Below are positions 1 through 64,000 of a DNA stretch of 64,000 bases, one piece after another; positions within the stretch are counted from its first letter, which is position 1; each line of letters opens with the position of its first letter. The stretch is from an uncultured Candidatus Saccharibacteria bacterium (GTDB taxonomy: Bacteria > Patescibacteriota > Minisyncoccia > Phycocordibacterales > SBAW01). The stretch covers positions 176,746 to 240,745 of the forward strand of contig CAZTNI010000001.1 of the NCBI GenBank assembly GCA_964615415.1, written 5' to 3'. The notes under the pieces were generated by a model. The model was not told the DNA's origin. It searched no databases and worked only from the letters and a program-made list of their open reading frames with translations. Both the position numbers and the translations under genes were made by a program.

Positions 1-430
1 TGCTGTTACTGTGTGCGCAGGTGTAGGAGACAAAAATGCGAAGAAACTCCTTGCTGCAACGGAAGAAGCGCTGTATGCCGCTATTGCCGCTGCACGTCCA
101 GGTAAACATGTGGGCGACATTGGGGCAGCGGTTATGGAAGTTGCGCGGCGAAATAATTTTTCAGTAGTAGAAGACCTTGGCGGGCACGGTATTGGCCGCG
201 TGCTCCACGAGCCGCCCTACATTCCAAACGAAGGAAACCCGGGCGAAGGGGAAGAGCTTGTGGAGGGGCTCGTGCTCGCGATCGAGCCTATGCTTACAGA
301 AGGGTCGCCAAAAATTACGCTCGACAAAAATGATCAGTGGACGTATCGCATGAAAGACGGACTCCGCGCGGCTCACTTTGAACACACTGTTTTGATCACA
401 AAAAAAGGCGCAGAGGTGCTCACTAAGTAA
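1..430 (+). CDS. map: methionine aminopeptidase type I, C-terminal part (5' end lies outside the window)
   Basis: ORF 11..430 is open to position 1. Translation has the MetAP motifs GHGIGRVLHEPP, AIEPML and FEHTVLITK. Confidence 0.9.
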   Translation, partial: AVTVCAGVGDKNAKKLLAATEEALYAAIAAARPGKHVGDIGAAVMEVARRNNFSVVEDLGGHGIGRVLHEPPYIPNEGNPGEGEELVEGLVLAIEPMLTEGSPKITLDKNDQWTYRMKDGLRAAHFEHTVLITKKGAEVLTK

Positions 431-477
431 AGGAGCCGCATTGCTTCTTTTCCGCACCTGTTGTACAGTGCCCTTTA

Positions 478-1059
478 ATGCATCCCAAAGAGGAAAAAAC
501 ATTCGTGCTCATAAAGCCAGACGGCGTCCGCAAGGGCCTTATTGGCGAGGTTATTAAGCGTTTTGAACAGCGCGACCTCAAGGTGATCGCCCTCGATATG
601 TTCCAGGCAACGCGCGAAGAAATGGACAACCACTATCCAAAAGATGATAAGTGGATGATGCGCATTGGTGAAAAAACGACTGGCACATACAACAAGTATG
701 GCTACGACATCACGAAAGACTTCGGCACAACCGACCTTCTGACGATCGGTAAAGAAGTGCGCAACTGGCTCGTCGATTTTATGACCTCGGCACCTATGGT
801 TAAGATGGTGGTGCAAGGTGTGCATGCGGTGGACATGGTGCGCAAAATCGTTGGTCCAACCATGCCGTACTTGGCAGAAATGGGCACTATCCGCGGCGAC
901 TATTCTGCAGACTCAGCTATTTCTGCAAACATGGAACGTCGCGCGGTCTATAACCTGGTGCACGCAAGTGAAACTCCAGAAGAGGCAAAACACGAAATTG
1001 AGCACTGGTTCGGCGCTCAAAATGTCTTTCAATACAAACGTTTTGGTATAGACGAGTAG
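478..1059 (+). CDS. ndk: nucleoside diphosphate kinase carrying a roughly 50-aa internal insertion
   Basis: N-terminus KTFVLIKPDGVRKGLIGEVIKRFE. C-terminal motifs FMTSAPMVKMVVQG, TIRGDY and HASE. 193 aa versus about 140 aa for typical Ndk. Confidence 0.85.
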   Translation: MHPKEEKTFVLIKPDGVRKGLIGEVIKRFEQRDLKVIALDMFQATREEMDNHYPKDDKWMMRIGEKTTGTYNKYGYDITKDFGTTDLLTIGKEVRNWLVDFMTSAPMVKMVVQGVHAVDMVRKIVGPTMPYLAEMGTIRGDYSADSAISANMERRAVYNLVHASETPEEAKHEIEHWFGAQNVFQYKRFGIDE

Positions 1060-1063
1060 CTTT

Positions 1064-1137
1064 AAAAACACTAAATAAAGATAGGTCCTCGGTTCTCCTC
1101 GAAGACTCGGCCAGACCTCTCTTTCTTTAGTGTTTTT
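1064..1137 (+). repeat. palindromic repeat element, copy A (core GTCCTCGGTTCTCC ... GGCCAGAC)
   Basis: Outer inverted repeat AAAAACACTAAA (1064-1075) / TTTAGTGTTTTT (1126-1137). Core at 1085-1098. Begins 5 nt after the ndk stop. Same core at 27461 and 32518. Confidence 0.7.
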
Positions 1138-1144
1138 ACGCAAA

Positions 1145-1153
1145 TGGTATACT
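1145..1153 (+). promoter_or_regulatory. extended -10 box TGGTATACT
   Basis: Matches the TGnTAyACT box that recurs 7-25 nt upstream of many start codons in this window. Here it precedes a roughly 180-nt structured leader. Confidence 0.45.
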
Positions 1154-1334
1154 AGTAGAGGACTTCGGAAGTAAATGTCCTTAAGTGATCTACAGGGAGT
1201 TCGAGTTTTGGATTACACCGTGGTGTAGTCCATAGAACACCCACTTTACACAAAAGTAGACACTTACTTCCGGGGTTCATGGAGAGCCCCGCTCCGAAGG
1301 GAAGCGGGACTTTGCGTACTAGACTTACCCCACT
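1154..1334 (+). promoter_or_regulatory. structured, GC-rich 5' leader (candidate riboswitch or cis-regulatory RNA) upstream of a small membrane protein gene
   Basis: Long-range helix CGGAAGTAAATGTC (1166-1179) pairs with GACACTTACTTCCG (1259-1272). Internal hairpins GGATTACACC-GTG-GTGTAGTCC (1210-1231) and CCCGCT-CCGAAGGGA-AGCGGG (1287-1307). No ORF of note. Confidence 0.35.
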
Positions 1335-1727
1335 ATGGCTTTTCTTTTTTACACGTTAGCCATTCTTACTTCTGCATTTACTGCATGGCTCTACTCACTT
1401 GGTGTAGGGAACTCACTTTTTTGGATTTACTGGTGGTACGACATTTTGATTCATATTCTTGCCGGACTCATGTTGGGATTCTGGGCGGCGGGTGGCGCTG
1501 CAGAGCGTGATGCGCCGAGTGCACGTATGGTGCTGTATGTTGTGTTTGTGGTGCTTAGTGTTGCACTGCTCTGGGAAGGATTTGAAATAATTACTGATAT
1601 CGCCGACAAGGCAGGGGGTGCATACTATGTCGACACGTTTGCCGACATCTGTAATGCAATCTTAGGGAGCGCACCTGCAATGGTGCTCTACATACTACTG
1701 CGTCGTACTCGTACACACTATGTCTAA
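1335..1727 (+). CDS. small integral membrane protein (4 predicted TM), unknown function
   Basis: ORF 130 aa with hydrophobic segments. Overlaps the next gene by 8 nt. Confidence 0.6.
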   Translation: MAFLFYTLAILTSAFTAWLYSLGVGNSLFWIYWWYDILIHILAGLMLGFWAAGGAAERDAPSARMVLYVVFVVLSVALLWEGFEIITDIADKAGGAYYVDTFADICNAILGSAPAMVLYILLRRTRTHYV

Positions 1728-3084
1728 TACGAGCATACATTTTTACGGTGGTGCAGGGTCAGTCACGGGTGCGAATTTCTTGCTCGAAACAGGAAGCGTC
1801 CGCGCTTTAGTCGACTGCGGATTAACCCAAGGCACAGATACTGCCGAAGAGCGCAATTGGACACCCTTTGCGTACGATCCGTCATCCATTCCGTTTCTGT
1901 TTATTACGCATGCGCACATTGACCACATTGGACGTATTCCAAAATTAGTTAAAGATGGTTTTACAGGAAGAATTATTTCAACCGAAGCAACTCGTGCGCT
2001 CGCAGAGCCGCTTCTCTTGGATTGTATGGAGCTGCTTGCTCATACTGCAGAAAAACACGGTCGTGCAGAATTATTTTCAAAAGCTGACGTAGCAGCAGCG
2101 ATGCAGCTATGGGAAGGCGTGTCGTATGGGAAGCCTATTGATGTGGGAGAGGGGATTACCGCTACGTTTCTCGATGCGGGGCATATCTTGGGGTCGGGTA
2201 TGGTGCAATTTGAGCGTGAGGGTAAAAAACTTATCTTTACCGGTGACTTGGGGAGCGGTAACTCGCCCCTGCTTGCACCAGTTGCAGAGGTAACCACCGC
2301 AACATACTTGGTTATGGAAAGTGTTTATGGGGATCGAGTGCGAGAGGAAGATGGAGATAGGCGTGACCAGCTAGAAGACGTTATTGAGGACACTATAGGA
2401 AAAGGCGGGACACTACTTATCCCCGCATTTTCTACCGAGCGCACCCAAGATTTGTTGTTCGAAGTTCGGACCCTTATGACGGAAAAACGCATTCCGAGCT
2501 GTCCAGTCTTTATCGACTCTCCATTAGCGGAAAAAATAACCGCCGCCTATGTAGCACATCCAGCGTACTTTTCTGCAGACATGCAGGCCCGCATTGCAAA
2601 AGGGGAGCATATTTTCTCCTTTCCCGAGTTGCAACTCGTAGAAGATATAGAAGAGTCTCGTCGTGTTGCGCATCGTCCTGGTGCAAAAATTATTATCGCG
2701 GGGTCGGGCATGAGTAATGGCGGTCGAGTACAAATGCACGAAGAACAAGTATGTACTGATCCTAAATCAACTATTTTGATCGTGGGCTATCAAGCTGCGG
2801 GAAGCTTAGGGCGCCGACTCATCGACGGGGAAAAGACCATATTCCTTCGAGGACAAAAAGTGCGGGTGCAGTGTAAGGTGAAGGCAATCTATGGATATTC
2901 TGCGCACATGGACAGTGAGCAGCTCCTTGAGTTTGTAAATAAAACCGCCAAAAGTTTAAAGGAGGCATTTGTCGTCATGGGAGAGCCATCCTCGGCAGTA
3001 TTTTTAGCACAGCGCATCCGCGACTATCTTGGTACAAAAGCAACGACTCCTGAAGTGGGCGCAAAAGCTGAAATTGATTTCTAG
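1720..3084 (+). CDS. MBL-fold beta-CASP ribonuclease (CPSF/RNase J-like)
   Basis: HAHIDHIG metallo-beta-lactamase motif, DAGHILGS, and a C-terminal beta-CASP-like region. 454 aa. Confidence 0.8.
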   Translation: MSNTSIHFYGGAGSVTGANFLLETGSVRALVDCGLTQGTDTAEERNWTPFAYDPSSIPFLFITHAHIDHIGRIPKLVKDGFTGRIISTEATRALAEPLLLDCMELLAHTAEKHGRAELFSKADVAAAMQLWEGVSYGKPIDVGEGITATFLDAGHILGSGMVQFEREGKKLIFTGDLGSGNSPLLAPVAEVTTATYLVMESVYGDRVREEDGDRRDQLEDVIEDTIGKGGTLLIPAFSTERTQDLLFEVRTLMTEKRIPSCPVFIDSPLAEKITAAYVAHPAYFSADMQARIAKGEHIFSFPELQLVEDIEESRRVAHRPGAKIIIAGSGMSNGGRVQMHEEQVCTDPKSTILIVGYQAAGSLGRRLIDGEKTIFLRGQKVRVQCKVKAIYGYSAHMDSEQLLEFVNKTAKSLKEAFVVMGEPSSAVFLAQRIRDYLGTKATTPEVGAKAEIDF

Positions 3085-3099
3085 TGTACAATTAAGAAA

Positions 3100-3711
3100 A
3101 TGGATCCGAAGCATGAACATTTGCAGTTAAAGTTGTGTGTCTCAGGTGCAGCGGAAACAGGACATTGTGGCGTTGATGCATACGACAAAGGCATTGCACT
3201 TGGCAAAGAAATTGCACGCGCAGGCGCCATTTTAGTTGAAGGTGCAACAACGGGTTTTCCGCTCTGGTCAGCTATGGGCGCAAAAGAGGCTGGGGGATTT
3301 GTAATAGGATTTTCGCCTGCATCTACCGAGAAAGAACATATCGAAACGTACAACCTTCCCGTTGAATACCATGACCTTATTGTCTACACGGGCTTTGGCT
3401 ACCCAGGGCGCGACCTCATTTTGACCCGCTCGGCAGATGCTATCTTTTTTGGATGTGGACGTATTGGTACTATCCACGAATTTACTATTGCGTTCGAAGA
3501 TAAAAAGCCAATTGGCATTTTAGAGGCCGACTGGGAGACTGATGAGCTTATTAAAGATATTGTCGAAAAAGGTCACCGTGCCAACGACCGTATCGTGTTT
3601 GATAATGACCCGAAGGCGCTCGTAGAACGGGTGATAGCGCTCGTAAAGGCAGACAAAATAAACCGCGCCTCCTTCCGCTTTGAAGCCGCAGGCGAAATAC
3701 CCGGGAACTAA
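3100..3711 (+). CDS. LOG/SLOG-family Rossmann-fold protein (TIGR00725-like)
   Basis: GGFVIGFSP ... FGYPGRDLILTRSADAIFFGCGRIGT pattern typical of the LOG/DprA-like SLOG fold. Confidence 0.5.
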   Translation: MDPKHEHLQLKLCVSGAAETGHCGVDAYDKGIALGKEIARAGAILVEGATTGFPLWSAMGAKEAGGFVIGFSPASTEKEHIETYNLPVEYHDLIVYTGFGYPGRDLILTRSADAIFFGCGRIGTIHEFTIAFEDKKPIGILEADWETDELIKDIVEKGHRANDRIVFDNDPKALVERVIALVKADKINRASFRFEAAGEIPGN

Positions 3712-3738
3712 AAAAGCCCCTCTTGAGGGGCTTTTTTA
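3712..3738. terminator. bidirectional intrinsic terminator
   Basis: Hairpin AGCCCCTC-TTGA-GGGGCT (3715-3732) flanked by an A-run and a T-run, between convergent genes. Confidence 0.7.
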
Positions 3739-3739
3739 G

Positions 3740-4090
3740 TTAGGCAACCTTTTTTGCTACTCGGGCGAAGCTTGCAGGAGATTTTTCTGCCATCTCTGCG
3801 AGCATTTTGCGGTTAAGCTTGATGCCTGCCTTGTTGAGGGCGCCGATGAATTTGCTGTAAGAAAGGGTTTCTGAAACACCTTCGAGACCTGCGTTAATGC
3901 GGACGTTCCAGAGGCGGCGGAAGTCATTCTTCTTGTCGCGGCGGTGTGCAAACGCATACTTACCAGCGTGGAAGATAGCCTCCTTTGCTGCGCGCTCCTT
4001 CTTTGAACGTGCAAAGCGGTAGCCTTTTACCTGTTTAAGGACATTACGACGGCGCTTTGCTGATATTTTTCCTCCTTTTACGCGTGCCAT
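3740..4090 (-). CDS. rplT: 50S ribosomal protein L20
   Basis: MARVKGG...RRRNVLKQVKGYRFARSK...AFAHRRDKKNDFRRLW. Classic infC-rpmI-rplT order. Confidence 0.95.
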   Translation of the reverse strand: MARVKGGKISAKRRRNVLKQVKGYRFARSKKERAAKEAIFHAGKYAFAHRRDKKNDFRRLWNVRINAGLEGVSETLSYSKFIGALNKAGIKLNRKMLAEMAEKSPASFARVAKKVA

Positions 4091-4095
4091 ATATG

Positions 4096-4296
4096 TTAGT
4101 TACGAGATGGGGAAGCAGTATTAATAAATTGCTGCGTCACCTTCTTCGAAAAAGTAAGAGACTGAGAGCGGCGGCCGGTCATCTGAGTAGAGCGGCTCTC
4201 TTTTGCATTGAAATGGTTTTGACCAGGCTTACGTGCAATAACCTTACCGTTGCGGGTAATTTTAAGACGCTTTGTAAATGATTTGTTCGTTTTCAT
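4096..4296 (-). CDS. rpmI: 50S ribosomal protein L35
   Basis: 66-aa basic protein starting MKTNKSFTKRLKITRNGKV, lying between infC and rplT. Start chosen at an internal ATG. Confidence 0.75.
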   Translation of the reverse strand: MKTNKSFTKRLKITRNGKVIARKPGQNHFNAKESRSTQMTGRRSQSLTFSKKVTQQFINTASPSRN

Positions 4297-4306
4297 ACTA
4301 TTGAAA

Positions 4307-4822
4307 TTACTTCTTCGCACCACGCTCGATAACCGTACTTAGACCTTTGAGGCTCTTTGCGATAGGCTCGGCAACCTTGTAGTCGTAGGGGATCAGCTTG
4401 AGGAACCGCTCTAAACGCTCTTTGAGGAGTGCGAAATCCATATACTTATACCGGCCCCAGAGAAACAGGTCTACCTTGACCCGATGCCCTTCCTCGAGCC
4501 ACTCGGCCGCTTTTTTAGCCTTGAGGTTAAGGTCGTGCTCGCCAGTGCCAATCTTGACCTGGACGCTCTTGGTTTCCGTGGTATGTGATTTCGCCTTTAT
4601 TTCTCGGCGTTTTTTCTGCTGTTCGTACGTAAATTTACCATATTCCATTATTTTTGCAACTGGCGGGACGGCGCTCGGAGAGATCTCTATAAGGTCGAGT
4701 CCAGCCTCTTCAGCCTTTGCTAGAGCCTCAGAAAGGCTAATAACCCCAAAGTTTTCACCCTCGGGGCCTATAACGCGCAGCTGCGCAGAACGGATCTGGT
4801 GGTTAATACGAGTCGTATCCAA
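4307..4822 (-). CDS. infC: translation initiation factor IF-3
   Basis: INHQIRSAQLRVIGPEGENFGVISLSEALAKAEEAGLDLIEIS ... VQVKIGTGEHDLNLKAKKAAEWLEEGHRVKV. Confidence 0.95.
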   Translation of the reverse strand: MDTTRINHQIRSAQLRVIGPEGENFGVISLSEALAKAEEAGLDLIEISPSAVPPVAKIMEYGKFTYEQQKKRREIKAKSHTTETKSVQVKIGTGEHDLNLKAKKAAEWLEEGHRVKVDLFLWGRYKYMDFALLKERLERFLKLIPYDYKVAEPIAKSLKGLSTVIERGAKK

Positions 4823-4975
4823 AGCTGTAGTGTCAATACTATAGCAGGTGTGGGGGGTTAGGGCAATCTAATGAGCTGCTCCTCGCATAGAGAGTGTGGA
4901 CATTTATACAAAATATTGTAATATGTGTTCGGTTTTGGCGACGCACAGAGGCGTCAAAAACATAGGAGGAAGGCA

Positions 4976-5632
4976 GTGTCTCTTATACGAACGGCGCATT
5001 CTGGACAGGCAAAAAGTGCTCCGCGCAAGCGGCTGCGCCAGCAGCAGAAGAGAATACTAGAACTGCAGAAGTTGTGGCGTGCGAAAAATACGGCACAGGA
5101 CTTGCAGGATTTGCTGCCGGTAGAAATAGTTATTCGCGGATATGAACGATGGCAAGATGCGTACGCTTCTTTCCCTTTGCTTACGGCACGGGCAGACAAT
5201 CCTTATTTTGTTGCCGGCAAACCTATATCGTTCCTTGAAGCGGTCCGCGTGAATGCCGACTTAAACCGGGTGAGTTTCGAACGAGAGATCGTGAGCGACC
5301 TTCTTACAAGAGGGTATGTACTCGAAGAGCTTGAGTTTGAAATAGACCATCCGGCGCGTGGTCGCTGGGGTAAGTGTGTCTGGGATCGCGACAATCCTGT
5401 CTACGACAGGAAGTTGAAGTTCTTCCCTGAAGCTGACAGAACCGTGTGCAGCTTCCTTGTTGCCAGACACCGGACCGAGTTTGCTGGCGAACAGGAGTTT
5501 GGTCTGTATTCAACGCAGATGGTCGGAGCTGTGTTAATTACCGGGAAGGTACAAATACTGCTTCACAAAACAATACTCTTCCATAAGGTCGTGCTGTCGC
5601 CCCCGGCGCAGCAGCTTGCACAAGCGGCGTGA
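4976..5632 (+). CDS. hypothetical protein
   Basis: ORF 4925..5632. GTG at 4976 lies 6 nt after an AGGAGG ribosome-binding site. No recognisable motifs. Confidence 0.45.
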   Translation: MSLIRTAHSGQAKSAPRKRLRQQQKRILELQKLWRAKNTAQDLQDLLPVEIVIRGYERWQDAYASFPLLTARADNPYFVAGKPISFLEAVRVNADLNRVSFEREIVSDLLTRGYVLEELEFEIDHPARGRWGKCVWDRDNPVYDRKLKFFPEADRTVCSFLVARHRTEFAGEQEFGLYSTQMVGAVLITGKVQILLHKTILFHKVVLSPPAQQLAQAA

Positions 5633-5649
5633 GTCGCTTCGAAATCTAA

Positions 5650-5680
5650 GGTCACGCTCAAAGCGTGACCTTTTTCTTTT
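5650..5680 (+). terminator. intrinsic terminator
   Basis: Hairpin GGTCACGCT-CAAA-GCGTGACC followed by TTTTTCTTTT. Confidence 0.7.
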
Positions 5681-5685
5681 CGGAC

Positions 5686-5694
5686 TGCTATACT
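5686..5694 (+). promoter_or_regulatory. extended -10 box TGCTATACT, 6 nt upstream of the ATG (leaderless transcript likely)
   Basis: TGCTATACT-gccgat-ATG. Confidence 0.5.
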
Positions 5695-5700
5695 GCCGAT

Positions 5701-6825
5701 ATGCCGCAGCCGCGATACGAATACAGTCGCTCAGTGATACAAAAGACTATTGAGGAGTTGCTGGGACTTTCTGCGCCCTTTGGACTAACGGTGCGGTATG
5801 CGGTCAAAGCGAATCCATTCCCCGAAATATTAAAAATGATGCACGGGGCCGGCGTGCACTTTGACGCGAGTTCGAGTTACGAAGCTGCTATGTTGCTTGA
5901 ACAAGGTGTAGAAGGAAATAAAATCTCACTTTCGTCGCAGCAATCGCCACATAACCTTTCAGATTTATTGAATGAGGGTGTTCTTTTTGTTGCGACCTCG
6001 CTTAATCAATTAAAAATATTTCTTGATACTGTAAATCATCCAACCACTGTTGGTGTACGGATAAACGTAGGGATAGGAGAAGGGCATACGAAGCGCACGA
6101 GTACGGGTGGCGTAAACTCCAGCTTCGGCATTTGGCATGAGTATATAGATGACGTACTTGCTGTGGCGCAGGCTGCGAATGTAAAAATCGACCGACTGCA
6201 TATACATGTCGGTTCAGGAGCAGATCCAAAAATTTGGAAAGACGTAATGGAAAAATCTTTAGCTGTTGTAGAACAATTTCCTGACGTTACTTCTTTAGAT
6301 ATTGGTGGCGGCTATAAAATTCATCGCTATGCAGACGAAAAGGAGGCAAACATACCAGACATTGCAGCACTATTTGCAGAACAGTTACAATCTTTTTCTG
6401 AACGCACCGGAAGAAAACTCCATCTTGAAATAGAGCCAGGTACGTATTTTATTGCGCACGCAGGGACACTCGTTGCCTGCGTAGACGATATTGTCGACAC
6501 AGGGAAGGATGGCTACACATTCTTGCGACTCAATACCGGCATGAACGACTTTCTGCGTAGTACTCTCTACGGCGCACGCCACAACATTGAAGTTATAAAC
6601 GACAGCGTTACGACAAAAGAGTATGTAGTAGTGGGACACAACTGCGAGTCGGGCGACATACTTTCGCCGGTTGCGCATAACCCTGAAGAGATAGAAACTC
6701 GTACCCTTAAAGAAGCAAGAATAGGAGACGAAGTGCGGGTATATGACACTGGTGCATACTGTGCCAGTATGCGCGCAAAAGGCTACAACTCATTTCCTGA
6801 TGCAGTTGAGGTGATGGTCGAGTAG
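5701..6825 (+). CDS. PLP-dependent decarboxylase, Orn/DAP/Arg decarboxylase family 2 (diaminopimelate or carboxynorspermidine decarboxylase-like)
   Basis: YAVKANPF PLP-lysine motif, DIGGGY, GHNCESGDIL. Confidence 0.75.
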   Translation: MPQPRYEYSRSVIQKTIEELLGLSAPFGLTVRYAVKANPFPEILKMMHGAGVHFDASSSYEAAMLLEQGVEGNKISLSSQQSPHNLSDLLNEGVLFVATSLNQLKIFLDTVNHPTTVGVRINVGIGEGHTKRTSTGGVNSSFGIWHEYIDDVLAVAQAANVKIDRLHIHVGSGADPKIWKDVMEKSLAVVEQFPDVTSLDIGGGYKIHRYADEKEANIPDIAALFAEQLQSFSERTGRKLHLEIEPGTYFIAHAGTLVACVDDIVDTGKDGYTFLRLNTGMNDFLRSTLYGARHNIEVINDSVTTKEYVVVGHNCESGDILSPVAHNPEEIETRTLKEARIGDEVRVYDTGAYCASMRAKGYNSFPDAVEVMVE

Positions 6826-6975
6826 TGAAAAACCTCGTTTGACACAGTAAGGCTTGGGGAATATATTCAATCTATGCAGTCTATGCACAAGTGGTTCCGC
6901 GTCACCATTACTACCGACTTAGCCGGGGACACTTTTGCTGCGTAACTAATCTCAAGAAACCAAGCACCAAAACGA

Positions 6976-7005
6976 ATCCCCGGCGAAGCGCCGGGGATTT
7001 TTTGT
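6976..7005 (+). terminator. intrinsic terminator
   Basis: Hairpin ATCCCCGGCG-AAGC-GCCGGGGAT followed by TTTTTTG. Confidence 0.75.
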
Positions 7006-7103
7006 GGGGCTCTGATGCAAGAAACACTTTTTGCACCAGCGCCTGACAAGGGGAGAAGCTGGATGATCTTTTAAAACATCGCACAACCATAGGAGGATTC
7101 GCG

Positions 7104-7625
7104 ATGAATAGTGCATACGAAATGCCGCGGTTTTTCTACACCCACGCGTCCTGTGCGGGTGCAGTGTCTGTAATACAGAAGATGCAGGAGCTGCTCCGTA
7201 CTACGGAATATCTTGCCGAGCGGCCGTACCTTGCCGGAGTTACGTGCAAGGTGTTTGAAGAAGGGGAAGTAATTGAAGTCCCCGCCAACTCGGTAGCCCT
7301 CTTCGACACTCCGTCGTGGAACAGGACCTTCACCCCGTTTGTGACGGAGAACAGTCCTATTGTTGTTCCCGCATGGGCGAGGATCTCGAAGTGGAGTGTG
7401 CGGGTCGGACACCCATGCATGGAGAAGAACCGTTTCTTGCACTGTGCAACATCGATACTCGCACGCTTCGGCAACAATGGGAGCGACACGTTGCGCGACG
7501 GGTACTACCCGTGGGGAGCAAAGAAGGGGACCACAGAACCCGGGACGCAGAATGTGCCGCGGAAGCGCAGGCAGTATCGGCGGAGTGGCCCCGTGTACCT
7601 TGCGGATGTCGGTAGAGGTTGGTAG
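7104..7625 (+). CDS. hypothetical protein (GC-rich gene)
   Basis: ATAGGAGGattcgcgATG ribosome-binding site. Local GC about 58-60%, so several artefactual overlapping ORFs on both strands. Confidence 0.5.
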   Translation: MNSAYEMPRFFYTHASCAGAVSVIQKMQELLRTTEYLAERPYLAGVTCKVFEEGEVIEVPANSVALFDTPSWNRTFTPFVTENSPIVVPAWARISKWSVRVGHPCMEKNRFLHCATSILARFGNNGSDTLRDGYYPWGAKKGTTEPGTQNVPRKRRQYRRSGPVYLADVGRGW

Positions 7626-7661
7626 GGTACGGACGGAAGTCTTTCAACAAAGGAGAGAGAA

Positions 7662-8600
7662 ATGTCGGTAATCATACGCGCTGTTGTCAGGCTAGAGCCT
7701 GGTTGCAGGTTGTTCTACGAATGTCCTCCTGCGGGGATTTCTGATCTTCGGGAGACGAATGAATTCTACAGAAAGTACGGAGGCAAATACGCAACGTTTA
7801 TTGGCTATAGCGAAAAGCTGATAAGTATCCTTGATCGACAAGGTCTGCTGCCGGGGCGGTATGTCGACATTCGGCACATTCGCGTTCGATTCGACGACGA
7901 AGAAATGTATAAACTCAGAGCCGATCATTTTGTGGTTGTAGATCCTGCACATGCAACCCTGGTGCACGATGCTTCTGAGGATCAACGAATGGGCGACCTG
8001 CTACACCCGATCCTCTTTTATCCGGGCGACCAAGTACGGTTGACGGAAAAGCCGCAGCACGAACCAGACTCATTTGACCTCAGTCTTGTGCGCGAAGTGA
8101 GGGAGGTGTTTCTGGGTAAGGAGGAACTCGCTCCAGGTGGCATCCCGCGCTACCAAGTGTATGAGGCGGATGCGGAGTACGAAGCGCGCAAGCGCCTTGA
8201 GGAAAGTAAACCACGGCTCATGTTCTCTCGCAGAGTGGAGCGACGTGAGTGGAACAGGGCGGGCGAAAACCTGCAACTTGTCTCCCGCGGCAACGTGTGG
8301 GCACTCTACAACGACCCATCGAAGCTTTCGTTCGTCGACGACCAGCAGGAGTCTGAATTCTGGGCCACGCCCGGCATTAGCCGTATTGCGAAGAGTGGTA
8401 TTCAAACTCCTACTGAAGCGTACGCGCTGTTCGAGAAGGGAGTGGGCGATATCGTGGGTGTCCCCGACTATGCAAAGCATGCACCTACCGGTTCGTACAT
8501 TGTCTTTAAGTTGAACGACTGCTTCGGGCAGCATCGTGAGCGGGTGCGAGCACTCACGAAGCGGCTCTACGAGCCGCAGCTGGAGCAGGTGGTAGCATAA
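7662..8600 (+). CDS. hypothetical protein, 312 aa (GC-rich gene)
   Basis: Strong ribosome-binding site AAAGGAGAGAGAAATG. Followed by a terminator at 8608. Confidence 0.6.
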   Translation: MSVIIRAVVRLEPGCRLFYECPPAGISDLRETNEFYRKYGGKYATFIGYSEKLISILDRQGLLPGRYVDIRHIRVRFDDEEMYKLRADHFVVVDPAHATLVHDASEDQRMGDLLHPILFYPGDQVRLTEKPQHEPDSFDLSLVREVREVFLGKEELAPGGIPRYQVYEADAEYEARKRLEESKPRLMFSRRVERREWNRAGENLQLVSRGNVWALYNDPSKLSFVDDQQESEFWATPGISRIAKSGIQTPTEAYALFEKGVGDIVGVPDYAKHAPTGSYIVFKLNDCFGQHRERVRALTKRLYEPQLEQVVA

Positions 8601-8607
8601 AATAAAC

Positions 8608-8638
8608 GGCCGACGCGTAAGCGTCGGCCTTTTTCTTT
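8608..8638 (+). terminator. intrinsic terminator
   Basis: Hairpin GGCCGACGCG-TAAGC-GTCGGCC followed by a T-run. Confidence 0.75.
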
Positions 8639-8649
8639 GCAAAAAATTT

Positions 8650-8686
8650 ATGAAAAAGAAAAGCCCCGCGCTTGGTAGCGCGGGGC
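8650..8686 (-). terminator. intrinsic terminator for the minus-strand membrane protein gene
   Basis: Hairpin GCCCCGCGC-TTGGTA-GCGCGGGGC with a T-run on the minus strand. Confidence 0.7.
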
Positions 8687-8700
8687 GGGGTTGGAAAGAG

Positions 8701-9207
8701 CTAGTGCTCGCCGTAGCCGGAAGCATCGTCCTTGCTCGTGTAGTCGATCGTCTTCTTGAGGGTGCGAGCGTTGATCAGGAACGCGACGACGATCTGCAGG
8801 AACCAGAAGACGAGGAGTACGACGAATTCCGTCGTTCGGTACACGTTCAGAAAATCGAACCGTCCCGCCAGCATGAACAGGAAGAGGCAGAAGATCCAGA
8901 AGATCAGCATCGAGATGATCTCCCAGGTGTTGTCGATGCCGGGCTTCGAGACTCGCAGGAGTTCGAAGAGGGCCGTGCCGGCGCCAAGGACATAGATCAC
9001 TTCGACCCATGTGCCGGCGTAGGTGCCCTCCATGAATTCCGCCGTGAAGAGTATGGTCCGCATATCCGGGGCGGATACTTCGATGATGGTGTAGATGATG
9101 AGGACGACGAGTGCGTACGGAAGTCGCCGAAATAGCCTGCCTGCGACCTTGCGGAACTTGCTCGGTCGGCGCGGCCGGGTAACGGCTGCGACAGTAGCGT
9201 CAGTCAT
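8701..9207 (-). CDS. integral membrane protein (4-5 TM), unknown function
   Basis: ATG at 9205-9207 with ribosome-binding site AAGGAGAG. Hydrophobic segments such as IISMLIFWIFCLFLFMLAG. Confidence 0.6.
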   Translation of the reverse strand: MTDATVAAVTRPRRPSKFRKVAGRLFRRLPYALVVLIIYTIIEVSAPDMRTILFTAEFMEGTYAGTWVEVIYVLGAGTALFELLRVSKPGIDNTWEIISMLIFWIFCLFLFMLAGRFDFLNVYRTTEFVVLLVFWFLQIVVAFLINARTLKKTIDYTSKDDASGYGEH

Positions 9208-9287
9208 GTCTGAGCTCTCCTTGTGTGTGCGTTGCAGGCGGTATGCCTGCAGGACGTCCGTTAGGTACAGTACAGCACTAAGTGTAT

Positions 9288-9316
9288 TTGTCAAGCTCTA
9301 GCGAATCTGCTACACT
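9288..9316 (+). promoter_or_regulatory. sigma70-like promoter: TTGTCA, 17-nt spacer, extended -10 TGCTACACT
   Basis: -35 at 9288-9293, -10 TACACT at 9311-9316, 17-nt spacer. ATG at 9352 preceded by ribosome-binding site AACGGAGG. Confidence 0.6.
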
Positions 9317-9351
9317 CGTTGTCGGATTTGCTCTCAAACGGAGGTTCTTCT

Positions 9352-9756
9352 ATGTACGACTCGTGGACGTGCCTTGCTGTAGTGCGTGGGCCGGGGGTAT
9401 TGCCGGACAATGTTATCTTGGTGCTTAAGATGGCGGCGTGCGACTTGCAGCGCCGGCAGCAGGAGCGGATGACCATTTTGAACGATGTGTGCGAAGGGGT
9501 GATAGAGACCGAATGGAAGACATTTTCGGTCAACACCCGTTCGGGAGTGTTGTTCAAAACGGAGATCGAAAGCGACAAGGGCAAGTACTGGGTCAACTTC
9601 CTACTCAGCAAGAGTGACCTCGAGCGTGGTGCCGAGATACTGCGCGAGCGCTTTGACGAAGGTAGCGAAATTGGTATTAACCAGCCTGAACCCTTCCCGG
9701 TTGCTGAGCTGTATGAGTTTGCAGACATGCGTCCGCCCAAGCACAAACTAAACTAG
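9352..9756 (+). CDS. hypothetical protein
   Basis: Internal ATG of ORF 9319..9756 preceded by a ribosome-binding site and the promoter above. Confidence 0.5.
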   Translation: MYDSWTCLAVVRGPGVLPDNVILVLKMAACDLQRRQQERMTILNDVCEGVIETEWKTFSVNTRSGVLFKTEIESDKGKYWVNFLLSKSDLERGAEILRERFDEGSEIGINQPEPFPVAELYEFADMRPPKHKLN

Positions 9757-9764
9757 TGCGAATT

Positions 9765-9797
9765 AAAAAAGCCGCTCCAAGAGCGGCTTTTCTTTTT
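9765..9797. terminator. bidirectional intrinsic terminator
   Basis: A-run, hairpin AGCCGCTC-CAAG-AGCGGCT, T-run, between convergent genes. Confidence 0.75.
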
Positions 9798-10206
9798 ACT
9801 TATTCCAGATTCGTTTCCGGAGGAGTTTCAGAACAAAGCCTATAAGAAGGCCGGCACCAGCGGCTCCAAATAGTCCGAGATACATCTGAGGAGTTACGTT
9901 TTCTGCAGAAAAATACTCAAGTAACCCTAAAACAAAGATGGTTCCTATAAAAATGTAATCAACTTTTTTTCCAATTGCTCCATACATGATTCCGCTCCAA
10001 AATAGAATTGATAAAGTCCAAGCAAGAAATGAGTCGGTTAGAGAAAAACCAAAAAACCCCACAGGTCGCTGATAGTTGAATATTGAAAAATTAAGCTCTT
10101 GAAACACAGGAATAGTTAATATGCCAATGCAAATTGCTCCAACCAGAATGCCCGTTCTTGTTAAAACTTGCGTAAATATTCCTAAAGCTCGTGTTCTCTG
10201 AACCAT
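9796..10206 (-). CDS. integral membrane protein, unknown function
   Basis: 136 aa, mostly hydrophobic. Overlaps the start of the downstream LCAT-like gene by 25 nt. Confidence 0.55.
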   Translation of the reverse strand: MVQRTRALGIFTQVLTRTGILVGAICIGILTIPVFQELNFSIFNYQRPVGFFGFSLTDSFLAWTLSILFWSGIMYGAIGKKVDYIFIGTIFVLGLLEYFSAENVTPQMYLGLFGAAGAGLLIGFVLKLLRKRIWNK

Positions 10207-12317
10207 GTTGTGTATCTGTGGATTAATTCTACACCATCTTTTATGTTGCCTTTGTCTTTTGCTAGCACGTCCATGTGTGTCAAAAGTGCTCTAATTGCAA
10301 TATTTATAGGTAGCTGCAAGAGCTTACTTTTTACTTTTGTACGCGCTTCCAACAGGTTTCCTAGTGTTTTGCAATCGGCAACTAGGCCGGTATACACTGC
10401 CTTTTTTGTAATCCACTTATTTTCGTACGCTTTCTGGAGATCGATTAGGCATGTAGCCGGAGTGAGTTCTGTTTGCACTGGCGGAGGAACATTTTCTGTA
10501 ATAGATATTTGGGTAGAAGTTGAAGAAACGAAGAGATTGTATGAAGTGTCTTTGCCGAGTGTGGTGGTGCCAGATATTTCTGCGCTTGTGGTTGTTGCAG
10601 GGCCTGCATAATCTGCAACGATGGTGTATGTGCCGCTGCCAGTACCTACAGTCTCCACTTTGTATGTTCCAGGTAACGGGTTAAGGATTATCGCGTATTC
10701 GTCTTCTGTATTGAAGCCTGTGTAAAATGCGTCAGGGATTTCATCCAGCTCTGCTCCGGTGGTAAAGTCTTTCCCTAAACGTTTACCGTCGGGAGCGACA
10801 ATTTGCATATCAATAGGAGAGAAAAGATTTAGAAGTAAAAAACGAATGTCAGTCCCATATACTTTGCCAACCACAGTTCCTGCTTCCTTATTGTTTAGTT
10901 TCTTGAATAAGTAGGGTGCGCTAGTTGAAGCAATACCGTTGTGATTCGTTTCGTAATATGTAACCTCTGGTTCTGTAACAAGAGAGATGCTTGATGCTGG
11001 TACGGTACCATCCCCACCATCTAAATATGTTTCTATAGGTTTTCCATGTTCCCACTTTTGCGTACTGTCCCAAAGTGGTGGCGTGTACGTTTCCACCAAA
11101 AAACCACTTACAGTCATGTTGGGATAATTGTCAGCAGCTAACATTTCCGTTCTGGTGTCTCGGAATACTTTGGCGCTCTTGGAAATTAAAGTTTCGAGAA
11201 AATTGTTTACCGGATAGCCGGAAGGATATTCGAGCGTAGTTGTAGCTGTAGAGAGATAGTCATGGAACACGGGCAATAATTCCTGGATAGAAGATACTGG
11301 ACGACCGTGAATGTAGTTGTAGATGCTGCTAAAACCCACGCCGTAGCCGTTTTTACGAGCTTCATTTTTAAACATTGTGGTCAAAAATAGATTTTGAAAA
11401 GTGTCGCCAAACTCAAACTCTCCACCCTCCCAAGCTTTGTATGCCAAGGGCGCGCCTGAAAGCGGAGAGGCTACTAGAAAAAGTTGATCAACATCATTCG
11501 CGTAGTCGCTGCGCTCTATGTATTGCATCGCGACGAGGCCGCCCATCGAGTGACCAATCAGGTCGACTTGTTTGCAGTCGCAAATTTCTTTTACGTCTTC
11601 AATTTTCTGCTTTAGTTGATACGCAGTGTCGATGTTGGAGTTGCGCCACTCGTAGGGGAAGGTAAACAAAGTTTCATTTCGGATGTACCCATTTGCAAGA
11701 AAGGTGTCTATCAAGTTGTCGTAGGTGTGCAAAATAGGATCGATAACCCACTCTCCGTTTTTTTGCCACGATCCAAGAATGCCGGGGATGATAATAACAG
11801 GGTCAAATTCTTCTGCCGGCTTCGGACCCCACTTCCATGGAAGGATGTAAAAATTTTGATTTTGTATTGCCTCTGCGGGTAATGTGCCACCACTCGATAA
11901 GTAATCAGTAAATTCGCTTCCTAAACTACTGCCGTAGACGACTGCAAAAAAGTTCTCGTCATTCGCTGCATTTGTAGGAATATTATTCGGTGTTTGAGAA
12001 ATGAATGTTGCTGATGCAGCAAACCCACTTACTGAGTCTATTGCTATAGGAGTTGCATTGCCTACCGTGCCGCGATACAGAGCTACTGATTTTTGGCCTG
12101 AGATGGTTGCTGGAAGGGAATAAAAGCAGCGGTCTCCTGCTATGCCCATACGCGGCATGTAGTGTTTGCTGGCCTCGAACGGGTGCTTATAGAGGTCGCA
12201 GTAAAAGATAAAGGAGTCTGCGTAGGAAGGGCTACTGGAAACGCTAGTTACATTTGCTGAAGCAATAAAAGGAGTGGCAAGGAATAGAGGGAGCAGTAAA
12301 GCAAGTAAGTACCGCAT
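10182..12317 (-). CDS. large secreted alpha/beta-hydrolase, LCAT/PGAP1-like lipase-acyltransferase family (paralog A)
   Basis: Signal peptide MRYLLALLLPLFLATPFIASA. LCAT-like N-terminus PVIIIPGILGSW. Nucleophile elbow VDLIGHSMGG. Paralogous to 14942..17761. Confidence 0.75.
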   Translation of the reverse strand: MRYLLALLLPLFLATPFIASANVTSVSSSPSYADSFIFYCDLYKHPFEASKHYMPRMGIAGDRCFYSLPATISGQKSVALYRGTVGNATPIAIDSVSGFAASATFISQTPNNIPTNAANDENFFAVVYGSSLGSEFTDYLSSGGTLPAEAIQNQNFYILPWKWGPKPAEEFDPVIIIPGILGSWQKNGEWVIDPILHTYDNLIDTFLANGYIRNETLFTFPYEWRNSNIDTAYQLKQKIEDVKEICDCKQVDLIGHSMGGLVAMQYIERSDYANDVDQLFLVASPLSGAPLAYKAWEGGEFEFGDTFQNLFLTTMFKNEARKNGYGVGFSSIYNYIHGRPVSSIQELLPVFHDYLSTATTTLEYPSGYPVNNFLETLISKSAKVFRDTRTEMLAADNYPNMTVSGFLVETYTPPLWDSTQKWEHGKPIETYLDGGDGTVPASSISLVTEPEVTYYETNHNGIASTSAPYLFKKLNNKEAGTVVGKVYGTDIRFLLLNLFSPIDMQIVAPDGKRLGKDFTTGAELDEIPDAFYTGFNTEDEYAIILNPLPGTYKVETVGTGSGTYTIVADYAGPATTTSAEISGTTTLGKDTSYNLFVSSTSTQISITENVPPPVQTELTPATCLIDLQKAYENKWITKKAVYTGLVADCKTLGNLLEARTKVKSKLLQLPINIAIRALLTHMDVLAKDKGNIKDGVELIHRYTTWFREHEL

Positions 12318-12391
12318 ATGTAGTTGTGCCGGCACAATACCACAACCAATTTTTGATGCAAAAAGAGGACCCTTTTAGGGTCCTCTTGGTT

Positions 12392-12862
12392 TTAACGTGG
12401 CCAGGAGACTTTGCCATCATTTATGTTCACCGATGCTCCGGCGGCGAATAGGTTCATCAGGTTGTCGCTCGTAAACCACTCTTCAAACACTCTTCGTTTG
12501 CCTTGGCTGTTAAGTACGAGGCGAGTTTTGCTGGTGTAGCCCCAGCCTCGAACGCCTTCAAGTAAGTGTTCTGTTATAAGTGTTTGGACAACCTCTGGGG
12601 TAACAAAAATTCGCGCATAACTTCCGTCGCCAAAATCCTGGCGCCACTCAATTTCAATATGGGGCCATTCTCTGCCAGGCGACACATGCAATGTGCGACT
12701 GGTATTATCGTTCCACTGACAAAACAGCAGTCCGGCAGCAATACGATAGTCTGCGACTGGCAGTTGGGGGCCGATAGATGTTGGGGCCGGATGCGTGTAC
12801 ACCCAGAGCATGTTGAAAGTAAGGCGAGTATCGGCAGGAAGTGTTTCTACCGCGTCTTCCAT
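12392..12862 (-). CDS. hypothetical protein
   Basis: ORF 156 aa, no recognisable motif. Confidence 0.45.
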   Translation of the reverse strand: MEDAVETLPADTRLTFNMLWVYTHPAPTSIGPQLPVADYRIAAGLLFCQWNDNTSRTLHVSPGREWPHIEIEWRQDFGDGSYARIFVTPEVVQTLITEHLLEGVRGWGYTSKTRLVLNSQGKRRVFEEWFTSDNLMNLFAAGASVNINDGKVSWPR

Positions 12863-12929
12863 CTGTGTTCTCCGTGATTTTGTGCAACTAATTAGTAAGT
12901 TACCACAGCAAAATTTTGATGCAAAAGTT

Positions 12930-12938
12930 TGCTACACT
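12930..12938 (+). promoter_or_regulatory. extended -10 box TGCTACACT, 8 nt upstream of the ATG (leaderless)
   Basis: TGCTACACT-cagggcgt-ATG. Confidence 0.5.
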
Positions 12939-12946
12939 CAGGGCGT

Positions 12947-13249
12947 ATGGCAACTGCCTTCAAAGTAAAAGGGAAGATATGGCTCTGGCCGGGAGAGGCG
13001 GCTTGGCATTTTGTAAATGTAGACGAACAGACTTCTCTCAAAATAAAAGAGCTGGCGAGCAAGAAAAAACGAAAAGGCTTTGGGTCGGTGCCTGTTGAAG
13101 TAACGCTCGGCAAGACAAAATGGAAGACATCCATTTTCCCCGACAGCCGCTCGGGTACGTATCTTTTGCCACTCAAATTAAAAGTCCGCATGACTGAAGG
13201 TGTTGCGCATGGTGATGTTATTGTCTATACGTTGCGTGCGTTTGTGTAA
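12947..13249 (+). CDS. DUF1905-like small protein
   Basis: MATAFKVKGKIWLWPGEAAWHFVNV ... resembles the DUF1905 beta-barrel family. Start moved to 12947 because ATG 12929 overlaps the -10 box. Confidence 0.5.
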   Translation: MATAFKVKGKIWLWPGEAAWHFVNVDEQTSLKIKELASKKKRKGFGSVPVEVTLGKTKWKTSIFPDSRSGTYLLPLKLKVRMTEGVAHGDVIVYTLRAFV

Positions 13250-13278
13250 TGAGGCTATCCCTCAGTCGTCTTCATGTT

Positions 13279-13287
13279 TGCTACACT
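13279..13287 (+). promoter_or_regulatory. extended -10 box TGCTACACT upstream of the cytochrome b5-like gene
   Basis: 23 nt upstream of ATG 13311. Confidence 0.45.
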
Positions 13288-13310
13288 ATGTAGGCCTTGT
13301 TAACCCCCCC

Positions 13311-13904
13311 ATGATCAATCTTTTTCTCTACATAGTTATAGGTATTAGTATGCTCGTTGGTACAAGCTTTGCTGCTATTGGTGTGGATCGTGCGTTTTTT
13401 GCACCAGCGGCGCCGATTGCGGATGAAACAGGAGCGTTGGCGACCGGAGAAACTTCGCAGCCACAAAACGCCGCCACAACGCAAACAGGCACCTCTGTGG
13501 CGACAAATTCTACCAACTGTGTCACCACAACCCGCGGAGATGACGATGACGAAGACGACGATGATGACAAAGTGGTACAAGATTGCACGACAACCACTGC
13601 GCAGGCTACTCCTACTGTCTCTACTGCCGCGCCAAAACCAGCGACGCAACCGACGACTCAAGCTTCGGGTACCTACACCATGGCGCAAGTTGCTACGCAT
13701 AACTCTGCGACAAGCTGCTACACCGTCATTGGTGGTTCGGTCTACAACTTAACCTCGTTCGTGTCACAGCATCCGGGAGGTTCCGTGGCAATTAAGTCGC
13801 TCTGCGGTGTGGACGGAACTGCTGCGTACACTGCACAACACAGTGGTGCGCGTCGTCCGGCAAACGAACTCGCAGGACTAAAGATAGGTACACTCGCACA
13901 ATAA
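13311..13904 (+). CDS. membrane-anchored or secreted protein with a C-terminal cytochrome b5-like heme-binding domain
   Basis: N-terminal hydrophobic segment. Thr/Ala-rich, poly-acidic linker DDDDEDDDDDK. C-terminal YTMAQVATHNSATSCYTVIGGSVYNLTSFVSQHPGG (cytochrome b5 HPGG motif). Confidence 0.65.
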   Translation: MINLFLYIVIGISMLVGTSFAAIGVDRAFFAPAAPIADETGALATGETSQPQNAATTQTGTSVATNSTNCVTTTRGDDDDEDDDDDKVVQDCTTTTAQATPTVSTAAPKPATQPTTQASGTYTMAQVATHNSATSCYTVIGGSVYNLTSFVSQHPGGSVAIKSLCGVDGTAAYTAQHSGARRPANELAGLKIGTLAQ

Positions 13905-13905
13905 T

Positions 13906-14331
13906 ATGAGCTTACTCCCTTTTTTACATGTTTTTGCAGTAGGTTTTGCGGCTGCCCTCATACTCCTTGCAGACAAGGAAGCGGTTGCATGGTTCCGCGG
14001 CAAAAAGGAGGTGCTCGATAAAGACCATGTGCGGCAGTATCACGTCTTTACGTGGATTGCGCTCGGCGCGCTTGCGGCAACGGGCACGCTCTTGTTGTAT
14101 CCGACGCGTCTCTTTTTATTCTCCGAGCCGCTTTTTATTGCGAAGCTATGTTTCATTGCGGTTCTTTTTGTAAATGCAATTTTGATTGGTCGGATACAGT
14201 ATGTTGCGCTGACACGTCCATTTGCCTCGCTTTCGTCTAAAGAAAAATTACCACTATTTTTAAGTGGTATAGCGTCAACCTACTGTTGGATCATGGCGGG
14301 CGTCCTGGGGTACATTATTGCTAATTGGTAA
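13906..14331 (+). CDS. integral membrane protein, translationally coupled to the cytochrome b5-like gene
   Basis: ATG lies 1 nt after the upstream stop. 4 TM. Conserved His residues in the first segments. Confidence 0.55.
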   Translation: MSLLPFLHVFAVGFAAALILLADKEAVAWFRGKKEVLDKDHVRQYHVFTWIALGALAATGTLLLYPTRLFLFSEPLFIAKLCFIAVLFVNAILIGRIQYVALTRPFASLSSKEKLPLFLSGIASTYCWIMAGVLGYIIANW

Positions 14332-14344
14332 AAGGAGAAGTAAT

Positions 14345-14375
14345 AAAAAACGGCACGCTCTGCGTGCCGTTTTTA
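14345..14375. terminator. bidirectional intrinsic terminator
   Basis: A-run, hairpin CGGCACGC-TCT-GCGTGCCG, T-run. Confidence 0.75.
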
Positions 14376-14377
14376 GT

Positions 14378-14869
14378 TTACAGAAGGAGCGAGATGTGAT
14401 CCTCGGGCTCGATAATTTTTTGGAACCCACGCTCGATAGAGCAGAGGAGGCCGCGCCTACCTTCCACGAACTGGTATCCCTCAAGTCCGTAGGCGGCGCG
14501 CACATTTTTGCACGGCGCGTTTTGCTGGCTCACACGGAGTACGACTCCGTTGCCGACCATAATCCGCGTGCCGTCCGCAATCTGGGAGAGGTCGCCCATG
14601 CCGCGCGTCGTAATATTTTCTCCCAGTGCTCCCGGACCGAGTGTCTTGCCGAGAAGCTTTGCCATCTCCTCGATCACCTCGATCGCAACAAGTGAAATGT
14701 GGCGGTCGATATTCGGCTTAAAGGTGCCGCGGTTGCTGAAGCTCGGTCGCAGCTCGCGATTGTGATAGTCGTCCTCAAGTCCGTGGGTGCCGACCGTTAC
14801 ACGCGGTTGCGCATGTTTCGGCAGGTTTCCTACGTGACTAATACAGACTGCAACAACAGTGCCGTTCAT
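14378..14869 (-). CDS. MOSC domain protein (YiiM-like)
   Basis: GENITTRGMGDLS ... NAPCKNV pattern of the molybdenum cofactor sulfurase C-terminal domain. 163 aa. Confidence 0.65.
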   Translation of the reverse strand: MNGTVVAVCISHVGNLPKHAQPRVTVGTHGLEDDYHNRELRPSFSNRGTFKPNIDRHISLVAIEVIEEMAKLLGKTLGPGALGENITTRGMGDLSQIADGTRIMVGNGVVLRVSQQNAPCKNVRAAYGLEGYQFVEGRRGLLCSIERGFQKIIEPEDHISLLL

Positions 14870-14941
14870 TGCGTGCTCCTTGTGGCAAGATGTACAACCG
14901 ATCCTATCTTTCTCTTTTTTGCGAAGCTTGTAAAGCCGCGA

Positions 14942-17761
14942 CTATTTTTTGAGGTTGAGGGTTGCAGAACCTGCGAGGTCTATAGTGCTTGCAACAACAG
15001 TTGTGCTGGTAGTTGGTGCAACTTTTGCACTACCTACAAGACTGAGTTCTTGGCCTGGTGTGTAGACAATACCTGTCGCAGCGAGTGACGCAGAGCCAGC
15101 AAGCTTACTAGTTTCAAGCGGGAGGCCGCCCACTAAACTCGGGTCGACATACAGGGTGAAGCCTGCAAGCACTCCAGCGCTTGGCGCAACAAGTGTTACT
15201 TGTGCCGAGCCTGCGAAGTCAAACCCTGCATCTTTGCCGGTCATGAACATGGCAACGCCGCCGGTGCCGGTTACTTTGCCGCTTCCTTTTACTTCAAACG
15301 GACCGTCTTTAAGGATGTAGACACCGGGTGTAAGCGTAACTTTTGCAGATCCTGCAACGGTTATGCCGCCGCAGTACACGCCAGGGTTTAAGGTGACTGT
15401 CTGTGACTGTGCGATGTTGAGGTTGGTGTGCGTACAAGTGCCAACAGTTGGTTTCGGTTTTGTAGCGAAGGGATCGTTTTCAGGCGTGCAGGGTGTCGGG
15501 TCGGGAGTAATTTTCGGATTACCAGACTCTTTTACACCGCCGACAAAACAATTTTTAACTGTCTTGATAGTAGCTGACCCCGAGAGGGCGACTGCTTGTG
15601 CGCTGTTTGAGTTAACTTGCAGGTCGCAATTAGTGCCGAGCAGTTTAGAGCTGCCGACTAGTTTCAGTGCAGATGGAGCACTTGTGTTGAGTATTACGCC
15701 GCACGTGTCTGAGAGCGGTGGGCGCACGACAGTGAATTTACTTGTTGCAGACCCGGTGTGCCCGAAAGAGTCTGTTGCGGTTACTACCAAGGTCGACAGG
15801 CCGAGCGGCAAGGTTGCAAGGTTGAGCGGAGTTGCAGGGTTTATTGTATTGCCGTTAAGGAAGTACGACGTAGAGATAATCGGAGACTGCTCCGGGTCGG
15901 TGATGGTTGCGGTGACGGGGATAGTGTCGGTAGAAAGGTACGTGGTGCCGTCGAGCGGAGACTCGATACTAACCACAGGCGCTTCGGTGTCGAGCGGGTT
16001 AAGCGTCAGCGTTAGTTCATCGCCAGATGGGGTGAGGGTTAGTGTGTAGCCGACGACCTGTCCTCCTGCGGTAGCGTGGCTTGTGCTTGTTGCAACGACG
16101 CTCGAGCCGCACACCTCGGTTGCACTGATCGTAAAGGTGCCGCTACTTGCGCCTTGTGTCGAGACTTGATAGTCGCCCGCGATAGGATTTACTACTACGC
16201 CGTACTCGGTTGTTGTGGTGGCGCCTGAGTAGAATGCATTTGGAATTTCTTCAAACGTGCCAGGAGCAGTAAAGTTTTTTCCGAGACGGTCACCGTTCGG
16301 GTCGGTAATTTGAATATCGACAGGCTGCGTTGCGGAAAGGAAGAGTACACAGCTAACAGGGTAGGCAGTGTTTGTAGTGGCACTTGGTGCGCGGCCCGCA
16401 AGTGCTGTAAAGATGGTGCTGCGTGCGGCGGTAGGGAGGCCGCGATGCGTGGTGAGAAATTCCTGGTCGATACCGAACATGATGTCGATACTTGAGCGCG
16501 GGACCATGCCGTCGCCTAAGTCGGTATAGGTGTCGGTTGGTTCGCCGTCTGGCCACAGTGGCGGGTTAGTTGATGCGGTAGTCGAGAAGTAAATAGGAGT
16601 CGTAGCTAAACCGTCCTCCGCAGAGTAGACCTTCATCTGTATTTGCTGCAGTGCGGTCGCGCTTGCGACGAGTGCGTTCATGAATGGGTTTGCTGGTGGC
16701 GTGTCAGTGTAGTCCTGAGGAGGGAGAAGTTCTTTAAATGAGGCTACTGGTTTTGCCTGAATGTAGGCGTAGGCAGATGTGTGACCGGCATCTTTCGCTT
16801 GCTGCAAGAGTAGTGCTTGGATCAGCGAGTCGTTGATGCCATTGCCAGTGCGGATTTGCGCCCCTTCCCATGCAAGGTATGCGCTTGGGACGCCGTAAAA
16901 CGGTGTTGCAAGAAAGAGTGTCTGGTCCACATCTTTTGCGTACGTACCTCCTTGTATGTACTGCTGCGCGATAGTGCCGCCCATGCCGTGGCCGATCAAG
17001 TCAACGTAGCCGCAAGCACACTCTGTTTTTTTGTCAGCGATAAACTGTTTCAATTCGGCGGCAGATGTGACGTTTGACTGTTGCCAGTTGTACGGGAAGA
17101 CGAAGAGGTTTGCATTAAGTACGTACCCATTTTGTACCAATGTGTCGATAAGGTTTTGATACTGATGGAACACTGGGTCAACTTGCTTACCAGTCGAAGT
17201 CTCCCAGGTGGTGTAGATGTCGGGAACGATAATCACTGGTTCAAACTCTGCAGCAGGCTTCGGCCCCCACTTCCACGGCAAGATGTAATAGTTTTGATTC
17301 TCTACAGCTTCAGGTGGAATGGGGCTACCGTTTGTAAGGTGGTCGGTAAACGCACTGCCAAGGCTGCTGTCGTACACTACTGCAAAAAAGTATTCGTCGT
17401 TTACTGCGTTGGTGGGAATGTTGCTTGGTGTTTGACGTACTAACGTAGCGGCTGCTGCGGGGCCGGTAACAGTGTCTGCAGCTAAGACGGTCGAATTGGT
17501 TGGTGTGCCGCGACGCAGCTCTATGACTGGATTAGTGAGGGGAGCGGGGAGCGAGTAGTAACAGCCGTCGCCCGGTACTCCTGCGCGTGGCAGATAGTGG
17601 TAGTTAGAGGTGAATGGAAATTTATAGAGGTCGCAATAAAAAGAAAACCCCTGCTCATAGGTGGGGTCACTTGAAACGGCACTCACATTTGCGAACGCAG
17701 TCGGAACTGAAATGCTAAAGAAGCACAGCAATGCAGCTACCCAATAATGTATGTATTTCAT
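14942..17761 (-). CDS. very large secreted alpha/beta-hydrolase, LCAT/PGAP1-like family (paralog B) with a C-terminal beta-rich repeat region
   Basis: Signal peptide MKYIHYWVAALLCFFSISVPTAFA. N-terminus PVIIVPDIYTTW. Nucleophile elbow VDLIGHGMGG. About 55-60% identity to paralog A over the first 300 aa. C-terminal repeats containing GSAKVT, GSAQVT and GSATLN. Confidence 0.75.
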   Translation of the reverse strand: MKYIHYWVAALLCFFSISVPTAFANVSAVSSDPTYEQGFSFYCDLYKFPFTSNYHYLPRAGVPGDGCYYSLPAPLTNPVIELRRGTPTNSTVLAADTVTGPAAAATLVRQTPSNIPTNAVNDEYFFAVVYDSSLGSAFTDHLTNGSPIPPEAVENQNYYILPWKWGPKPAAEFEPVIIVPDIYTTWETSTGKQVDPVFHQYQNLIDTLVQNGYVLNANLFVFPYNWQQSNVTSAAELKQFIADKKTECACGYVDLIGHGMGGTIAQQYIQGGTYAKDVDQTLFLATPFYGVPSAYLAWEGAQIRTGNGINDSLIQALLLQQAKDAGHTSAYAYIQAKPVASFKELLPPQDYTDTPPANPFMNALVASATALQQIQMKVYSAEDGLATTPIYFSTTASTNPPLWPDGEPTDTYTDLGDGMVPRSSIDIMFGIDQEFLTTHRGLPTAARSTIFTALAGRAPSATTNTAYPVSCVLFLSATQPVDIQITDPNGDRLGKNFTAPGTFEEIPNAFYSGATTTTEYGVVVNPIAGDYQVSTQGASSGTFTISATEVCGSSVVATSTSHATAGGQVVGYTLTLTPSGDELTLTLNPLDTEAPVVSIESPLDGTTYLSTDTIPVTATITDPEQSPIISTSYFLNGNTINPATPLNLATLPLGLSTLVVTATDSFGHTGSATSKFTVVRPPLSDTCGVILNTSAPSALKLVGSSKLLGTNCDLQVNSNSAQAVALSGSATIKTVKNCFVGGVKESGNPKITPDPTPCTPENDPFATKPKPTVGTCTHTNLNIAQSQTVTLNPGVYCGGITVAGSAKVTLTPGVYILKDGPFEVKGSGKVTGTGGVAMFMTGKDAGFDFAGSAQVTLVAPSAGVLAGFTLYVDPSLVGGLPLETSKLAGSASLAATGIVYTPGQELSLVGSAKVAPTTSTTVVASTIDLAGSATLNLKK

Positions 17762-17834
17762 ATATATAAGAGTAGCATAGTGGGATAAAAAGAAATCCCC
17801 GCGGCGCACCTGGTGCGCTGCGGGGATGAATTGT

Positions 17835-18608
17835 TCAGGAGTGGGACAGAGTGCCGTGCATCAGCGACGAGCCGTTGTCGATCTCGAAGATGTGACCAGT
17901 GACGCCTGTGAGGGACATCATGGTAACGATGTTCTCGGCGATGATGTCCTTCGGCACAAGGTTTCCATTAACAGCAGTTGCTCGGGCGTAGGCACCGATA
18001 GCGTGATGGTTCGGCACCTGAGAGCCTGCAATAGTCTTAACCGGGTGGCAACGGATGATGTTCACGCGCCACGCTTCGGAGCCATATTCAACAGCAAGCT
18101 CTTTTGCAGTACGCTCGAGCGCTGCCTTTGCAACGCCCATGTTACCGTAGCCAGGTACTACACGTTCTGCGCCAATGAAGCTCATCGCGGCGAACGATAC
18201 GCCGCCTACTCGAGAACCAAATTCCCGTACAATCTCGCGGAAGGCGAAGTCGGACGAGCGCATAGTTTTGCTGTAGTTCTCCCAGCTCATGTGGCTAAAC
18301 GGCTGCTTCATTTCCGTTGGATCGGTGAAGGCGGGGCAGAACAGAATGTCAGTCGGTTCAGCCTTTTCGAAGTTGCGAATTATTTCGCTGGCAAGACGGG
18401 ATGCGTCATTGTCTTTCAGTGCGTCATATAAAGCGATGCTTGCGCCCGCTTTTTCAGCAAACTTCTGCACGCGTTCCAGCTTGTCTTCGCGACAAGTGAT
18501 GGTGACATGTGCGCCCCTTGCCATGAATGCTTGTGCGGCAGTCCAGCCGATACTGGTGGGTGATGACACGCCAATAATGAGCGCGTGCCGGTTCGGATGA
18601 AAAGACAT
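17835..18608 (-). CDS. fabI: enoyl-[acyl-carrier-protein] reductase (NADH), FabI-like SDR
   Basis: ALIIGVSSPTSIGWTAA ... YGNMGVAKAALE ... short-chain dehydrogenase with the FabI signature. Ribosome-binding site AAGGAGATCCAC before ATG 18606-18608. Confidence 0.75.
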   Translation of the reverse strand: MSFHPNRHALIIGVSSPTSIGWTAAQAFMARGAHVTITCREDKLERVQKFAEKAGASIALYDALKDNDASRLASEIIRNFEKAEPTDILFCPAFTDPTEMKQPFSHMSWENYSKTMRSSDFAFREIVREFGSRVGGVSFAAMSFIGAERVVPGYGNMGVAKAALERTAKELAVEYGSEAWRVNIIRCHPVKTIAGSQVPNHHAIGAYARATAVNGNLVPKDIIAENIVTMMSLTGVTGHIFEIDNGSSLMHGTLSHS

Positions 18609-18751
18609 GTGGATCTCCTTGGGTTGCAGTGAACAAGTCTGAAAGCAAAATACCACATTTTTGTGTAAAAGCAATATTACATCCTTCATCTACTGTTCAG
18701 TAAAGGAATCGTACAAGTAGAGTGTTCTATTTATATATAACGAACACATAT

Positions 18752-18973
18752 ATGGTTACGGTAGTTAATAACCCAGGCGGCGAGCGTGTGGTAGAAAAAA
18801 GCGACAGCAGCGGCTGGGCAGTGGCGGTTATTATTTTGATCGCGCTGGTGGCAGTAGGTGCATTCTTTGCATGGCGGTACTATCGCGCACCTGCGGCACC
18901 GGCACCAAGTGGTGCAAATATTAACGTCACGATTCCAACAGGAGGCGGGGAACAAGCAGGACCAAACGAATAG
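18752..18973 (+). CDS. small single-TM protein
   Basis: WAVAVIILIALVAVGAFFAWRYY. Weak translation-start signals. Confidence 0.3.
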   Translation: MVTVVNNPGGERVVEKSDSSGWAVAVIILIALVAVGAFFAWRYYRAPAAPAPSGANINVTIPTGGGEQAGPNE

Positions 18974-18977
18974 AAAA

Positions 18978-19019
18978 TAAAAAAACCGCGGACACGAGTG
19001 TCCGCGGCGTTTGTTTTTG
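18978..19019. terminator. bidirectional intrinsic terminator
   Basis: Hairpin CCGCGGACAC-GA-GTGTCCGCGG with A- and T-runs. Confidence 0.75.
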
Positions 19020-19030
19020 TGCTGCGCCGT

Positions 19031-19480
19031 TTAGAACGGCGATCGCTCGATAACGACGCGGCAGGCGCCGTACGGATTGCGATAGCCGGACTCGTATGCC
19101 TTCTGGAAAGCATTCTCGTTCGCCTGCCGCTGGCTCCACTGAGAGCCGGCCGTGAAGGTGCGGATCGCGTAGCCGTCGTTGCAGTAGAGGCCCGCGAGCC
19201 ACCAGTCGCGCTCGACCGATACACCATTCGCGCAGTTGTACGCATTGCGAATGTTGCACTGATAGAGCGCTTCCGTACGAGCATCTTCCTCGTAGTAGTA
19301 GCCCCATGCGTAGCCCCAGCCGTCGCCATCGCGATTCATCGAGATGGAATGCCACATCGTGGTATACCCGCCACGTTGCGCGTGTGCGGCCGGAATAATG
19401 GCCGCGAGAGAACCTACGGCCACAAGAGTCGCAATCAGAAACTTCCGCATTTCCAAGCCTCCTTTGGTTGTGGAGAACAA
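19031..19480 (-). CDS. small secreted Cys-containing protein (possibly DUF4189-like)
   Basis: Signal peptide MRKFLIATLVAVGSLAAIIPAAHA. Cys- and Trp-rich mature part. GC-rich gene. Confidence 0.5.
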   Translation of the reverse strand: MFSTTKGGLEMRKFLIATLVAVGSLAAIIPAAHAQRGGYTTMWHSISMNRDGDGWGYAWGYYYEEDARTEALYQCNIRNAYNCANGVSVERDWWLAGLYCNDGYAIRTFTAGSQWSQRQANENAFQKAYESGYRNPYGACRVVIERSPF

Positions 19481-19551
19481 GCCCTCCTACGGCAGGATCA
19501 TAGCAAGCTCAGCAGTAGCGTCAATGGGTGCAACGCACAACTCGCAAGGTT

Positions 19552-20340
19552 TTACTCTACGCTCGCCAACAAATTCAGCATCGCCGTTTGTTGTTCAAGG
19601 TGGCCATGCTGGGCTTCGACGTTGGTGTAGGGGATCCTTGCTTGCCCGGCATAGACCGAAAGCGACCCGTCATTTTTTGGCGAAGAACTCTGCTCGGCAA
19701 TGTTCATGCCTGCGGCAGCGAGCGCATCATAGACGGCTGCTTCCGTAGTAAAGAAGAAGTCGTCTTTGTCTCTGTCGGGATTTTGATTAATCCGACTCGC
19801 ATTACCTGCTTCGCTTCCTCCATCGTAATAACTTTCAATGGAGAAGTTGTTGTTTGTATTGTTGTGAAGCGCAACCAAGCGTCCTCGACGCGTTCGGAAA
19901 TTATCTATCACTCCTAGTAGGGTCTGCGCCACGCCTGCGACTGCTTGGCGTGCCTCGTCGGAATACGTCCCGCCTTGTTCTTGAAGTGTGTTCTGGATCC
20001 CTTCGTCCGTAAAGATGCGGTTCGGGTCGCACTCATAGCGGACACCGTTTAGTGTGAAGGTAATGTTCCGCGTGCCACCGTACTTTAGTTGTATCAGTGT
20101 GCCACCTCTTTCAGACAAGACCGTGTGTGCCGCTTCGACACAGGTGTTTTCCGAGTCGTGCGGCGCAAAGTAAGTGAGTCCTGGGCCATACAAAGAGACC
20201 CATACTGCAACTGCGGAGTCTCCCAGCGGTATAGCGTTTCCATACTGTGCCTGTGCGGACCCTGCTTTGGCAAACAGGCTTGCGCCTGCGAATGCTGCCG
20301 CACCGCGCAAGAAGCCGCGCTTTGTTATAAGGCCGTCCAT
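19552..20340 (-). CDS. secreted protein with a Tat-like signal peptide, unknown (hydrolase-like) function
   Basis: N-terminus TKRGFLRGAAAFAGASLFAKAGSAQA resembles a twin-arginine signal (KR variant). Confidence 0.5.
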   Translation of the reverse strand: MDGLITKRGFLRGAAAFAGASLFAKAGSAQAQYGNAIPLGDSAVAVWVSLYGPGLTYFAPHDSENTCVEAAHTVLSERGGTLIQLKYGGTRNITFTLNGVRYECDPNRIFTDEGIQNTLQEQGGTYSDEARQAVAGVAQTLLGVIDNFRTRRGRLVALHNNTNNNFSIESYYDGGSEAGNASRINQNPDRDKDDFFFTTEAAVYDALAAAGMNIAEQSSSPKNDGSLSVYAGQARIPYTNVEAQHGHLEQQTAMLNLLASVE

Positions 20341-20485
20341 GTGTTTCCCCGTGAAGATCTAAAGAAAGTCCTCGCGTAGTATACATAGATGCACACGATA
20401 TAAAAACGAGACAACACTTTACAAATTTTACAATGATGGTAATGTGTAAACAGATAAAGTAGCTACAGAACCAGAGGAGGCGTGT

Positions 20486-20860
20486 ATGAATGTGATACCG
20501 ACGAGCCTCGACGTTCTTCGGGCACAGATGTCGCAGCTTGATGCGACCATGATCCTAGTTATTTCCAGGGCGTTTGAAGGTAAGTCTGACGCAGCTATTG
20601 CAGAAACATTGTCCCCTGCGTGGGGCATAGGCGCAGGCTCTGTTGCTCGGGCATGGGAGGGAATGTTTAGGATTTTCGGACTCTCTGGAGCAACATACTC
20701 GGTAGAGCAGAAAAAGTCGCAAATCCTTGCACTGTTTGCGCGATATGCAGAGACGCTGCCACCGACGTTCCGTCCTACGCTGCTTCGCGTGAAGAAGAAA
20801 AAGAAGCAACCGCAGCAGAAAAAGTTTGCTCTCCGCGCTAGCAATAAAGTGCAGATATAA
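20486..20860 (+). CDS. hypothetical protein with a Lys-rich C-terminus
   Basis: Strong ribosome-binding site CAGAGGAGGcgtgtATG. Confidence 0.5.
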   Translation: MNVIPTSLDVLRAQMSQLDATMILVISRAFEGKSDAAIAETLSPAWGIGAGSVARAWEGMFRIFGLSGATYSVEQKKSQILALFARYAETLPPTFRPTLLRVKKKKKQPQQKKFALRASNKVQI

Positions 20861-20905
20861 AAAGCCCCGCATCCGTCAGTCGACGGAGGCGGGGTTTCTT
20901 TTTGT
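20861..20905. terminator. bidirectional intrinsic terminator
   Basis: Nested hairpin CCCCGC ... GCGGGG with T-run, between convergent genes. Confidence 0.7.
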
Positions 20906-20910
20906 GTGTG

Positions 20911-21402
20911 CTATACGGAAGTGGGAACAGATTCGCCTGCCATGATGTCACGGATTACCTTAAGCTGGTCTGCATGTAGCGTCCGTTCGTTAAATCCGCG
21001 AGCGTAGTTGCGACCCCAGAGGGGATCGTGAACTTTTAAACCAAGCGGTTCAAAAGGCCATGATGTTTTATAGCGAGGAATAAAATGTACGTGTATGTGG
21101 TGGTTGTGGCCTTCCTCATTTCCAAATTGTGCATCGTTGAGGCGAAAGTTCACATCGTATAGGACGTTGTACCCGAGCTTCCTGCAGTCCGCGATCACGT
21201 CGCTCACGATTACTTTGTAGCACTCGAGGATTGCCTTGCTGGGAAGGTTGGCTATGCTGGCCCCCTCTCCTTCGTGTGGGACGCGGTCCTTCCACCAGGC
21301 GTAGCAGCGGCCCAAGTAGGGTATCTGCTTTTCGTGTAATACGAGCGTCCAATATTTGTAGTCGCGGATGATCAGTGGCTGGTACCGTTCGCCAAGTAGC
21401 AT
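20911..21402 (-). CDS. HIT-family (histidine triad) hydrolase
   Basis: HNHHIHVHFIPR histidine-triad motif. Start chosen at the internal ATG (MLLGERYQP). Confidence 0.6.
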   Translation of the reverse strand: MLLGERYQPLIIRDYKYWTLVLHEKQIPYLGRCYAWWKDRVPHEGEGASIANLPSKAILECYKVIVSDVIADCRKLGYNVLYDVNFRLNDAQFGNEEGHNHHIHVHFIPRYKTSWPFEPLGLKVHDPLWGRNYARGFNERTLHADQLKVIRDIMAGESVPTSV

Positions 21403-21461
21403 AGTACTTTTCCTCTCTTGAGTTGCGTCTGGCTCGACTCTATATCGCTCTTGTATATATG

Positions 21462-21501
21462 TAAAGCAAAAGAAAAGCGCAGCGTTTTTAATACGCTGCG
21501 C
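21462..21501 (-). terminator. intrinsic terminator, copy 1 of a duplicated terminator sequence
   Basis: GTAAAG ... AAAAGCGCAGCGT-TTTTAAT-ACGCTGCGC. Nearly identical to 23455-23489. Confidence 0.65.
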
Positions 21502-21509
21502 TTTAGAGC

Positions 21510-21926
21510 TTATGGCTTCCAGTATTTTGGTCCATAGGTTCCGTCGGGTTTTGTCTCGAGTTGCATGATGGGGTTGCGGATGTGTGCCCAGGCGACCACC
21601 ACCGCGCAAAGGCCAACGAGGCCGCCGGGAGTAAGTAGCCAATACCTCCACGGCTCGGAGAGAAAGTGTCCCACCAATAACGCAACAATGAGATACGAGA
21701 GACACCACAGGATCACGAAGTCGCACCGCCGGCGGATCAGAGTGTTGCGCTCCTCGGCCTTGATAGCAGCGTGCAAGTAGTGGCGCGACCATGTGCGGTA
21801 TCTGCGATCACGCGCGTCGACTAAGCCTCTGATCTCTTCGTCGCGGCGTGTCACTAGTCGTTCCACCTCCTCGTCAGTCACGTTTGGAGTGAAGACAAAG
21901 TCTGGCTGTGGCTTGCGGCCGAACAT
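21510..21926 (-). CDS. membrane protein, unknown function
   Basis: 138 aa with two hydrophobic segments. Confidence 0.5.
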   Translation of the reverse strand: MFGRKPQPDFVFTPNVTDEEVERLVTRRDEEIRGLVDARDRRYRTWSRHYLHAAIKAEERNTLIRRRCDFVILWCLSYLIVALLVGHFLSEPWRYWLLTPGGLVGLCAVVVAWAHIRNPIMQLETKPDGTYGPKYWKP

Positions 21927-22000
21927 GGATGTACTCCTTTCTATATAAGAGGGCAGTTCTAAGCTTGTTATAGCAGATCTGTCAGAAAAATCACTGATGC

Positions 22001-22035
22001 GTTTGAAAAAGAAAAAGCCCCGCCAATGGCGGGGC
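22001..22035 (-). terminator. intrinsic terminator
   Basis: Hairpin GCCCCGCC-AAT-GGCGGGGC with a T-run on the minus strand. Confidence 0.7.
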
Positions 22036-22060
22036 TTGATGAATGGGGAAGATAAGGTGC

Positions 22061-22627
22061 CTAGGCGGCGACGCTTATCTTTGGCTTGGTGTGCAGCTGC
22101 AGCGCCGCGGCAAGCGCAGTGATGGCAACATGCATCTCCAGGATCTTCCAGGCGGGGAGGGTGACGAGAACATCGGAGCGACCCTCGCTCGCGTCGGCCG
22201 CGACGGTCGTGAGGCCGTCGAGTGCAACATGCGCCGCTTCGCCGTTGTAGAAGGTGTTGTCGCGACTGAGGGTCGTGTCCTTCACGTGGTTGAACAGAGC
22301 GCCCCAGTCGGTTGGCAGCGAAGCCGAGAAGACCCCCTGGCCGGCGTAGCGCTGGAAGGCGTCCACGACGATCTCATGGATGCCTCCATGCTGCCGCGAA
22401 GGCTTCCATGGCTCGGCTGATTCGACCCGGAGGTCGAACGCTGCGAGCGCCTCGGGTTCCGTCATGAAGTGCTCGGACCCCATGGCATTGAAGTTGCCAT
22501 TGTCGAGCTCGGCGTACACGACAGAATAGACCGTGAGGCCCATAAGGCCGTAGTAGCTGTCCACGGCCTCGACGTGCAGCAGGTCCCCATTGGGGAACGC
22601 GTGCTTCTTGATTTCGCGACTGGTCAC
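22061..22627 (-). CDS. hypothetical protein (GC-rich, about 62% GC)
   Basis: GTG start 6 nt after ribosome-binding site AGGAGA. Canonical promoter at 22681-22709. Confidence 0.5.
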   Translation of the reverse strand: MTSREIKKHAFPNGDLLHVEAVDSYYGLMGLTVYSVVYAELDNGNFNAMGSEHFMTEPEALAAFDLRVESAEPWKPSRQHGGIHEIVVDAFQRYAGQGVFSASLPTDWGALFNHVKDTTLSRDNTFYNGEAAHVALDGLTTVAADASEGRSDVLVTLPAWKILEMHVAITALAAALQLHTKPKISVAA

Positions 22628-22680
22628 TGCGAGTCTCCTGTTGTTGTGCGCACGGAATGTGCGCGAATCGTCCAATGTGT

Positions 22681-22709
22681 ATTATATACCATTTAAAGTG
22701 TTTTGTCAA
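22681..22709 (-). promoter_or_regulatory. canonical sigma70 promoter TTGACA - 17 nt - TATAAT (TG-extended)
   Basis: Minus strand reads TTGACAaaacactttaaaTGGTATATAAT. Confidence 0.65.
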
Positions 22710-22730
22710 GCCAAATAATGGCTTTAAATA

Positions 22731-22764
22731 TAAAAGAAAAAGCCTCGCGCTGTGTGCGCGAGGC
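22731..22764 (-). terminator. intrinsic terminator
   Basis: Hairpin GCCTCGCGC-TGTGT-GCGCGAGGC with a minus-strand T-run. Confidence 0.65.
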
Positions 22765-22771
22765 TCAATTG

Positions 22772-22972
22772 CTAGATCCGAATGCCGTTGCGGTGGCTGC
22801 GCAAGGTCTTGCGCTTGCTGTTGTAAGCGTCACGGTAGCGCCACCACTTGCGGCTCCAACTCCAAGAGTTGGGGTGGGGGAAAAAGTTCACGTCATCGAT
22901 CCGGTTCCGATAATTCTGGTTCCGGTAACGATACTGAAGATTCACCACATTCGGACTGGACTGCATGCTCAT
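22772..22972 (-). CDS. small basic W/R/N/Y-rich protein (66 aa)
   Basis: Ribosome-binding site AAGGTGA 4 nt before the ATG. Terminator immediately downstream. Confidence 0.4.
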   Translation of the reverse strand: MSMQSSPNVVNLQYRYRNQNYRNRIDDVNFFPHPNSWSWSRKWWRYRDAYNSKRKTLRSHRNGIRI

Positions 22973-23044
22973 GCATCACCTTTTGGTTGTTAAGGTATAT
23001 GCATGTGTACCTCCGTTGGTTAGAGGAAGGGAACGAACGCTCTG

Positions 23045-23392
23045 TTAACGCAGTGGTCCGACGAACGCTTTGATCTCAGAAACTTTTTCCTCGAGTCTGT
23101 CTGCTACCCATTCCAACATTTTTTCTCGAACTAGTGCGGTGGGCAAATCTTTCCCGTGGCGCCAATCGAAAAGAAAGTTGGTTACAGTTATGCCCTCGGG
23201 CAATTCTGTATTTACTGGGTTAAAGCCGCCATGGTCGATCGCTGTGGCGAGGATCACAGCAAACTCCTCGTCACTCAATGGTTGGTCCAGATGGCCTTGT
23301 AATATTGAGCGGATGACGTTTGCCTGATTCTCTAGGTACGAGAGTGTGTATACGGCGGTTAGCCATCCGTGGGATCCGTTCCGAAGAGTCAT
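23045..23392 (-). CDS. hypothetical protein
   Basis: ATG 23390-23392 preceded by ribosome-binding site AAGGA. Promoter TTGACA...TATAAT just upstream. Confidence 0.5.
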   Translation of the reverse strand: MTLRNGSHGWLTAVYTLSYLENQANVIRSILQGHLDQPLSDEEFAVILATAIDHGGFNPVNTELPEGITVTNFLFDWRHGKDLPTALVREKMLEWVADRLEEKVSEIKAFVGPLR

Positions 23393-23428
23393 GTGCAAAT
23401 CCTTGTTCGTGATAACGTCTGCGAATAG

Positions 23429-23454
23429 ATTATAACAAATAATATTTTTGTCAA
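23429..23454 (-). promoter_or_regulatory. sigma70-like promoter TTGACA - 14 nt - TATAAT
   Basis: Minus strand reads TTGACAaaaatattatttgtTATAAT. Confidence 0.45.
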
Positions 23455-23489
23455 GTAAAGAAAAAGCGCAGCGTCTTAAAACGCTGCGC
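23455..23489 (-). terminator. intrinsic terminator, copy 2 of a duplicated terminator sequence
   Basis: GTAAAGAAAAAGCGCAGCGT-CTTAAA-ACGCTGCGC. Matches 21462-21501. Confidence 0.65.
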
Positions 23490-23498
23490 ACGGGTTAT

Positions 23499-23900
23499 CT
23501 AATCTTCGGCATCTGGAATTTCACCGAAGGGTTTTCCAAAGAAGCGCTCGGTGTCCTCGATGAGTTGTTGAAATTCTCTGCTACTGCGTTGCTCGCGTGC
23601 CAAGTTTTGGTAATGGTTACCGACGGGCGGGGCACCAACACCATCTCGTAACCATTCCTCACTGCACTTCAGATGTGCGGCGCACATCTTGATGAGTGTA
23701 GGTTGAATATGAATCGGGGCTACGATAAAACCCTTTTCTTCCCATCTTGTCCATACAGATGGTAAGAAGCCTAAAGCAGCTGCGCAGCCTGCTACACGTT
23801 CCTCGCGTTGTTCGCGAGCGTAGCGCAACCGACCTTGCACGGTAGTGAGGTCAAGTCCGGGCGTCACAGTAACAATAGTTGTTAAGGGGGTGTCACTCAC
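23499..23900 (-). CDS. hypothetical protein
   Basis: GTG start 6 nt after AGGAG. The longer ORF up to 24056 is rejected because it runs into the tmRNA and its terminator. Confidence 0.45.
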   Translation of the reverse strand: MSDTPLTTIVTVTPGLDLTTVQGRLRYAREQREERVAGCAAALGFLPSVWTRWEEKGFIVAPIHIQPTLIKMCAAHLKCSEEWLRDGVGAPPVGNHYQNLAREQRSSREFQQLIEDTERFFGKPFGEIPDAED

Positions 23901-23968
23901 TGCAAGCTCCTGTGGTGTTTCGTCTGCATGTACCTTATCGAGAGGAAGATTTTTTGTAAAGCAATCAA

Positions 23969-24006
23969 AAAGAAAAAACCGCCAAATGGCGGCTTTTCTT
24001 TTTATG
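23969..24006 (-). terminator. intrinsic terminator of ssrA
   Basis: Hairpin CCGCCAAATGGCGG followed by a T-run on the minus strand, directly after the tmRNA 3' end. Confidence 0.75.
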
Positions 24007-24380
24007 TGGAAGTGGGCGGAGTTGAACCGCCGTGCAACACAAGTCCTCGTACACATCTACAGAAGATAGACTATCTTATTTTCTTGGACTCAATCGTAAG
24101 AGATAGACAGAATAAAATTGAGCTGCAGCTTCATAGTTTCAATTACTGAGCGAAGCGGTTCTCAGTAACTAGAGCCTGAAATATAACACTCGGTCTCCAT
24201 ACTCAGACACTCTGGAGCGAATGTGATTATGCGCGCGCTGTTGCGAACGATAGATCATTCACCGAGAAATACGGTGATTTAACTGATTTTGCAGTTATGG
24301 TTTGGCACATTTTTAAGAAGGTATGCCACTTCTCTCCTGCATGTAGGAAGATAATTGTATTGTCTAAGCCTGTCACTCCC
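24007..24380 (-). ncRNA. ssrA: transfer-messenger RNA (tmRNA, SsrA)
   Basis: Minus strand 5' GGGAGUG ... GUGUACGAGGACUUGUGUUGCACGGCGGUUCAACUCCGCCCACUUCCA 3'. T-arm GGCGG-UUCAACU-CCGCC identical to the E. coli tmRNA T-loop. Acceptor pairing GGGAGUG/CACUUCC with a G3:U70 wobble (Ala identity). CCA not encoded. Lies downstream of smpB on the same strand. Candidate tag ORF GCA (nt 89) ... ends FATARA-TAA at 24227-24229. Confidence 0.8.
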
Positions 24381-24559
24381 CGAAGTAGCACAAAAGATTT
24401 CCGGGCACTAAGTCGAGCGCGACGGCGCGAGACAGAGAAATTTCTTAGCAAAGAAATTTCGGTGACCGAGAATCTTTTGTGCTACATCGGGAAGGGCCTA
24501 GAGAATAAGTGTTCAAATGTGGCGGGGAACATATACGCGTTCCCCGCAGTATGGAAAGG

Positions 24560-24937
24560 TTAGTCGTCGGGATGGAAGATGTAGTCCTCGGACCCGAGAC
24601 AGTACTCCTCGAGGTCGTCCTCCGGAGCTTCCGCTTCCGGATTGGTCGAGTCGAGAAGGCCTGCGGCGATACGGTCGAGCGGATCGAGTACTTCGTCCTC
24701 GACGAGATCGTCGTCCGGGCAGTCGTCGCACTCGTGGTGAACGCGAGCGTGCGCACCGTGGCCGTCGAAGTGCATCTCGAAGCGAGCCTCGTGGTCGTCG
24801 ATGCGAGACTCCTGCTCCGCGTGTCTCCGGAGCGTTGCCGCATGACGTTGCGCCTTGCGACGCTCCTTCTCCGCCCAGGAGAGTCTCCTGTGCGAGCGGG
24901 GTTGGTCGTCTTCTTGCGTTCCGTACTGTCCGTACAA
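24560..24937 (-). CDS. acidic Cys/His-containing small protein between smpB and ssrA (GC-rich gene)
   Basis: TTG start 5 nt after ribosome-binding site AAAGGAGGA. HHECDDCPDDD motif. About 62% GC, so several artefactual ORFs in other frames. Confidence 0.45.
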   Translation of the reverse strand: MYGQYGTQEDDQPRSHRRLSWAEKERRKAQRHAATLRRHAEQESRIDDHEARFEMHFDGHGAHARVHHECDDCPDDDLVEDEVLDPLDRIAAGLLDSTNPEAEAPEDDLEEYCLGSEDYIFHPDD

Positions 24938-24992
24938 CTTTTCCTCCTTTGGTTCTTTTCCAAATTGTGGCGCACACGCCACATTTGAACAC

Positions 24993-25436
24993 TTATTCGT
25001 TTTTCAATGTCCTGCGCATTTCGCGCTCCGTGTCCCGCTTCTTTAAGACGGCACGTTTGTCGAATGCTTTCCGACCGCGCGCGGCTGCCACGCGCAGCTT
25101 TAATACATCTCCTTTATTATACACCGAAAGTGGCACTACTGTCAAGCCTTTTTGACCCTCATATTCGGCCAGTTTTTCTATCTCCTCCTTGGTGAGGAGT
25201 AGTTTGCGGCTGCGCTCTGGGTCGTAGTCGGTTGGCGTGTTTGCTGCCTGGTAGGGTGGCACCGACATGCCTACTATATATGCTTCGCCGCCGCGTACTA
25301 TTATATGCGCGCCGTCTAATTTTCCGTTCCCTCCACGCAGCGACTTTACTTCGAAGCCAAGGAGCTCTAAGCCCGCCTCGAATTCCTCGAGGACCTCGTA
25401 GTTAAGTCGCGCTTTTTTGTTCTCTATAAGAGACAT
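24993..25436 (-). CDS. smpB: SsrA-binding protein SmpB
   Basis: MSLIENKKARLNYEVLEEFEAGLELLGFEVKSLR ... typical SmpB N-terminus. Confidence 0.95.
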   Translation of the reverse strand: MSLIENKKARLNYEVLEEFEAGLELLGFEVKSLRGGNGKLDGAHIIVRGGEAYIVGMSVPPYQAANTPTDYDPERSRKLLLTKEEIEKLAEYEGQKGLTVVPLSVYNKGDVLKLRVAAARGRKAFDKRAVLKKRDTEREMRRTLKNE

Positions 25437-25464
25437 GCGCTCAGTATACCGCTATAGCACAAAA

Positions 25465-25473
25465 TGCTATACT
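25465..25473 (+). promoter_or_regulatory. extended -10 box TGCTATACT, 9 nt upstream of the ftsH ATG
   Basis: TGCTATACT-gcccctaca-ATG. Confidence 0.5.
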
Positions 25474-25482
25474 GCCCCTACA

Positions 25483-27435
25483 ATGCCAGAACAAAAAGAT
25501 ACCCAGGGTGGACCGGGGAACAAGCGCGGTCCTCGTAAACTGCCTCCTGTACCGAAGATGCCGCGTGGCGATTCCTTTTGGATTAACTTCGCTATGAGCG
25601 TCGTGCTCTTCTTGCTGCTTGCAGGGGCGTATACGTACTTTGTAGGTGCAGGGAAAGATACGCCGGAAGACATTCCTGTTTCGCAGCTTGCGACCGACAT
25701 TGTCGCAGGAAAGGTGACCACTATCGTTGTGGATGGCGACAACCTCGACATTACCTACGCGGACAAGACAGAAAAAACATCTAAAAAGGAGCCTGACACC
25801 GCGCTTACCGAAACACTCACTAACTATGGCGTATCGACACAAGCGCTCGGCAAAGTTGCCATCGACATTAAACGCCAAAGTTCGTGGCAGTTTTGGTTGA
25901 CCGCACTCGCTCCGTTTTTAGCACCGCTTCTCTTGATCGGATTCTTTATCTGGTACCTCTCGCGACAAGTGCGCGGCGCAGGCGTACAGGCATTCTCTTT
26001 CGGCCAGAGTAAGCCACGCTTAATCGACCCGAACGATGCGGGGCAGCGTGTCACGTTTAAAGATGTTGCAGGTGCAAAGGAAGCAAAAGTAGAATTGCTC
26101 GAAATCGTCGACTTCCTGCGTAATCCAAAGAAATTCCTCGACATTGGCGCGCGTATTCCGAAAGGTATTCTGTTGATGGGTGCGCCAGGTACGGGCAAGA
26201 CTTTGCTTGCGCGCGCAGTTGCGGGCGAGGCAGGTGTGCCGTTTTTCTCTATCTCAGGATCAGAATTCGTTGAGATGTTTGTGGGCGTTGGTGCATCCCG
26301 CGTGCGCGACCTCTTTTTAACTGCAAAGAAGGCGGCGCCAGCGATTATCTTCGTCGACGAAATTGATGCCGTTGGCCGCGTGCGTGGTACGGGTGTGGGC
26401 GGTGGTAACGATGAACGCGAACAAACTTTGAACCAGATTCTTGTCGAGATGGACGGCTTTGAGCCGAATGAAAAAGTTATCGTTATGGCGGCGACGAACC
26501 GTCCTGATGTCCTGGACCCCGCACTCCTTCGTCCGGGCCGCTTCGACCGTCGCGTGTTTATTGACCTTCCGGACCGTACGGACCGCCTTGAAATCCTTAC
26601 TATCCATGCACGCAAGAAGCCACTTGCAGAAGACGTTAACCTTGAGGTGATTGCAGAGCGCACGCCAGGTTTCTCTGGTGCCGACCTCTACTCCTTGATG
26701 AACGAAGGTGCGATTCTTGCGGCGCGCGAAAACCGCAAAACCGTTGCGCAGTTCGACCTCATCCGCTCTATTGAAAAAGTGATGCTCGGTCCGGAACGCC
26801 GCTCGCATGTCTTAAATAAAAAAGAGAAGGAAATTACTGCCTATCACGAAGCTGGCCACGCGCTTGTCGCGTCGGTGCTTCCATACGCAGATCCGGTACA
26901 TAAAATTTCTATCATCAGTCGTGGTCGCGCTGGCGGCTACACGCTAAAGCTTCCATTCGATGACCGTAAGCTCCAAAGTAAGCGTGAGTTCCTCGACGAT
27001 ATTGCAATGTCACTTGGTGGATACGTTGCAGAGCGTGAAGTCTTTGGCGATGTTACGACTGGACCATCAAACGACTTGCAAGTGTTGACCGCGCTTGCGC
27101 GTGACATGGTGACTCGTTACGGCATGTCGGAAAAAATGGGCACGGTAGCACTTACGGGTGATGGTGGTCGCGCCATGTTTGGTAGTGGTGTCGAAGGTAA
27201 AGAACACTCGGACAAAGTATCTGCAGAAATTGATAGTGAGGTAAAGCGCATTGTTGACGAGGCGTACGACAAAGCGACAAAGATTGTAAAAGACTACCGT
27301 CACGTGCTTGATGCTATCGCGAAGCGACTTGTTGAAGTAGAAAATATTGAACGCGAAGAATTTGAAACTATTCTTGTTGCGCACGGGATCCAGCCGAAAC
27401 GCAAACAAGACATAGAGCATCAGCCGATCGTATAG
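25483..27435 (+). CDS. ftsH: ATP-dependent zinc metalloprotease FtsH
   Basis: Two N-terminal TM segments. AAA Walker [24 protein letters not shown]. Second-region-of-homology motif. HEAGHALV zinc site. Confidence 0.95.
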
Positions 27436-27440
27436 ACTAC

Positions 27441-27525
27441 ATAAAACTCCTCCTGAAAAAGTCCTCGGTTCTCCCGTATCGGCTCGGAGCCTCTCGGGCC
27501 AGACTATTTTCATGAGGAGTTTTAT
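27441..27525 (+). repeat. palindromic repeat element, copy B
   Basis: Outer inverted repeat ATAAAACTCCTCCTGAAAAA / TTTTCATGAGGAGTTTTAT. Core GTCCTCGGTTCTCC at 27461-27474. GGCCAGAC at 27497-27504. Begins 6 nt after the ftsH stop. Confidence 0.7.
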
Positions 27526-27544
27526 TCTGTCTGTGAAATAGAAA

Positions 27545-27572
27545 GATCCCCCGGCCAAAAGGTCGGGGGATC
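27545..27572. terminator. intrinsic terminator
   Basis: Hairpin GATCCCCCGGCC-AAAAG-GTCGGGGGATC. Confidence 0.7.
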
Positions 27573-27576
27573 AGTG

Positions 27577-28251
27577 TTAACGAAGAGCGAGTTGGACAGC
27601 GTCCAGGTCGTGGAGGTTGCGCGGAGGATTCTCCGCGATCTCCAGGTAGAGGTAGCTTCCGGGGATTCCCGGGCCACTCCCTGGGTCGCCGATGGGGTCG
27701 CCGCGAACGACGACCACCAGGCGGCAGCCGGTGTCGGTGCTGGCGATCGCTGCGGGCGAACGGCCGGCGTTGTAGACGACGACCGGCAGCTCGAACTCCG
27801 CCGCAACAACCGATGCCATCTGGCCGCCACCGCTGTGGGCAGTCAGGAAGACATGGTAGCCGGGGTAGGTGTCAAGCACCTCCGCAACGAAGTCTGTTGC
27901 GTGTGGCGATGCACCTCCGTGCACGAGCCGTCGGACACCTGCCACAAGCAGGTCGCCCGCGCTGAGGTTGTCGATCGCCACGACCACGGTACGGGTCGTG
28001 CTGTTGACGAACGCTGCGGCATGGAAGGCCGAGCGGTCCACCTCGAGCGTCCGCTCGAAGCCGCTCGGGGAACCCGAAGGGCCGTCGACGGCGAGAACAA
28101 ACGGCAGGAACGACCTCGCGGTCGTCAGTCGAGCGTTCTCGCTCGTGAGCGAGAAGTAGGGGCCTGCGGACGTAACTCCGCAGGTGGTGCTGGCGAGCGC
28201 CGGAGTCGCGAGTGCGACCACGGCAATAAAAGCATAGAAAAGCTTGCGCAT
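27577..28251 (-). CDS. secreted alpha/beta-hydrolase (class 3 lipase-like), very GC-rich gene
   Basis: Signal peptide MRKLFYAFIAVVALATPALA. Nucleophile-elbow-like FLTAHSGGGQMAS. About 65% GC versus about 48% background. The overlapping plus-strand ORF is regarded as an artefact. Confidence 0.55.
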   Translation of the reverse strand: MRKLFYAFIAVVALATPALASTTCGVTSAGPYFSLTSENARLTTARSFLPFVLAVDGPSGSPSGFERTLEVDRSAFHAAAFVNSTTRTVVVAIDNLSAGDLLVAGVRRLVHGGASPHATDFVAEVLDTYPGYHVFLTAHSGGGQMASVVAAEFELPVVVYNAGRSPAAIASTDTGCRLVVVVRGDPIGDPGSGPGIPGSYLYLEIAENPPRNLHDLDAVQLALR

Positions 28252-28379
28252 TCGCGCCTCCTTGTTGGATTGATTGAAAAGGTCCTAGCGAACCGCACAG
28301 GAACCTACTTTTTAGACTACACTATTTTGTATAAAAAGTCAAGCCCCTCTCGCCACTAAGGACGGAGGGGCTTGTAAGC

Positions 28380-29300
28380 TTACGCAGCAAGCAGTTGAAT
28401 GCCGCGGTCGATGTCTTCAAATACAGCCGGGTCCTTGTGGTCGTAGTACGCGGTTGCGACTCCGACACCTCGGCAGCCTCGTGCAAAGAAGGGTTCGGCT
28501 GTAGACCAGCCTCGAATGCCGCCGAGACCCACAACACCGTAGCGTCCTTCGGAAAACTGTACGAAGTCTGCTGCGTTTTCGAGTGCGAGCTCATGGAGCG
28601 CGGTGCCACCGACCCCGCCCCAGCCATTGTTGACTCCAAGTGCAGGCGTTCCATCTGGTTTCAGTAACCGGCCCCGCTTGGTGTTGCTGGTACTGAGTAG
28701 CCGCACTTGCGGACACCTCAATACGACAGATGCGATTTCCTTGCGCAACTGGCGGTCAGTGTATGGTGGAAGTTTTAGCGACAGTTCGACATGCGGTGCA
28801 GCGGCATATGTTTCGTGCAAGATGGCGTCGACCTTGTCGGGATTTTCTCCCGGAGGTGTCGCTAATTCGCCTGGTCGAGCGGCGCTGTTAAAGCACCCTA
28901 GGTCGAATTCGATAAGCATCTGCACATCAATGCCGACGCGGCGTGCTCCGTTCGCTGCACTGTGTGCTGCATCCGCCATCATCGCAAATTCTTCAGGTGT
29001 GTCTGCATACACACTGGCGACAAACACTTTTTTTACGTGTGCAACTATTGCTGCCATGTAAGAAATAGTGGCTGTCATGGCGTGCATGCCGCGGTTGCCG
29101 AGGTTCTTCCCGTTGATCGACGTGCCATCAGGTAAGACAACAAAGTCCGTCCCGGTAGCGTTGTGTGGTCGGGGCTCGGGTGTGTGCGTCTTCAAGACGA
29201 CGTGGGTAAGAGAAGGAATTGCGAGAAGCTTTCGCAGCTCTCCAACATCTTCGGCTGGACCGGCGCCGTTCATGAGGAAGTAACGAGGCAGTTCGAACAT
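28380..29300 (-). CDS. dihydroorotate dehydrogenase-like TIM-barrel flavoenzyme
   Basis: N-terminal MNGAGP and C-terminal VGLGGIRGWSTAEPFFARGCRGVGVATAYY match the DHOD/DHPD family pattern. Confidence 0.55.
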   Translation of the reverse strand: MFELPRYFLMNGAGPAEDVGELRKLLAIPSLTHVVLKTHTPEPRPHNATGTDFVVLPDGTSINGKNLGNRGMHAMTATISYMAAIVAHVKKVFVASVYADTPEEFAMMADAAHSAANGARRVGIDVQMLIEFDLGCFNSAARPGELATPPGENPDKVDAILHETYAAAPHVELSLKLPPYTDRQLRKEIASVVLRCPQVRLLSTSNTKRGRLLKPDGTPALGVNNGWGGVGGTALHELALENAADFVQFSEGRYGVVGLGGIRGWSTAEPFFARGCRGVGVATAYYDHKDPAVFEDIDRGIQLLAA

Positions 29301-29364
29301 CTGTACGCTCCTTCGAGTTAAGAACAGTTTCTAACAAAAGATCATACTTGCATACAGATAAAAA

Positions 29365-29373
29365 TGCTACACT
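29365..29373 (+). promoter_or_regulatory. extended -10 box TGCTACACT
   Basis: 23 nt upstream of ATG 29397. Confidence 0.45.
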
Positions 29374-29396
29374 AAGGCTTTAGAAGCTCTCGTTAC

Positions 29397-29687
29397 ATGA
29401 GCTCCGATCAGCAACAGAAAGGAGTCTTGCTAATGCATACGATTACGCTGCGTCCAGAAAAAGCTGACGCAATCGTGCCGCGCTTGGTGCGGATCACCGA
29501 CCGACACTCTATCAGAGTGAAGGTCGAAGGAGGGCTCTCGCCCCAGAGTGCTTACGCACAATGCTTGCTCCAAGGGTCGTTGCGCAAACTCGGCTCCGAA
29601 GGGAAAGCAATTCATGGTCGAGGACCAGATATCCTCGAAAAAAAGATGCATGAATGGCAGCCGGGTGGATTCCTGGTGACGCAATAA
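29397..29687 (+). CDS. hypothetical protein
   Basis: 96-aa ORF followed by a terminator at 29710. Confidence 0.45.
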   Translation: MSSDQQQKGVLLMHTITLRPEKADAIVPRLVRITDRHSIRVKVEGGLSPQSAYAQCLLQGSLRKLGSEGKAIHGRGPDILEKKMHEWQPGGFLVTQ

Positions 29688-29709
29688 ATAAAGCCCTCTT
29701 CGTTTTCTT

Positions 29710-29740
29710 GGCCGCACACTCGCGGCCTTCTCTTTTTGTT
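29710..29740 (+). terminator. intrinsic terminator
   Basis: Hairpin GGCCGCACACTCGCGGCC followed by TTCTCTTTTTGTTG. Confidence 0.7.
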
Positions 29741-29819
29741 GTCAAAATTTACAGGCATGTTAAAGTTTGTTTTTGGAAGATCTACATTGAAACCGGCTAT
29801 AACAAAGGAGATGTAGCCA

Positions 29820-30002
29820 GTGGTCACTGCTTGGGGCGAAGAACTATCAGAGAAGCAAGTCGACACGCTCCTTTCCAAGGAGTACAGGAGGGAACACAAG
29901 AGCGATCCTCCATCTACGCTTAATCTCCGTCGACACTTTGCTAGGGTTACGGGTCTGGAAATTCCAATACTCGTATCAGCCCTCATAGGGATAGCTTCCT
30001 AG
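29820..30002 (+). CDS. small hypothetical protein (60 aa)
   Basis: GTG start 9 nt after ribosome-binding site AAAGGAG. Terminator immediately downstream. Confidence 0.35.
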   Translation: MVTAWGEELSEKQVDTLLSKEYRREHKSDPPSTLNLRRHFARVTGLEIPILVSALIGIAS

Positions 30003-30014
30003 TACGTGTGCGTT

Positions 30015-30050
30015 AGCGCCCTCCAATCCTGGAGGGCGCTTTGATTTTTA
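30015..30050 (+). terminator. intrinsic terminator
   Basis: Hairpin AGCGCCCTCC-AATCCT-GGAGGGCGCT followed by TTGATTTTTA. Confidence 0.7.
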
Positions 30051-30106
30051 TGGCGAGGCTTGATAGGCTGCGGGCAGATTCCATAGGGTTCAAAAAGAGG
30101 TGTGCT

Positions 30107-30586
30107 ATGAAAGCTGAAGACCGCCTAAAGATCGCTTTTGCAATTTCGGGTTGGCCCGAGAGTTCGGGTGTGCGAATCAAAACAACTGCTCCCACAGGAG
30201 TGTATATATCCAGTAAAAATAGGGAAGCTGCACAGTGGCACTTTCCGCGAGTAGTAGTTTCGTTTGTAAGAATGCTCGAGTTGCTGAAACCGGAAGACGG
30301 CGGAGGCCTCACCTACTCGCAGGTGAATTGGGACAAAGCTCTTGTCGATGGGGTGGGAGAGTTGGAGATACGCGTAACGAGCGCAAATGAAATGTCAGAG
30401 ATAATGCGAACAGGTACTCCTCAAATTATAGCTCCCGTCGAAAAACTTAGGATAGAGGAATGGAATGGTCCTCAGGGCGGAGTGTTCTTTATGGGGTGGG
30501 ACCTGCCTGGAGATAAGATGGATAAATGGTTGGTGGAATCAGTGACCCAAGACCTTGGACTCCCTAAGCCTCCGCAGACTCCTTAG
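30107..30586 (+). CDS. hypothetical protein
   Basis: Ribosome-binding site AGAGGTG 4 nt before ATG 30107. Confidence 0.5.
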   Translation: MKAEDRLKIAFAISGWPESSGVRIKTTAPTGVYISSKNREAAQWHFPRVVVSFVRMLELLKPEDGGGLTYSQVNWDKALVDGVGELEIRVTSANEMSEIMRTGTPQIIAPVEKLRIEEWNGPQGGVFFMGWDLPGDKMDKWLVESVTQDLGLPKPPQTP

Positions 30587-30602
30587 TTTTTGTTTTTACT
30601 CT

Positions 30603-30630
30603 CCGGCCAGAAATGGCCGGAATTTTTTTG
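30603..30630 (+). terminator. intrinsic terminator
   Basis: Hairpin CCGGCC-AGAAAT-GGCCGG followed by AATTTTTTT. Confidence 0.7.
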
Positions 30631-30702
30631 TGGGCGCGGCAGGGATCGAACCTGCGACCAGTCGTGTATAAGACGACGGCTCTACCACTGAGCTACGCGC
30701 CC
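30631..30702 (-). tRNA. tRNA-Ile with anticodon UAU (reads AUA)
   Basis: Minus strand GGGCGCG-UA-GCUC-AGUGGUA-GAGC-C-GUCGU-CUUAUAC-ACGAC-UGGUC-GCAGG-UUCGAUC-CCUGC-CGCGCCC-A. All four stems are perfect. CCA not encoded. Confidence 0.85.
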
Positions 30703-30797
30703 GAGTGAGGAACAAAGAATACAAGCTAGCTTGTATTCTTGCCGAACGAGGGCATGTATCGAAGATACGCGCCCATTCGCATCACTATATCGTACCG

Positions 30798-33005
30798 TTA
30801 CTCAAAATGCATGGCTTCTCTGCGAGAGGAGACTGCTTCTTTTAAGAGAGGGTGTTTCGTAAGCGTTTCGTCGGACTTTATTAAGGCGAGCGCCTCGGTA
30901 CGCGCAGCTTCTACAAGTTTGAGGTTTTTAATCGCTTCCATGCCGATGTCCGAGATGCCCCACTGACTTCTGCCGGAAAGTTCTCCGGGGCCGCGCTGCT
31001 GTAGGTCCATCTCGGCGAGTTCGAATCCATTTTTTGCTTTTGTAAGTGCTTTGAGGCGTGCAATCGTTTTTTCTCCCTGTGTTTCCGGACAGACAAAACA
31101 ATACGCTTGGTGAGTGGAGCGTACGACGCGTCCGCGTAACTGGTGGAGTTGCGATAGGCCGAAGCGTTCGGCGCCTTCAATAAAAATCATCGTCGCGTTC
31201 GGCACGTTAACGCCGACTTCGACTACCGACGTTGCAACAAGAATATCTATCTCGTGGTTTGAAAAGCGCTCCATCACCGCGTCTTTTTCCGCAGGCTTCA
31301 TCTTGCTGTGAAGTATATCTATTTCGTAGTCTTGAAATACTTCTTTTTTAAGACGTTTAGCTTCAGCGGTAACAGACTTTGCCATCAGTGCAAACATCTT
31401 GTCTTTATCTGGCTCATCGATGCGCGGACAAATAACGTATGCTTGGCGGCCGGCCGCAAGCTCCTCGTGCATTTTTTTATACGCTTCCGTACGATCTTTC
31501 GTCTCGACAATCTCGGTAATGATCGGCTTTCTGCCCGGAGGCATCTGGTCAAGGAGTGTCAGGTCGAGGTCGCCGTAAAGGGTGAGCGCAAGTGTGCGCG
31601 GGATCGGTGTTGCGGTCATGGAAAGGAGGTGCGGCAGTTGCTCGTCTTTGCGCGCGAGCTTGCGACGTTGGTTAATACCGAAGCGGTGCTGTTCGTCTAT
31701 AACCACAAGTGCTAAATGTTTAAACTGCACCGACTTTTCGATAAGTGAATGCGTACCTATTACGACCGGAATCTCGCCATTCGCCACCCATTTTAAAAGT
31801 TGAGTGCGGGAAATATTAGTCGCTTCGTCCTTGCTGACTTTGGAAGGGAATTTAAAACAACCGCTTCCAGTAATAAGGCCTATATTAATTGGGAACTGTT
31901 CGAAGTATTTTATAAACGACTCGAAGTGCTGCTTCGCTAAAATTTCTGTCGGTGCCATGTATGCAACTTGTAAATTGCCAAAACTTTGGCCGCTCGGGCG
32001 GGTACGCACCGCAGCGTACGCAGCCGTGGCTGCGACGGCAGTCTTGCCTGAGCCTACGTCGCCTTCAAGGAGGCGCGACATAGGGTGACCGCTCCTCATG
32101 TCTTTAAGGATCGCGTTAATCGCTTTCATTTGCGCTGGTGTTGCAGTAAAGGGGAACTGCGAGATAAATTCCTCTACTATTTCTTGTGGTGCGTCGACAA
32201 CAAAACTTTTTTCATGCGCTTGCTCGGCGCGTTCTTTGCCGCGCGCAAGTTGGATATAAAATACCTCTTCAAATGCGAAACGCTTCCGCGCCGCTTCCGC
32301 ATCTTTTAGGTCTTGTGGAGTATGGATCCACACAAGTGCTGTTTTTAATGTGGGTAGGTTATATTTTTTTAAAATATCTGCAGGAATAGGATCTTCTGCG
32401 CTTTCAAGCACGCCCGCACCAAGTACACGCTCTATCGCGTGACGGAACCATAGTGAAGTAATCCCTCGTGTTTCTGGATATTGAGCGAAGATCCTCCCCG
32501 CAAGCTCCTCTGTAGAAGTCCTCGGTTCTCCGTCCTGTGGACGGCCAGACTTCTCCATAGAATCTTGCAGGGAGGATCTAAAGAGTCCGACATCAGTAGC
32601 AGAAATTTTTTCTAAGCGTGGGTTGGCGAGATACATTTTCTCGCCTTGGCCCGTCACTTTGCCCGTTGCTTTTACGAGTGTGCCATCTTGATACATCTTG
32701 GCGATGTATGGTTGGTTAAACCACATCAGTTTTATCCGACCGTTTTGGTCGCGTAGGAAGCCGGTCGTCGCAGGCACGCGGCTTTTCCATAACTTCTTAG
32801 CCTCAAGTTTTTCAAGCGTGCCGACAATAGACACTTCCGCTCCGGGTGTTAGTTCCGCGGTACTTTTTTCCTCGCCCGCCATCTCGTAGCGAAAGGGGAA
32901 GTGGTAGAGCAAATCCTGCGCAGTGGTAATCCCTAAATGCGAAAGCGCCGCCTTGTGTACCTCGCTCAGGCGGAAGAAAGCTGAAAGATTGCTTGACAAA
33001 TTCAT
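30798..33005 (-). CDS. recG: ATP-dependent DNA helicase RecG
   Basis: Walker A GDVGSGKT. DEQHRFG. MTATPIPRTLALTLYGDLD. Wedge and helicase domains. Confidence 0.95.
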   Translation of the reverse strand: MNLSSNLSAFFRLSEVHKAALSHLGITTAQDLLYHFPFRYEMAGEEKSTAELTPGAEVSIVGTLEKLEAKKLWKSRVPATTGFLRDQNGRIKLMWFNQPYIAKMYQDGTLVKATGKVTGQGEKMYLANPRLEKISATDVGLFRSSLQDSMEKSGRPQDGEPRTSTEELAGRIFAQYPETRGITSLWFRHAIERVLGAGVLESAEDPIPADILKKYNLPTLKTALVWIHTPQDLKDAEAARKRFAFEEVFYIQLARGKERAEQAHEKSFVVDAPQEIVEEFISQFPFTATPAQMKAINAILKDMRSGHPMSRLLEGDVGSGKTAVAATAAYAAVRTRPSGQSFGNLQVAYMAPTEILAKQHFESFIKYFEQFPINIGLITGSGCFKFPSKVSKDEATNISRTQLLKWVANGEIPVVIGTHSLIEKSVQFKHLALVVIDEQHRFGINQRRKLARKDEQLPHLLSMTATPIPRTLALTLYGDLDLTLLDQMPPGRKPIITEIVETKDRTEAYKKMHEELAAGRQAYVICPRIDEPDKDKMFALMAKSVTAEAKRLKKEVFQDYEIDILHSKMKPAEKDAVMERFSNHEIDILVATSVVEVGVNVPNATMIFIEGAERFGLSQLHQLRGRVVRSTHQAYCFVCPETQGEKTIARLKALTKAKNGFELAEMDLQQRGPGELSGRSQWGISDIGMEAIKNLKLVEAARTEALALIKSDETLTKHPLLKEAVSSRREAMHFE
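32489..32579 (+). repeat. palindromic repeat element, copy C, lying inside the recG coding sequence and translated in frame
   Basis: Outer inverted repeat AGATCCTCCCCGCAAG / CTTGCAGGGAGGATCT. Core GTCCTCGGTTCTCC at 32518-32531. GGCCAGAC at 32543-32550. On the recG strand it encodes RSSLQDSMEKSGRPQDGEPRTSTEELAGRIF. Confidence 0.7.
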
Positions 33006-33055
33006 AAAATTACTGTATTTTCCTTTCGGATCAGATCAACACAGGAGGGCAGCAA

Positions 33056-33675
33056 TGCTCAGTTTTTTGCTGAGAGTGTTCGAGTGGTTTTGGGCAAAGA
33101 GGGAAATTCTTCCCTATAACCCAGACGTTATCGTACCTCTTGATTATGCTATGGGCCAGGATCGGCACATCAGCAGTATGACCGTCGCCGGTCTGTATGA
33201 GGCGGCTACGTACAGTGTTCAGTTTAAAGATGCTACTGTGGCGTATGCAAACTCGAGTCACTGCTTCCCGGGTTCCGAGGAAGTCATCGCTCAGGAGAAG
33301 TGGGAGTATCTTTCTGCGATTCCGTGGGGCTACCACCCCAAGGAAACAATCGACGCGGGCGGGATCGTCAACTCCGTTACGGAAGCGTTTGCTGTGCGAG
33401 ATGCACTAGAAGAAAAAGGCATTCAGCCTAAAGAAATTCTGGTGATCACCGGCAAGCAGCACTCCCGCAGTGCGCTCTATATATGGCGGAAGGTGTTTCC
33501 TCTGGCGGAAATCTCGCTCGTCTACTTCAGAGGGCTTGAATGGCACCCTACTCATATGTTCCCGTCGCAGCGTGGTGGGTGGGTGTGGGCCAAGGCGAAT
33601 ATTCTTCGGCAAGCAGCACTGCGGATCATGGGACTCAAGTGGGTCGCCAAGCAGCAGCACAAACCTTCTCAGTAA
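33056..33675 (+). CDS. hypothetical protein
   Basis: Internal ATG of ORF 32923..33675 chosen so as not to overlap the recG 3' end. Confidence 0.45.
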
Positions 33676-33686
33676 TTCTCTCTCCA

Positions 33687-33720
33687 AGCAGTCCGGTACG
33701 CCGGGCTGCTTTTCTTTTTC
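33687..33720 (+). terminator. intrinsic terminator
   Basis: Hairpin AGCAGTCCGG-TACG-CCGGGCTGCT followed by TTTCTTTTTC. Confidence 0.65.
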
Positions 33721-33729
33721 TGCTATACT
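33721..33729 (+). promoter_or_regulatory. extended -10 box TGCTATACT, 7 nt upstream of the malic enzyme ATG (leaderless)
   Basis: TGCTATACT-cactccc-ATG. Confidence 0.55.
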
Positions 33730-33736
33730 CACTCCC

Positions 33737-34879
33737 ATGAGTAAGAAAGACCTCGGAAAGGAAGCGCTGGAATTACACAAGAAGTACAAGGGGAAGCTGT
33801 TTACGGGGCTCAATAAAAAGATTAAGAATCGCGAGGATCTTTCCTTAATGTACACGCCCGGTGTCGGTGCTGTATCTTCATTTGTTGCAAAGCATCCAGA
33901 AAAAGTTCGCGACTATACTATTAAAAATAATACTGTTGCCGTTATCTCCGATGGCTCGGCTGTGCTTGGTCTCGGCAACATTGGCCCGTACGGTGCACTG
34001 CCGGTTATGGAAGGAAAGGCTGCGTTGTTTAAAACATTTGCAAACATAGACGCATTTCCTATTGTGCTCGACACGCAAAACGTCGATGAGATTGTGGAAA
34101 CGATTGTGCGCATCGCTCCGGTCTTTGGAGGCATTAACTTGGAAGACTTTGCTGCGCCAAACTGTTTTGAAATAGAGGAGCGTGTGAAGGCGGCGCTTGA
34201 TATTCCGGTCATGCATGACGACCAACACGGTACGGCTATTGTTGTTGCTGCAGCGCTTATGAATGCAGCAAAAGTAGTAAAGAAAGATTTTAAAAAGTTG
34301 CGCGTCGTTGTCTCGGGCGCAGGCGCTGCGGGGACTGCGGTGACCAAGCTCCTGCTTTTAGCGGGCGTGAAAGATATCATTGTCCTCGACACGAAGGGAA
34401 TTATTGTCGAAGGGCGCGACAATTTAACGCCACACAAGGTAGAGCTTTCTCAGCTTACGAACCCGCATAAAGTTTCAGGTGGATTTAACGAGGCTCTCTC
34501 TGGTGCGGATGTGCTTATTGGTCTGTGCGGCCCAGGCATCATCAACAAAAACCATATTGCGTTGATGGCTAAGAATGCGATCGTCTTCGCGATGGCAAAT
34601 CCGGTGCCGGAAATTATGCCGGACGAAGCGCGTGCAGGTGGAGCGGTAGTTGTTGCAACGGGGCGCTCGGACTTTCCAAACCAGGTTAACAACTCGCTCG
34701 TATTTCCTGGAGTGTTTCGCGGTGCGCTCGACAACAAGGTTAAAAAAATTACCGACACGATGAAGTTGAAGGCGGCTAAAAATCTTGCAGCACTGGTAAA
34801 GAAACCTTCTGCAGAAAAAGTTATTCCAACACCGTTTGAAAAAGGAATTGTGGAAGCTGTGGCAAAAGCCATTAAGTAA
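33737..34879 (+). CDS. NAD(P)-dependent malic enzyme
   Basis: MYTPGVGAVSSF ... MEGKAALFK ... FGGINLEDFAAPNCFEIE ... VVSGAGAAGTAV. Classic malic-enzyme motifs. Confidence 0.9.
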   Translation: MSKKDLGKEALELHKKYKGKLFTGLNKKIKNREDLSLMYTPGVGAVSSFVAKHPEKVRDYTIKNNTVAVISDGSAVLGLGNIGPYGALPVMEGKAALFKTFANIDAFPIVLDTQNVDEIVETIVRIAPVFGGINLEDFAAPNCFEIEERVKAALDIPVMHDDQHGTAIVVAAALMNAAKVVKKDFKKLRVVVSGAGAAGTAVTKLLLLAGVKDIIVLDTKGIIVEGRDNLTPHKVELSQLTNPHKVSGGFNEALSGADVLIGLCGPGIINKNHIALMAKNAIVFAMANPVPEIMPDEARAGGAVVVATGRSDFPNQVNNSLVFPGVFRGALDNKVKKITDTMKLKAAKNLAALVKKPSAEKVIPTPFEKGIVEAVAKAIK

Positions 34880-34880
34880 A

Positions 34881-34902
34881 AGGCCGCCCGTAGGGCGGCC
34901 TG
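34881..34902. terminator. terminator hairpin between convergent genes
   Basis: AGGCCGCCC-GTAG-GGCGGCCT. Confidence 0.6.
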
Positions 34903-34912
34903 TTCGTATTAG

Positions 34913-35371
34913 CTAATTGAGCCAATACCAGTTAAGAAACTCAAGCATCTTTGCCTCGATGGTTGGGATGCTGTGCTGCGTCCACTTGTGGTTCATGGGA
35001 CGCGTGTGAGTTTCTAAATATGTTGCGAGTCTGCGCACTACTTCTTGTTCGGACTTATCGAACTGAAGCGTTTTTCCTGCCACTACTCGCACTGATGTAG
35101 CGGTATGAATAGCGACCGCTAACGCAGTTGCGAAAGCACCAAACCCGGTGCCACACATGCCCGCGAGGCGCAAAGCGAGTATGGCTGCGTATCCTTTGCG
35201 TAAGGTGTCACGCAAGGTTGTAAGGGTGGCACGATCGTCGTTGTCGGTGCTAAAGAGATCTAGGATCTCTTTAGCGGTGGTACCCCACCAGTCTTCCTCT
35301 GTCCTAAGGCGAAGCTTCCTCTTTCGAGAATGCGACGGCTCAGGAGAAGACGCTTCCACTGTCATCTGCAC
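34913..35371 (-). CDS. hypothetical protein
   Basis: 152-aa ORF. Confidence 0.45.
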   Translation of the reverse strand: MQMTVEASSPEPSHSRKRKLRLRTEEDWWGTTAKEILDLFSTDNDDRATLTTLRDTLRKGYAAILALRLAGMCGTGFGAFATALAVAIHTATSVRVVAGKTLQFDKSEQEVVRRLATYLETHTRPMNHKWTQHSIPTIEAKMLEFLNWYWLN

Positions 35372-35509
35372 GAATGTCTCCTTTGTAGTCTTCTATAACG
35401 CCCAAAAGAACGCTAAAACCTTTATACGCACCATGTCTATATATGTCAAGAAAATGGGCATAGAAACGCTTCTCCTGGGGCCACAAAATAGGTACACTAC
35501 AAGTATGGG

Positions 35510-36082
35510 ATGAAAGGGGAAGCCCTTTCGTTCGTCTTAGATATGAGAGATGAAGTACAGCAAGCATTCCAGGCTGCGTATGAACGTTATAATGACGAGC
35601 TTTTTCGCCATTGTGCGCTCCGGCTTTCTGACCGAGAGCGAGCTCTGGAACTTACTCAGGAAGCCTTTCTTCGCACCTGGAAGTATCTCTCCGGGGGACA
35701 GGAAATTCAGGAGCTTCGGCCGTTTCTGTACCGCACGTTGAAGAACCTCATCATCGACGAATATCGCAAAATGAAGACGTACTCACTTGAAGCAATGATA
35801 GACCAGGAAGAAGGAGAGACTGTAGAGTCTTTGTTGCCTCAAGATGATTCGAACACGCTCGAAGCGGCAATTGATCGTTTTGAAGGGAAGCGGGCACTCG
35901 ATATGCTTTCGAAATTACCGATTGCATATAAAGAAGTGCTTGTGATGCGGTACGTTGACGGGCTGTCCCCGAAAGAAATTGCAGAAGAGTTGAGTGAGAG
36001 TGAAAATACAATATCCGTACGTTTGCATCGGGCGCTCAAGAAGCTGCGCGACTTGTTTGAAGTAGAAGAAACACGACTATGA
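35510..36082 (+). CDS. ECF-type RNA polymerase sigma factor (sigma-70 family)
   Basis: Region 2 QEAFLRTWKYL. Region 4 EVLVMRYVDGLSPKEIAEELSESENTISVRLHRALKKLR. Confidence 0.85.
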   Translation: MKGEALSFVLDMRDEVQQAFQAAYERYNDELFRHCALRLSDRERALELTQEAFLRTWKYLSGGQEIQELRPFLYRTLKNLIIDEYRKMKTYSLEAMIDQEEGETVESLLPQDDSNTLEAAIDRFEGKRALDMLSKLPIAYKEVLVMRYVDGLSPKEIAEELSESENTISVRLHRALKKLRDLFEVEETRL

Positions 36083-37374
36083 AAACTCCATTAGAAAAAC
36101 TCAAAAAAGAGGCTGACGCTATTCGCTTGTCACAAGCGGAGAAGGCGGCTATGTGGGCACGCATCGAAGCAGAGATGCGGGGAGCCTCGCGCCCGGCCGC
36201 ACGTCCTGTGAAGAGTACGTACTTTGTGTATTCATGGCGGATGGTCGGCAGTTTTGCGATGTTGGTACTTATTGTGCTTGGTACCGGTACTACCTACGCA
36301 GCAGGAGGTGCACTTCCAGGGAGCCCGCTCTATCCTCTTAAGGTAGGAGTTGCGGAGCCTATTAAAGGCGCGCTCGCATTTTCAAACGAAGCTAAAGCAG
36401 AATTTCATACTGAAGTAGCACAAACTCGTCTTGAGGAAGCTGAGGCGCTTGCCGCACAAGGAAGACTTACAGATGAAGTAAGCGCAACACTTGCGGCGCG
36501 CATTACGCAGCATGTCGAAGAAGTGCAGACTATTGTAAAAAAGATTGAAGAAGTAGACCCTGTGGCTGCGTTAGAAGTAACGGTGCAAGTTGACTCCTCT
36601 CTTGCTGCACACAGCGAGGTGCTTGCGCACCTGGGTGGTGAAAGTAGCGACGAAGCAACGCGTGCAAACGCAGTCGTAATTGCATTTAATACTTCCTCAC
36701 AAAATGCTGCTATGGGCGGGAGCGGCGATGCAAGCGACGCAGTTGCTATGAAGATGGCTGCACCATCAGCAAACACGGAAGTGTCTACTTTCGGTGTGTC
36801 AGTGGCTACTAACTCTGCGCCTGCAGAACAGGCTTCTACTACCGCTTCAGCTACTATGGAAATGCGCCTTGCTCCTGCACGTACCGCATCCTTTACTTCG
36901 GCAGAAGAAACCATGCTACGTCAACTTGAACGTCGTGTAGAGAGTCGCCTTCAAACAGTACGTAGTCAGTACAACAGTATTAAGAAATCTCTTTCTGCTA
37001 CAACTACCGGAGCGGTTGAGGCACGCATCAACTTTTTTGAAGAGCGTATTGATGCAGCTGCAGAAGCTCGTCAAAGTGGCGACTACGAATTATCGAAAGC
37101 CGAATACAATTCGGTGTTGAGCGGTGTTGTCGAACTTTCCACCTTCCTCTCTGCAAGCAAGAAATTTAATAAGGGTATTCTCGACTCGCTCCTTAGTAAG
37201 TACGGTCTTACCGTCGGGGAAGTTAAAGGAGATATGGATATACGGTTTGAAGTAGGGGCGCATAAAGGAGAACAAACAGAACCGGCGCAGCCAAAGCAGG
37301 AGATCGAAATAGAAAAACCAGAAATAGAAAAACCCGAAGCCCCACGAGGTATTAAACTCGATATCTCGCTGTAG
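36079..37374 (+). CDS. putative membrane-anchored anti-sigma factor (DUF5667-like)
   Basis: Start overlaps the sigma-gene stop (ATGA). One TM segment after about 60 aa. Long Ala/Glu-rich extracytoplasmic region. Confidence 0.5.
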   Translation: MKTPLEKLKKEADAIRLSQAEKAAMWARIEAEMRGASRPAARPVKSTYFVYSWRMVGSFAMLVLIVLGTGTTYAAGGALPGSPLYPLKVGVAEPIKGALAFSNEAKAEFHTEVAQTRLEEAEALAAQGRLTDEVSATLAARITQHVEEVQTIVKKIEEVDPVAALEVTVQVDSSLAAHSEVLAHLGGESSDEATRANAVVIAFNTSSQNAAMGGSGDASDAVAMKMAAPSANTEVSTFGVSVATNSAPAEQASTTASATMEMRLAPARTASFTSAEETMLRQLERRVESRLQTVRSQYNSIKKSLSATTTGAVEARINFFEERIDAAAEARQSGDYELSKAEYNSVLSGVVELSTFLSASKKFNKGILDSLLSKYGLTVGEVKGDMDIRFEVGAHKGEQTEPAQPKQEIEIEKPEIEKPEAPRGIKLDISL

Positions 37375-37403
37375 ATTGCGCTTTTATAAGCATATGCTAA
37401 TAT

Positions 37404-37706
37404 TTGCATATGTCTGATTTGTGCGCGGAGATTGCAAAGATGGGCAAAGGCATTGGTAACGAAAATCGCTACCGTGTTTTACAAGCGCTTGCAAGCGGTC
37501 CACGTACGGTTGGAGAAATAGTGAAAGTGGTTAAGCTCTCGCAGCCTGCCGTCTCTCAGCATTTAAAAGTGCTCAAGGAAGCGGAGTTGGTACTCGATGA
37601 ACGCAAGGGCCAGGAAGTGTACTACTCGACCAATGTGTCTTACATGGCGGCATTGCTACAAAAGTTAGCTATGGATGTGCAAAAGGGAAAGAAAGTTACT
37701 AAATAA
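37404..37706 (+). CDS. ArsR/SmtB-family transcriptional regulator
   Basis: Winged-helix motif RYRVLQALASGPRTVGEIVKVVKLSQPAVSQHLKVLKEAELV. Confidence 0.8.
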   Translation: MHMSDLCAEIAKMGKGIGNENRYRVLQALASGPRTVGEIVKVVKLSQPAVSQHLKVLKEAELVLDERKGQEVYYSTNVSYMAALLQKLAMDVQKGKKVTK

Positions 37707-37717
37707 TTTATTTTTTT

Positions 37718-38335
37718 ATGGCATACGATACACTCGCTTCAAACGAGGCTCTTGAAAAGGTTGTGACAGGGTTACGTGAACGCAATGTGGAGCCAATTAT
37801 TGTGGCAAACAAGGAGGAAGCAATGCAGAAAATAAAGGAGCTCATTCCGGCAGGGGCGAGTGTTATGAATGGTGCCTCAACTACGCTCGAGCAGCTTGGC
37901 TTCATTGAATATTTAAAGTCAGGAGAACATGGGTGGAATAACCTCCATGGCGAAATTGTTACCGAGAAAGACCCGGTCCAGCAGCAACTTCTTCGCCGCC
38001 AAGCACTTATTTCTGATTTTTATTTAGGTAGTGTGCACGCGCTCGCGGAAACAGGAGAGTTTGTTATTGCGTCGAATACGGGGAGTCAGTTGCCACATGT
38101 GGTATTTAGTTCTCCCAACGTTATCTTTGTTGTAAGTACAAAAAAGATTGTGCCAACACTCGAGGATGCGCAAAAGCGTCTTGAGGAACATGTGGTGCCG
38201 CTTGAGGACGTTCGCTTGATGAAGGCATACAACGCGCATACGCGACTCTCGAAAGAAGTTATCTTTCATTTTGAAAGTCCGTTTACCGGCCGCAAACTCT
38301 ACATGATCCTCGTAGAAGAAGACCTCGGATTTTAA
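37718..38335 (+). CDS. LUD-domain (DUF162, LutC/YkgG-like) protein
   Basis: ASNTGSQLPHVVFSSPNVIFVVSTKKIVPTLEDA resembles the LUD domain. Confidence 0.4.
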   Translation: MAYDTLASNEALEKVVTGLRERNVEPIIVANKEEAMQKIKELIPAGASVMNGASTTLEQLGFIEYLKSGEHGWNNLHGEIVTEKDPVQQQLLRRQALISDFYLGSVHALAETGEFVIASNTGSQLPHVVFSSPNVIFVVSTKKIVPTLEDAQKRLEEHVVPLEDVRLMKAYNAHTRLSKEVIFHFESPFTGRKLYMILVEEDLGF

Positions 38336-38336
38336 T

Positions 38337-38366
38337 TGGCGGGGACGATTGCCGGAACTTTGAACC
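38337..38366 (+). repeat. possible degenerate att-like repeat of the tRNA-Ser 3' end
   Basis: TGGCGGGGACGATTGCCGGAACTTTGAACC versus the tRNA 3' end TGGCGGAGAGGGAGGGATTCGAACC (41337-41361). Brackets the RM/Vsr cassette. Confidence 0.25.
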
Positions 38367-38489
38367 AAAATACGGCCTAACATTCAGCTATCTCGATAAA
38401 ATCATACCGAAATTGCGAGCTATGCACAAAGAGCATCCGGAGTGGTTTGAGGTACCGAAACAAAAAACAATTCAAAAGAACGCGATAGA

Positions 38490-38897
38490 TTATTCGGTCA
38501 AATAATTCAACTTTTGACTTATAGATGAAGAATTCTTTTTTATCTCGTGTTCCCATATCCTAATCACTTTCCATCCTTGCTTCTTTAGAAGTCTATTTAC
38601 TTTCCGATCTCTCAATTTATTATTACTTATTTTTTCTCTCCAAAATATCCTGTTGGAAGCAGGAATCAGGTTACACTTAGAGCATCCGTGCCAAAAGCAA
38701 CCATCAGTAAATATAGCAATCTTTTGTTTTGTAAATACAAAATCAGGTTTACCTATAACTGAGGAGTGTCTTTTCCAACCTTTTATCTTATTTGCTCTAA
38801 ATAATTTTATTAATGCTTCTTCTGTACTCTTGTTGCCATGTCCTTTGATGGCAGACATATTACGTGATCTTTGCAGGGGTGTGTGAACATCGGACAT
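38490..38897 (-). CDS. vsr: very-short-patch repair endonuclease Vsr
   Basis: FTDGCFWHGC motif and Vsr N-terminal region. Confidence 0.85.
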   Translation of the reverse strand: MSDVHTPLQRSRNMSAIKGHGNKSTEEALIKLFRANKIKGWKRHSSVIGKPDFVFTKQKIAIFTDGCFWHGCSKCNLIPASNRIFWREKISNNKLRDRKVNRLLKKQGWKVIRIWEHEIKKNSSSISQKLNYLTE

Positions 38898-38910
38898 TGT
38901 CTGTTAAAGA

Positions 38911-40074
38911 TTAGGCAACTATTTCTTTTGCTTTTTCAATAAAGTCCTCAACTGTAAGGATAGTGAGAGGATGATTTTTCGGATACTCGTCTTGGAGTTT
39001 GCGAGGCACTACCAGTGTCACTCCTGCCTCGTGCATCTCCGTGAGTTGGTTTGACGAAATGCCAGGCTGCAGCGTGAGAATGTGTTTATTTTTTACCCGT
39101 TTGCCCTCATTCAACACCTGTCGCCATCGGTCTTTGCACGTGGTCTTTACGCCCATCACAATCAGATTTTCAGTCGGATATGATGTATCCAAATACGCTT
39201 CTTTACTTGGAAAAACAATGTCTGGTTTTCCATCAACACGCGGCTGCATCTCGTGAGGCAGATTTGCTTCGGTGAGAATACTGTCTACGTGGTTCTCAAG
39301 CGAGTGACCCGCTCTTGATTTGCGGCGGTTCATAATGCTTGCTGCCGTGTGGAGGAAGTCATCAACATCTTTGAAAAGACGACCTATTTCTGACTGGCAA
39401 ATTTGTCGCTCAACCACTTGGAATAGTCGGTATTCGGTTAAATAGTATTCAAGAAGCTTGGTATCCGCAGGTTGTTTAGCCAGCTCACTGAAACAGTGAG
39501 CGAGCATATCACGTGTTGAGTTTGAAAAGACATCTGTGCGAGGAAAGGTCTCAAGTGACTTTGCGAACTCTTGAAACTGCTTCTCCAAACACGCATCGGT
39601 ATCCTCAACTTCTGCCGCACCGTTTTTGTAAATAGCCCAGTGCTCAAAGGGCTGTACGCCCAAAGAAGCCATTATTTCCTCAATGTCATCCTCTTGGTCA
39701 AAAACATACGCGTTGAAGTGTTTGGCACTCGTAGGAACAAGCATCAGCAGATCTCCAACGGTGTCAGGTATGAGGAATGGAAAATCGCGTCCGAAGCGGG
39801 TCAGTCGGTACTCTGAACGCGTGCCCTGACCGTACCAAGTGACAACGGAGTTCGTGGTTCTTCCATCGTGCCATTCAATGTCTACATCGTGCTTTGTATT
39901 TTGCCCTTTGGTAGGAGCATTTGGGGTGTAAATCTCCCACGCAGATTTTGGTAGATAAAACCCTGCCTGATGCGCTCCTGTCGCACCTGTGTCATTCGGC
40001 GAGATGAACTTCAATAGCGCGTTTCCGTGCTGTACTGCCTCACTGATTGCTTTTTCGATAAGTGGTGACGCCAT
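38911..40074 (-). CDS. EcoRII-family type IIE restriction endonuclease
   Basis: N-terminal effector domain KFISPNDTGATGAHQAGFYLP and RFGRDFPFLIPDTVGDLLMLV align closely with EcoRII KRLSANDTGATGGHQVGLYIP / RWGRGSPLQDPENTGALTLLAF. Confidence 0.8.
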   Translation of the reverse strand: MASPLIEKAISEAVQHGNALLKFISPNDTGATGAHQAGFYLPKSAWEIYTPNAPTKGQNTKHDVDIEWHDGRTTNSVVTWYGQGTRSEYRLTRFGRDFPFLIPDTVGDLLMLVPTSAKHFNAYVFDQEDDIEEIMASLGVQPFEHWAIYKNGAAEVEDTDACLEKQFQEFAKSLETFPRTDVFSNSTRDMLAHCFSELAKQPADTKLLEYYLTEYRLFQVVERQICQSEIGRLFKDVDDFLHTAASIMNRRKSRAGHSLENHVDSILTEANLPHEMQPRVDGKPDIVFPSKEAYLDTSYPTENLIVMGVKTTCKDRWRQVLNEGKRVKNKHILTLQPGISSNQLTEMHEAGVTLVVPRKLQDEYPKNHPLTILTVEDFIEKAKEIVA

Positions 40075-40080
40075 TGTAGT

Positions 40081-41244
40081 TTATTTTGCTTTGCGTTTTG
40101 CCTTCTTTGCGAGGAAAGTTTTGACCATCTGCGCTGCCGTTGCCTCAACTGCTGGCACGACAACCGCGTTGCCAAACTGCCTGTACGCCTGTGTATCAGA
40201 TACTACTACCTTGCACTCCTTCGGGAAACCCATTAGTTTGGCGCACTCCTGTGGTGTCAGACGGCGTGGAGATTTCCTGTCTTTCTGCTCAATAAGGATT
40301 TCAGAACCGTCCTTGTAGTAACGGGCGCTCAACGTTCTGGTGATGCCGTTAGGGTCAGCGATGCCGAAGCCAAAACCGTTTCCCTTTTCCCGATGACGCT
40401 GTGCGTAGTTCTGCAAATACTGCCACAGATGGTCAGTGAGGGTATATTTTGCATCAGGTTTCTTCTCCAAAATGTCTTTGAGTTTTGCTTTGAGTGGCGG
40501 TGGTTCTGGGAACATGAAGTCAGGGTTCTCTCCAAACACCGACTTCTTGAAAGCGATGATGAAAATGCGCTCGCGGTGCTGCGGAACCCAGTGTGCAGCA
40601 TCATATACCCGCGTGAACGTCACGTAGCCGAGGTCTTTCAGCGTGTTCATTATCACGGTCCACGTCTTGCCTCCATCGTGTGACTGTAGGTTTTTTACGT
40701 TCTCCAAGAAAAGTACCGATGGCTTTTTTGCCTGAATAATCGTGGCAAGGTAGAAGAAAAGATTACCTTGATTTTTATCCTTAAAACCGTGCTCCAAACC
40801 CAAACTCTTTTTCTTTGAAACCCCTGCGAGAGAGAAGGGCTGGCAAGGAAAACCAGCAGCCAACACATCGTGATTGGGAATGTCTGCGGGCTTTACCTTT
40901 CGGATGTCACCTGCGGGCATCTCACCAAACCACGCCTTATAGGTTTTCTGGGAATACTTGTCCCATTCTGAAGTATAAACACACTCACCGCCAAGTTTCT
41001 CAAGAGCTATCCTGAATCCGCCAATCCCGGCAAAGAGGTCGATAAACGTAAAAGTAGTTGGAACATTTGGTTTGGGGAAAAGACGTTCACTTGGGAAAAG
41101 CTCTCGTTGTTGTACCTCTTTAGAGAGCTTGTTAAGCACAGTTAGTACGAACTCTTGTTGAGTCATGTTCTGTTGCTGCCGTTCTTTTTCAATCCATTTT
41201 TCAGTAGCAGTCGGTATATTCCTTACTAAAAGTTGCTTGCTCAT
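40081..41244 (-). CDS. DNA (cytosine-5) methyltransferase with an N-terminal ribbon-helix-helix-like extension
   Basis: Motif I FIDLFAGIGGF. Motif IV GFPCQPFSLAG. ENV motif. N-terminal QLLVRNIPTATEKWIEKERQQQNMTQQEFVLTVLNK matches the RHH (CopG/Arc) pattern. The only ATG is at 41242-41244. Confidence 0.85.
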   Translation of the reverse strand: MSKQLLVRNIPTATEKWIEKERQQQNMTQQEFVLTVLNKLSKEVQQRELFPSERLFPKPNVPTTFTFIDLFAGIGGFRIALEKLGGECVYTSEWDKYSQKTYKAWFGEMPAGDIRKVKPADIPNHDVLAAGFPCQPFSLAGVSKKKSLGLEHGFKDKNQGNLFFYLATIIQAKKPSVLFLENVKNLQSHDGGKTWTVIMNTLKDLGYVTFTRVYDAAHWVPQHRERIFIIAFKKSVFGENPDFMFPEPPPLKAKLKDILEKKPDAKYTLTDHLWQYLQNYAQRHREKGNGFGFGIADPNGITRTLSARYYKDGSEILIEQKDRKSPRRLTPQECAKLMGFPKECKVVVSDTQAYRQFGNAVVVPAVEATAAQMVKTFLAKKAKRKAK

Positions 41245-41336
41245 GTCTCTGTGAATATATGATAGCAAATATACCCAGCTCTGGTATAACTAGTTTTCCA
41301 CAGAACATCAAACTTAGAGGTTCAAAGTTGCCAATC

Positions 41337-41426
41337 TGGCGGAGAGGGAGGGATTCGAACCCTCGGAACCCTTTCGGGCTCAACAACTTAGCAGGTTGCT
41401 CCATTCGGCCGCTCTGGCACCTCTCC
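41337..41426 (-). tRNA. tRNA-Ser(GCU), type II
   Basis: Minus strand GGAGAGG-UG-CCA-...-GCAAC-CUGCUAA-GUUGU-(long variable arm)-GAGGG-UUCGAAU-CCCUC-CCUCUCC-G-CCA. G73 discriminator. CCA encoded. Confidence 0.85.
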
Positions 41427-41498
41427 AATGCAGTCATTTATAGCTTTTTTATGGCTTTTCCGCTACTTGTCTGTTCGGCGCAGCCCTAGATTTGTAGT

Positions 41499-42095
41499 AT
41501 GATCCAGGGTATGGAAAATACACTCACGCAAAAAAAGCGCTTTCCGAGCCTGCTTATTATTTTGATTGTTCTTGCAGTGCTTGTCGTTGCGTACGGAGGA
41601 ATAAAGTATAACGGTCTTGTGAAGAGTAGCGAGTCTATTAGTGCACAGTGGGCACAGGTCGAGTCGCAATATCAGCGTCGCTTTGACCTCATTCCTAACC
41701 TGGTTAATTCAGTAAAAGGAATTATGACGCAGGAGCAGGAAATATTTACTGCGATTGCAGATGCGCGTTCTCGATACGCGGGTGCGACAACACCTGATGC
41801 ACAAGCGGCGGCTGCAGGCGAGGTGGAATCATCACTCGCACGGTTGCTTGTGGTCATGGAAAACTATCCGCAGCTGCGTTCTGTTGAGACAGTACAAAGC
41901 CTGATGGCAGAACTTGCAGGCACAGAAAACCGCATTGCGGTAGAGCGTATGCGCTACAACGAGTTAGTGCGCGACTACAACGTGAGTGTAAAGACGTTCC
42001 CTGGGTCGCTTATTGCAGGTGTGTTTGGATTTGATCCACGCACGCTGTTTGAAGCACAGACGGATGCAGACACTGCTCCGGAAGTAAACTTCTAG
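41499..42095 (+). CDS. lemA: LemA family protein
   Basis: N-terminal TM, then the conserved LemA pattern ... AQWAQVESQYQRRFDLIPNLV ... NYPQLRS ... RYNE. Confidence 0.85.
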   Translation: MIQGMENTLTQKKRFPSLLIILIVLAVLVVAYGGIKYNGLVKSSESISAQWAQVESQYQRRFDLIPNLVNSVKGIMTQEQEIFTAIADARSRYAGATTPDAQAAAAGEVESSLARLLVVMENYPQLRSVETVQSLMAELAGTENRIAVERMRYNELVRDYNVSVKTFPGSLIAGVFGFDPRTLFEAQTDADTAPEVNF

Positions 42096-42097
42096 CC

Positions 42098-42985
42098 ATG
42101 AGAAAAGTGCTCGGTGCAATAAGTGTGCTGTGTGCAGCGCTGATGTTGCCCGTAGCGGCTTTTGCCTACACATCACCGGGAGAGCCGACGGGGTATGTAA
42201 ATGACTTTGCAGGCGTTTTGCGTGCTGAAACTATCAGTACGCTGAATACCGAACTTAACTTGTTTGAAGCATCTACTTCGAATCAAATCGCTGTCGTGAC
42301 AGTAAGAAATCTCGGAGGCGATTATATTGAACACTATGCCGCGGAGTTATTTAAGGACTGGGGTATAGGAAAAGAAAAAGAAGATAATGGAGTCTTGTTG
42401 CTGTTGGCTATTGATGACCGGGAATTGCGCATCGAAGTTGGGTATGGATTGGAAGGCGCTCTGCCGGACTCTCTTGCACAGCGCATCATCAACAATGACA
42501 TAGTGCCGCTCCTTAAAGAGGAGGAGTATGATGCTGCGGTGCAAGTGGGGGTAGAAAAAATTGCAGTTGCGATACGAGGTGAGTATGTGAGTGGAGGTGT
42601 TGTGGGTATGGAAGGCAACTTTGACCTCATCATTACGTTCCTTATAGGAAGTCTACTTGTCTTGCCCTGGGGTGCGGCGATATTTGCTCGGAGTAAGTCA
42701 TGGTGGGCAGGAGGTGTTGTTGGAGTGCTTTTGGGAGTTGGGGCGGGATTCTTTTTTGGACTAGCGCTCTGGTTAGCTGCTATTGTGGCAGCCGCACTCG
42801 GACTATTCGGTTTAATTTTAGACTTTATAGTCTCAAACGCCTACAAACATGCATGGAGTATGGGAAGCGGTACGTCTATTCCGTGGTGGGCTGGAGGCGG
42901 CCACACAAGCGGCAGCTCTTCCGGAAGTTGGGGCGGATTCGGTGGCGGTTCGTCTGGCGGCGGCGGCGCGTCAGGAAGTTGGTAG
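42098..42985 (+). CDS. TPM-domain (YgcG-like) protein with a Gly/Ser-rich C-terminus
   Basis: Signal peptide. TPM-like domain. C-terminal TM followed by GGGHTSGSSSGSWGGFGGGSSGGGGASGSW. Classic LemA-TPM pair. Confidence 0.75.
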   Translation: MRKVLGAISVLCAALMLPVAAFAYTSPGEPTGYVNDFAGVLRAETISTLNTELNLFEASTSNQIAVVTVRNLGGDYIEHYAAELFKDWGIGKEKEDNGVLLLLAIDDRELRIEVGYGLEGALPDSLAQRIINNDIVPLLKEEEYDAAVQVGVEKIAVAIRGEYVSGGVVGMEGNFDLIITFLIGSLLVLPWGAAIFARSKSWWAGGVVGVLLGVGAGFFFGLALWLAAIVAAALGLFGLILDFIVSNAYKHAWSMGSGTSIPWWAGGGHTSGSSSGSWGGFGGGSSGGGGASGSW

Positions 42986-43085
42986 ATTAATAGTGTTCTA
43001 AAACTTCGACCCTAAGGGTTCATAGATTCGTCTGTAGTTAAGAATTTCTTCCCCTTGTGTTATAGTCAGGCTTTGGAAGTACTCT

Positions 43086-43487
43086 TTGCTCAAACCGGAG
43101 GTTTACATGAGCACCGCGACATCTGCATACGCCCAATTTGTAGGGCAGATACCGCGCTTTAAACCGCGCGTGTTGTATCTCAAGCTTTCCGATTGGTTGA
43201 TGTATTGGGCACGTGACTGCTCGTACGTTGCTACGCCCACTACGCATCCACAGATCGAACTTCTTGTCTGCGATAAAGAAGTAGTCGGGGTAAAAATCCT
43301 CAGCTTCTCGCTGTTGCCGCGCAGCGTGCGCGATCGCCTACTTGAAGCAACTCGCCTCGACTTGGACGCAATTACTGGTATTGAAGAGCTGTGGAAATTG
43401 AATCTCAAAGAAATGTCGCCCGAACTCAGTGCCTCTGAGATGATCTTTTTCCAAGAACTGCGCAGAGTTGGTACGGCGTTTGTATAG
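43086..43487 (+). CDS. hypothetical protein
   Basis: 133-aa ORF. Confidence 0.45.
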   Translation: MLKPEVYMSTATSAYAQFVGQIPRFKPRVLYLKLSDWLMYWARDCSYVATPTTHPQIELLVCDKEVVGVKILSFSLLPRSVRDRLLEATRLDLDAITGIEELWKLNLKEMSPELSASEMIFFQELRRVGTAFV

Positions 43488-43534
43488 TGCCTTCGCCCCG
43501 TGATTCGTCACGGGGCGTTTTGTATACTGTATCT

Positions 43535-43960
43535 ATGAACAGAGTTGCACATTTCGAAATTCATGCGGACGACCCGGATCGTGCGCAAAAATTTTATGAG
43601 TCAGTGTTTGGGTGGAAGTTTATTGCCATGGGCGAAGAATATGGTGGGTATCGTGTTGTGGTGACTGGTCCAGGTCCTGATGATATTGCTGCTGGTAAAG
43701 TACCCATGGAAAACATCGGTATTAATGGTGGTATGTTGCAGCGCAATGCGCCAAAACCAGCTGCGGGCATGTCGCCAATGTCGTTTGTGTGTTTGGTAAG
43801 TGTCGATAATATTGATACCTATATTGAGAAGGCTAGAGCTGCGGGTGGCGTAGAACATATGCCGAGAACAGATATACCAAAGGTGGGTATTGTTGCTTAC
43901 TATGCTGACACAGAAGGAAATCTATTTGGTATGATCCAGCCTGAGATGCCGACTGCGTAG
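43535..43960 (+). CDS. VOC/glyoxalase-family protein
   Basis: MNRVAHFEIHADDPDRAQKFYESVFGWKF. Internal ATG preceded by TTGTATACT. Confidence 0.75.
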   Translation: MNRVAHFEIHADDPDRAQKFYESVFGWKFIAMGEEYGGYRVVVTGPGPDDIAAGKVPMENIGINGGMLQRNAPKPAAGMSPMSFVCLVSVDNIDTYIEKARAAGGVEHMPRTDIPKVGIVAYYADTEGNLFGMIQPEMPTA

Positions 43961-43973
43961 TCGGGGTCTCTCA

Positions 43974-44058
43974 GGAGAGATGGATGAGTGGTTTAAATCA
44001 ACAGTTTACTAAACTGTCGATCCGCAAGGATCCGTGGGTTCGAATCCCACTCTCTCCG
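43974..44058 (+). tRNA. Ser-like type II tRNA with an unusual anticodon loop UUACUAA (anticodon ACU)
   Basis: GGAGAGA-UG-GAU-GAGUGGUUUAA-AUC-A-ACAGU-UUACUAA-ACUGU-(16-nt variable arm GAUCC-GCAA-GGAUC)-GUGGG-UUCGAAU-CCCAC-UCUCUCC-G. All stems pair. G73 discriminator and 3-bp D-stem as in tRNA-Ser. Confidence 0.55.
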
Positions 44059-44104
44059 CATAAAGAAAGATATACGTGCCTCATCCGTCAGGTACTATAC
44101 AAAC

Positions 44105-44641
44105 ATGAAAAAAGTATTTATTGCGCTTGTTTTTCTGCTTATTCTTGGCGGGACTAGCCTTGCTTTTGCCTATACTCAAGGATGGGTAAAGATCCCTACT
44201 TCTTCACCCGTAGCAACTACAACTCCAGAGTCGTGGGAGTGTGATGGGGATGCGTATATCTGTCCTGATGGCTCGAGCGTTGGTCGCACTGGCCCGCGTT
44301 GCGAGTTTGCTGCGTGTCCTGCGCCTAATGCAACCTCAAGTATCCTTACCACCTATGTAGGCGGGACGGTTACTGGTCTTGCTGTCTCAGTAAATCCTAA
44401 AGAAGTAATCTCTGATAGCCGCTGTCCAGTCAATGTGCAATGCGTGTGGGCGGGTACAGTAGAAGTGCGTACGGTTATATCGACACAAGTGGCCCACGGT
44501 GAACATATTTTGAAGTTAGGCGAGCCGCAGACGTTCGGTGACTTTTTCGTGACCCTGGTAGCAGTAACTCCTGCGGCTGTAGCGGGCGAGGAAATTCCTG
44601 ATAGTTCGTACCGTTTTACCTTTGAAGTAAAGAAGAAATAG
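44105..44641 (+). CDS. secreted Cys-containing protein, unknown function
   Basis: Signal peptide MKKVFIALVFLLILGGTSLAFA. Confidence 0.5.
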   Translation: MKKVFIALVFLLILGGTSLAFAYTQGWVKIPTSSPVATTTPESWECDGDAYICPDGSSVGRTGPRCEFAACPAPNATSSILTTYVGGTVTGLAVSVNPKEVISDSRCPVNVQCVWAGTVEVRTVISTQVAHGEHILKLGEPQTFGDFFVTLVAVTPAAVAGEEIPDSSYRFTFEVKKK

Positions 44642-44670
44642 CTTTTCAAAAACTGCTGCTGTACCATAGG

Positions 44671-46254
44671 GTGCGCATGACCCAGGCAGAAGCACTGACT
44701 ATTTTAAAAACAGGGGCGAATGTTTTTTTAACCGGAGAACCGGGGAGCGGTAAGTCGCACACGGTTAATCAGTATGTTGCGTGGCTGCGTGCGCATGGGC
44801 TGCAACCCGCAATCACTGCTTCAACGGGTATCGCAGCAACGCATGTTGGCGGGTACACCATACACTCCTGGAGCGGCATCGGTATAAAAAAGAAGCTTAC
44901 CAACTATGACCTCGACCAAATAACGCAGAATAAGCGTATCTACGAACAAGTTGGTCGAGCAAAAATTTTAATTATCGACGAAGTCTCGATGCTCTCTGCA
45001 CAGACGCTCGATATGGTCGAGGCGGTGTGTCGAGCAGTTCGTCGCAAGGATGAGCCATTTGGCGGGCTGCAAGTTATCTTGGTTGGAGATTTTTTCCAAC
45101 TGCCGCCCGTTGTGAAGCGAGAAGAGAATGATGAGCAAGATTCGTTATCGCTCGAACCAGTGTCGCCGCAGTTCGCATTCGAGTCTGCTGCGTGGAGAAA
45201 ACTCTCTCCGCTCGTGTGCTATTTGTCGGAACAGCATCGCCAGGAAGACGCAACGTTTTTGGAATTTCTGACTGCTATCCGGCGTGGAAGTGTCGTTGAG
45301 GGTCATAAAGATTTGTTGCGTAAGCGGTATAGTCCGCGACCGAAAGGTGACATTACTCAGCTGTATTCGCACAATGCGGACGTGGATGCGCTCAATGATC
45401 GCGAGCTTGCTAAATTGTCGGACGCTTCTCGGGTCTTTCATATGGTGAGCCATGGGTCAGAAAAGTTAGTTGATGCTCTTAAGCGCGGCTGCCTCTCGCC
45501 GGAATCTCTGGTGCTTAAAGTTGGCGCGCGCGTCATGTTTACGAAAAATGATGTGCAAACGCATCGGTACGCAAACGGCACGCTTGGGGTTGTGGCCGAT
45601 TTCGTAAAAGAAACCGGACTACCTGTTGTTAAAACGAAGTCGGGAAAGAGTTTGATGGTTGAACCAGTAGAGTGGAGTTTAATCGACAACGGCAAAATTC
45701 TTGCGCGGATTACACAGCTACCGCTCCGACTTGCGTGGGCGATGACGGTGCATAAAAGCCAAGGCATGTCGCTCGATGCAGCGCATATGGACCTCTCGCA
45801 AACATTTGAATATGGGCAAGGGTATGTCGCTCTTTCGCGTGTGCGCACGTTAGAGGGACTTTCCATTGCGGGGCTTAATGACCGCGCGCTTCAAGTACAT
45901 CCAACTATTTTAGAAAAAGATGAACTATTTCGGGAACAGTCAGACGCTGCAGGCGAGGCATTTTCAAAATTATCTCCTGCCGATATAGAAAAAATGCAGA
46001 ATAATTTTATCGATGCTATGGGCGGAAGTAGAGAAGCAAAAGAGGTTGCGGTAGTAGAAACAAAGTCTAAGTTGGAAACCATGCGCGAGACGCATCAAAA
46101 TGCCTACCGCAAATGGAGCAAGGACGAGGAGGGTGACCTGATCCGCCGTTTTGAAGGCGGAGAGAAGCAGTCTGCTATTGCTAAGGCACTTGGACGGAAA
46201 CCGGGCGCTATCCGCTCTCGGCTCATCAAGCTCGGTTTGATTGAAGAGGACTAA
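44671..46254 (+). CDS. PIF1/RecD-family (AAA_30) DNA helicase with a C-terminal HTH
   Basis: Walker A TGEPGSGKSH. Walker B ILIIDEVSM. VLVGDFFQLPPV. C-terminal KQSAIAKALGRKPGAIRSRLIKLG. Confidence 0.8.
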   Translation: MRMTQAEALTILKTGANVFLTGEPGSGKSHTVNQYVAWLRAHGLQPAITASTGIAATHVGGYTIHSWSGIGIKKKLTNYDLDQITQNKRIYEQVGRAKILIIDEVSMLSAQTLDMVEAVCRAVRRKDEPFGGLQVILVGDFFQLPPVVKREENDEQDSLSLEPVSPQFAFESAAWRKLSPLVCYLSEQHRQEDATFLEFLTAIRRGSVVEGHKDLLRKRYSPRPKGDITQLYSHNADVDALNDRELAKLSDASRVFHMVSHGSEKLVDALKRGCLSPESLVLKVGARVMFTKNDVQTHRYANGTLGVVADFVKETGLPVVKTKSGKSLMVEPVEWSLIDNGKILARITQLPLRLAWAMTVHKSQGMSLDAAHMDLSQTFEYGQGYVALSRVRTLEGLSIAGLNDRALQVHPTILEKDELFREQSDAAGEAFSKLSPADIEKMQNNFIDAMGGSREAKEVAVVETKSKLETMRETHQNAYRKWSKDEEGDLIRRFEGGEKQSAIAKALGRKPGAIRSRLIKLGLIEED

Positions 46255-46286
46255 TCTGTAAAGACAGAGGTATACTACTAGTACCT

Positions 46287-46622
46287 ATGCGGAAAAAAGC
46301 TCCTCAACAGCCAGACCACTCGTGGCATGCACACGCAGATCCTGCGCATAAGCATTTTTCAGAATTAGAAACGCAACACGAAGAGAAGCAAGCAAAATTT
46401 TCTCAAAAGTTTAACACTGAGAACCATCGTCCTGCGGCAGGGGTCAATACGTACAATATTGCAGAATCATTCACTCTTGGGGTATTGGCGTTTGTGGGTG
46501 TGGTAGCGGCAGGTTGGATGACATATCGCATGGTCCAGATGTTTCCTGCTGATGTGCATACGGCAGCAACATTTTTGTTTGGCGAATCAGAATCTAATTC
46601 GACGGTACAGGTAGAAATATAG
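46287..46622 (+). CDS. hypothetical small membrane protein
   Basis: AGGTATACT box 10 nt upstream. One TM. Confidence 0.45.
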   Translation: MRKKAPQQPDHSWHAHADPAHKHFSELETQHEEKQAKFSQKFNTENHRPAAGVNTYNIAESFTLGVLAFVGVVAAGWMTYRMVQMFPADVHTAATFLFGESESNSTVQVEI

Positions 46623-46676
46623 TTTCTAGTAGGCCTTCCCGAAAAACTCATCTATATTCGGGACAATAGAGTGCGT

Positions 46677-47705
46677 ATGAAAATTGCACAAATTGCTCCG
46701 ATGGTTGAGCGCGTGCCACCAAAAAAATACGGTGGTACCGAGCGCGTGGTGCATGCCCTGGTGGAAGAGCTGGTTCGTCGTGGACATGATGTAACACTTT
46801 TTGCGAGTGGGGACTCTCACACATCTGCAAAATTAATACCTGTGTTCCCTCGCAATTTACGCGAAGCCCGGGTGAAAGACTTGTATGGTGTAAATCATAT
46901 AACTCTATTAAACATAGGGTTAGCGTATGACATGCAAGACGACTTTGATGTTATGCATGACCACCTAGCGCCCATAAGTCTTCCTGCTGCAAATTTAACG
47001 ACAACCCCAACGGTTATGACCATGCATGGCGCATTTAATGCAGAAAATAGAAAATTGTTCCAAACATTACAGAAACCGCATATTGTTACTATTTCCGAAG
47101 CGCAGAGTTACGCCGTGCCAAACCTTAATCATATTGCTACGGTCCATAACGGTCTGGTTATGGATGACTACCCGTTTGTTGAGGGTGCATCAGATGATTA
47201 TCTGCTGTTCGTTGGACGCATTTCGATGGAGAAGGGAACCCATATTGCTATTGAAGCGGCACAGCAGCTCGATAAACGACTTATTATTGCCGCAAAGCTC
47301 GATAAGCAAGATCAGCCATACTTTAAAGAATATGTAGAACCCGCGTTGTCGGAACGTATTGTGTGGATTGGAGAGGTTGATGAGGCGGAGCGCAACAAAC
47401 TGATGAGTCGAGCGCTCTGTTTTTTGCATCCTGTTACATGGCGCGAGCCATTCGGGCTGACCCTTATTGAAGCTATGGCATCGGGCTGTCCGGTAATAGC
47501 GTTTAATAAGGGTTCGATTCCTGAAATCATTAAAAATGGCGAAACTGGGTACGTGGTTGAGGATGTGGAAGGCATGATAGAGGCGATTCAAAATATTTCT
47601 TCTATCAGTAGAGCAGAGTGCCGAGCTCATGCACTCACGAACTTTAGCGCAAAGCGCATGGCTGAGCGATACGAAGAGGTCTATAAGCAGGTGGTAGGGG
47701 TGTGA
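46677..47705 (+). CDS. family 4 glycosyltransferase
   Basis: EPFGLTLIEAMASGCPVIA and the EX7E-like region. Confidence 0.85.
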   Translation: MKIAQIAPMVERVPPKKYGGTERVVHALVEELVRRGHDVTLFASGDSHTSAKLIPVFPRNLREARVKDLYGVNHITLLNIGLAYDMQDDFDVMHDHLAPISLPAANLTTTPTVMTMHGAFNAENRKLFQTLQKPHIVTISEAQSYAVPNLNHIATVHNGLVMDDYPFVEGASDDYLLFVGRISMEKGTHIAIEAAQQLDKRLIIAAKLDKQDQPYFKEYVEPALSERIVWIGEVDEAERNKLMSRALCFLHPVTWREPFGLTLIEAMASGCPVIAFNKGSIPEIIKNGETGYVVEDVEGMIEAIQNISSISRAECRAHALTNFSAKRMAERYEEVYKQVVGV

Positions 47706-47737
47706 TCTTCATAGAAACCCTTTGCACGTAAGGTTTT

Positions 47738-49081
47738 TTGAGTACAATCGTTATAGGTACTATGACGATCAAGATGCCGCGCGTGCAAGACAGCCGCACT
47801 CAAGATAAATTATGGGAGCTTGGCCTCACGAGTCTTCAAGCGCTCGAAACTGAGCGTGGTATTTTGGCGTCAGGTCGCGAAGAAGTATATGGCTGTATCT
47901 TCGGTCGCGATTCTTTGATCACGAGTCTGACGCTCTTGCGTGTATACGAAAAAACCAAAGACCCGTATTTTCTGTCTCTGGTAAAAAAAGTTCTCATTCA
48001 TTTGGCTGAACTTCAGGGTACTCAGATAAATATAGAAAGTGGAGAAGAGCCGGGAAAATGTATACACGAGTATCGTACTCAGGGGTACGAACACTTAGTG
48101 AGTCATCCGACCAACCGATGGTACCTGTATCCTGATCAGATTATGCGCAACTACGACTCAGTAGATGCGACCCCGCTGTTTCTTATGGCGGTGCATGCCT
48201 ATTATCGCGCGAGCGGGGATCGTGAGCTGGTAGAAACGTTACTCCCAAACGTCCGCCTAGCTCTTAATTGGCTGTTTGAATATGGAGATACAAATAACGA
48301 CGGGTTTATAGACTACCGGTTTCATCCGGATCGCACGTATGGTGGCCTTAAGACACAAAGTTGGATGGATAGTTCGGAATCGCTGTTCCATGAAGATGGG
48401 TCTCCAGTGCCGTATCCGATCGCTCCGGTTGAGGTGCAAGCGTATACCTATGTAGCGCTGCGTGCGTGGAGTGATTTCTTTGCGATACGCGAACCGCTCT
48501 TTTCAGCAGAACTAAAAGAGCGTGCTCGTGCTTTGAAAGTGCTCTTTAATACAAAATTTGTATTGCGTAAACACGGAGGTGGCGTCAGTCTCGCATTCGC
48601 GCTCGACGGGAATGGACGCCCGTTGCGTAGCCCTCGCTCAAGTATGGGTCATACACTCTGGGCAGTATGGAAAGAAGATAGTGGCGCCCTAGAGAGTATT
48701 TTGGATCATCAGTACATTACACGAGTTGCTGAGCGGCTCTTGGCTAAAGATCTGTATGTGCAACGCGCAGGTATTCGCACTCTTTCAAGTCGGTCGCGCT
48801 TCTTTGACCCTACGAGTTATCACAACGGTTCTATTTGGCCGCACGATACCGCGATGCTCGCTGAAGGGCTCGAAAACTTTGGTTTTGATGTGGAAGCGAA
48901 ACGTGTGCGCGATGCTCTTTTGCGAGCGTATCTTCACTTCTCGACTCCTATAGAACTGTTTGTGTACGTGCGCCGATCATATAAAGAGTTTGTTCGTGGT
49001 GATGGAATGGGTGGTGCGTGCCGTAATCAAGCCTGGAGTGCTGCAGCCCTGCTTGCCTTAGTGCGCGCATACCAAGACTAG
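47738..49081 (+). CDS. (alpha/alpha)6-barrel glycoside hydrolase, amylo-alpha-1,6-glucosidase / GDE C-terminal domain-like
   Basis: TTG start. DSLITSLTLL ... DATPLFLMAVHAYYRASGD ... NDGFIDY ... GLKTQSWMDS. Confidence 0.55.
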   Translation: MSTIVIGTMTIKMPRVQDSRTQDKLWELGLTSLQALETERGILASGREEVYGCIFGRDSLITSLTLLRVYEKTKDPYFLSLVKKVLIHLAELQGTQINIESGEEPGKCIHEYRTQGYEHLVSHPTNRWYLYPDQIMRNYDSVDATPLFLMAVHAYYRASGDRELVETLLPNVRLALNWLFEYGDTNNDGFIDYRFHPDRTYGGLKTQSWMDSSESLFHEDGSPVPYPIAPVEVQAYTYVALRAWSDFFAIREPLFSAELKERARALKVLFNTKFVLRKHGGGVSLAFALDGNGRPLRSPRSSMGHTLWAVWKEDSGALESILDHQYITRVAERLLAKDLYVQRAGIRTLSSRSRFFDPTSYHNGSIWPHDTAMLAEGLENFGFDVEAKRVRDALLRAYLHFSTPIELFVYVRRSYKEFVRGDGMGGACRNQAWSAAALLALVRAYQD

Positions 49082-49710
49082 TCATAGAGCGCGGCGGCGA
49101 GCGTAACACAGAGTACTTTTTGGGCGCCCGCTTCCAAAAGTGCTCGTTTCGCTTCATGTAACGTGGCGCCGGTAGTGCAGACGTCGTCTAAGACGACACA
49201 GGTGCGACCTCTGATGAGTTGAGGGTCGGTTACTCGCATCGACAGTGCCACGTTTGTAAGTCTTTTTTCTCGCGGTAGGCCTTGTTGTGAAGGGGTGTGT
49301 CGAGTACGAACAAGCGCTGTTGGGGCGTAGGTGTACGCATGCCCTAACCCTCGAAGCGCTTCTTGTGCCAACGTCTCTGTTTGATTGTGGCCCCGAGTAC
49401 GACGACGCGTTTTGTGCATAGGAATTGGTATAAGAATGGGGACACCAATCTCTTCTGCAGCAACGGAAACAAGCTCTTCTTGTACAGATACAGCCGCGAG
49501 TCGTGTAGCTGTCTTGGTTTTGTAGTATTTAAGCTCCCACACAAGAGCGGTTACTTCTTGGTCGTGGTAGGGCAATGTGCCTCCGTGCGTGTGGGGAGAG
49601 GGAACCTTCTTGCGCAGTACTTTTTCTGGGGTTAGTGCTGCCACACAGCGTTCCGTGGAACGCGGCGGAATAATGAGATCATAGATATGAGAAAAAATAC
49701 GGCGCCACAT
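49078..49710 (-). CDS. comF: ComF-family phosphoribosyltransferase-domain protein
   Basis: C-terminal PRTase motif VVLDDVCTTGATLHEAKRALLEAGA. Confidence 0.65.
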   Translation of the reverse strand: MWRRIFSHIYDLIIPPRSTERCVAALTPEKVLRKKVPSPHTHGGTLPYHDQEVTALVWELKYYKTKTATRLAAVSVQEELVSVAAEEIGVPILIPIPMHKTRRRTRGHNQTETLAQEALRGLGHAYTYAPTALVRTRHTPSQQGLPREKRLTNVALSMRVTDPQLIRGRTCVVLDDVCTTGATLHEAKRALLEAGAQKVLCVTLAAALYD

Positions 49711-49739
49711 GATTTTGTGTGGATGATATACTACTACAG

Positions 49740-50810
49740 ATGGCGCTTTCTTTCTCGTCACTCTTTTCGAAGGGTACCAAAAGTGTGTTGGGAGTAGATA
49801 TTGGAACCTCCTCTATTAAGGTCGTGCAACTCCGACGTGAGCACGGTCGTGTGGTGTTGGAAACGTATGGCGCGATTGCGCTTGGACCTTATGCAGGCCT
49901 TGAAATAGGCCGTGCAACCGCGCTCCCTGCAGAAAAAATAATCGAAGCGCTCAAAGATGTTATCCGAGAGGCGAACGTCACTACAAACGACGCAGGTATA
50001 GCAATTCCGTATGCCTCGAGCCTTATTTCGCTGGTAAAATTGCCTGCGACTGCTGAAAAACAACTTGCGCAAGTTGTGCCTATAGAGGCGCGTAAGTATA
50101 TACCCGTACCTATTAGTGAAGTACTGCTCGATTGGTTTGTAGTATCTAATTCAGGCAAAACCGCAGCAGACAAAGTTGAAGTGTTGCTTGTTGCTATCCA
50201 TAACGACACTATCGCTAAGTTTAAAAATATTGCAGCAGAGGTTGCGTTGAATGTCGCCTTCTTTGAGATAGAAGTTTTTAGTGCTGTGCGTGCTTCGCTG
50301 GACCACGGACTTGCGCCAGTTGCAGTTGTTGACCTTGGAGCTGCAACCACCAAGGTGTACATAGTGGAGCGCGGCATTATGCATGAAAGCCACATTATTA
50401 ATCGAGGTAGCCAGGACATGACCCTCGCTGCATCACGAGCGCTTAACATACCAGTGGCGCAAGCAGAAGAGAAAAAGCGACGATTTGGTTTAACCGGTAC
50501 GGACCAAAATCTTACCACTTCGCTTTCCATATCGCTCACCCCACTGCTTTCCGAATTGTCGCGCACTATTACTAATTATGAGCAGCGCACAAATCAGACT
50601 ATCGACAGTATGGTGTTGACCGGAGGAGGAGCGGGCCTCAAAGGACTGAAGGAGTTTGCGCAAGGCAAATTGCCGACCGAAGTGCGCACTGCTGACCCGT
50701 TTGCAAAGGCTCAAGCCCCGGCGTTTCTTGAAGCTATTCTTAAAGAAGCAGGACCGGAGTTTTCTGTGGCGGTAGGGTTAGCACTCCGACGTTTACAAGA
50801 ACTCGGCTAA
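49740..50810 (+). CDS. pilM: type IV pilus assembly protein PilM
   Basis: Actin-like ATPase fold. LGVDIGTSSIKVVQL. Confidence 0.85.
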   Translation: MALSFSSLFSKGTKSVLGVDIGTSSIKVVQLRREHGRVVLETYGAIALGPYAGLEIGRATALPAEKIIEALKDVIREANVTTNDAGIAIPYASSLISLVKLPATAEKQLAQVVPIEARKYIPVPISEVLLDWFVVSNSGKTAADKVEVLLVAIHNDTIAKFKNIAAEVALNVAFFEIEVFSAVRASLDHGLAPVAVVDLGAATTKVYIVERGIMHESHIINRGSQDMTLAASRALNIPVAQAEEKKRRFGLTGTDQNLTTSLSISLTPLLSELSRTITNYEQRTNQTIDSMVLTGGGAGLKGLKEFAQGKLPTEVRTADPFAKAQAPAFLEAILKEAGPEFSVAVGLALRRLQELG

Positions 50811-50883
50811 TCGGTGCACTCGCGCACAGGTGTGTTGATAGGTCGAGGAGACAAAATAATCGCGAGGTATACTACATATTGAC

Positions 50884-51543
50884 ATGGATCCTCAGGTCTC
50901 GAATTCTTTCATACCTAAAAAACCACTTGTCCCAACTCGCAGCAGCGGCAGTCTGAGCGGGCTCCTACTCCTCGTGTCAATCCTTATGTTTATGGTGTCG
51001 TTAGCCGGAGCAGGAGGTGCGTTCCTATACGAACGGTATCTTATCGGCGCTATTGCTGCGAAAGATCTGTCTTTGGAGCGCGCTCAGGCTGCATACGAGC
51101 CCGAGACTGTGCAAGCGCTTATTCGGCTCGATTCCCGCATTAACGAATCCAAATCTTTGTTAAATAAACATATTGCACCTTCGGCAATTTTTAACTTTCT
51201 CGCACTTAAAACGTTAGAAAAAGTCCAGTTAACCAGTTTTGACTATCAAGTTGATGATGGAGGGACAGCATCTCTGCAGTTGGTGGGCATTGCAGACTCT
51301 TTTTCAACACTCGCGCTGCAATCCGACGAGTTTGGTTCTACTGACGTGCTTCGTAATGTCATCTTTTCAGACATTGTGATTCAGCCTGAAAACGGAAAAG
51401 TAAGTTTTTCTGTATATGCCGATATCGACCCTGCGTCAATCGTGTACTCAAAAAATATGGAATCCCGAAGTGTGATGCCGCTGCCGGAAGAGACAGACCA
51501 AGGAACAACGACTACGCCAGTGAGTGCTCCAAATACCCAATAA
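50884..51543 (+). CDS. pilN: type IV pilus assembly protein PilN-like
   Basis: N-terminal TM then periplasmic domain. Position after pilM. AGGTATACT box 10 nt upstream. Confidence 0.65.
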   Translation: MDPQVSNSFIPKKPLVPTRSSGSLSGLLLLVSILMFMVSLAGAGGAFLYERYLIGAIAAKDLSLERAQAAYEPETVQALIRLDSRINESKSLLNKHIAPSAIFNFLALKTLEKVQLTSFDYQVDDGGTASLQLVGIADSFSTLALQSDEFGSTDVLRNVIFSDIVIQPENGKVSFSVYADIDPASIVYSKNMESRSVMPLPEETDQGTTTTPVSAPNTQ

Positions 51544-52102
51544 TATGACACGTTTTCTTTTACCACTATTGTTTCTGGGCGGTGCCGTAGCACTATTTAT
51601 GCTCTTTACTAATCCGCGGTATCAAGCGGTGCAGGTGCTCCAGAGCGAGGCTTCGGTATATGATGATGCGCTTAATAAATCACAAGAATTAAAGCGTAAG
51701 CGCGACGAATTGAATGCACGTCGCAACACGTTTGCTGCTACAGATGTGCAAAAGCTTGAAAAAATTCTTCCTGACAATGTCGACAATATTCGCCTGGTTA
51801 TCGATATTAACAATGTTGCCGCACGGCATGGACTTACGTTGAGCGACGTAACCCTGGGGAGTTTGCAAGGCGGAGCAGAAGGCCGAAGTGCAACAGCTGT
51901 GGGAGCATCTGAAGGGCGGGTAGGGTCAGTAGAGCTTGGATTTACCCTGACCGCGTCGTATGAGTCTATGGTTGGATTTTTGATCGACCTGGAGCACAGC
52001 TTGCGTCTCATTGACGTCGAGCAGCTTGGGTTTGCTGTAGAAGACCAGGGAGGATCAAACAGTGAATATACCTTTAAAATCAGAACCTATTGGCTTCACT
52101 AA
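51524..52102 (+). CDS. pilO: type IV pilus assembly protein PilO-like
   Basis: TM followed by a coiled-coil and C-terminal domain. Gene order. Confidence 0.6.
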   Translation: MLQIPNNMTRFLLPLLFLGGAVALFMLFTNPRYQAVQVLQSEASVYDDALNKSQELKRKRDELNARRNTFAATDVQKLEKILPDNVDNIRLVIDINNVAARHGLTLSDVTLGSLQGGAEGRSATAVGASEGRVGSVELGFTLTASYESMVGFLIDLEHSLRLIDVEQLGFAVEDQGGSNSEYTFKIRTYWLH

Positions 52103-52104
52103 CT

Positions 52105-52395
52105 ATGAAATTTTTTAAGATTAACAGAACATCGATCCTTGCTGGTGTACTCGTGGTCCTCGCGGTGTACGCATACTTCAACTTTTTTGGAGGAAAGGCG
52201 GGAAGCGCTCCGACAACAACGCCATCACCGGTGTCACAAGATTTACTTCTGTCGCTTACCACACTGAGTATGATTCAACTCAATCCTGATATCTTTACTG
52301 ACCCGGTATTTCTTTCTTTGTCTGACTTTGGAGTGCAAATTCCGCCCGAGGTGGTTGGTCGTCGCAACCCATTTGCTCCTGTAGGGAGACAATAA
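52105..52395 (+). CDS. small single-TM protein in the pilus operon (PilP-like position)
   Basis: MKFFKINRTSILAGVLVVLAVYAYF. Confidence 0.4.
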   Translation: MKFFKINRTSILAGVLVVLAVYAYFNFFGGKAGSAPTTTPSPVSQDLLLSLTTLSMIQLNPDIFTDPVFLSLSDFGVQIPPEVVGRRNPFAPVGRQ

Positions 52396-52404
52396 CCATG
52401 AACT

Positions 52405-54291
52405 ATGGATCTACTCAAACTTTTAAGCGATCAACGCCTTATCGACAAAACTGCGCTTGAAGCGCTGCGCAAAGAAGCCGCAAAGCCAGGTGCCTCAGTT
52501 GAAAAAGTCCTTATACAAGCAGGGGTTTCTCTTCCTGACATTCTGAAAATAAAAGGAGAGTTTTACGGCATCCCTACCCGTATTTTAGGTGATAAAAATG
52601 TTCCTTTTGATATTTTGCAATTCGTTCCGGAAGAATCGGCTCGCCATTACCGTCTTGCGCCACTTGGTGTAGTGGACGGCGCTCTCGACGTGGGAGTTAC
52701 CGACCCAGATAATCTTGAGGCGCGTGATGCGCTCGCGTTTATTTCTGCGAAGGTGGGTATGCCGTATCGACTCTATCTAATTTCCGATACAGATTTTGAA
52801 AAACTTCTGACCCAGTATAAAGGTCTATCAGGTGAAGTAGGTAAAGCCTTGACCGAGTTGGATACTGAAATTGCGATCGAGACTGAAAAAACAGAGAAGG
52901 ATGGAGAAAAACATAAGCAGTTGTTCGAGGATGAAATGGTTGCAGAGACTGGCGCAGAAAAACTTACCGAAGACGCGCCGGTTACTAAGATCGTTGCAAC
53001 GATATTGCGTCATGCGGCAGAGCAGCGCGCGTCCGACATTCACATCGAACCGATGGTGGATCAAACGCGTGTGCGTTTCAGAATCGACGGTGTCTTGGTG
53101 ACAAATATTACGTTGCCGGTAAAAGTGCATAGTTCGGTGGTTGCGCGTATTAAAGTGCTTTCTAATATGCGGCTCGATGAAAAACGCAAACCGCAAGACG
53201 GTCGCTTTTCTGCCCGTGTACAAGACAACAAAGTAGACTTCCGTGTATCTACATTTCCTACCTACTATGGCGAGAAGGTGGTGATGCGTCTTTTGGGTGC
53301 GGCTGCAAAAGTACTGCAGCTCGATAAATATGGTCTTTCGGAACGTAACTTAAAACTGGTGCGTGAAGCGATTAAGAAACCATACGGACTTATTTTGATC
53401 TCTGGTCCGACCGGTTCGGGTAAGTCAACAACGCTCTATGGTATTTTGAATGAGGTTGATCGCGAACGGTACAACGTGCTTTCTCTTGAAGACCCGGTCG
53501 AATACAACATCCCCGGTGTGTCCCAGTCCCAAGTGCGCCCAGAAATTGGCTATACGTTTGCAAATGGGTTGCGCACAACGCTCCGTCAGGACCCAAACAT
53601 CATCATGGTGGGCGAGATCCGCGATGCTGAAACTGCCAACCTTGCAGTGCAAGCCGCGCTTACCGGTCACCTCGTGCTTTCGACCATTCACACCAATAAT
53701 GCAGTTGGTATTGTGCCGCGCCTCCTCGACATGGGTGTGGAGCCGTACCTTATTCCGCCGGTGCTTATTTTGGGTATGGCGCAGCGCTTGGTAAAGACGC
53801 TCTGTCCTGGTGGCGGCAAAAAAATGAAAGTTGATGCCAGTATGAAAAAAATGTTCGAAGATGAGTTTGCTGACCTGCCTGCAGAATATAAAAAAGATCT
53901 TCCTTCTCTTGATGAAGTCTACCGACTTAATCCAAGTCCTGATTGTCCGTCAGGAACGCGCGGCCGTCTTGGTGTATTTGAAATGTTTGAAATGGATACA
54001 GAACTCGAGCGGGCAATCCTTGCGGGTAAAGGCGAAGATGAATTGTTCTCTATTGTACGCAAAAAAGGAATGTTAACGATAAAGGAGGATGCTATCATTA
54101 AATCTGCTCAAGGCGTCGTGCCATTTGAAGAAGTAAATACCTTGGGTGGCGAATTTGAGCTCGACGATATTGCGCCAGAAATTCCAGCTGCGCCTGCGGC
54201 GGCTGTGTCTGAAGAAGAGTTGGCAGGAACGACAGAAAAAGCGCTTAAAGAAAAAGAGGCAAAAAGTAAAGTAGCAGCCCCAGAAAAATAA
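52405..54291 (+). CDS. pilB: type IV pilus assembly ATPase PilB (GspE family)
   Basis: N-terminal T2SSE_N-like domain. Walker A GPTGSGKSTTLY. Asp/His boxes. Confidence 0.9.
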   Translation: MDLLKLLSDQRLIDKTALEALRKEAAKPGASVEKVLIQAGVSLPDILKIKGEFYGIPTRILGDKNVPFDILQFVPEESARHYRLAPLGVVDGALDVGVTDPDNLEARDALAFISAKVGMPYRLYLISDTDFEKLLTQYKGLSGEVGKALTELDTEIAIETEKTEKDGEKHKQLFEDEMVAETGAEKLTEDAPVTKIVATILRHAAEQRASDIHIEPMVDQTRVRFRIDGVLVTNITLPVKVHSSVVARIKVLSNMRLDEKRKPQDGRFSARVQDNKVDFRVSTFPTYYGEKVVMRLLGAAAKVLQLDKYGLSERNLKLVREAIKKPYGLILISGPTGSGKSTTLYGILNEVDRERYNVLSLEDPVEYNIPGVSQSQVRPEIGYTFANGLRTTLRQDPNIIMVGEIRDAETANLAVQAALTGHLVLSTIHTNNAVGIVPRLLDMGVEPYLIPPVLILGMAQRLVKTLCPGGGKKMKVDASMKKMFEDEFADLPAEYKKDLPSLDEVYRLNPSPDCPSGTRGRLGVFEMFEMDTELERAILAGKGEDELFSIVRKKGMLTIKEDAIIKSAQGVVPFEEVNTLGGEFELDDIAPEIPAAPAAAVSEEELAGTTEKALKEKEAKSKVAAPEK

Positions 54292-54292
54292 T

Positions 54293-55354
54293 ATGGACTA
54301 TCAACAAAAATTAGGAGGATACATAGAGCAATTGATAGCTCAAGGCGGGTCAGACCTGCATCTTGGTGCGGGTGTTGAGCCTATTATTCGCGTGTCTGGT
54401 GTGCTTACGCCGCTAATTGCAGAACAAAAGCTTACGGCAGAGGATATGCGCGGCCTTATGTCGGTACTTTTAACCGAAGCCAATTTGCAGCGATTTTTAG
54501 AAAAACAAGAAGTAGACTTTTCGTTTGCCTACGGGGAAAAGGCCCGGTTCCGCGGCAACGGATTTTTTGAGCGCGGCAATATTGGCGTTGCGCTACGTCT
54601 TATCCCTCGCACGATCCGCCCAATTAGCGAACTCAATCTTCCACCGTCTATCGAGCAGTTTGCCCTCCGAGAACAGGGATTCTTTTTGGTGGTAGGACCG
54701 GTTGGGCAAGGAAAAACCACCACGCTTGCAGCATTGATAGAAAAAATTAACCAAGAACGCACTGAGCATATTGTTACCATCGAGGATCCTATCGAATATC
54801 TTTTTGAAAATAAACGTTCGCTCGTAGACCAGCGCGAAGTGCGCATTGACACTGCCGACTTTCAAACAGCACTGCAATCAGTTTTCCGCCAAGACGTTGA
54901 CGTTGTGATGATTGGTGAAATGCGAACGCCGGAAACCATGGCAACGGCCGTTACTGCTGCAGAAACTGGCCACCTTGTTTTCTCTACGTTGCACACCAAC
55001 AATGCGGCACAAACGATCGACCGTATTATCGACTCGTTTCCTGCAGCACAGCAGGATCAAATACGTATTCAACTTGCAGGTTCTTTGGCGGGTATATTCT
55101 CCCAGCGTCTCGTGCCTCGTATTTCAGGAGGGTTGGTGCCGGCGTACGAACTTCTGGTAAACAATAATGCAATTGAAAACCTGATTCGTGAAAAGCGTAC
55201 GCACGAAATACAAACCGTCATCGAAACCGGAGCGGAAGAAGGCATGATCGATATGAACCGCTCGCTCGCAGAGTTGGTGCGAGCCGGAGAAATTACCCCG
55301 GAAAGTGCCTATTCACGCTCGTGGAATCCTAAAACGCTCGAGCGTCTCCTTTAA
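54293..55354 (+). CDS. pilT: twitching-motility retraction ATPase PilT
   Basis: VGPVGQGKTTTLAALI. AIRNLIREKRTHEI-type PilT motif. Confidence 0.9.
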   Translation: MDYQQKLGGYIEQLIAQGGSDLHLGAGVEPIIRVSGVLTPLIAEQKLTAEDMRGLMSVLLTEANLQRFLEKQEVDFSFAYGEKARFRGNGFFERGNIGVALRLIPRTIRPISELNLPPSIEQFALREQGFFLVVGPVGQGKTTTLAALIEKINQERTEHIVTIEDPIEYLFENKRSLVDQREVRIDTADFQTALQSVFRQDVDVVMIGEMRTPETMATAVTAAETGHLVFSTLHTNNAAQTIDRIIDSFPAAQQDQIRIQLAGSLAGIFSQRLVPRISGGLVPAYELLVNNNAIENLIREKRTHEIQTVIETGAEEGMIDMNRSLAELVRAGEITPESAYSRSWNPKTLERLL

Positions 55355-55359
55355 CATGT

Positions 55360-56571
55360 ATGGATTTTAAGTACGAAGCATTAGATCAAAACGGTAAGGC
55401 ACAAACAGGTACTATTAGTGCTGCTAGTGAAGACGCTGCAATTGATATATTGCAGCGCAAAGGTCTTACTATTACCTCTTTTTCTGCACAGAGTGGAAGT
55501 GTATTGGGAAAATTAGGCAGCATTTCGCTGTTTAATGGTGTCTCAAGTCGCGACCTGGTACTCCTGTCGCGTCAGATTGCGACGCTCTTTGAGGCGCAGG
55601 TGTCCGCCTTGCGTGTATTCCGTTTGTTGGCTGAACAGACAACTAAGCCGGTGTTGCGCTCGGTGTTGGTGGAAATCAGTGATGACCTCCAGGCCGGGAG
55701 TGGTATTTCCAAAGCACTTTCAAAACATCCGAAAGTATTTTCAGATTTCTACATCAATATGGTGCGCGCGGGCGAAGAGTCAGGAAAATTGGACGAGACG
55801 TTCATGTACTTGGCGGATTATATTGACCGTTCGTACGAACTTCTTTCGAAGGCTCGCAACGCACTCATCTATCCAGGCTTCATTATGCTGACGTTTATTG
55901 CGGTGATGGTGCTCATGCTTACGGTAGTTATCCCAAAAATCGGTGCTATCCTCACGGACTCGGGCCAAGAGTTGCCGACCGTGACGGCGATCGTGCTTGG
56001 TATGAGTAATTTCTTGATCGACTACGGCTTCTTTCTGCTTATTGCAATACTCGTCGGCCTTTTCTTCCTCTATCGGTATGCGCAAACACCGCCTGGCCGC
56101 GTCATGGTTGGCCACTTGCAAATCTCAGTCCCTATTATCGGTAAGTTGTACCAGAAGCTCTACCTTTCGCGCGTTGCAGATAACATGCACGTGATGCTCA
56201 CCTCGGGTATCTCTGCTGTCCGCTCGCTTGAAATTACTGCGGTGGTGGTGGGGAACAGTGTGTACGAAGACATTTTGCACGAAGCGGTTGAGGGAGTAAA
56301 AGCAGGTACACCCATTTCTCAGGTATTTGCACGGTACCCAGACGAGGTGCCGGCTATTATGGTGCAAATGTTGCAGATTGGTGAAGAAACAGGAGAGTTG
56401 GGGAATATTCTGAGTCGCTTGGCGAAGTTCTATAATCGCGAAGTAAACGCTGCTGTTGACACGTTGGTGTCTCTTATCGAGCCGGCAATGATCGTGTCGC
56501 TCGCACTTGGTGTTGGTTTCTTGCTCGCAGCCGTACTTATGCCTATCTACAACACGGCAGGTAGTATTTAG
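55360..56571 (+). CDS. pilC: type IV pilus platform protein PilC (GspF family)
   Basis: Two GspF repeats. Polytopic membrane protein. Confidence 0.9.
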   Translation: MDFKYEALDQNGKAQTGTISAASEDAAIDILQRKGLTITSFSAQSGSVLGKLGSISLFNGVSSRDLVLLSRQIATLFEAQVSALRVFRLLAEQTTKPVLRSVLVEISDDLQAGSGISKALSKHPKVFSDFYINMVRAGEESGKLDETFMYLADYIDRSYELLSKARNALIYPGFIMLTFIAVMVLMLTVVIPKIGAILTDSGQELPTVTAIVLGMSNFLIDYGFFLLIAILVGLFFLYRYAQTPPGRVMVGHLQISVPIIGKLYQKLYLSRVADNMHVMLTSGISAVRSLEITAVVVGNSVYEDILHEAVEGVKAGTPISQVFARYPDEVPAIMVQMLQIGEETGELGNILSRLAKFYNREVNAAVDTLVSLIEPAMIVSLALGVGFLLAAVLMPIYNTAGSI

Positions 56572-56684
56572 TCTCTGGTGCCGTTGTCCACAGCGGTCTC
56601 TTATGGCTTGAGTGGAAGTCTGTATACTTTGAGTAGCTACGAATTTTATTAATTAGTATTTAGTAGCACAAATAACGGTATATT

Positions 56685-57140
56685 ATGCAGAAAATTATTA
56701 AGCGAGGTTTCACCCTCATCGAACTCCTGGTTGTTATCGCTATCATCGGCATTTTGGCCGGCGTTGTGCTCGCATCTCTTGGTAGTGCGCGCTCAGGTGC
56801 AAACGACTCGAAGATCAAAGGTCAGCTCTCAAGCCTCCGTACTGCTATGGAACAATACTACGCAGGTCCTGGCGCAGGTACGTATGGTGCAACAGCAACT
56901 GCAGATGGCTGTACAACTGCTCCGTCAGTAGCTCCATGGAACCACACGCTCATCTCAGCGTTGGCAACTGAAGGCAATTACCCAAGCGGCGCTACATTGG
57001 TTTGCTACACAAGTGGCAGCGCATGGGCAGCACAGGCAACGCTTAGCGACAGCACCTTCTGGTGTGTTGATAGTACTGGCGCAGCAAAGAGTGGCGCATC
57101 AACCATGCTCGGTGGTACTGCTCCAGACGTAACCTGCTAA
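56685..57140 (+). CDS. type IV major pilin (prepilin with N-terminal cleavage/methylation motif)
   Basis: MQKIIKRGFTLIELLVVIAIIGILAG. Followed by a strong terminator. Confidence 0.9.
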   Translation: MQKIIKRGFTLIELLVVIAIIGILAGVVLASLGSARSGANDSKIKGQLSSLRTAMEQYYAGPGAGTYGATATADGCTTAPSVAPWNHTLISALATEGNYPSGATLVCYTSGSAWAAQATLSDSTFWCVDSTGAAKSGASTMLGGTAPDVTC

Positions 57141-57165
57141 TCTTTTTCTCTAGCAGTGGTCCTAG

Positions 57166-57196
57166 AAATCCCCAGCAAATGCTGGGGATTTCTTTT
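57166..57196 (+). terminator. intrinsic terminator after the major pilin gene
   Basis: Hairpin AAATCCCCAGC-AAAT-GCTGGGGATTT followed by CTTTTG. Confidence 0.75.
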
Positions 57197-57215
57197 GTGA
57201 GGTATACTGAGCACT

Positions 57216-57737
57216 ATGATACGAAAGGGATTCACCCTCATAGAACTGCTTGTGGTTATTGCGATTATTGGCATTCTTACCACTATTGTTACCGTTAATC
57301 TTGCGAATGCACGCCAAAGTGCAAACGACGTCCGTCGCCTGACGGATATTAAAAATATCCAGTTTAGTCTCGCTTTGTACTATAACGACAACCTAAAATA
57401 TCCTTGCGATATTTACACAAATCCGAGTGGTACCGCATGTCAGCCAGGATTCTTGGGAACATACATGGCAACTGTGCCGACTGACCCGGCTGGAGGGAAC
57501 TACAAATACGCAGCAATTAACCCTGCGGGCGCGACACTTACGTGTGCAAACGCAACTCGCTACCACTTAGGCGCAGTGATGCAGGTATCCGGCTCCTCGC
57601 TCCTTAATGATGATGCTGATAGTGCGTACTTTGGTGAATGTAGTTCCTCGGGCGGTGACTTTGCAGGTTCTTCCGCGGCGTGTTCAGGCACCACTGCTGG
57701 AACGGACCAGTGCTACGACGTAATTCAGAATAACTAA
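57216..57737 (+). CDS. type IV pilin (second pilin gene)
   Basis: MIRKGFTLIELLVVIAIIGIL. AGGTATACT box 7 nt upstream (leaderless). Confidence 0.85.
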   Translation: MIRKGFTLIELLVVIAIIGILTTIVTVNLANARQSANDVRRLTDIKNIQFSLALYYNDNLKYPCDIYTNPSGTACQPGFLGTYMATVPTDPAGGNYKYAAINPAGATLTCANATRYHLGAVMQVSGSSLLNDDADSAYFGECSSSGGDFAGSSAACSGTTAGTDQCYDVIQNN

Positions 57738-58541
57738 ATGGACTACTGGATGTTTCTTGCGGCAGGACTTTTTGGTGCAATCCTGGGAAGTTTTATAAAT
57801 GCATTATCATTTCGGTTTAATACCGGCACATCAATACTGACCGGCCGCTCTCGCTGTATGAGTTGTAACCACCAGCTTGCGGCGTGGGACCTTATTCCTG
57901 TTGTGTCGTATGTGTTGTTGCGGGGGCGGTGTCGGTATTGTGGGGCAAAAATCTCGCCGCAATATCCGCTCGTTGAAGTAACTGGAGCGGGATTGTCGGT
58001 CGGAGTTGCTGCACTGCATCCTGTAGCTGCTGCGTATGCATTCTGGCTTCTGGTTGCAATGACACTTTTGTTTATTGTCGTATATGACATGCGTCATACG
58101 ATTATTCCTACGAGCGCATCGGTGTTTTTAGGTGTTCTCGCACTCCTGTCTCTGTTTGTGCAGTTTGGAGAAACGTTTAGTGTTGGGGTTCCAACACTGT
58201 CGCAAATACTTGCGGGCCCTCTGTTGGCGTTACCGTTGTTCCTGCTCTCGTTTGTCTCCGGCGGGCGATGGATGGGGTGGGCAGACAGCGGTTTGGAGCT
58301 TTCGTTGGGATGGCTACTGGGCTTGTCGCTTGGCGCAACAGCGCTCATGGTTAGTTTTTGGATCGGTGCTGCTGTGGGGGTTGCTCTTATGTTGTCCTCT
58401 CGCCTAGTGTGGCGGCGGGGTAAAAAGCGCCTTACAATGAAAAGCGAGCTGCCCTTCGCGCCATTTTTGGTGTTGGGTGCAGTGTTCGTCCACTTTTTTC
58501 ATGTCGATTTTTTCTCATCGCTCACGATCTTTTTCTATTAA
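57738..58541 (+). CDS. pilD: prepilin peptidase PilD (A24 family)
   Basis: Cys-X-X-Cys pairs CMSCN ... CRYCG and the DxxxxIP membrane core. Confidence 0.85.
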   Translation: MDYWMFLAAGLFGAILGSFINALSFRFNTGTSILTGRSRCMSCNHQLAAWDLIPVVSYVLLRGRCRYCGAKISPQYPLVEVTGAGLSVGVAALHPVAAAYAFWLLVAMTLLFIVVYDMRHTIIPTSASVFLGVLALLSLFVQFGETFSVGVPTLSQILAGPLLALPLFLLSFVSGGRWMGWADSGLELSLGWLLGLSLGATALMVSFWIGAAVGVALMLSSRLVWRRGKKRLTMKSELPFAPFLVLGAVFVHFFHVDFFSSLTIFFY

Positions 58542-59154
58542 AAGGGGATTTACTCTGGTTGAGCTCCTGGTCGTGGTCGGCATTATGACCGTGCTTTCGA
58601 CAATTCTTTTGATACGTCATCAGCAGTTTGATAGTACATCGCTCTTGCGTACCGTTGCCTACAGTATTGCGCTTTCTGCGCGACAAACGCAGGTCTATGG
58701 CACCTCGGTGCGCGCGGTCGACTCTTTGGTGTCTAACCCAACCTTTGCGCCAGCGTATGGACTATATTTTGCCGGCACAGGCGCTACTACCTACACGCTC
58801 TTTGCAGATATAAATAACAATGGACAGTACGAGTCTGCGAATGAAACCATTCAAATTTTCACTCTTACTCGAGGGTTTACTATTACGGGAGCGTGCGCGG
58901 TGCTTGCAAACGACATTCGTCGCTGTACCGCAGCCTCGCTCGATTCAAGTGGCGGCGCAACGATCACTCACGTGCACATACTTTTTAAGCGTCCCAACCC
59001 CGAAGCGGTATTTACTGCTTATAACGGCGCATCCACTATTGCAGGCGACACGTACACGAAAGGATACGTGCAGGTTACCAGTAGTGGTGGCAACACGCGC
59101 AGTATGACTGTCACGAATACCGGTCAAATTAGTGTAGGGGCGATCGGAAGTTAA
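58501..59154 (+). CDS. minor pilin / pseudopilin
   Basis: Leader ... SIKRGFTLVELLVVVGIMTVL. Start ambiguous (overlaps the pilD 3' end). Confidence 0.65.
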   Translation: MSIFSHRSRSFSIKRGFTLVELLVVVGIMTVLSTILLIRHQQFDSTSLLRTVAYSIALSARQTQVYGTSVRAVDSLVSNPTFAPAYGLYFAGTGATTYTLFADINNNGQYESANETIQIFTLTRGFTITGACAVLANDIRRCTAASLDSSGGATITHVHILFKRPNPEAVFTAYNGASTIAGDTYTKGYVQVTSSGGNTRSMTVTNTGQISVGAIGS

Positions 59155-59157
59155 TAT

Positions 59158-59697
59158 ATGAATCGAGGATTTACACTCATTGAACTCATGGTTTCAGTAG
59201 CGATCTTTGCGGTCATCATGACCATTTCGCTTGGTGCCATGCTTTCAATCACGACAGCGCAGCGTAAGGCAGAGACACTGAAGTCTGTTATAGACAATCT
59301 GCACTTTGCGCTCGACGGCATGTCTCGCTCCATTCGTACTGGGTATAATTACAACTGCGGCAGTGCGTCAGGAGGAGACTGTACGAGTGGCGGCACAGCA
59401 TTTTATTTTACGGACGCACAAGGTCGTAGCGTAATCTATTGTCGCGGTAGCGGCACAACCTGTAGCGCTAGCGGTACCGAAATATTGCAATCCATTGATG
59501 GGAGCGCTTTTTCACCCCTTACTGCTTCAGAAGCAAAAATAGGAAACCTCTCATTTTACTTAGTAGGCTCAGCTCGAGGGAACGCGGTGCAGCCTCGGGT
59601 AACCATTACTGCAAGCAGTACCGTACAGGTAAGTTCAACACAGACAAGCTCATTTAATATGCAAACAACAGTAACGCAACGCCTGTATGACTTATAA
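59158..59697 (+). CDS. minor pilin / pseudopilin
   Basis: MNRGFTLIELMVSVAIFAVIMT. Confidence 0.8.
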   Translation: MNRGFTLIELMVSVAIFAVIMTISLGAMLSITTAQRKAETLKSVIDNLHFALDGMSRSIRTGYNYNCGSASGGDCTSGGTAFYFTDAQGRSVIYCRGSGTTCSASGTEILQSIDGSAFSPLTASEAKIGNLSFYLVGSARGNAVQPRVTITASSTVQVSSTQTSSFNMQTTVTQRLYDL

Positions 59698-60276
59698 AAA
59701 ATCACATAGGGGATTTACACTCATTGAAACACTTGTTGCGGTGTTGTTGCTTGCGACAGCTGTAGCGGGGCCACTGACGATCGCGTCTGCAGGGCTTTCT
59801 GCGGCGCTCGTGGCAAAGGACCAGATAGTGGCGACATATTTAGCGCAAGATGCGATCGAATACATACGCTACAAGCGTGATAGTGCGTGCCTGGCTGCGG
59901 GAGGAACAGCGTGTGCTTCTGGTACCTGGCTCTCAACGCTCTCTGCTTGTACAGGTGCGACAGGGTGTTACCTGGATTCAACTGAAAATGCTCCTGCATC
60001 ACCTACTGTGTGTCCCACAGGAGGATGTGTAAAATCAGGGTCTCAGTTCAGTACAAGTCGCTTTCTCTGTTATAGTCCGACCACTAACCGTTACCTCAAT
60101 GGTCCTACTCCTACAACGTGCTCCTCGGGCACGGTTAAGTCGCTCTTTGCTCGTGCGGTCGCTATTACGACGCCAGTATCAGGGAGTGCGAACGAGGCGC
60201 TTGTTGTGGTCACGGTATCGTGGACGGATGTAGGTGGTGTTATTCGTAGTGTAACCGCGAAAGAATCTCTTCTTAA

Positions 60277-60286
<10 letters not shown>
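59687..60286 (+). CDS. minor pilin / pseudopilin
   Basis: MTYKKSHRGFTLIETLVAVLLLATAV. Confidence 0.8.
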
Positions 60287-62837
<2,551 letters not shown>

Positions 62838-62846
62838 GATGGCTCT

Positions 62847-63143
62847 ATGATCTCGAAAGAAGAGGTGCAAAACCTGGCCCAACTTGCACGGTTAGGACTG
62901 AATGACGCTGAAACCGAGGCTCTGCAGAAAGATATATCCAAAATCCTCGACTATGTGGGGCAGGTTGCTGCTGCAGGAGAAGCGACGTACATTCGCCCCG
63001 AGCATCGTAACGCGCTGCGTACCGACACTCCTCGTACGGGCGGCGACCTTATGGCAGAGAAGCGCGATGCTATCCTTGCACAGCTTCCAAAGCGCGAAGG
63101 CGACTATAACGTAGTGCGCAAGATAATCCAAAAAGATGAGTAA
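62847..63143 (+). CDS. gatC: Asp-tRNA(Asn)/Glu-tRNA(Gln) amidotransferase subunit C
   Basis: MISKEEVQNLAQLARLGLNDAETEALQKDISKILDYV. Confidence 0.9.
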   Translation: MISKEEVQNLAQLARLGLNDAETEALQKDISKILDYVGQVAAAGEATYIRPEHRNALRTDTPRTGGDLMAEKRDAILAQLPKREGDYNVVRKIIQKDE

Positions 63144-64000
63144 CGAGGAATTGGCACAACTTTCTATAACAGAGGCATCCAAGAAACTCGCAGCAAAAGA
63201 AATTACTGCGGTCGATTTGGTGCGCGCCATTAAAGCAGAGATAGAAAAAAAAGAGGGCGACATCCATGCCTACTTGGAAGTGTTTGTTGATATGGAGAAG
63301 CAAGCAGAAGAGGCTGATAAACGTCGAGCTGCAGGAGAGAATCATCCGCTCCTTGGTATTCCGCTTGCAATGAAGGATAATATTTTAATTGAAGGGCGTG
63401 TTGCGTCTGCAGCGTCAAAGATGCTCGAGCAGTATGTTGCAACGTATGACGCAACGGTCACAAAAAAACTAAAAGACGCAGGGGCTGTATTTGTTGGTCG
63501 TACCAACATGGACGAGTTTGCACACGGAAGTTCTACAGAAAATTCTGCATTTGGTATTACAAAAAATCCTCATGACCTTTCGCGAGTGCCGGGTGGATCG
63601 TCCGGAGGGTCGGCAGCGGCAGTTGCGGCTCATATGGCACTTGGGGCGCTGGGAACAGACACCGGTGGGTCTATTCGCGAGCCTGCAAGCTTCTGCGGTT
63701 TGGTGGGACTAAAGCCGACGTACGGCGCAGTGTCGCGTTCAGGTCTTATTGCTATGGGGTCGTCGCTTGACCAGGCAGGACCGCTGACACGCTCTGTCGA
63801 GGATGCGGAAATTATTTTTAATGCAATTAAAGGAAAAGATACTCTTGATAGTACAACAATCGATCTAACTCCTGCTCCTGCTGTTCCAACAAAAATGAAA
63901 ATTGGTGTGCCGCGTTCTCTCCTGGCGCAAGGTGTAGACAAGGACGTACTTGAAGCTTTCGAACACACTCTCAGTCAGTTGCAAACAGAAGGGCATGAAG
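63136..64000 (+). CDS. gatA: Asp-tRNA(Asn)/Glu-tRNA(Gln) amidotransferase subunit A (3' end lies outside the window)
   Basis: Amidase signature GGSSGGSAAAVAA ... GTDTGGSIREPA. Overlaps the gatC stop. Runs off the window end. Confidence 0.9.
   Translation, partial: MSNEELAQLSITEASKKLAAKEITAVDLVRAIKAEIEKKEGDIHAYLEVFVDMEKQAEEADKRRAAGENHPLLGIPLAMKDNILIEGRVASAASKMLEQYVATYDATVTKKLKDAGAVFVGRTNMDEFAHGSSTENSAFGITKNPHDLSRVPGGSSGGSAAAVAAHMALGALGTDTGGSIREPASFCGLVGLKPTYGAVSRSGLIAMGSSLDQAGPLTRSVEDAEIIFNAIKGKDTLDSTTIDLTPAPAVPTKMKIGVPRSLLAQGVDKDVLEAFEHTLSQLQTEGHE

Follow-up and report, generated by a model that had tools for sequence, protein, structure and literature searches.

A hairpin repeat of Patescibacteria resident in frame in recG, with a probable likeness to the Rickettsia palindromic elements

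We detected a 91-nt imperfect palindrome, copy C, at positions 32489-32579 of the window (the whole 64-kb stretch of DNA that was analysed), within the intact minus-strand recG ORF. Copy C is probably a selfish hairpin repeat of the ultra-small Patescibacteria similar to the Rickettsia palindromic elements (RPEs), situated in a disordered loop of RecG and recognised by its tip in the folded state. An earlier note on this DNA had placed the palindrome in frame in recG, on the opposite strand and free of stop codons, and this was borne out, the recG frame reading RSSLQDSMEKSGRPQDGEPRTSTEELAGRI(F), residues R143-F173, without a stop. The recG product contains the Pfam domains RecG_wedge (residues 17-137), DEAD, Helicase_C and RecG_dom3_C, and T. 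maritima RecG (1GM5) is its top match in both fold and sequence. The host gene and the parts of copy C are as follows.

30798..33005, minus strand: recG ORF, the host gene (735 aa; the only long ORF there; identified by Pfam and 1GM5)
32489..32579, plus strand (core strand; antisense to recG): hairpin element copy C, identified by inverted repeat, folds, covariance model and translation
32489..32517, plus strand: left stem arm of copy C; the recG strand encodes ..TSTEELAGRI(F), the outer bases being native recG (R-I-F)
32518..32531, plus strand: core block 1, GTCCTCGGTTCTCC; recG strand GGA GAA CCG AGG AC = G E P R T
32532..32542, plus strand: variable inner mini-hairpin, GTCCTGTGGAC; length and sequence vary across copies and subfamilies
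32543..32550, plus strand: core block 2, GGCCAGAC; recG strand (AA)G TCT GGC C = K S G
32551..32579, plus strand: right stem arm of copy C; the recG strand encodes RSSLQDSME, which element-free orthologues lack

The inverted-repeat arms of copy C (32489-32520 and 32548-32579, 32 nt each) are 84% complementary and enclose a 27-nt gap. With RNA parameters the predicted fold reaches -47.8 kcal/mol on the plus strand (z -4.5) and -55.9 kcal/mol on the minus strand (z -6.5); the DNA parameters give -23.3 (z -3.9) and -32.2 kcal/mol (z -8.0). None of 200 dinucleotide shuffles folded equally well, on both strands and with both parameter sets. The stop-free recG frame of copy C alone is weak evidence, because 25% of mononucleotide shuffles are likewise open in that frame.

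The earlier note had described the palindrome as a copy of a repeated element, which is true of the tip and not of the stems: the three window copies have in common only the two-block tip core GTCCTCGGTTCTCC-[10-22 nt]-GGCCAGAC, and their stems are unrelated. The pattern GTCCTCGGTTCTCC-N(3-33)-GGCCAGAC has three matches in the window against none expected. The covariance model R1 retrieved exactly copies A, B and C from the window and nothing else (E 1e-16 to 3e-9), the match to copy C having 37.5 bits and E 2.8e-9. The other two copies are intergenic.

1063..1138 (core 1085-1116), plus strand: copy A, 3 nt past the stop of ORF 478..1059; covariance E 6e-12
27434..27532 (core 27461-27504), plus strand: copy B, overlapping the stop of ORF 25417..27435; covariance E 1.4e-16

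By eye, the ORF upstream of copy A is presumably a nucleoside-diphosphate kinase gene, and the one upstream of copy B we take to be ftsH.

The exact core was found in more than 112 genome loci among the matches listed, essentially all from Patescibacteria and most of them in metagenome-assembled genomes; since this census demanded an exact core match, the invariance of the core across 112 loci is partly built in. The recG orthologue set, found without that requirement, includes variants at core position 9 and some degenerate copies. In the alignment of 56 copies the invariant positions are the 22 core positions only, and conservation extends beyond this tip into about 10 nt of adjoining stem. 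Members of the family range in length from 77 to 138 nt (median 113) and have long stems of mostly locus-specific sequence, while one subfamily is alike over the full element length. The nearly invariant and asymmetric tip has the consensus (A)R-GTCCTCGG(T/G/A)TCTCC, variable mini-hairpin, (C)GGCCAGAC-Y, and in the folded form its two blocks meet as a 3x1 internal loop and a 4-nt bulge.

No exact-core match was present in 2.9 million viral contigs. At gathering thresholds, Rfam models detected only the tmRNA and three tRNAs in the whole window, and around copy C, with E values up to 10, only spurious microRNA-precursor hairpins and a 15-nt fragment. Judged by eye, the element does not convincingly resemble the hammerhead, hairpin ribozyme, k-turn, T-loop, SRP RNA or sarcin-ricin motifs. 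The literature search by core sequence, encoded peptide or palindromes of Patescibacteria returned no description of the element, and this family of coding-sequence hairpin repeats is seemingly hitherto undescribed.

Among the 119 exact-core copies listed, 75 (about 63%) lie within ORFs that are open for at least 70 codons on either side, compared with 50% in the random-position control. The likeness to RPEs that the earlier note had suggested is thus real at the level of the family, these 75 copies residing in housekeeping ORFs. Hosts confirmed by NCBIfam are PolA, UvrB, PcrA/UvrD, LigA, Tgt, TsaD, MnmA, PheT, UvrA and a NifS/IscS-type enzyme, and the majority of the host-profile matches are broken into two or three stretches. 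In this listed set, 55 genic copies are sense and 20 antisense to the host ORF, and all 75 keep the host frame and are stop-free. Genic copies have on average 3.6 stop-free frames of the six and intergenic copies 1.6 (p = 1e-9); in the window, the numbers are five for copy C, one for copy A and two for copy B. The commonest genic frame (37 of the 75 copies) reads VLGSPGP.., and the core is also kept in five further frames, two of them sense and three antisense, and in the intergenic copies, which number 41-44 according to the filter. Insert-spanning peptides can be predicted from the family, for example ..VLGSPGPHTPARP.. and ..EKSGRPQDGEPR... Intergenic copies lie at or just past an ORF stop codon in 27 of 41 cases, and the copies just past a stop codon comprise 10 sense and 19 antisense ones.

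Two strand asymmetries were analysed and set aside. The core-sense strand is the G-rich strand at 78 of 112 loci, and this apparent replication-strand bias vanishes when the copies are divided by context (53 of 54 genic sense, 4 of 20 genic antisense and 24 of 41 intergenic copies). The GC skew follows the strand of the host gene, and transposition of single-stranded DNA at replication forks gains no support from it. Folding is favoured by 4-7 kcal/mol on the strand antisense to the core in 103 of 117 copies. About 4 kcal/mol of this difference is present in every class of copy and probably comes mostly from the constant core, and the remainder tracks the composition of the coding strand, so that the asymmetry was not retained as evidence for a functional strand.

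In RecG, the insertion site is a linker at the C-terminal edge of the wedge domain that is hypervariable among orthologues. In the AlphaFold2 model residues 137-169 form a coil of pLDDT below 50, flanked by strands that are modelled with confidence, in agreement with the surface loop proposed earlier, and the reading-frame constraint suggests that the insert is translated into such a disordered loop. An indel of about 30 aa had been expected exactly here. Its position was confirmed, the ANP..SLW segment being 60 aa long in the window RecG and 42-47 aa in element-free orthologues; its size was not, and the net gain is about 13-18 aa, since the hairpin extends across the native linker of 10-12 aa and takes its place. 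Distant orthologues (57-61% identity) show no trace of the element in their segment, which is 45 aa long. Orthologues resemble the 31 residues only where their DNA carries the same core, and the idea of an insertion at the DNA level withstood this comparison.

Of the 81 orthologue loci searched with the covariance model, 19 contain the element at this site, with 11 copies antisense and 8 sense to recG, and no other part of recG in these loci gave a match. Some of the remaining orthologues have other tip sequences at the site and some have deletion remnants. The segment reads KSGRP..GEPRT in the window RecG and SLA..RPED or KSS..GQTF in orthologues. The recG insertion is shared with other genomes and is old. 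The outermost arm, AGGATCT, encodes R-I-F, native even in T. maritima RecG (RRIL), and phmmer aligned the left-arm region EELAGRIFAQYPETRGI to GEYVRRILPIYRLTSGI of 1GM5. The opposite outer arm, AGATCCT, is the inverted complement of these native bases, and only the outermost R-I-F codons are safely callable as native.

Pairing of the stem is maintained by compensatory change. Between the window and the orthologue locus L150 (88% identical) both partners of one stem pair have changed (GAG/TCT to GAA/TTT), at the price of a Ser-to-Phe replacement in RecG. In one subfamily 11 of 36 stem pairs are changed on both sides, and 0 of 500 shuffles reached the observed both-side changes, percent paired or covariation score; pairing holds in 94% of cells and falls to 29-58% when the partner is slid by 1-3 columns.

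The element at the recG site has also been turned over among relatives. In a neighbour-joining tree of the recG orthologues the sense, antisense, other-cassette and remnant states are interleaved among close relatives, and the sister orthologues L118 and L125 share their outer stems and differ in their tips. Two other tip cassettes found in recG orthologues did not recur in the window or in 890 kb of other Patescibacteria loci. P0002/L193, considered as an empty site with a native C-terminal arm, was rejected as such, since its DNA retains GAACCAGGA (core: GAACCGAGGA); L126 and L130 likewise hold element remnants, and these loci are therefore secondary deletions, as P0002, the closest "empty" recG orthologue, appears to be. 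The L098 locus, considered as a recombinant of two copies, lies on a 519-bp contig with 0.74x coverage and is probably an assembly artefact.

Evidence for movement comes mainly from two sources. The tip unit is far more alike within one genome than between genomes (permutation p < 2e-4), which could alternatively result from clade-specific subfamilies. The UvrB copy of L061 is near-identical over its full length to PolA copies of other genomes, the only clear instance of a full-length element shared by two different genes, and it contradicts the notion that only the tip moves. Most copies occupy orthologous sites in many genomes, pointing to long vertical persistence and rare movement, and the term mobile thus depends chiefly on this cross-gene case and on the within-genome similarity. 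At the recG, PolA and UvrB junctions, compared by eye, no consistent direct repeat was seen, the "empty" relatives being deletion remnants; no target motif was recognised, and no two cores flank a gene among the loci inspected.

We propose that, in an ancestor of this Adlerbacteria-like clade, the element was inserted into the DNA encoding the short variable linker at the C-terminal edge of the RecG wedge. It would have persisted there because it kept the frame, contained no stop and could be translated into a disordered surface loop. Selection or template switching within the hairpin may afterwards have kept it paired through compensatory changes, and pairing may also have extended outward to the first constrained codons. 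In separate lineages the tip would have been inverted, replaced by other cassettes or partly deleted. On this proposal the element would be selfish or mobile, and a putative factor acting on a folded single strand or a cruciform probably recognises its conserved tip; the conserved centre, the co-varying stems and the inversion and exchange of the tip all point to a factor that reads folded nucleic acid.

Selfishness alone is an insufficient explanation for a tip that is near-identical in every old copy, be it intergenic or genic in whatever frame or orientation, and this near-identity fits a function of each copy or active homogenisation better than a selfish element. A tentative extension, which we hold to be possible and no more probable than that, is that the two-block tip is the recognition site of a putative structure-specific DNA or RNA enzyme system of Patescibacteria that inserts, inverts, homogenises and swaps hairpin cassettes within coding sequences. 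If so, the family would represent a new class of element, mobile or tended by the host, in which the centre of the palindrome is conserved and not its ends, the stem would be grown from flanking host sequence, and enzymes of replication, repair and tRNA modification would have their surface loops continually remodelled.

The most serious rival, which we consider rather unlikely, is a functional site maintained by the host, in which the folded tip is a cis-acting site used by the cell and each copy is under selection, for instance as a structure-specific site for protein binding or nicking on DNA or as an RNA-binding or processing hairpin, the coding regions merely accommodating it. Such a site would agree with a 22-nt core that is near-unchanged in intergenic copies and in genic copies of all frames and both orientations, with stem pairing kept at the expense of a non-conservative amino-acid change, with the 27 of 41 intergenic copies that begin at or just past a stop codon, and with hosts rich in DNA repair and replication genes. 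The blocks lie 10-33 variable nt apart and become adjacent only upon folding, implying structure-specific recognition. Orientation is nevertheless free relative to the host gene (55:20 in ORFs and 10:19 past stops), which argues against a strand-specific mRNA signal. The element at the recG site is deleted, degraded or cassette-swapped in many close relatives, so that no single copy appears indispensable, and both the low density (three per 64 kb) and the lack of a match to a known RNA family in Rfam speak against a host site.

The remaining explanations are far less probable. An intervening RNA or ribozyme, excised from the transcript or cleaving it so that the 31 residues are never made, would suit the high stability of the hairpin and its conserved asymmetric internal loop, and self-cleavage had been raised earlier for the intergenic copies; we consider it highly improbable. 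Frame preservation in all 75 genic copies and the depletion of stops relative to intergenic copies are unexpected if the RNA is excised, 20 of these copies, the recG one among them, run antisense to the host mRNA, and the Rfam models of ribozymes and introns gave no match with E values up to 10. The earlier argument that residence in recG speaks against a self-cleaving RNA is weak from recG alone, because the core strand is antisense to the recG mRNA, and holds at the family level, where 55 sense copies lie in intact essential ORFs and Rfam gives no match. Just as improbable is a protein-level module kept for a useful peptide such as ..FSQVLGSPGPxxPARPFE..: about half of the genic copies (37 of 75) do share the VLGSPGP.. 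frame, but the same core occurs in the other sense frames, in antisense frames and in the 41-44 intergenic copies, the RecG segment differs in reading from that of its orthologues, and it is predicted to be disordered. The idea that the hypervariable linker contains a palindrome by chance, or through faulty assembly, deserves next to no credence and is refuted by the recurrence of the element in independent assemblies. Shuffled sequences are stop-free in a quarter of cases and the data are mostly metagenome assemblies, but the window has three matches where none is expected, the fold z-scores are -3.9 to -8.0, the same recG-site element is present in 19 independent assemblies, and over 100 further genomes have the core.

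In-frame protein-coding palindromes have hitherto been regarded as a curiosity of Rickettsia, and a seemingly unrelated family in Patescibacteria has the same habit. The genomes of Patescibacteria are also small and host-dependent, suggesting that such elements are a general outcome of genome reduction. The family accounts for unexplained insertions and split profile matches in Patescibacteria PolA, UvrABD, LigA and RecG, and its 22-nt core is a simple lineage marker. Gene callers, alignments and phylogenies built on element-bearing proteins should be treated with caution.

Several known systems are comparable with the family. Three features define miniature elements of the MITE type, namely terminal inverted repeats that are conserved, target-site duplications, and a related insertion sequence as the source of the transposase. 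The family resembles MITEs in being small, built on inverted repeats, present in many copies and sometimes in frame with ORFs, and differs from them in that the termini vary between copies and the centre is conserved, the arms are complementary only within a copy, and neither a target-site duplication nor a parent insertion sequence was seen at the inspected loci. MITEs have been described as small non-coding multi-copy inverted-repeat elements, sometimes fused in frame to ORFs (PMC10969869).

With the REP/BIME elements and their Y1 HUH transposases, the RAYTs, and with the IS200/IS605 systems the family shares imperfect bulged hairpins that are dispersed and, in copies A and B, lie past stop codons. 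The REP/BIME and IS200/IS605 end hairpins are recognised as folded bulged hairpins and not as duplex, and are often located past stop codons. REPs have been described as extragenic sequences of 20-40 bp with a GTAG or CGTC tag (PMC3733652). The present family is, in contrast, 77-138 nt long, mostly intragenic and without a conserved GTAG or CGTC tag. Introns and intervening sequences differ from it in that here the insert is constrained in frame and stops, and both orientations occur.

Rolling-circle replication (Rep) origins have a conserved motif at the tip of a variable stem, the fold outweighing the stem sequence, and integron attC sites have a conserved stem base (R boxes); both are single-stranded hairpins recognised by their structure. 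The stems of the family likewise co-vary and the fold matters more than their sequence, an analogy that would apply to the mode of recognition only. The conserved stem base of attC is the reverse of the tip conservation seen here, and the family has no associated Rep protein, integrase or gene cassette.

The closest likeness is to RPEs, a likeness of habit and structure. RPE copies of one family typically align along their entire length; here only the tip core and about 10 nt of stem are conserved, read in all frames and both orientations. RPEs have been described as encoding a conserved peptide (PMC10969869), whereas here the peptides vary by frame and orientation. The tip can also be inverted or exchanged at one site, and the hosts are Patescibacteria and not Alphaproteobacteria. 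The similarities are those of the habit itself: RPEs are short, dispersed, hairpin-forming repeats, many of them in frame in unrelated housekeeping ORFs and borne as additional stretches of peptide that the protein fold accommodates (PMC10969869). The present family has hairpin palindromes of similar size (copy C 91 nt and the family 77-138 nt, RPEs about 100-150 bp), dispersed copies (three in 64 kb) with a large share in frame in unrelated housekeeping ORFs, and an insert that, judging from the AlphaFold2 model and the hypervariable linker, would lie at the protein surface and be compatible with the fold.

Copy C, the palindrome inside recG, is shown to be a hairpin inserted in frame, at the DNA level, into a permissive linker, and it belongs to a large family of hairpins with a conserved folded tip. 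Two other members, copies A and B, are present in the window.

Hairpin copies in the window and the recG host gene
32489-32579, core on the plus strand, antisense to recG: copy C, imperfect palindrome of 91 nt (inverted-repeat search)
32489-32520 and 32548-32579: arms of copy C, 32 nt each, 84% complementary, 27 nt between them
30798..33005, minus strand: recG host ORF, 735 aa (ORF listing)
1063-1138, core on the plus strand: copy A, intergenic, at or just past the stop codon of a plus-strand gene
27434-27532, core on the plus strand: copy B, intergenic, at or just past the stop codon of a plus-strand gene

Either strand of copy C forms a long hairpin, with stability far above dinucleotide shuffles: the two strands give -47.8 (z -4.5) and -55.9 kcal/mol (z -6.5) by RNA folding, and -23.3 (z -3.9) and -32.2 kcal/mol (z -8.0) with DNA parameters. 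The host ORF carries the RecG_wedge, DEAD, Helicase_C and RecG_dom3_C domains (Pfam), and its closest relative by structure and sequence is T. maritima RecG (1GM5). The in-frame residence claimed in the earlier note was confirmed: the 735-aa ORF is intact and reads copy C as RSSLQDSMEKSGRPQDGEPRTSTEELAGRI(F), residues 143-173, without a stop. This open frame alone is not significant (25% of shuffles are equally open), and the weight of evidence is carried by the family context, not by the single stop-free copy.

The stems of copies A, B and C are not common to one another. The two-block core GTCCTCGGTTCTCC-[10-22 nt]-GGCCAGAC is common to all three, always on the plus strand, with 0 chance matches expected in the window. 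The description of the insert as a copy of a palindromic element thus stands for the core and not for the stems, which are unrelated, the whole palindrome not being repeated. The folded core is closed by GUC/GAC pairs and contains a 3x1 internal loop, a helix of 2 bp, a bulge of 4 nt and a mini-hairpin that varies between copies. A covariance model trained on 56 family copies matched only copies A, B and C in the window (E from 1e-16 to 3e-9), and an Rfam scan found no family matching the element.

Several other features were observed in the window. A GC-rich terminator-like hairpin (GATCCCCCGGCC AAAAGG TCGGGGGA) lies at 27547-27570, directly after copy B and downstream of an ftsH-looking ORF. 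A 119-nt hairpin at 24376-24494 (33-nt arms, 85% complementary, 53-nt centre), without the core of copies A-C, adjoins the tmRNA gene (24004-24380, minus strand) at its 5' end. A 32-nt inverted match including the T-arm (41339-41370 and 44028-44059) is common to two tRNA genes of 85 and 87 nt (41340-41426, minus strand; 43974-44058, plus strand). Four ORF starts with a common 50-nt repeat at 56701-59755 translate by eye to a prepilin-type N-terminus (..GFTLIELLVV..), suggesting a cluster of type IV pilin genes.

In a collection of species-representative genomes the exact core pattern was detected at more than 112 loci, a lower bound from an exact-match search, which makes the core look more invariant than it is. 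The record labels among the matches listed, which come from metagenome-assembled genomes, are Paceibacterota, Nomura-, Adler-, Kaiser-, Ryan- and Vogelbacteria, Minisyncoccia and 'Saccharibacteria'. The one non-Patescibacteria match among those listed (L014) lacks the hairpin, and one such match is about the number we estimate by chance; the viral contigs searched did not contain the exact pattern. Hairpin length across the family is 77-138 nt (median 113). Within subfamilies the stem is also kept for about 10 nt to either side of the core (for instance, ..ttttctCAG-core-CATTCgaaaa..), and the outer 15-25 bp are mostly locus-specific with complementarity still kept.

Among the matches listed, 75 of 119 core copies lie within ORFs with 70 or more open codons to either side (random-position control, 50%); the gene runs sense to the core in 55 of them and antisense in 20. 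The hosts identified by NCBIfam are PolA, UvrB, PcrA/UvrD, LigA, Tgt, TsaD, MnmA, PheT, UvrA and a NifS/IscS-type desulfurase, and most host-profile matches are broken into two or three stretches. Genic copies use all three sense and all three antisense frames, the commonest reading being ..FSQVLGSPGPxxPARPFE.., and have 3.6 stop-free frames out of six vs 1.6 for intergenic copies (p = 1e-9). Arm GC follows local base composition (genic 44% vs intergenic 28%), and 27 of 41 intergenic copies, found in both orientations, start at or just past a stop codon. Genic copies are constrained in frame and in stops, which implies that ribosomes must read through them; we infer that copy C is translated into a disordered loop. 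Since frames and orientations vary, comparison of the copies shows a core conserved as nucleic acid, not as peptide. The same frame, stop and orientation data disfavour a chance palindrome, a protein-level module, and excision or self-cleavage of the hairpin as RNA, in agreement with the earlier argument against a self-cleaving RNA.

Many of the hosts are DNA repair and replication genes (PolA, UvrA, UvrB, PcrA/UvrD, LigA, RecG), which could mean either that large multi-domain proteins tolerate the insert or that there is a functional link; genes for tRNA modification and for aminoacyl-tRNA synthetases are also found. One PcrA/UvrD host (L023:175-3522), with its NCBIfam match in three stretches, has by eye a ~400-aa intein-like insertion (..CLIKGTKI...VTHNC) besides the hairpin insert.

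In a set of 60 close RecG homologues the stretch from G-LF to (I/L)F-A-x-YPE varies from ~12 to >60 residues. Read from the DNA of orthologues, the ANP..SLW segment measures 42-47 aa where the hairpin is missing vs 60 aa in the window, an indel exactly where the earlier note had expected one; in a more distant clade (57-61% identity) it is 45 aa long and shows no trace of the element. The covariance model found the family at the exact copy C position in 19 of 81 recG orthologue loci, antisense to recG in 11 (the orientation of copy C) and sense in 8, with no match elsewhere in recG in these loci. Equally long hairpins at the site carry other tips, ..CACGCTGCGAGCGGCCAAGGTGG.. or, in either orientation, ..GGGAGAGATGAAC..CCCTCC.., and a search of the window and of 890 kb from other Patescibacteria loci gave no further copy of either tip.

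Hairpins with other tips at the recG site
About nt 740-850 of each of the orthologue loci L131, L135, L128, L140 and L129, L138, L122, L125: tips CACGCTGCGAGCGGCCAAGGTGG and, in either orientation, TCCGGGAGAGATGAAC..CCCTCC

By eye, the outer stems look homologous whatever the tip state (..CAGAAG.. in one arm, ..CTTCTG.. in the other), the tip accounts for most of the difference between the sister orthologues L118 and L125, and tip states are interleaved on a simple neighbour-joining tree of the orthologues, several alignments being judged by eye. Three 'empty' close relatives, L193 (P0002), L126 and L130, were rejected as unoccupied sites; they keep core fragments (GAACCAGGA, ACTCTTCGGTTGGTTCTGC and GAAAAAGAC) and are therefore secondary deletions. 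From these sequences we conclude that the element is old at the recG site and that inversion, replacement, decay and deletion followed its arrival.

The AlphaFold2 model of RecG (63 sequences, mean pLDDT 76) supports the proposed surface loop, residues 137-169 being coil with pLDDT below 50 between confident wedge-domain strands. Query residues 166-705 were aligned by phmmer to 1GM5 residues 248-760 with EELAGRIFAQYPETRGI opposite GEYVRRILPIYRLTSGI, so R-I-F is native RecG sequence. The codons of R-I-F (AGG ATC T) lie at the outer end of one arm, and their partner in the other arm, AGATCCT (R-S-S), is missing from element-free orthologues; pairing has therefore been extended into host sequence, to the first constrained residues. 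In the recG linker of L144 and L137, the 5' arm sequence AAAAGTCC(TCGG) is the perfect complement of the core 3' half CCGAGGACTTTT, as expected if that half was copied into the opposite arm by palindrome-perfecting template switching. Both cases would fit such template switching or conversion.

Pairing is maintained as the arms change. Six arm substitutions by hand count separate the window from L150 (88% identical): two compensate each other (GAG/TCT to GAA/TTT, with Ser changed to Phe), another two restore pairing, one disrupts a pair and the last is neutral. The PolA/UvrB subfamily has both sides changed in 11 of 36 pairs and 94% of cells paired; 0 of 500 shuffles reach the observed both-side changes, percent paired or covariation score, and in slid structures only 29-58% of cells are paired. 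Copies within a genome are much more alike in the inner hairpin and the stem next to it than copies from different genomes (p < 2e-4), which could result from clade-specific subfamilies, recent copying or homogenisation. A UvrB copy (L061:5412-5532) is near-identical over the full hairpin, outer stems included, to PolA-site copies of other genomes (L037:1446-1566, L064:686-806), the single clear sign that the full element can appear in a new gene.

We infer that the element is a selfish or near-neutral repeat. Its hairpin would be translated into the disordered RecG loop, and its tip would be read in folded form by a putative factor, because the two blocks (spacing 10-33 nt) meet only on folding. 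The main rival explanation, that each copy is a site used by the host, would account better for a core conserved in every copy.

The Patescibacteria hairpin family was not described in any paper found by literature searches. On their defining tests, the element does not fit MITEs, REPs, attC sites or Rfam ribozymes. Among known elements it comes closest to the Rickettsia palindromic element (PMC10969869), to which the proposed repeat would be comparable. The likeness drawn earlier is borne out in habit by the residence of those 75 listed copies in open frames of housekeeping hosts, but phylum and architecture differ: in the Patescibacteria family the centre is conserved and the ends are variable, all frames and both orientations are read, and the tip has been exchanged at one site.

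Follow-up and report, generated by a model that had tools for sequence, protein, structure and literature searches.

A tRNA-Ser gene with anticodon ACU and its relatives in CPR bacteria, Planctomycetota and phages

The 64-kb stretch of DNA analysed here (hereafter the window) carries an intact, well-formed type II tRNA-Ser gene with the anticodon ACU, and genes of the same kind make up a widespread family in CPR bacteria, some Planctomycetota and many phages, which the first-pass annotation of this DNA had not foreseen. We consider it probable, at roughly three chances in four, that the gene product is a functional elongator tRNA, a dedicated reader of AGU with an unmodified A34. The broader proposition, that CPR/Patescibacteria, some Planctomycetota and many phages routinely use a genuine unmodified A34 in a split codon box, is one that we would accept about as readily as doubt.

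The rarity of tRNAs with a wobble A is a long-standing question in the decoding of the genetic code. Split-box ANN anticodons are described as universally missing in a 2021 review (PMC8007984) and in a 2026 preprint (10.64898/2026.05.15.725136); the seven of them, Ser-ACU included, are taken to be absent, from phages too, and selection arguments have been built on this absence (PMC8007984; 10.64898/2026.05.15.725136). The first-pass annotation was in line with the prevailing view in treating A34 as normally confined to tRNA-Arg(ACG). The review also states that the tRNA genes missing from bacteria are missing from phages as well (PMC8007984), and the virus survey cited by both review and preprint contains no discussion at the level of anticodons (PMC6409571). 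The open-access literature, in which the spelling 'tRNA-Ser(ACT)' could escape a search, yielded no account of tRNA-Ser(ACU) from CPR or phages, and the family apparently has gone unrecognised, its genes standing unremarked in public annotations. A conserved and selected Ser(ACU) family contradicts the premise of universal split-box ANN absence, and the supposed ban on ACU-type tRNAs is not universal.

Structure of the gene and its anticodon arm

The coordinates of the gene, its elements and the neighbouring features are given in Table 1. ARAGORN called tRNA-Ser(act) at 43974-44059 (+), and Rfam RF00005 matched the gene over model positions 1-71 of 71 with 58.1 bits against a gathering score of 29, no non-canonical pair being flagged in the match at 43974-44058; the neighbouring tRNA-Ser(GCU) has the lower score, 52.0 bits. 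The acceptor stem has 7 bp (GGAGAGA/UCUCUCC), the D stem 3 bp, the T arm reads GUGGG-UUCGAAU-CCCAC, and G73 (position 44058) serves as discriminator. A CCA tail is absent from the gene, the bases directly 3' being CAU, and its G+C content is 0.48 vs 0.61 for the tRNA-Ser(GCU) gene of the window. The long variable arm, G73 and the pairs G1-C72 and G2-C71, all present here, are what we take to be the serine identity elements recognised by SerRS; type II tRNAs for Leu and Tyr have the discriminator A73, in contrast to the G73 of Ser.

Every structural feature on which the first-pass annotation had based its serine-type, type II assignment was found in the sequence. The resemblance that it saw between this acceptor stem and that of tRNA-Ser(GCU) holds at 6/7 positions, with 58/85 positions identical over the whole tRNA. 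Its anticodon, ACU, is the one called by ARAGORN and is fully complementary to the serine codon AGU. We rejected an alternative fold or an intron, as both ARAGORN and Infernal give the standard 85-nt type II cloverleaf, and the predictor scores carry no low-score signal of a pseudogene.

Table 1. Positions of tRNA-Ser(ACU), its elements and other features of the window.
Feature	Position	Strand	Details and source
tRNA-Ser(ACU) gene, type II, 85 nt	43974..44058	+	ARAGORN; Rfam tRNA; sequence
Anticodon arm	44001..44017	+	Stem ACAGU/ACUGU (44001-44005 / 44013-44017), loop UUACUAA (44006-44012)
Anticodon A34-C35-U36, cognate to codon AGU	44008..44010	+	ARAGORN: anticodon at gene position 35
Long variable arm, 16 nt	44018..44033	+	5-bp stem GAUCC/GGAUC, loop GCAA; sequence
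Partner isoacceptor tRNA-Ser(GCU)	41340..41426	-	ARAGORN, Rfam; divergent to tRNA-Ser(ACU), 2.5 kb apart
LemA, TPM-domain protein, hypothetical protein, VOC/glyoxalase	41499-43960	+	Four genes between the two Ser tRNAs
Terminator-like hairpin	43494-43517		Within the 157-aa VOC ORF as listed
EcoRII-type restriction endonuclease and C-5 cytosine methyltransferase	38911-41268	-	G+C 0.436 vs ~0.49 in the window
tRNA-Ile(UAU)	30630-30702	-	Rfam 70.9 bits; adjoins RecG, near FtsH
tmRNA	24004-24380	-	Rfam 100.8 bits
Two large paralogous proteins, 717 and 955 aa	10182-12335; 14942-17809	-	LCAT/PGAP1-like lipase domains

The fold computed by ViennaRNA (-32.9 kcal/mol, z = -4.5) includes the pairs U32-A38 and U33-A37, by which the anticodon helix is lengthened to 7 bp with a 3-nt loop. 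The palindrome pointed out in the first-pass annotation is thus real, with an 8+8 symmetry centred on C35, but the extended hairpin into which it was thought to close is unsupported: the predicted 7-bp helix has no weight as evidence for another structure, because U32, U33, A37 and A38 are generic and are shared with the GCU genes, whose loop in CPR is UUGCUAA. These four residues are ordinary in tRNAs for codons starting with A, and A37 in tRNAs of the ACU/GCU kind is normally t6A-modified, which prevents U33-A37 pairing. The 11-mer GUUUACUAAAC at 44004-44014, fixed in the pattern of the genome scan described below, is also present in many phage copies for whose retrieval only UUACUAA was used. 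We rejected a stop-codon suppressor reading through the UUA or CUA contained in UUACUAA, since this needs a shifted anticodon and the window is a segment of bacterial chromosome with the standard code, normal stop codons and a coding density of 91%.

Distribution and separateness of the tRNA-Ser(ACU) family

Species-representative genomes were scanned with the pattern GTTTACTAAAC N(16-32) GGTTCGAATCC and viral contigs with TTACTAA N(18-34) GGTTCGAATCC, each scan returning at least 120 loci; such scans give lower bounds on family size, not prevalence, and 22 pattern bases are identical across the genome matches by construction, being imposed by the search. ARAGORN called Ser(act) in at least 119 bacterial loci (119/120 genome loci among the matches listed) and in at least 114 viral loci, many of the latter inside tRNA arrays of up to 23 genes, so that the same tRNA does occur in related genomes, a point the first-pass annotation had raised for checking. 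By record title, 65 of the 120 genome loci among the matches listed belong to CPR/Patescibacteria, under the names Paceibacterota, Parcubacteria, Taylor-, Nomura-, Zambryski-, Kaiser-, Magasanik-, Woese-, Collier-, Levy- and Roizmanbacteria, Microgenomates, Saccharibacteria and Minisyncoccia. Among the same 120, another 27 (within L131-L238) are TPA metagenome-assembled genomes titled Gammaproteobacteria or Pseudomonadales, 11 are Planctomycetota, 3 are Verrucomicrobiota MAGs, 9 are unclassified and 5 fall elsewhere. The titles of the 27 look unreliable, because their tRNA orders are CPR-like (Ser-UGA/Ser-GCU/Ser-ACU and Arg-GCG/Ser-CGA/Arg-CCG) and their tRNA sequences are close to Microgenomates or Paceibacteria records. 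The Planctomycetota MAG loci include L128, L138, L179, L213, L235, L236 and L237 (1219 region), in the last of which the surroundings of Ser(ACU), which include DUF1570, RsmD and arginine decarboxylase, are clearly chromosomal, and no GCU gene was found within 8 kb of it.

Among cultured phages the best match is the Xanthomonas jumbo phage XaC1, whose gene XaC1_458 is 80% identical, has the anticodon ACT and is annotated only as 'tRNA-Ser'. Phage genes of this kind share the anticodon loop of the window gene and often the same G30-U31/A39-C40 stem end. In phages ACU stands in for GCU and the two are mutually exclusive: among the matches listed, the ACU loci hold 1 GCU gene and the 120 GCU loci hold 0 ACU genes. 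The window gene, in contrast, is chromosomal and coexists with GCU. ACU-bearing phage arrays are enriched in tRNAs for codons that end in A or U (Ile-UAU, Leu-UAA, Arg-UCU), with 18 Ile-UAU vs 3 Ile-GAU and few Arg-ACG among the matches listed, and locus G+C, again among the matches listed, is 0.378 for ACU vs 0.415 for GCU.

To describe covariation, the window gene was aligned with 37 genome copies (38 sequences). Standard pairs occupy 99.5% of the structure cells of this alignment, 19/25 pairs show changes on both sides, and all five pairs of the variable-arm helix (5/5) covary; none of 500 shuffles reached the observed covariation values (0/500), and controls with slid partners were 35-58% paired. 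The pairs G1-C72 and G2-C71 do not vary, and all of the aligned ACU sequences (38/38) have G at position 73. With its high Rfam score and these compensatory changes, the gene does not conform to the pseudo-tRNA considered in the first-pass annotation.

Nor is it a recent copy of the local GCU gene, as the suggestion of a diverged duplicate would have it. In the 66 loci with both genes, the nearest neighbour of each ACU gene is an ACU gene and that of each GCU gene a GCU gene, and 55/56 keep a nearest neighbour of their own type when the pattern-fixed bases are masked; within these loci, identity between ACU and its own GCU neighbour is 0.70. With position 34 masked and phage genes added, a cellular ACU gene is never nearest to a GCU gene. 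The closest relatives of the window gene among the matches listed are chromosomal CPR genes from Taylorbacteria/Parcubacteria/Paceibacterota, at 0.85-0.92 identity and with the same D arm.

When a metagenome scan left position 34 free (N), the matches listed divided into 62 with A and 58 with G. The 22 closest copies among them, 84-92% identical to the window gene, all have A34 (22/22), while their variable arms, T stems and anticodon stems differ by compensatory changes. Sequences with G34 have other backbones (a GGUGAGG acceptor stem beside tRNA-Pro) or lie in array contexts. Judging from these comparisons, A34 is under selection in the close relatives. The idea of a backbone specific to A34 was dropped, the same stem with GCU being common in phages and the same D and anticodon arms occurring with G34 in other lineages.

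Genomic neighbourhood and inheritance

The genes of the window include FtsH, RecG, LigA, malic enzyme, tmRNA, a ComF-like phosphoribosyltransferase and pilM-N-O/pilB/pilT, and a stretch identical to the window was found on a metagenomic contig (Logan SRR14271373). In many Paceibacteria loci, Ser(ACU) has homologues of RecG, the ComF-like PRTase, PilM/N/O and PilB at a distance of at most 8 kb. Given this synteny and the housekeeping genes of the window, inheritance looks vertical. No phage genes were found around tRNA-Ser(ACU) in the window. Among the matches listed, tRNA-Ser(GCU) shares an 8-kb locus with Ser(ACU) in 65/119 genomes, at a median distance of 243 nt, and the two genes lie on the same strand or diverge but never converge. 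The window keeps the divergent pairing of its relatives with four genes inserted between, the spacing in relatives being usually ~100-400 nt vs 2.5 kb here. Taken together, these comparisons indicate that tRNA-Ser(ACU) is an old, vertically inherited and selected gene.

The gene starts 14 nt past the VOC/glyoxalase gene, and no sigma-70-like promoter was found in the 570 nt upstream of it, so that it may share a transcript with the VOC gene. The terminator-like hairpin of Table 1 falls inside the VOC reading frame as listed; the metagenome gene call begins at 43535 (141 aa).

On the other side of the partner gene, the restriction-modification stretch of low G+C abuts tRNA-Ser(GCU) directly and is probably an inserted island. 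We rejected duplication of an att site by a tRNA-integrated island as the origin of the ACU gene: the whole tRNA is present, it is only ~70% identical to GCU, and the two genes are divergent.

Further features of the window are worth recording. The anticodon UAU (Ile) is another that the 2021 review lists as missing from bacteria (PMC8007984). The tRNA-Ile(UAU) of the window has counterparts near Ser(ACU) in the CPR loci L150, L175, L208 and L223, and also in 18 ACU-type phage loci among the matches listed, which suggests a decoding of AUA that bypasses the lysidine/TilS route. The predicted tag of the tmRNA, AKSVKSPYFSVNDLSFATARA, is unusually long, and part of the pseudoknot region aligns poorly. 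The two paralogous lipase-domain proteins are encoded close together.

Decoding of AGU and alternative readings

In the reading that we prefer, SerRS would charge tRNA-Ser(ACU) through the long variable arm and G73, the anticodon not being read, and the elongator tRNA would form Watson-Crick pairs with all three bases of AGU, an unmodified A34 facing U3. The tRNA-Ser(GCU) alongside would read AGC, and AGU by G:U wobble. The gene belongs to a paralogue family of old standing, passed on vertically and carried on the chromosome in CPR/Patescibacteria, with a like tRNA in some Planctomycetota and in phage arrays; the window itself looks like part of a genome of Paceibacteria/Parcubacteria type. 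What we infer in this scheme is that the gene is expressed, that its tRNA is serylated with A34 left unmodified, and that its reading is restricted to AGU.

The most direct comparison is with bacterial tRNA-Ser(GCU) (E. coli serV, and the partner gene of the window), which has the same type II cloverleaf, long variable arm, G73, canonical T loop, G1-C72/G2-C71/A3-U70 pairs, U36-A37-A38 and AGY codon box. It differs in having G34 where the ACU gene has A34 and in belonging to a separate family of tRNA bodies, and it reads AGC and AGU, whereas ACU is expected to read AGU only. Among natural tRNAs the nearest analogue is the tRNA-Thr(AGU) of Mycoplasma/Mollicutes, a bacterial tRNA with an unmodified A34 (Andachi 1987 and Inagaki 1995, as cited in PMC11066159) in organisms with a reduced genome and modification set. 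That tRNA, in contrast, serves a four-fold box in which misreading is harmless, whereas ACU serves a box split between AGY Ser and AGR Arg, where reading of a third-position A or G would put Ser for Arg. Engineered A34 tRNAs supply the nearest experimental parallel. The M. jannaschii orthogonal tRNA(ACU) has the same anticodon, matures in E. coli and keeps A34 unmodified there, reading AGU at 9.4% with AGC below detection and misreading AGG at 0.36%, an instance of the misreading of other third bases of which an unmodified A34 is capable (PMC11066159); together with G34A alleles of E. coli (10.64898/2026.05.15.725136), such tRNAs read AGU with a discrimination of at least 95:5 against AGC. They are artificial, on a foreign or mutated backbone, whereas tRNA-Ser(ACU) is natural, conserved and located beside GCU.

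The AGN box is standard in these genomes, AGA/AGG aligning with R/K and AGU/AGC with S/T/N/A in 1443 HSPs between locus ORFs, and the alignment of AGA and AGG with R/K led us to reject a reassignment of AGR to Ser by super-wobble. In a comparison of PilT with PDB for the meaning of AGR, the gene was found to hold 0 AGR and only two AGY codons. In the codon-usage check proposed in the first-pass annotation, AGU makes up 18% of the Ser codons in the window; its share of AGY is not raised, at 0.578 vs an NNU share of 0.48-0.72 in the other pyrimidine-ending pairs of these genomes. Codon usage thus shows no mark of a dedicated AGU reader, and tRNA-Ser(ACU) looks redundant with GCU. We likewise rejected adaptation to codon usage as the driver, AGU not being specifically enriched, although the phage ACU loci are somewhat AT-richer than the GCU loci.

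The first-pass annotation had named A-to-I editing as a possible route to unusual decoding. By this account TadA or another deaminase would convert A34 to inosine, and the resulting ICU would be a broad AGY reader for AGU and AGC, possibly also AGA. The loop shares U33-A34-C35 with that of tRNA-Arg(ACG), and both loops have seven members and carry A37 and A38; the well-studied natural A34 tRNAs of bacteria carry I34, except Mycoplasma tRNA-Thr(AGU) (PMC8007984), a split-box Phe-AAA made in E. coli became I34 (2026 preprint, 10.64898/2026.05.15.725136), and the hosts of phages bearing Ser(ACU) may have TadA. Position 36, however, is U and not the G of the TadA-substrate loop U33-A34-N35-G36 found in the natural substrates Arg(ACG) and Leu(AAG), and the Arg tRNA has C32 where tRNA-Ser(ACU) has U32. 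A tRNA with this very anticodon escaped deamination in E. coli (PMC11066159). An ICU anticodon would place Ser at AGA codons, which in these genomes align with R/K. Among the matches listed, the CPR loci hold 9 Arg(GCG) and 0 Arg(ACG), which makes inosine at A34 unlikely and fits the absence of a TadA/inosine system; CPR have been reported to be without Arg(ACG) and to leave inosine wobble unused (Shulgina and Eddy, PMC8629427). The tRNA-Arg content suggests that TadA may be absent from CPR, and no deaminase motif was found within the 64-kb window. Taking both sides together, we regard editing as improbable. The Arg(GCG) genes occur with Arg(CCG), often interleaved with Ser(CGA) and Ser(GGA), in the loci L134, L143, L147, L151, L152, L167, L180, L200 and L234.

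A dedicated AGU reader that leaves no mark on codon usage also invites the thought that tRNA-Ser(ACU) is kept for something else, as a back-up resistant to a toxin or anticodon nuclease, with G34A escaping an enzyme directed at the GCU loop, or for a use of Ser-tRNA outside the ribosome. It has been proposed that phage tRNAs escape anticodon nucleases by changes in the anticodon loop (PMC10264068), and the mutual exclusion of ACU and GCU in phages would suit such a role. An ACU tRNA is, however, unable to replace GCU at AGC codons, its T arm is canonical (GGUUCGAAUCC), unlike those of known cell-wall-dedicated tRNAs, and nuclease evasion would leave unexplained the chromosomal CPR genes, whose syntenic position beside GCU across many classes fits a housekeeping role. 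We know of no nuclease specific for tRNA-Ser(GCU), and rate this explanation a little below editing. That the gene was recently gained by horizontal transfer from an array of phage tRNAs, or is a duplicate or pseudogene in decay and without lasting function, we consider very unlikely and the least probable of the readings. The window tRNA is indeed as like the phage ACU genes (best 0.82, mean 0.72, among the matches listed) as its own GCU neighbour (0.71), its G+C is below that of the GCU gene, and a restriction-modification island lies nearby. Against this stand its closest relatives, which are chromosomal CPR genes, the syntenic housekeeping genes that flank it in surroundings free of phage genes, and a structure with no broken pairs and strong covariation. 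Covariation, linkage to GCU, the separateness of the two families, the constancy of A34 and synteny all argue against a pseudogene, a fresh G34A mutant or recent acquisition from a phage.

If these bacteria and phages do routinely use an unmodified A34 in a split box, avoidance of A34 would be contingent on the translation system (TadA, ribosome, modification context) rather than a universal constraint, and CPR bacteria and phage XaC1 would be natural systems in which to study the reasons for its avoidance elsewhere. Natural material on A34 modification, AGR misreading and its tolerance is offered by CPR co-cultures, phage XaC1 and Planctomycetes. For annotation, Ser(ACU) genes ought not to be discarded as pseudo-tRNAs, and an AGU-cognate reader should be counted in codon-adaptation indices derived from the tRNA content of CPR and phages.

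Other A34 tRNAs were predicted sporadically in phage arrays as well: among the matches listed, Thr-AGU (5), Leu-AAG (3), Ile-AAU (1), His-AUG (1) and Phe-AAA (1) in the GCU loci L245-L364, and Gly-ACC (2), Phe-AAA (1) and Thr-AGU (1) in the ACU loci.
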